A DNA stretch of 17,033 nt. It comes from Promethearchaeota archaeon (GTDB lineage Archaea; Asgardarchaeota; Lokiarchaeia; Sigyniarchaeales; SOKP01). This document shows positions 1-17,033 of this stretch, piece by piece (position 1 is the stretch's first letter; every line of letters starts with the position of its first letter). The DNA lies in contig JAFGOA010000170.1 in assembly GCA_016926735.1 (NCBI GenBank), positions 1 through 17,033 on the forward strand, in the 5' to 3' direction. A program made the position numbers and the translations under genes. The notes beneath the pieces were generated by a model, which was not told where the DNA came from, searched no databases, and saw nothing but the letters and a program-made list of their open reading frames with translations.

Positions 1-84
1 ATTTATATTATTCCAAGAGAATCTCCAAAAAATTAAAAAGATTTGGGTAGAGAAATAAAATTTAAGTGTTAATTATAATTTGAT

Positions 85-513
85 TTATGAAAAGTAATTT
101 TTCATATCATTTTTAAACGCTTGAAATTTCTGAATTTCAGTAAAATCTTCTCCTGAAAATCTCTGTTTAAAATATTGCATTATCAGATCCAGTTTTTCAT
201 AGAATTTTTTTACAAATCTATCAGAATTTCTTTTCCTTTTAGAAAGACCGTACATAATGAAAGGTTCATTCATATTACTATCACCTGCTAAAATTTCTCC
301 AATTTTGAAGATGAACAAGAAATTTTTCATTTCTAAATATTCCAATGAACAATTTTTAAAAGTAGTCTTTGCAAAACTATTTATTGCATCAATAAATGCT
401 CCTCTCAAATCATCTGCCGTATTTTTAGAATTTAATTCAGGTTTAGAAGTAAATTTATGATTTACTATAACAAAACCTCTGAATACTATTCCAATTTCAA
501 ATAAATTTACCAT
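85..513 (-). CDS. Longin/roadblock-like (profilin-fold) small protein, Asgard type
   Basis: 142 aa. N-terminal beta hairpin (LFEIGIVFRGFVIVNHKF), helix DDLRGAFIDAINSFA, strands (LEYLEMKNFLFIFK, FIMYGL) and a C-terminal helix ...YFKQRFSGEDFTEIQKFQAFKNDMKNYF. This is the pattern of longin-like domains. Confidence 0.65.
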   Translation of the reverse strand: MVNLFEIGIVFRGFVIVNHKFTSKPELNSKNTADDLRGAFIDAINSFAKTTFKNCSLEYLEMKNFLFIFKIGEILAGDSNMNEPFIMYGLSKRKRNSDRFVKKFYEKLDLIMQYFKQRFSGEDFTEIQKFQAFKNDMKNYFS

Positions 514-840
514 TTTATTTTCAATTAAAAAATATCAAATTATTGAATTTTCATTTACCTAATATTTTTTATAAAATTATTCAACTTTATAATTTTTCGC
601 TACTTTGATAAAATATTCTGAAAAAAAAGTATTTAATTTTGTATTTTTTATTGGATATAAAAAAAGTATTTCAATTGAATTAATAGTATTTCAATAATCA
701 GATATTTTAAATAGCATTAATTCTAACTTTTTAATAAGTAAAATATTAATAAATTAAACAATAATTTCATAACTGATAATTGTTTTAATATTTTAATTCA
801 ATGAATTTTTAAAAATATCACAAAAATTAGGTAATAGTCT

Positions 841-1089
841 ATGAGTGATGATGAAGAAAGAATTACTAAATGTCCCTATTGTGGCCTAGAGCTTAGACAC
901 CCTTATTGGGCACATGTTCAGCAAGATCATCCAGAAGAATATAAAAAGAAACAAACATGGATAAATCTATATAAAGATTATCGAAGCATGGGAATGGATA
1001 AGTCTATTTGTTTTACAGTAATTGGTGAATTATTTAATGTCGATCCAAATGAAGTAGAATTTTTTCTGAAAAAAAATAAGGAACTTTAA
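841..1089 (+). CDS. Small C2H2-type zinc-finger protein
   Basis: 82 aa. CPYC-x10-H-x4-H (CPYCGLELRHPYWAHVQQDH), then a short helical, possibly HTH-like C-terminus (IGELFNVDPNEVEFFLKK). Confidence 0.7.
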   Translation: MSDDEERITKCPYCGLELRHPYWAHVQQDHPEEYKKKQTWINLYKDYRSMGMDKSICFTVIGELFNVDPNEVEFFLKKNKEL

Positions 1090-1274
1090 CTCTCTTTTCA
1101 CCATTTTAATGCGAGAAAACTACTTCTTTTATCGTACCAAGTAACTTTTTTTAAATTACTATTATTAATTTTTAATTTTGGAGCATTTTAACCTTTCGAT
1201 AAATTCATCCTTTTGTGATACAAAATAAGATAAAAATAAAAAACAAAAAATTGTGTAACTTAAACTAAATAAAT

Positions 1275-1562
1275 TTAAAAATCGTCTTCTTCGTATTGAT
1301 CTTTTAATATACCAGCTTGTTTTAAAAGATCCTCAATAGTGTCTTTTGCCTTGATTACTTGTTGATTTTCAGAAAGATTCAACTTAGCTAATACAGAATC
1401 TGTAAAATCCATAAACTTTCTTATTGATTGAGAGGAAAAATCTTTAACCTTTTCTTGAGTTTTCTCTATAAAATTTTTTCCAGAATCTCCAAATACTTTT
1501 GAAACAAGATCAACAAGAGATTTATTTAATTTTTCAATAACATTTTCTTTTTCATCATTCAT
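1275..1562 (-). CDS. Hypothetical all-helical protein, weakly phasin-like
   Basis: 95 aa ATG-started ORF with amphipathic helices, an acidic tail (YEEDDF) and protein-like composition. Confidence 0.6.
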   Translation of the reverse strand: MNDEKENVIEKLNKSLVDLVSKVFGDSGKNFIEKTQEKVKDFSSQSIRKFMDFTDSVLAKLNLSENQQVIKAKDTIEDLLKQAGILKDQYEEDDF

Positions 1563-1688
1563 TTTAGTCTACTCTTTATATTAAAATTCACTTGTAAAAA
1601 ATAATTGCTAATTTTTAAATAAGTTTTTTATAATATCAAAAATTTTACGAGTAATTTTTTAAAAAAAATATGTTTAAAAATCATTAGT

Positions 1689-1707
1689 TGTTCTAATTGT
1701 AAGAACA
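1689..1707. promoter_or_regulatory. Candidate operator palindrome TGTTCT-N7-AGAACA
   Basis: Perfect 6-bp inverted repeat in the divergent intergenic region 1563-1823. Confidence 0.3.
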
Positions 1708-1823
1708 TTGGAGATAAAATAGAATTTTATAAAGTATAATTTTCTTTAATTTAGTGGTATTGGGATATATTAATCAATTTAATACAGTATATTAGAATTA
1801 AATTTTATAATTAGATATAGATT

Positions 1824-2387
1824 ATGTCTGAATTAAATAAAATCTTTTTGAAAATTTCAGCTAAACAAGGGAGTAAAAATGCCCAAATGGCATTAGAAAA
1901 TCAGAAAAATGAAAATAAGGAAAATTTGACAAATCTAATTGATTTTATTGTTATAAATCTACAAGCAGAAGCAGATAGGCTATCAGGGTATACGTTAAAC
2001 CAATTAAAAACAAATGAGATTGGTAGTCACATCGTACTTATAATTGAAGAGCATTTAAATAAAATTTTATATCTTTTAGAAATAGAGAAAGACGAAGGTT
2101 CTTATCTAGAAGATTTTTTATATGAGTTGAGAGATTTTTATAAGGAAAAGATTGAATCGGATAATGTTGCTAAAATTATTATCCAAAGATTTTGTGATCT
2201 TAATTTAATTCATGATTTTCATTTAATCATCTCAGATCTTAATGATCTTAATTTGGAATTTAAAAATAGAATACTTACCTACCTAACAATTCTTAATATT
2301 ATTAGAAGAATTGAAAGAAGGCTTTTTTTACCAAGTGCAAAATCAAAAATATCTAATATACTCGAAAAAAACTTACCTAAAAAATAA
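1824..2387 (+). CDS. Hypothetical helical protein
   Basis: 187 aa open frame in very AT-rich DNA, Leu/Ile/Glu-rich. No motif recognised. Confidence 0.7.
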   Translation: MSELNKIFLKISAKQGSKNAQMALENQKNENKENLTNLIDFIVINLQAEADRLSGYTLNQLKTNEIGSHIVLIIEEHLNKILYLLEIEKDEGSYLEDFLYELRDFYKEKIESDNVAKIIIQRFCDLNLIHDFHLIISDLNDLNLEFKNRILTYLTILNIIRRIERRLFLPSAKSKISNILEKNLPKK

Positions 2388-2426
2388 TTTAAATATTATC
2401 ATATTCTGAGAAAGATTTCATTTCAA

Positions 2427-3224
2427 TTATTCCTTTAGGTAGAATATATCTTTATAAATACTGTTATAGATACAAGCTTTTATACATTTACCACATACTT
2501 TAAAATATGATTCAAATCTAATATGATATTTCCTACAATGCTCTCTATAATCATCTAATGATTGTTTATTATTTAAGATAGGACAGATATCAAGGCATGC
2601 CCTACATGCAAAACATTCTGATTCTCTTTTTCTTCCTTGGAGTAGGGGAATATTTATGAGAATTGAGGCAAATCGTACTGCGGGACCATATTTTTCATTA
2701 ATTAGGAGCTTATTTTTTCCACGCCAACCTAAACCAGAAAATTCTGCCACAACTCTATGTGAGATTGTTTTTGCAAAATAATCAGTCACATTTGTAACAT
2801 CTGAAGGAGGCGTCTCTGTTGTTGGAGGGATTGCTATTCCATTAAATATTAATGCAATATCTGAACTAATCTTTCTTAATAGATTATTTATATGATCATA
2901 TTCATTTCCATAGACTTCCCATCGATCTTTATCAATAATACCTTGATTAACATGATTTATATTTTCAATTATTTTTATATCATAACATATCCCAATAGAA
3001 ATTATTGACCCTGTAGTTATAAATGCATGAAATTGATCTTTAAGTATTTTCTTCAGTCGATTTTGTTGTTCAGAAATAAGATGATTAAATACAGAAGAAA
3101 AATTAGCTATACCAAATATACCTTTATAATTGATATCTTTTAAATAATCAAAGAAATATTTTTTGATTTCACTTGTGTTTTTATTTTTAATATTAGAAAT
3201 ATTCATATTTTTCATTTTTTTCAT
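2427..3224 (-). CDS. QueG (epoxyqueuosine reductase)-like / reductive dehalogenase-like cobalamin-Fe-S protein
   Basis: Motif ISHRVVAEFSGLGWRGKNKLLINEKYGPAVRFASIL followed by CFACRACLDICP and C...CGKCIKAC, i.e. two 4Fe-4S ligand sets. The true start may be one of the downstream Mets. Confidence 0.8.
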   Translation of the reverse strand: MKKMKNMNISNIKNKNTSEIKKYFFDYLKDINYKGIFGIANFSSVFNHLISEQQNRLKKILKDQFHAFITTGSIISIGICYDIKIIENINHVNQGIIDKDRWEVYGNEYDHINNLLRKISSDIALIFNGIAIPPTTETPPSDVTNVTDYFAKTISHRVVAEFSGLGWRGKNKLLINEKYGPAVRFASILINIPLLQGRKRESECFACRACLDICPILNNKQSLDDYREHCRKYHIRFESYFKVCGKCIKACIYNSIYKDIFYLKE

Positions 3225-3375
3225 TAATTTAGAGATTTTATTTCATATTTGTATTAATAGGAGATTATAAATTACAACATATGTGGTTTCTTTAAAAATC
3301 AACTACATTATATATTATTTAAAGGATAACAAAGAACTAAAGTAAATTTAATCACTCTCTTTCATAGAGCATCTG

Positions 3376-5403
3376 CTAGAAGATGTAATCACCAAATGCC
3401 CCTCTGAGAGAATTCATTGCATCAATTAAATTAATTTGAATTTTATCCCATTTCTGCTTATCTTCCAGTCCACCATCATTGAGAGTAAATCTTATAAATT
3501 GAAATGTTCTTTTTTCATCGAAATTCCACTCAAGATCATTAGAAAATTGCCAAGCAATTTCTTCAAATCTTTTTTGAATTTCTTTTTTTTTAGCTACAAG
3601 TGATTTGTATTTATCAATAACAATAGCGTTTTTATCAGTACAATCAAAAAATAATTCCACACATGCCAACTTTCCTTCTATTATATATCGTAAGGTAATA
3701 TTATCAAAAGATGTTGGCTCAGAAATCCATGATGTTGTTTTTATTTTAAGATTGGAATGTTCTGGGATATTAAGACTCAGTTTCTTGTTAAGTTCGATCC
3801 AAAAATTAATTCTTTCAATCTCTATTTTTTTAAGTGTTTTGTCTACCTTTAATTTCCTCTTAGCTAATAAAATTTGAGGAGGTCCAACAATTAAGTTAAA
3901 TTTAGGAATTGGAGGATAATCAGCAACTTTGATTACTTCTATTTCAATCAAATAAAACAGTAAATCTTCTGTTGTTGCCTTATTCAACCAATCAATCGTA
4001 TTAATATATTCAGGTAATGCTTCTTCACAAATCCAAATAATATTTTTTGCATTATATTTAGCTATTTTTGATAAGATAATCCCAAGATGGTAATAATCTG
4101 TTTGTTGGAATTGATTTATTATAAGTGTGATATTTTTTAATTCATCATGAGCCAAAAGATCTAGTTTAGAAATTTCATCATCTTCTTCTATGGGTTGTAG
4201 ATTTAGAGATAAAACTTCATCTAATATTTCTATATTTTCTTTTAACCAAGGTATAAATTCTCTATCTACACTTTCCCATATTTCTTTAATGGGAATTTTT
4301 AGATATTCTAAATCCTCTATTTCGGATTGAGGAATATTAAGTTTTTTATCTAAAATTATCTTTCCTGATGATTTAGTAATTACTTGATATACATCTTCAA
4401 CTTCCATAAATCTTTGAATTAATTGAAAAGCTAACATCTTAAAAGCTTCATTGATATTTTCCCCATTTTTAGCAGAAGTCTCAATATAGGATATACCTAG
4501 CTCATTAGCTAATTGTTCTCCTTCAGTATGAGACACAACTCTTTCATTTTCTAAATCAATTTTATTCCCGACGATAATTAAAAAGATATCTTGAGGAGCT
4601 GATTTTTTAATTTCATTATACCAATTTTTTATATTTTCAAATGATTCCCGATTTGAAACATCAAATACTAAAATACCTGCTCCTGATTCTGCTAAATAAC
4701 TTGGTCTAATTCTTTTAAATTGGGGTTGACCTGCAAGGTCCCAGATTACAAATCTTACAAGAGAATCAAATCCATCAAATTTGCATTCTTTTTTTGATAT
4801 TGAGGTTCCTATAGTAGCTTTATAATTATCTCTAAAAGTTCCCTCAGTAAATCTTTTAACAATACTTGTCTTTCCAACAGCTCCTTCTCCTCCTAGAATG
4901 AGTTTGTAGACATTTTCTTTTGAATGGATCTTTATTTTTTGTAATGTAGAGACTTTTCTCTCAATTAGTTGTAGTTGTTTGTCAACTATTATTTTAGGTA
5001 TAACAGGACTAACAGATTCTCCTTCGAAAATTCTTGCTATTTTTTCAGCTGCAAGATAAGAATAAGCAAAATAAGGATCAATCATTGCAAGTGCATTTAA
5101 TGCGGTCACCAATATATATTCACTTCCAGCTTCACAAAAGATGAATCTATACTTATCTGTATCAAAAGTACCTGCTCCAAATGTACCTAAATCAAAATCA
5201 TGAGTAATTTTCTTGAGAACCAAATCTACTAATGCACCAAAAGCACCGATAAACTTCTTTTCAACATCATCTTTCCCATCTTTTGTAACTGCCTCAACAA
5301 GTAACCCATCCCTATCAACAATTAAGACAGCAATTAGATCATCTCCAACTTCATATTTATACCACTTTAATAAAGCTGCTAATCTTTTTTTATCGACAAA
5401 CAT
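3376..5403 (-). CDS. Fusion: roadblock/LC7-like domain + Rab-like small GTPase + degenerate nuclease-fold domain + DUF4268-like domain
   Basis: N-terminal LIAVLIVDRDGLLVEA...FIGAFGALV (roadblock). GTPase motifs G1 GEGAVGKT, G2 YKATIG, G3 WDLAGQ, G4 NKID, G5 ETSAK. C-terminal half IKEIWESVDREFIPWLKENI...NQFQQTDYYHLG...IIWICEE...IDWLN...PKFNLIVGP, then ERINFWIEL...LEWN...KWDKIQINLIDAM, resembling DUF4268-family proteins. Confidence 0.85.
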   Translation of the reverse strand: MFVDKKRLAALLKWYKYEVGDDLIAVLIVDRDGLLVEAVTKDGKDDVEKKFIGAFGALVDLVLKKITHDFDLGTFGAGTFDTDKYRFIFCEAGSEYILVTALNALAMIDPYFAYSYLAAEKIARIFEGESVSPVIPKIIVDKQLQLIERKVSTLQKIKIHSKENVYKLILGGEGAVGKTSIVKRFTEGTFRDNYKATIGTSISKKECKFDGFDSLVRFVIWDLAGQPQFKRIRPSYLAESGAGILVFDVSNRESFENIKNWYNEIKKSAPQDIFLIIVGNKIDLENERVVSHTEGEQLANELGISYIETSAKNGENINEAFKMLAFQLIQRFMEVEDVYQVITKSSGKIILDKKLNIPQSEIEDLEYLKIPIKEIWESVDREFIPWLKENIEILDEVLSLNLQPIEEDDEISKLDLLAHDELKNITLIINQFQQTDYYHLGIILSKIAKYNAKNIIWICEEALPEYINTIDWLNKATTEDLLFYLIEIEVIKVADYPPIPKFNLIVGPPQILLAKRKLKVDKTLKKIEIERINFWIELNKKLSLNIPEHSNLKIKTTSWISEPTSFDNITLRYIIEGKLACVELFFDCTDKNAIVIDKYKSLVAKKKEIQKRFEEIAWQFSNDLEWNFDEKRTFQFIRFTLNDGGLEDKQKWDKIQINLIDAMNSLRGAFGDYIF

Positions 5404-5637
5404 AACAATCTTGGTTTATTTCTCAAAGTAATATTCCTAGTAAAAAATTCTAGTAAGAATATAATATTTTTTGGTTTTATCAATATTTCTATAAAAAAGA
5501 AATAATTTTTCTTTCAAATACGTTTATGAATTAAAAATAATAATTATGTTAATGTCAATTTATAAATATTATAATTTTATTCTTTTTTTTAGTATAAGAA
5601 AAAATGATTTATAAGCAAAAAATAAAGCAATAAAATA

Positions 5638-6033
5638 ATGCTAGATCTAATCTTAATTCAAGATGTAAACTCAGGAGTAAATTTAGTAGAATATTATAAA
5701 GAGAATTCACCTTTAAATACAAACCATTCAAGTATTTTCAGTGGATTTCTCTCAGCAATCCAAGCAATGTCTAAAGAATTAGAAATTGGAAATATTGCTT
5801 TGATATCAACAGAAGGGGAAAATGCTCATCATTGTATCATTACCTCAGTTGAACCGATTAGTATAATACTTATTATTGATAAAAATGATTCGATTCAATC
5901 GTGGAAAGACATTGGTCTAAGGATTTGTAATGCTTTTTTTAAATTATATGGAAAAGAGTTTGATCCCCATGAAATTTCAGAATTTAAAGATTTTAGTTTT
6001 ATTATTAAAGAAATTTGCGATGGATATAAATAG
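5638..6033 (+). CDS. Longin-like domain protein
   Basis: 131 aa. LILIQDVNSGVNLVEY, SIFSGFLSAIQAMSKELEIGNI and C-terminal ICNAFFKLYG...ISEFKDFSFIIKEI match the longin/sigma-adaptin-like pattern. Divergent from the GTPase fusion gene. Confidence 0.75.
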   Translation: MLDLILIQDVNSGVNLVEYYKENSPLNTNHSSIFSGFLSAIQAMSKELEIGNIALISTEGENAHHCIITSVEPISIILIIDKNDSIQSWKDIGLRICNAFFKLYGKEFDPHEISEFKDFSFIIKEICDGYK

Positions 6034-6268
6034 CTCAAAAATCTTACGGATAAAATCTAATTTATCCAAAAAATGAAAAATAACCAGATAAAAATAACAA
6101 AAATTGATTCAGAAAGGGTATTCAATTAACAACAATTTCTAATCTTCCCTCTTTTAGTACAATTTTTTATATATACTCCAAGTTAATTCTATATACCAAA
6201 ATCTACATCTATTAATAAATGGATTTTTTATAACATGATCAAAAATGATTATAAATAATCCTAAATAT

Positions 6269-6287
6269 AAAAAAAAAGAAAAAAAAA
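6269..6287 (-). terminator. T-rich archaeal-type terminator candidate
   Basis: T9-C-T9 on the minus strand immediately after the permease stop codon. Confidence 0.45.
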
Positions 6288-7142
6288 TTAGAGTGAAGTC
6301 TTCTTCTGAAATATTTTCACTCCCAATATGATAAAGATTGCTGTGAAGGCAAAAATCATAAGAATCCCGCCCCAAATCGGTACAAACGTAGTCTCAGAAG
6401 TAGTTAAAATTATCGATGTTCCATATAATTTATCTGTAAGATTATTACCTAATACGGTTAATTGTAGAAAAACTTGCTTAATCCAATATTGTGGTGTGAA
6501 AAATACACCTATATTTTCTAATGGAAAGAAGGATCCTGATGTAAACATCAAACACATATGTGTTAACATACTGATTCCATTTGCTGCTTCAGGAGATTTT
6601 AGAAAACTAGCAATTATAAGACCCAATCCTATAGCACCAACACCATAAACTAAAGCTAAAATATAGCCAAGAAAGAACATTGAGAGTTCAAAATGGGCTC
6701 CTAGCGCTCCATAACCAAATGCAAATAATAATAGTAGTTGTAAGTTCATAAAGACTGTTTCTGATAATACTGCACCTAAAAAGACGTTTCCACGACTTAC
6801 AGGCATAGTATCAATACGTTCTAAAGTTCCATTTTTCTTACTCATAGAAAACATTACAGCACTAGTTACCATAGACATTCCTATTGTATATACAACAATT
6901 CCAGGAAATTCTACATCAAAAACGGTAATACCAGGCAGCATGGAATCTCCATTATCTGTAAAAGCAAGTTTATAGACTATTAGCATCATTATTGGAAAAG
7001 CTACTGTCCAAAACATTGATCCAAAGTCTTTAATCTTTTCTTTTACATTTTTTTTAGCAATATGTATTGCTTTTATATCAATTGTATTTAATTTGAAATT
7101 CCTTTCAGGACTTTTTAAGGTTTCTAATTTGAGAGTATTCAA
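6288..7142 (-). CDS. ABC-2 type transporter permease
   Basis: About six hydrophobic segments. Motifs MFWTVAFPIMM, KKNGTLERIDTMPVSRGNVFLG and FTSGSFFPL. TTG start overlaps the ATPase stop (TTGA); the exact start is uncertain. Confidence 0.9.
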   Translation of the reverse strand: MNTLKLETLKSPERNFKLNTIDIKAIHIAKKNVKEKIKDFGSMFWTVAFPIMMLIVYKLAFTDNGDSMLPGITVFDVEFPGIVVYTIGMSMVTSAVMFSMSKKNGTLERIDTMPVSRGNVFLGAVLSETVFMNLQLLLLFAFGYGALGAHFELSMFFLGYILALVYGVGAIGLGLIIASFLKSPEAANGISMLTHMCLMFTSGSFFPLENIGVFFTPQYWIKQVFLQLTVLGNNLTDKLYGTSIILTTSETTFVPIWGGILMIFAFTAIFIILGVKIFQKKTSL

Positions 7143-8164
7143 TTGTCTCGTAACCCCCTACCTGTTAATTTTAAAAATATATCTTCAAGAGAATCTTCTC
7201 TAAAGTGTAGTGTTTTAAATGCTTCTAAACGTGTAATAATTTCTCTTTTGAAAGTGGTAATTCCTCCGGTAAAAGTAACAACTAGTTTATAGTTATCTTT
7301 TTCCTTAATTTCATGGATATTTTCAATTTGTTTTAATTCATTTAATCCATTTGCGTATTCTTCTTCTGAATGAAATGTTATTTCAAGAATATTTCCATTT
7401 GTAGAGTCTTTTTTCATTTCTTCTGAAGTTCCAAATGCGATAATCTTTCCATGATCCATTATTGCAATATGATCACTTAAAACATCAGCCTCAATCATAT
7501 CATGTGTAGTAAGGATAATTGTCATTCCAGTTTTCTTAAGTTCTTTGATAAAATCCCATACAAGACGTCTTGCTTGAGGATCTAATCCTGCGCTTGGTTC
7601 ATCAAGAAAAAGAATCTTTGGTTTATGAATAAGACTCATCACTAGATTCAAACGCCTTTTCATACCTCCTGAAAAGGATTTAGATGCTTTTTTCCTCCCA
7701 GCTATATTCATTTGTTCTAAAAGATATTTTGTGCGAGCTTTAAGCTCCGTCTCATCCATTCCGTGCATACGACCAACAAATAGTACATTATCTTCGGCTG
7801 TTAACGCTTCAAAAATAACATTATCTTGAGGGCATACACCGATAAATGGTTTTATTTTATTTTTTTGTTTAATTAGACTATGATTATTGATTAAGGCATC
7901 CCCATTTGAAGGTTTTAGTACTGTAGTTAGCATTTTAATTGTTGTGGATTTTCCAGCTCCATTTGGTCCTAAAAGTGAAAATAATTCACCTTTTTGGACC
8001 TGAAGAGATATACCATCAACCGCTTTAAAACCATCAAAAGACTTTTCCAGACCATCAACCTCTATAATAATTTCATTTGAATATTTATTATTGTTAAATT
8101 GATATGAATCTGAATATTTTTTTTGTACGTCTTCTTTTAATGATACATTCATAATTATATTCAA
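7139..8164 (-). CDS. ABC transporter ATP-binding protein (DrrA/NodI-like exporter)
   Basis: Walker A GPNGAGKST, Q-loop CPQD, signature FSGGMKRR, Walker B LFLDEP, H-loop TTHD and C-terminal SLEDIFLKLTG. The track start is TTG; the ATG at 8152 is an alternative. Confidence 0.95.
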   Translation of the reverse strand: MNIIMNVSLKEDVQKKYSDSYQFNNNKYSNEIIIEVDGLEKSFDGFKAVDGISLQVQKGELFSLLGPNGAGKSTTIKMLTTVLKPSNGDALINNHSLIKQKNKIKPFIGVCPQDNVIFEALTAEDNVLFVGRMHGMDETELKARTKYLLEQMNIAGRKKASKSFSGGMKRRLNLVMSLIHKPKILFLDEPSAGLDPQARRLVWDFIKELKKTGMTIILTTHDMIEADVLSDHIAIMDHGKIIAFGTSEEMKKDSTNGNILEITFHSEEEYANGLNELKQIENIHEIKEKDNYKLVVTFTGGITTFKREIITRLEAFKTLHFREDSLEDIFLKLTGRGLRDN

Positions 8165-8377
8165 ATTTTATCTCAATAAGTTATTTCTGGAGACCAATTT
8201 TTGCATAGAGAAAAATAGTCATAAAAATTCTATAATTTATATGGGATTGTTAATTTCGTAATCAAATTTATTAATGAAGATATTAGTTGGCGTAAAATAA
8301 TTCAAATATTCTTGTCATAAAATAAATTATATCTACTTAACAAAAAATAGTTCCTTATCAATTTATTTTTATTTACA

Positions 8378-9166
8378 TCATTTATTTTTAGTTCCACATT
8401 CAGAACAATAATACATATGCTCTCCTAATTTAGTACCACATGCTTTACAAAATCTTTTAATTACTTCAATTTGTGAATAATTTATTTCATGTTGGGTACT
8501 ACTACAATATATACATGGTTTATCTGGATTATTAATTTCATTTTTGCAATATGAACAAATGAATTTATTGTATTTGGTTTTTTCATTTAATACATCTAAA
8601 ATATCTCTATTTTTCGAGTAATTTTTGTATAAAGGCTTTATCCGTAGACTTATATATCCTATTACTACAAAAAATATTAAAAATCCATAAAAAATCCAAA
8701 TAAAATTAAAATACCTTGAATCAAATTTTATAGTATAATCAACTGTTCCAGCTCCATTTGAGGTGAATAAAAAATGATAATTATCATTTTTTTTTAAATT
8801 AATAATTCCAGAATCCTCATAAGAGTTAGTAAATAATCTATAATAAGTTATAGTTAAATTTCTCATCCATTCAGGATAAGCGGGATTAGTTGCGTAATCT
8901 GGATAATATTCGAGTATAAAATAATCATAGTCTGTAATAATTTCTAATGTTATTGGACATGTACTTTTTATCTCCCATTCGATATTTTCTTCTGCATTTG
9001 TACCCAAAAAATACAATTGTTTTTGAGTATTAATTTCAAAAGTACCTTTTTTTTTATAAGAAGGTAAACTTAGATTAGAGTTGTTAAATGAAAAAATTAC
9101 TATATTTAGGAACATTGTGAACATTCCCAATAAAATTACAATTTGAAAATATTGTATTTTTTTCAT
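8378..9166 (-). CDS. Membrane protein with beta-rich (GOLD-like) extracytoplasmic domain and C-terminal double zinc ribbon
   Basis: N-terminal TM/signal segment, second TM (FIWIFYGFLIFFVVIGYISL) and four CxxC motifs (CSYC, CIYC, CKAC, CSEC). GAGGT SD-like motif upstream of the ATG. Confidence 0.8.
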   Translation of the reverse strand: MKKIQYFQIVILLGMFTMFLNIVIFSFNNSNLSLPSYKKKGTFEINTQKQLYFLGTNAEENIEWEIKSTCPITLEIITDYDYFILEYYPDYATNPAYPEWMRNLTITYYRLFTNSYEDSGIINLKKNDNYHFLFTSNGAGTVDYTIKFDSRYFNFIWIFYGFLIFFVVIGYISLRIKPLYKNYSKNRDILDVLNEKTKYNKFICSYCKNEINNPDKPCIYCSSTQHEINYSQIEVIKRFCKACGTKLGEHMYYCSECGTKNK

Positions 9167-9605
9167 TATTTTTACCTCTATAACAATTAATATACGTTAT
9201 AATATAATAATATATATTAGGATATATAAATATTTTGGGGAAAAAAAAATAAAAACCTTTCTTTATTAATACATCGTAAAGTGAAATTAAAGTAATATTC
9301 ATATGACAGCTGTGTCCGTCAGTTACTACGGCAGAACTTAACCAATAGTTAAATCCTTTTAGAAAATAGACATGAATTTCGATTTGCTTCTGATTCTCAT
9401 GGAACGTATGCACTTTATCATGAAGAATACCTTCTCCTAGGGCTTGGTCTCTTATTGATTGATTCTCAATGATATTCGTCTCTTCAGAATGATCAATAAT
9501 TTGATGGATATCCTTCTGAGCAAGATTAAATCCTATAAAAATAATTAAAACTGTTAAAAAAATTGCTCTTAAACGGCTCTTTCTATTGTCTTTTGGAATA
9601 CACAC
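9084..9605 (-). pseudogene. Probable truncated remnant of a secreted/membrane-anchored protein gene
   Basis: GTG start, basic N-terminus plus TM segment and a plausible beta-rich stretch to about 9280. The frame then runs through low-complexity AT-rich DNA (FYFFF, NIYYYIITY) and overlaps the next gene by 83 bp. Confidence 0.5.
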
Positions 9606-9767
9606 AACTTTCCATCTCTCTATGTCGAAATTTTTAGGTAGATCGTTATTAGAAAGACAATAAACCGAATATATTTAAAGAAAAAATCTAACTCGTTGAT
9701 ATTTTTTTTTTATATACTCTTATCTAATGCTTTTTTTAGATTATAAATAATAAATTCATGATAAAAT

Positions 9768-10277
9768 ATGGTAAAGATTACATATGATAATTTTCGAGAT
9801 GTAAATTGTAGATATGCTAAATTTATTCAAAAAAGAAGAGATACATTCCTGCTCCCTATTATAGATTTTAGGGTTTTAAAACGGATTTTGCTTAAAGAGT
9901 ACTCTGAGGATGATTTGGAAAAAATATTTGCTTTTTTCCCTTCTATATTAGATTCTGAAGTTTCTGAGCTCGATAAAGCAATATCCACTAGGTTAAATAT
10001 TGGATTTTATGAGGATTTTCAACTGGTGGAGCACGAAAGGAAAGAATTTGTTTTGGTTAATATTTACTCAGATTTTTTTGAAAATGCTCCATTGATGGAA
10101 AAAATAATGTCTCAGCCAATCCCTTTTAGTAAGTTTGTGACGATTAGCTTTGATACTTTTGTTGAGCTCTCGACAGGGAATTTAATCATGGACCTTGAGT
10201 ATATTTTCAAAGGGGGATGGAAAGAAGAAAATAGGAAATTTAGCGAATTAAGATTAAAACAAGGAATGTTTATATAA
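9768..10277 (+). CDS. Hypothetical protein
   Basis: 169 aa ATG-started ORF with normal composition. No motif recognised. Confidence 0.7.
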   Translation: MVKITYDNFRDVNCRYAKFIQKRRDTFLLPIIDFRVLKRILLKEYSEDDLEKIFAFFPSILDSEVSELDKAISTRLNIGFYEDFQLVEHERKEFVLVNIYSDFFENAPLMEKIMSQPIPFSKFVTISFDTFVELSTGNLIMDLEYIFKGGWKEENRKFSELRLKQGMFI

Positions 10278-10342
10278 AAAATACTATATATTTTGAAGAA
10301 AAATGTTAATAGTTCTTTTTAATAAACAAAGTGTAATAGAAT

Positions 10343-10891
10343 TTATTTATAAATGAATATTTCTCCTTTTGGTACAAGAACCAACCTAATTTCTTTAAAT
10401 TCCTCTTTATATTTATCTTTAAGTATACTAAATGATTTCTCTTCACTGACAAAAAAAAATTTATAATCTGCCTTAGTTTTATTTAATTTTTTGAAATCTT
10501 TAAAAATTGATTCTTTCTGTTGTGCTCCAAAATCTTTTTTTTTGTAGGGATATGTTGCTTTTATCTCAGCTATTAATCTTTTACCATTGTATAATTTTTC
10601 ATCTATATCTAATCCTTTTGCTCCTTGCGGTTTATGAGCTGCATCTATTTCACGGGAAAAGCTAAAATTCTTCATTAAATAGTCTTTTACTAATAAACAT
10701 GCAGAAAAGCTTATATCCATATTAAAATTTTTTATTATATTTTTTAAGAATCTTAAATAATCATAAAAATCTTTTATTTTAACAATATCTTTAGGGATTT
10801 TTTCTTTTATCAGAAAATTTTTGATTTTTTCAATTTTACTAATTATTTTTTGAAATTCAGTTAGCTCTCTTTGAGTTCTGTCCGATGGCAT
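10343..10891 (-). CDS. PD-(D/E)XK restriction-endonuclease-fold protein
   Basis: QGAKGLDID...RLIAEIKAT gives D...ExK, followed by helix FGAQQKESIFKDFKKL and strand KFFFVSE. N-terminal helical region. Confidence 0.7.
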   Translation of the reverse strand: MPSDRTQRELTEFQKIISKIEKIKNFLIKEKIPKDIVKIKDFYDYLRFLKNIIKNFNMDISFSACLLVKDYLMKNFSFSREIDAAHKPQGAKGLDIDEKLYNGKRLIAEIKATYPYKKKDFGAQQKESIFKDFKKLNKTKADYKFFFVSEEKSFSILKDKYKEEFKEIRLVLVPKGEIFIYK

Positions 10892-11011
10892 GTATTATAA
10901 GATATAGTGATGGCTATATATAACTTAGTACAAAATATTATATTTATCTAAAAAATAGATTAAAAAACTCTTGTATTAATATCTCAACATATTTCTTTGT
11001 ACTTTCTTTCA

Positions 11012-13483
11012 TTAATTAATCTTTAAGACTTCTATTCTTTCAGTTAGCAATAAAAAGGTCTCAGAATTTTCTAATTCAAGCGTCTTTAGAATTTCCAAAG
11101 CTTCATTATACATACTTAAAGCTTGTTGTTTTTTACCTAATTTACTATAAACAGTACCAGTGTTATAGAGTGCCATTGCAATTGTCGATAAATTACCTAA
11201 ATTTCTATGAATTTCAAGAGATTCAGTACAATATTTTAAAGCGTCACTATAATATCCACAATCTATATAAATAACTCCTACATCATTAAGATAATCTGCT
11301 TTTAAGGAATCATTTCCTAATGTTTCTTGAATAGCAAAACCTTTTTTAAAGCTATCTTTTGCTTTTCCTACTTGCTTTTCTAATAGAAATATCTCTCCTA
11401 TTCTCATATGAATATTTGCTTCAAAATAGAGATGTCCTATCCATTTTGCAATTTTTAATGCCTTTTTATAATATTTCAACGCTCTTGATGTATTTCTCTG
11501 ATATCGATTCAAGAGTCCAATTTGATAAAGTAGTTTAATTTTACCAGATAGGTCACCTAACGTCATATAAATATTCAGACAATCCTCAAAATAACCTTGA
11601 GCTTTATTATAATCCTTTTTATCCAAATAAATCTCTCCTAATCTATTTAGAGCACCAGCAATTCCTAATATATATCCAATATCCTTTCCTAATGTAAGAG
11701 CGTATTCAAAATAATCGATAGCTCTGTCAAAGTCTGTTTGAAATGCAAATATATTACCTATACGAATATTAGAATTTACAATTCCCTTATTATCACCTAG
11801 ATCTTCATATATTTTCAATGCATCTTTTGCTATTGTAAAGGCTCTATTATATTTATTTAAACCTATATAGAGTACACTGATATTATTCAGACAATCTGCT
11901 ATTCCTGAGGGGTTTCCTAATTCTTCAAATATTTTTAACGCATCTTCGCAATCTTGTAATGCTTCAGAGTATTTTCCTAATTTATATTTGACTATAGCTA
12001 AATTATTAATATGAGTTGCTATTGAGATAAGATCTCCTCTCTCTCTAAAATAAAAAAGCGATTTTGAATAATATTTAATTGCTTTAACATAATGTCCTCG
12101 TTCCTTATGTATTAAGCCAATATTACTATAGACTTTTCCTAAAAATCTTGGATCTTTATCTTGGTTAAAAATCTCTAAAGCTTGATGATAATAATCTAAA
12201 GCCTTGCTAAATGCTCCTAATTCTTTATAATCTTCACCTATTCTTACAAAAACTTCCCCTTTCTCCAATAAATAATTATGGGACTCTACATTTTCAAGAA
12301 TTTGTTTATTGATTTCTATGGATTTTTTATATTCTCCTTGCATATTATATAATAAAGCAATATTATGGAGTGCTATAAAATACCAATCCTCGTCTTTATC
12401 CTCTATTGCTAAATTTTTCATACTTTCTGAACAAAATCTAGCTTGAGAATAATCCCCACTCCCTACATATATTTTAAACGCGATATTATATTTTTCCTTA
12501 ATATCTGGGGATTTAAGGTTTTCCTTCAACCATTTATGTAAATTAACAGAAAAATTAGGTTTAGATTCACTATTTTTAATATTAGAAAGTATATTAATTA
12601 GGTTTAATGTGTCTATATTGATTCGATATATATTTTGAATATCAGTATTTTTCTTAATATCTGCTAAGATTAGATTGATTTTATCTTGTATGTCTTGATT
12701 AGAAGATTCAATTTCATAAATTTCGCTAATTCCATCTGAATCTTGTTGATGATTAATCCAAATAATGCTTTTTAAATCCTTGAGTTGTCTCAATGTTGGT
12801 ACAATATCAAAATCATCACTTCCAGAATATCCCATAATTACTAAAGTTCGATCTTTTGATATGTGTTTAAATAATTCTCGCTTAAAGGATTCTATTTGAA
12901 AGATATTGAGTCCTTCTTTGTTTGAGCCAAATGCTTGAATTGTTGCAATTAAAGAATCTCTCGTATCTTCTCCGGTAATTATATTTTTCACTGAACCATG
13001 AACCTTGTATACTAATTTTTTTCCTTTTTCATACCATTCGTTTGGAGCAGAGTATAATTCAAAGTTTTTTTTTGTAATTACAGGTATAATGTCTTCTTTT
13101 GAGTTGCCCAAATTTAGCAAGGCAATTTCTATTAAATTATCAAAATTAGTAGTAAGCACATAATTACCTTCTTCTATCATTTTAGCCAAAAAGAAGTGAA
13201 TTTTATTTGGTAAATCACATAACCCATAAAAATCGATGATTTTTAAATTTGGATCGATTGAATCTCGAATAATTTCGATTAATTGCTCAAACCTAAGGTC
13301 TTTTATACTCAGAATATTATTAATCTCCGATTCTGGGCATGCATGTCTGATAAGTGCCTCCATCATTTCACGACCTAAAGGTAAGGATGAAGGAGGATCA
13401 GTAGAACACCCTGCTCCAATAAGAAATGATAATCTTGTTTTATTTTTAAAAAGATCTTTGACTGTTAGATTGGATTGTTGCAT
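11012..13483 (-). CDS. SIR2-like (SIR2_2 type) domain + TPR repeat protein
   Basis: FLIGAGCS, LTTNFDNLIE, YKVHGS and IMGYSGSDDFDI sirtuin-fold motifs. About 12 consecutive 40-aa TPR units in the C-terminal 490 aa. Confidence 0.9.
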   Translation of the reverse strand: MQQSNLTVKDLFKNKTRLSFLIGAGCSTDPPSSLPLGREMMEALIRHACPESEINNILSIKDLRFEQLIEIIRDSIDPNLKIIDFYGLCDLPNKIHFFLAKMIEEGNYVLTTNFDNLIEIALLNLGNSKEDIIPVITKKNFELYSAPNEWYEKGKKLVYKVHGSVKNIITGEDTRDSLIATIQAFGSNKEGLNIFQIESFKRELFKHISKDRTLVIMGYSGSDDFDIVPTLRQLKDLKSIIWINHQQDSDGISEIYEIESSNQDIQDKINLILADIKKNTDIQNIYRINIDTLNLINILSNIKNSESKPNFSVNLHKWLKENLKSPDIKEKYNIAFKIYVGSGDYSQARFCSESMKNLAIEDKDEDWYFIALHNIALLYNMQGEYKKSIEINKQILENVESHNYLLEKGEVFVRIGEDYKELGAFSKALDYYHQALEIFNQDKDPRFLGKVYSNIGLIHKERGHYVKAIKYYSKSLFYFRERGDLISIATHINNLAIVKYKLGKYSEALQDCEDALKIFEELGNPSGIADCLNNISVLYIGLNKYNRAFTIAKDALKIYEDLGDNKGIVNSNIRIGNIFAFQTDFDRAIDYFEYALTLGKDIGYILGIAGALNRLGEIYLDKKDYNKAQGYFEDCLNIYMTLGDLSGKIKLLYQIGLLNRYQRNTSRALKYYKKALKIAKWIGHLYFEANIHMRIGEIFLLEKQVGKAKDSFKKGFAIQETLGNDSLKADYLNDVGVIYIDCGYYSDALKYCTESLEIHRNLGNLSTIAMALYNTGTVYSKLGKKQQALSMYNEALEILKTLELENSETFLLLTERIEVLKIN

Positions 13484-13510
13484 TATTGATTTCGCTTTAT
13501 AATTAGGTTA

Positions 13511-13536
13511 CTCTATTTGTGTTAATAGAGATTAAC
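13511..13536. promoter_or_regulatory. Overlapping inverted repeats in the divergent promoter region
   Basis: CTCTATT-N6-AATAGAG (13511-13530) and GTTAAT-N4-ATTAAC (13521-13536) in the 168-bp gap between the divergent SIR2-TPR and PRTase-like genes. Confidence 0.3.
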
Positions 13537-13651
13537 TATCTTATTATAATTTTCCTTTAACTAAAAAAATATCTAGGAACCCATATTAAAAAGGTTTAAA
13601 TGATTGCCTATATATTTCTAAAAATAATATAATTGACATAATTCCTTCCTA

Positions 13652-16204
13652 ATGAAAAATTTTCTAGATTTTAGCAACAAACTCATAAATGAAAATTTAT
13701 TTGAAGATTATAAATCAATACATATCAGATTTATTGCTTATAAAGAAGATAGACAGTATTATATCTCCCATTTTAGATTTCAATTCTCTTCTCAGAGTGA
13801 GGGACAAATTAATTCATATGAATCAATTGATAAGGAATCAATATACATAGAAGAAACCATAAAAGTAAAAGATTTTTTACAATGTTTTCAATATGATAAA
13901 AAAAAAATGTACTTTATACTATTTGATAATAAATACTGGTTTCATGATTATATTAATGAACCAAATTCCTATGAAGAATTTCTTACACAAATAGATTCAA
14001 AATATCAGAAATATAATATTCTTCGTTCTAAGAATTTAATGAGTATTCTATATTGTAATACCCTTTATAATCTTGATGGAAATTATAATCAGTATGAAAT
14101 TAATGGAAATTCTAGAATAACAAATCAAGATATTGAAATTAAATATCCTGTCTTAGAACTTAAATATAATAAGAATATTTTTTTCATAAAAGGAGAACTC
14201 CTAAATGGTCAAGAAATTATTGAAAAAGAAATGGGATTAGGTTCCCTCCTTTATAATATACCAATAATTCTTATTGAATTTCCCATTGAATCATTCAAAT
14301 TTAGTATTAAAACAAGAAGTTGGGATAAGAAAAAAGTTAAGATCAATATTAATTGGGATGTTGATAACAAATATAAAGAGATACTTGAAATATTCTATGC
14401 AGTTCAAGAGGATAAACAAATCATTGAAGAAAAAAACCTTATAATAGAAAAAAATCTTGAAGAATTTAAAAATATAGATATTCTTATATGGTGGAAAGGA
14501 AATCCACAAATTCTTAAAGAGAATACAAGATTATTTTGGATACAATTAAATAATTATTATGATACAACCCAAAATATTGAGAATATAAAAAATCTTAAAG
14601 AAAGAATAAAAGAATTTAAAAAAGTAATTATTGATGAGTCATCCATAGAAAATCGATTAAAATATTCTCTTAATATATCAAATATTTATGGAAAGATAAT
14701 CAATGAATATACTCTTATTTATAGATTGGGTATAATAGACTTTTCAAGAAAAATATGGTTATACAAGCAGTTAAGACTAAGGTACTATGGAATATATATT
14801 AGCCTCTATTTAGATACTATTCCGTTAGAAAGACAAAATTTTCAAAATATTCTTAGATATTGTAGCTTATTATATTTAGATTTTATAGAGAATAAGAATT
14901 TAGTCTATGAAGAGCAGCAAAAACGATTAAAGAAAAGAGATTCATACTTTGGGGCAGGAGAATCACCTATTATTGAAATCAATATTTTGTATTATAATAT
15001 AAATAATGCTGTAAAAATAATTCAGAAAAATATAGAGAATGGATTTATTAGAAATGAAAATCCTTATCTTTTTCTTGAAAATTTTGAAATACTTGGAGAT
15101 TTACACATACATCAAGCAATTTTAAGATTAATTTCTGATAATGGTCTATTTCTCAAAACAGATATTGATTTGGATATAGCTTTAAAATGTTATAAGAAAG
15201 CTCTAAAATATAAGAAAATTGTAGAGATACCAGGAGTTGGAATGCTCAGCATTTATGTTCAAGAATATATGAGAATCTACAATATTTTTATGAGAGAAGG
15301 ATATTTAGAAGGAAAAATTAATTTTATAAACTCAATAATAAATCCAGATAAAGAAACTAAGAAAGCAGTAAACATTCAATATTCTACATCATTAGACTCT
15401 TTAATTGAGAATGTTTCTACTAAAATTAATAAAATAAGTATAACTGAGCTTGACCTCTTACGATTTTTGGATCAATTTACTTCAGAGGAATTGAAGAGAG
15501 CAATATTGATATTATTAGATAAAGCCTATATTAGAACAAATAGAGAGATTATAATTGAATTGAAGGAACAAATCAACATACAAATTGATAATTTAAAAAA
15601 TACATATATTATTCTGTTTCCAGATACAGAATTAAAGAGTAATATATTAATAGCTAATCAATTGCCAAAGTTAACAAACATTCAATTTAATTTTATTCGC
15701 TCGGAACAATTAACTGAAAAATTAAACGAATGTCAACATGGTGTTATATATGATTTTCTTTATTTAGATGATGTTATAGGTATAGGAAACCAATGTGTGG
15801 ATCTTTTTGATAAGTATCTTTCAAATGAATATTCAAAAATACAAGAAATTGTAGATCATAATCCAAATATACGCTTTTGGATTATATCTTGTTTTGGATC
15901 ACAAGAATCAAAATGTTTTATTTCCTCTCGAATCCGATTTATACATCATCATAATATTATCTTTAAAACACCGATAAGAAAAGAAGATAAAGCATTTAGT
16001 AAAAAAAAAGAAATCTCAGTAGATACTATGAATAAATTAAAAATATTCTTAGAGGAAGCGGATAATAAATGGTGGAGAGGACGTGATAATTGTGAATATC
16101 TAGTACTTACAGAATCTAATACACCAAATTGTTCAATAGGGTGTCTATGGAGAAAAGAGAGCAATATAAAACCATTACATCATAGAATACATTACCCCAT
16201 ATAA
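13652..16204 (+). CDS. Large protein with C-terminal PRTase-CE-like (phosphoribosyltransferase-fold conflict effector) domain
   Basis: C-terminal ~255 aa: LLRFLDQF...AILILLDK, PRPP-loop-like FLYLDDVIGIGNQ, GRDNCEYLVL and NTPNCSIGCLW...PLHHR. Central helical/TPR-like segment (DIALKCYKKALKY). N-terminus unassigned. Confidence 0.7.
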   Translation: MKNFLDFSNKLINENLFEDYKSIHIRFIAYKEDRQYYISHFRFQFSSQSEGQINSYESIDKESIYIEETIKVKDFLQCFQYDKKKMYFILFDNKYWFHDYINEPNSYEEFLTQIDSKYQKYNILRSKNLMSILYCNTLYNLDGNYNQYEINGNSRITNQDIEIKYPVLELKYNKNIFFIKGELLNGQEIIEKEMGLGSLLYNIPIILIEFPIESFKFSIKTRSWDKKKVKININWDVDNKYKEILEIFYAVQEDKQIIEEKNLIIEKNLEEFKNIDILIWWKGNPQILKENTRLFWIQLNNYYDTTQNIENIKNLKERIKEFKKVIIDESSIENRLKYSLNISNIYGKIINEYTLIYRLGIIDFSRKIWLYKQLRLRYYGIYISLYLDTIPLERQNFQNILRYCSLLYLDFIENKNLVYEEQQKRLKKRDSYFGAGESPIIEINILYYNINNAVKIIQKNIENGFIRNENPYLFLENFEILGDLHIHQAILRLISDNGLFLKTDIDLDIALKCYKKALKYKKIVEIPGVGMLSIYVQEYMRIYNIFMREGYLEGKINFINSIINPDKETKKAVNIQYSTSLDSLIENVSTKINKISITELDLLRFLDQFTSEELKRAILILLDKAYIRTNREIIIELKEQINIQIDNLKNTYIILFPDTELKSNILIANQLPKLTNIQFNFIRSEQLTEKLNECQHGVIYDFLYLDDVIGIGNQCVDLFDKYLSNEYSKIQEIVDHNPNIRFWIISCFGSQESKCFISSRIRFIHHHNIIFKTPIRKEDKAFSKKKEISVDTMNKLKIFLEEADNKWWRGRDNCEYLVLTESNTPNCSIGCLWRKESNIKPLHHRIHYPI

Positions 16205-16271
16205 AATAATAACAAATCAAATGTAAAAAATTCCTTCTGAACGATTATCCCAGACTATTAAATTCATCTCT

Positions 16272-16388
16272 TTAAAGAAAATATGGTCCAAAATACTCTC
16301 CTGAGAATATAAGTGCTAATCCTCCAATTATAATAAATAAAAGTAAAATTGCTCCTATTGCCTCTAATACTTTATTATCTTTTTCCAT
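16272..16388 (-). CDS. 38-aa single-pass membrane peptide (not in the ORF track)
   Basis: Manual translation MEKDNKVLEAIGAILLLFIIIGGLALIFSGEYFGPYFL*. GGAG upstream of the ATG; co-oriented downstream of 16475-16891. Confidence 0.6.
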   Translation of the reverse strand: MEKDNKVLEAIGAILLLFIIIGGLALIFSGEYFGPYFL

Positions 16389-16474
16389 TTTTTTCTACTC
16401 CAAATTATATTTTTTATAGAATAGTATATGCTGATTTATTTAAAGAAAAAAAATCAAAAATGTACAAAAAGATG

Positions 16475-16891
16475 TTAATTATTATTTTCTTGGTGTTTTT
16501 GATTCTCTAAATACTCTTGCTTCCTCTTTCTCATTTCCCTTATTGCTTTTCTTTTTTGAGATTTAAGATATAAAAAAACTATATTTTCACTTGGTCTTGG
16601 AGTAAAATATTTATCGAGCTGACCCGTATATGCAAGAAAGCGCTCTTTAGAAATTGAGCAGGTATTAAACACGTCCTCTTTAGGAATCTGAATTCCATGT
16701 AAAAGAAGGAAATAATATGACGATAAAGCAATTAGCTGTCTGGGCACTTTAAAAATCTCGTTTTTTATACCCTCTGAATGTTTATGTCTTCTATATATTT
16801 TCTTAATCTGTTTAATAAGGTTACTTGATAGTCCAAGCCCAAACTTAACTCGATTGAATTCCTCAACTTCAAATACTGTCTCTTGGTCCAT
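16475..16891 (-). CDS. Single TFIIB/cyclin-fold repeat protein
   Basis: EFNRVKFGLGLSSNLIKQIKKIYRR...RQLIALSSYYFLLLHGIQIPKEDVFNTCSISKERF parallels a TFB core repeat. No Zn ribbon and no second repeat; basic helical tail. GAGGT upstream. Confidence 0.55.
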   Translation of the reverse strand: MDQETVFEVEEFNRVKFGLGLSSNLIKQIKKIYRRHKHSEGIKNEIFKVPRQLIALSSYYFLLLHGIQIPKEDVFNTCSISKERFLAYTGQLDKYFTPRPSENIVFLYLKSQKRKAIREMRKRKQEYLENQKHQENNN

Positions 16892-16962
16892 ACTTTTCTT
16901 ATACCTCTTATCTACTCCTATTGAACATTAAAATATGAAATCGATTTTTTTAGATTAAAAAA

Positions 16963-17021
16963 GATTTTGGGAGGACTAGCGCACCTTTAGGTATTATACC
17001 TCTTTTAGCTCTCCCAAAATC
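16963..17021. repeat. Stem-loop with perfect 11-bp inverted repeat
   Basis: GATTTTGGGAG (16963-16973) pairs with CTCCCAAAATC (17011-17021). Inner hairpin AGGTA-TTA-TACCT at 16989-17001. Confidence 0.7.
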
Positions 17022-17033
17022 AGCTTATTTGGG

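Follow-up and report, generated by a model that had tools for sequence, protein, structure and literature searches.

A gene in the 17,033-nucleotide stretch of Promethearchaeota DNA analysed here (the window) encodes a 675-aa protein of four domains, in which a roadblock/MglB-like domain and a Rab-like small GTPase are followed by the two domains of a whole Madara/PDC-S11-type enzyme whose nuclease active-site region has decayed. On balance, we lean towards the reading that this disarmed nuclease has been reused as a binding or adaptor module of the GTPase switch, probably for DNA. The gene lies on the reverse strand at 3376..5403 and, as the original prediction had it, is a single uninterrupted frame with an ATG start and 675 codons followed by a stop (3376-3378).

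Residues 1-127 (5023..5403, reverse strand) are modelled as a roadblock/MglB fold. Robl_LC7 scored below the Pfam curated cut-off in the N-domain of the window protein (E 0.03, 14.5 bits vs 23), and the roadblock-like domain proposed originally was instead borne out by the AF2 model (pLDDT 81.4), in which the order of elements assigned by DSSP is a-b-b-a-b-b-b-a. A Foldseek search with this model gave 138 matches at E<=0.001, the best being MglB 1j3w_B (E 1.1e-7, TM 0.66/0.73) and others including Roadblock3 of MK-D1 (9jue_E, E 4.1e-7), and Robl_LC7 was matched by 18/27 aligned N-domains at E<=10, with a best value of 1.2e-5.

The Rab-like GTPase with five G motifs, predicted at about 4400-4915, was located at 4393..4914 (reverse strand, residues 164-337). 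Pfam Ras was matched at residues 167-327 (E 1.6e-50), and the 675-aa protein also matched NCBIfam small_GTP (E 4.3e-27). Among solved GTPases, the 'Thorarchaeota Rab' (7ezb_A, E 2.4e-40, residues 164-337) came closest, and Rab or Ypt/Sec4 (yeast Rab) proteins make up the whole of the best 60 among 954 PDB sequence matches; Rab-likeness is judged here from matches to solved GTPase sequences. The conserved elements, all on the reverse strand, are G1 (residues 172-179, 4867-4890), switch I (4804-4824, containing T197), G3 DLAGQ (residues 222-226, 4726-4740), G4 NKID (residues 280-283, 4555-4566), and G5 SAK (residues 310-312, 4468-4476). G1, T197 of switch I, G3, G4, and G5 are invariant across 33 aligned proteins. 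The C-terminus is formed by the DUF4268 domain and not by a lipid-tail motif as in eukaryotic Rabs; a prenylation Cys was not found there, the protein ending in ...GDYIF with Cys only at positions 90, 207, 459, 581, and 588.

The GTPase is joined to the captured module by a variable linker (residues 338-368, 4300..4392, reverse strand), which corresponds to a region of length changes and low conservation at about columns 360-400 of the 33-protein alignment and was modelled with a pLDDT of about 60. Beyond it, a probable NucS-like PD-(D/E)xK fold, the active site of which has decayed (residues 369-509, 3877..4299, reverse strand), delimited using the PADLOC match, fold matches, and residue tables, is followed by a DUF4268 domain (residues 525-675, 3379..3831, reverse strand) with the fold order a-b-b-b-a-a-b-b-a. 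Pfam DUF4268 was matched at residues 531-674 with 40.1 bits (cut-off 27). The PADLOC profile of PDC-S11, PDLC04914, was matched by residues 369-674 over profile positions 10-308 of 314 (E 4.3e-56), and PDLC04911 and PDLC04912 were matched as well. This match over nearly the full profile, together with stand-alone DUF4268 proteins of 310-316 aa that align end to end across 87-92% of residues 345-675, indicates that a whole enzyme was captured. The origin suggested earlier, in DNA-processing or restriction-associated proteins, could therefore be narrowed to one antiphage family, PDC-S11/Madara/MdgA, two members of which, Madara and MdgA, are reported in the accessible parts of recent preprints to be modification-dependent (type IV) antiphage nucleases (bioRxiv 10.64898/2026.09.05.749240, 10.1101/2025.02.28.640651).

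Structural comparison was compatible with the predicted module of about 310 aa with a NucS/EndoMS-like N-terminal fold. The modelled N-terminal half (about residues 378-491) resembles the C-terminal catalytic domain of NucS, superposing on 2vld_B with Z 7.1 and an rmsd of 2.7 over 96 residues, and further fold matches of this half were AspBHI, PaqCI, LlaBIII, MspJI, Can2, and Card1. Many restriction-type nucleases matched model residues 30-165 at Z 5.2-7.1, values under 8 that can reflect a common arrangement. Foldseek probabilities for EndoMS 5gke_A and NucS were 1.00 and 0.99, but with E values of 0.025-0.038, and no match to the model of the module was obtained at E<=0.001. The PD-(D/E)xK assignment is supported by the PADLOC homology to Madara. 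The module profile gave three matches to PDB sequences, all at chance level (E at least 0.38). No EVE/PUA-type structure was present among the listed fold matches of the module, a result still compatible with the 'EVE-like' description of Madara. All Atlas neighbours of the DUF4268 domain were DUF4268 proteins, and neither the module nor DUF4268 was found a second time in the genome to which the window belongs.

Thirty-two further full-length orthologs with 43-83% identity were collected, giving 33 full-length proteins with that of the window. The architecture search called for among Asgard genomes placed the fused frames in a single Asgard family (17/400 genomes of the phylum), with a patchy spread inside the family (f1, 22/134 genomes; genera from 3/3 to 1/42). 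That the protein is an assembly chimera or a decaying pseudogene is refuted by the data: the same architecture recurs at 15 loci from other assemblies, where the match extends at least to residue 663, the junction is bridged by a 634-base contig from another study that spans 4194-4827 with 21 substitutions and no indels, and the gene has neither stops nor frameshifts and shows dN/dS of 0.14-0.18 in the module. The one metatranscriptome compared yielded no contig for the gene, a result that carries no weight for or against its expression. The original description of the architecture as unrecognised holds in that it is rare and confined to one family and that literature searches returned no paper describing a roadblock-GTPase-DUF4268/nuclease protein; it does not hold for public databases, where such proteins are already deposited as 'DUF4268 domain-containing protein'.

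Residues 1-338 share 55-63% identity with roadblock-GTPase relatives of 336-347 aa and 397 aa, a copy of which is present in the window's own genome (C69, 58%). The 60-aa tail of the 397-aa relatives was compared with the module as a candidate remnant and rejected, since hhalign gave a probability of 0.1 and no detectable relation. Shortened forms of 505 aa and 507-513 aa lack one or the other half of the module, so joint action of both halves is not obligatory. No DUF4268 coding sequence was found downstream of the 510-aa forms in the two loci searched for split genes (L042 and L048).

In trees of the separate domains, obtained by quick searches with SH-aLRT values as the only support, all 34 modules that are linked to a GTPase fall into one clan (SH-aLRT 97). 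Its sister (SH-aLRT 99) comprises a stand-alone gene from a genome of the window's own family (L093) and P0131, and the DUF4268 domains of the 505-aa forms fall within the fused clan (SH-aLRT 98). One clan with an Asgard stand-alone sister shows a single fusion, involving a stand-alone gene already resident in Asgard archaea; later lineages then lost one half of the module or the other. The same sub-clades are recovered from the N-part and the C-part, which indicates vertical descent rather than island-hopping.

In every fused protein the nuclease active-site region has decayed wholesale, as judged by comparing residues with those of stand-alone relatives. Of 13 near-invariant polar sites in this region, 12-13 are kept by 85/92 stand-alone representatives and all 13 by the sister L093, vs 0-8 in the fused proteins (n=34) and 5/13 in the window protein, where eight have changed. 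The individual columns behave alike: D is present in 91/92 stand-alone and 16/34 fused proteins, the catalytic Glu in 92/92 and 14/34, Q in 92/92 and 28/34, and H in 91/92 and 14/34. The window protein keeps D415 (4159-4161, reverse strand) and Q431, and has Ile (I429) at the position of the catalytic Glu (I429, N430, and Q431 at 4111-4119, reverse strand); D415 and I429 were equated with D63 of Madara and E77 of MdgA through the corresponding places in stand-alone homologues (D59 and E74 in P0122) rather than by direct alignment. Residues near-invariant in stand-alone relatives are also replaced by V379, Y437, K446, and Y466, the equivalents E379, E408, H437, Y446, and H466 having gone from the nuclease-like domain. 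A D...ExQ triad is still present in 7/34 fused proteins, and some fused lineages might have residual activity.

The decayed module nonetheless remains under purifying selection. Between the window protein and that of L002, dN/dS was 0.18 for the nuclease-like domain and 0.14 for DUF4268, vs 0.04-0.05 for the roadblock and GTPase domains, at a dS of 0.8-1.3 that is near saturation. The core DUF4268 residues F534, W535, I609, W626, and W652 are kept, while E460, K453, Y573, R632, and Q635 are newly invariant in the fused proteins only. These data bear on whether the module is still an active, GTP-gated, modification-dependent nuclease with a rearranged active site, which we regard as very improbable. 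Active-site migration is known in the PD-(D/E)xK superfamily, where enzymes of the Cfr10I/NgoMIV class have relocated catalytic acids, and GTP-dependent type IV restriction is exemplified by McrBC; the window protein retains D415 and Q431, and E460 is shared by 34/34 fused proteins. E460, however, need not be a new catalytic residue, because Glu is also the commonest residue here among stand-alone proteins (35%) and occurs in L093. Moreover, Ile occupies the place of a Glu found in 92/92 stand-alone proteins, the presumed equivalent of which is reported to be essential in MdgA, the window protein differs at eight of the 13 near-invariant sites, and no fused protein keeps more than eight.

The loss of most polar residues conserved in the stand-alone enzymes would also be expected if the module had given up nucleic-acid binding and become a protein-protein platform, for instance to regulate the GTPase, mimic an effector, or mediate oligomerisation. 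The truncated forms that retain one half only fit this explanation, as does the DUF4268 fold, which is closest to two-layer a/b proteins of the type III secretion chaperone/YbjN-like kind, proteins that bind peptides; these matches are middling (Z 5-8.3), though, and may represent a common arrangement only, and the core DUF4268 residues have been retained. We consider a protein platform doubtful.

The gene does not lie in a defence island. Its neighbours are an ABC transporter, a Fer4 protein, Tpt1/KptA, PAS histidine kinases, and a CoA-ligase-like gene, and the neighbours are metabolic or housekeeping in 13 compared loci, with no defence gene conserved among them. Among the 14 loci compared for a conserved partner, no gene family was common to all clades, and a divergent upstream gene of 131-143 aa was kept only in near relatives (the window, L002, L003, L004, and L006). 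Separately, the genome of the window carries a variable region with a SIR2-TPR gene about 5.6 kb from the fused gene; this gene and another, whose product has a PRTase-like C-terminus, lie 5.6-8 kb off, in a stretch without counterpart in orthologous loci.

A defence role may nevertheless have been kept, with the disarmed module sensing modified viral DNA and the GTPase relaying the signal to separate effectors, so that the protein would be an antiviral sensor and not a housekeeping adaptor. The parent family is antiviral, the distribution within the family is patchy, the module's rate of evolution exceeds that of the GTPase 3-4 times, and the SIR2-TPR and PRTase-like proteins can be counted in its favour. 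The effector is a hypothetical partner, however, no defence neighbour is conserved, and the vertical descent seen in both trees is not that of an island-hopping gene; this role is accordingly rated as rather unlikely.

We thus retain the reading of a disarmed nuclease reused as a binding or adaptor module. A protein with a roadblock domain and a Rab-like GTPase once captured a complete stand-alone Madara/PDC-S11-type enzyme at its C-terminus. The module would no longer cut DNA and would be retained as a binding or adaptor part, with DNA the most likely ligand because both of its domains derive from a DNA-recognising enzyme. The roadblock domain may dimerise and regulate the GTPase in cis, by analogy with the MglB and Ragulator roadblocks, and the nucleotide state of the GTPase may be coupled to the module's ligand, either by positioning the switch on DNA or by a change of GTP turnover upon binding. 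The domesticated pseudo-nuclease would then serve as the targeting or effector domain of a Rab-like switch that has no eukaryotic lipid tail. Of the suggestion that nucleic-acid or ligand sensing is coupled to GTPase signalling, the sensing or binding half is favoured over a DNA-processing role by the active-site decay in every fused protein; the coupling itself is inferred.

Small GTPases carrying a fused roadblock or longin domain are one of several traits that tie Asgard archaea to the cell organisation of eukaryotes. The window protein is an Asgard GTPase with a recognisable cargo-side domain of known ancestry, a modification-dependent DNA-cutting defence enzyme, and it provides a concrete testable hypothesis, with DNA binding in the presence or absence of base modifications and GTP turnover as read-outs. 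It is also a clean case of defence-gene domestication, with one fusion, prompt active-site decay in all descendants, and continued selection. A bolder and improbable extension is a DNA-tethered or modified-DNA-sensing Rab-like switch made from a disarmed restriction enzyme: some Asgard switches without lipid tails would be targeted via captured domains, and in this one the ligand of the pseudo-nuclease would set the GTP state, which the roadblock dimer would relay. If true, GTPase-based innate immune sensing, or else GTPase control at chromatin, would have a forerunner here among prokaryotes.

Among known systems, roadblock dimers regulate a Ras-like GTPase in MglA-MglB, a bacterial polarity switch, and in Rag-Ragulator. 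The roadblock fold of MglB and LAMTOR is common to the modelled N-domain (Foldseek E 1e-7 to 2e-5), whereas the window protein has both parts in one chain and a Ras/Rab-type catalytic Gln (DLAGQ). McrBC is a GTP-dependent type IV restriction system of separate subunits, the AAA+ GTPase McrB and the active nuclease McrC; its logic, a GTPase combined with a PD-(D/E)xK nuclease fold and a modified-DNA reader, is similar to that proposed for the window protein, but McrB is not homologous to the window GTPase, and the window protein is one chain. The catalytic domain of NucS/EndoMS has a fold like that modelled for residues of about 378-491, although the window module has no sequence-level relation to it, no NucS N-terminal domain, and no catalytic Glu. 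Asgard roadblock-GTPase fusions have the roadblock domain before the small GTPase, as in the window protein (Tran et al. 2024, PMC10933270). The accessible part of that paper places them in a Rag/Arf-like class, whereas the window GTPase scores best against Rab structures, and it mentions no nuclease or DUF4268 partner; relatives of this kind end after the GTPase or with a tail of about 60 aa, and the window protein adds the nuclease/DUF4268 module. In GmrSD-family type IV enzymes, DUF4268 is described as an accessory domain of modification-dependent restriction enzymes (PMC4619093, accessible part), but their DUF262 and DUF1524 domains are absent from the window protein. Madara and MdgA/MdgB, as described in the accessible parts of the preprints, have the same domain order as the window module, a NucS-like PD-(D/E)xK domain followed by DUF4268, which has been proposed as the modification-sensing half of Madara and MdgA (bioRxiv 10.64898/2026.09.05.749240, 10.1101/2025.02.28.640651). 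Madara, the PADLOC candidate PDC-S11 from E. coli ECOR34, is reported to restrict T4(5ghmC) and not T4(C), with defence abolished by D63A (bioRxiv 10.64898/2026.09.05.749240), and MdgA to degrade T4 DNA in vitro, the E77A variant being dead (bioRxiv 10.1101/2025.02.28.640651). Both consist of about 310 aa, stand alone, and depend on their catalytic D63 and E77, and their family comprises single-gene systems often located in defence islands, whereas the module of the window makes up the C-terminal half of a protein that begins with a roadblock domain and a GTPase, with a decayed site and non-defence neighbours in the compared loci.

The gene at 3376..5403 (minus strand) was a single uninterrupted open reading frame of 675 aa in a window of very low G+C content (0.22-0.31). 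Residues 167-327 matched the Ras family of Pfam (E 1.6e-50), and the NCBIfam model small_GTP was also matched (E 4.3e-27). The closest solved relative by sequence was a Thorarchaeota Rab (7ezb_A, E 2.4e-40, over residues 164-337), and the best 60 of 954 PDB sequence matches were Rab or Ypt/Sec4 (yeast Rab) proteins. All five G motifs were found (GEGAVGKT at 172-179, T197, DLAGQ at 222-226, NKID at 280-283, and SAK at 310-312), at about 4400-4915 as in the original prediction, and were invariant across the 33 full-length proteins of alignment A1. The protein shows a Rab-like GTPase that looks competent and is joined to a roadblock domain of its own.

In the protein database, 32 further proteins of 660-693 aa, encoded on separate contigs, aligned to 97-100% of the query (43-83% identity); several were labelled by NCBI as 'DUF4268 domain-containing protein' from Lokiarchaeota/Promethearchaeota. 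Among species-representative genomes, the architecture extended to residue 663 or beyond in 15 loci (L001-L009, L011, L013, L016, L018, L022, and L059). A 634-base salt-marsh metagenome contig from a different study spanned 4194-4827, including the junction between GTPase and C-terminal module, with 21 substitutions and no indels. An assembly chimera was ruled out by these orthologs, loci, and the junction-spanning contig, and the joined frame proposed in the original prediction is real.

The N-terminal domain, previously described as roadblock-like, was not sufficiently identified by Pfam, since its match to Robl_LC7 was below the cut-off (E 0.03, 14.5 bits vs 23). Alignment A2 comprised 27 N-domains, drawn from fused proteins and shorter relatives as well as from six distant paralogs encoded in the window's genome; 18 of these matched Robl_LC7 at E<=10 (best 1.2e-5), and LAMTOR-type families were matched as well. 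The A2 profile gave five matches to PDB sequences at E<=10, all of them roadblock/MglB and weak (E 0.24-1.9). The fold was confirmed using an AF2 model (order a-b-b-a-b-b-b-a, pLDDT 81.4, pTM 0.77), for which Foldseek returned 138 matches at E<=0.001. The top match was Thermus MglB (1j3w_B; E 1.1e-7, TM 0.66/0.73, rmsd 2.9, 131 columns), and others included Roadblock3 of the Lokiarchaeon MK-D1 (9jue_E), a Thorarchaeota roadblock protein (7f8m_D), and Ragulator subunits. The model indicates that the N-terminal domain is a roadblock domain, both terminal helices included.

The C-terminal module of approximately 310 aa was correctly located at about 3380-4310. DUF4268 was matched at residues 531-674 (Pfam, 40.1 bits vs a cut-off of 27), and three profiles of PDC-S11, a PADLOC candidate defence family, matched residues 369-674 (best E 4.3e-56, profile positions 10-308 of 314); for P0121 and P0122, which are stand-alone database proteins, the PDC-S11 matches had E values of 1.6e-117 and 1.3e-124. 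At the level of sequence, the PADLOC match is the decisive evidence on the module's identity. The original prediction of a DUF4268 protein with a NucS/EndoMS-like domain stood for the DUF4268 half and, relying on the PADLOC homology, for the nuclease-like half; the PDC-S11 family had not been named. Residues 345-675 used as a query retrieved stand-alone DUF4268 proteins of 310-316 aa (87-92% of the query aligned, 27-32% identity), and an exhaustive HMMER search yielded 2750 representative proteins at E<=0.001, 1604 of them at E<=1e-10. Among the best 150 of the 2750, a large majority were about 300-345 aa long and aligned end to end, and a GTPase was present only in P0013, P0034, and the fragment P0130. 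DUF4268 was the sole domain in the longer homologues scanned (P0141, P0148, P0179, P0246, and P0207); the metagenomic proteins P0141 (520 aa) and P0148 (648 aa) each have two module-matching stretches and look like tandem PDC-S11-type copies.

PDC-S11 was renamed 'Madara' in a September 2026 preprint, according to which it restricts T4 with glucosyl-hydroxymethylcytosine and not T4(C), its N-terminus is a NucS-like PD-(D/E)xK nuclease inactivated by D63A, and its C-terminal domain, termed distantly EVE-like, is proposed as a modification sensor (bioRxiv 10.64898/2026.09.05.749240). In an independent preprint, MdgA and MdgB are described as nuclease plus DUF4268 proteins; MdgA degrades the DNA of T4 far more efficiently than that of T4-GT7, an activity abolished by E77A (bioRxiv 10.1101/2025.02.28.640651). 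GmrSD type IV enzymes had earlier been reported to carry DUF4268 as an accessory domain (PMC4619093).

Residues 345-675 were modelled with AF2 from the 26 rows of alignment A3 (pLDDT 87.0, pTM 0.82). Foldseek gave no match to this model at E<=0.001; matches above this limit included EndoMS (5gke_A; probability 1.00, rmsd 4.1, 111 columns) and NucS (2vld_A; probability 0.99). The wide VIA structure search divided the model into two parts. Model residues 30-165 resembled nucleases of the restriction type, among them the catalytic domain of NucS (2vld_B residues 126-233; Z 7.1, rmsd 2.7, 96 aa) and also AspBHI, PaqCI, LlaBIII, MspJI, FokI, Can2, and Card1. For model residues 181-331 the matches were to two-layer a/b proteins similar to type III secretion chaperones and YbjN (1xkp_B the best, at Z 8.3), with a weaker one to the C-terminal, DNA-binding domain of MotA from T4 (Z 5.6). 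Because all of these Z values are below 8.5, a range in which a match can be a mere common arrangement, the fold assignments rely on the PADLOC homology.

Active-site residues were compared with 92 stand-alone proteins kept from 156 candidate representatives (285-345 aa, both halves covered). The Asp at the start of strand 2 was present in 91/92 stand-alone and 16/34 GTPase-linked proteins, the Glu of the strand 3 ExQ motif in 92/92 and 14/34 (plus 4 with Asp), the Gln of that motif in 92/92 and 28/34, and the following His in 91/92 and 14/34. The window protein has D415, I429 at the Glu position, and Q431, and across its sub-clade (P0001-P0012) the Glu position is occupied by I, M, V, L, or Y. 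Madara D63 and MdgA E77 probably correspond to these Asp and Glu columns, judging from the numbering of stand-alone homologues (P0122 D59 and E74). Thirteen polar sites near-invariant in stand-alone proteins were scored: 12-13 were kept in 85/92 stand-alone representatives and all 13 in the sister locus L093, compared with 0-8 in the 34 fused proteins (5 in the window) and 5-7 in three 510-aa forms. The Tyr at the K446 position was kept in none of the fused proteins. Seven retain D, E, and Q together, yet most other sites are missing there too. As all 34 keep only 0-8 sites, these seven included, decay started at or soon after fusion and continued in all lineages. Structural residues (W386, L394, G441, W457, N474, and P508) were retained, and E460 (34/34), K453 (31/34), Y573, R632, and Q635 were invariant or near-invariant in fused proteins only. 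An unlikely rival reading is that some nuclease activity persists through an active site that has moved.

Selection was estimated by the Nei-Gojobori method between the window and its 83% ortholog L002 (dS 0.77-1.30). The dN/dS was 0.04 for the roadblock domain, 0.05 for the GTPase, 0.18 for the nuclease-like domain, and 0.14 for DUF4268, and for the module in other pairs it was 0.07-0.21. The module is faster-evolving than the switch, yet clearly constrained, and this constraint rules out a decaying appendage. The module is shown to be a copy, under selection, of an enzyme that cuts modified DNA, with its structure intact and its catalytic site decayed.

A tree of 90 modules was built from 34 GTPase-linked and 6 Asgard stand-alone proteins and the first 50 of the 92 stand-alone representatives, excluding fragments L094 and L099. 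The fused modules formed one clan (SH-aLRT 97), with stand-alone L093, from the window's own Asgard family (f1), and P0131 as its sister (support 99); the DUF4268 domains of the forms with 505 aa, in which the nuclease-like half is missing, also fell inside the fused clan (36 rows, support 98). On these groupings, fusion happened once, with a donor gene resident in the same archaeal family.

In the window's genome, the module and DUF4268 each occur once, in the gene studied. Besides dozens of small GTPases, this genome also encodes a 336-aa roadblock-Rab paralog on contig C69 (58% identity over residues 1-338) and six roadblock-GTPase paralogs that are more distant. The seven further roadblock-GTPase genes lie on contigs C69, C141, C167 (two), C100, C95, and C211, and tblastn with the GTPase domain gave about 45 matches in all. 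The C69 protein belongs to a very conserved family, whose members in many assemblies share 55-63% identity with the protein studied. In a roadblock-GTPase tree of 99 rows rooted on the genome's own paralogs, fused proteins grouped with 397-aa forms (87), and the latter were nested within the fused proteins (98). Constraining the fused forms to one clade cost 41.8 log-likelihood units, with a borderline p-AU of 0.031 (0.046 with the 505-aa forms) for a group chosen after the tree was seen. Given this nesting and cost, the 397-aa proteins may have lost the module secondarily. In these proteins (e.g. P0048 and P0060) the GTPase is followed by a conserved ~60-aa tail (residues about 338-397), which had no Pfam match and no detected relation to the module (hhalign probability 0.1). 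Half-forms combine roadblock-Rab with DUF4268 alone (P0045, P0051, and P0053; 505-514 aa) or with the nuclease-like domain alone (P0034, P0036, P0038, L042, and L048; 507-530 aa). The 507-513-aa forms genuinely stop after the nuclease-like half, and no DUF4268 gene was found downstream of the latter half-forms.

PDC-S11 was matched at E<=1e-5 in 34 of 400 genomes of the phylum. Of the 400, 17 (the window's genome included), all in f1, had open frames of 643-710 aa; in two of these the match crosses one TAA, which to judge by length lies right at the end of the match. Within f1, 22/134 genomes scored, not counting the window's, very unevenly among genera (3/3, 5/6, and 4/7 vs 2/54 and 1/42). 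Stand-alone frames of 314-342 aa were found in other families and once in f1, and genome G153 has both forms. The architecture is rare and confined to this single family. A DUF4268-half match in another f1 genome (G227:C4:45839-46318, profile positions 150-311) lies within an 854-aa open frame that may be a different fusion.

The fusion gene is flanked by a Fer4-type protein (2427-3224) and by a divergent 131-aa gene (5638-6033, plus strand), followed in the window by an ABC-2 transporter pair. The 131-aa protein had no Pfam or PADLOC match, and synteny of its gene was limited to the near relatives L002, L003, L004, and L006. Tpt1/KptA (RNA 2'-phosphotransferase) lies immediately downstream of the fusion gene in L003 (10094-10654), L004 (7298-7858), L006 (10071-10634), and L007 (7792-8361), and not in the window or L002. 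Orthologous loci also contain PAS histidine kinase, succinyl-CoA-ligase-like, IF-2B-family, and thioesterase genes, and more distant clades have GNAT, metallo-beta-lactamase-fold, ketohexokinase, and hydantoinase genes. Among the compared loci, no neighbour was conserved through all clades, and none of the fusion gene's neighbours was a defence gene. Window positions 8378-16891 may be a variable or defence island because they have no counterpart in orthologous loci; in relatives this stretch is not linked to the fusion gene. It contains the divergently arranged genes of an 823-aa SIR2_2 + TPR protein (11012-13483, minus strand; weak PADLOC matches to PDC-S65 and Aga SIR2) and an 850-aa protein (13652-16204, plus strand) without a Pfam match, of which residues 579-845 weakly resemble PADLOC PRTase_III-A (E 9.9e-8). 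A retained antiviral sensor role is the rival on which this setting bears.

The decayed module would bind instead of cutting, and its ligand would most likely be DNA because both halves derive from a DNA-cutting enzyme family; a purely protein-binding module is the rival reading. The nucleotide state of the GTPase would be coupled to ligand binding. Asgard Rabs are described as lacking a prenylated tail (Tran et al. 2024, PMC10933270), and the 675-aa protein has no Cys at its C-terminal end, so positioning of the switch by a captured binding domain is plausible. The fusion supplies an Asgard GTPase with a partner that can be put to the test, and is a documented case of a defence nuclease being domesticated. 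No paper on a roadblock-GTPase combined with a PDC-S11-type module was found in the literature searched; supplements of Asgard GTPase surveys, outside that scope, could list such proteins. The components themselves have been described, namely Madara/PDC-S11, MdgA, and Asgard roadblock/longin-GTPase fusions, with 26 of 74 small GTPases in MK-D1 combined with roadblock/longin domains (PMC10933270). By analogy with MglB and Ragulator, the roadblock domain would dimerise and regulate the GTPase.
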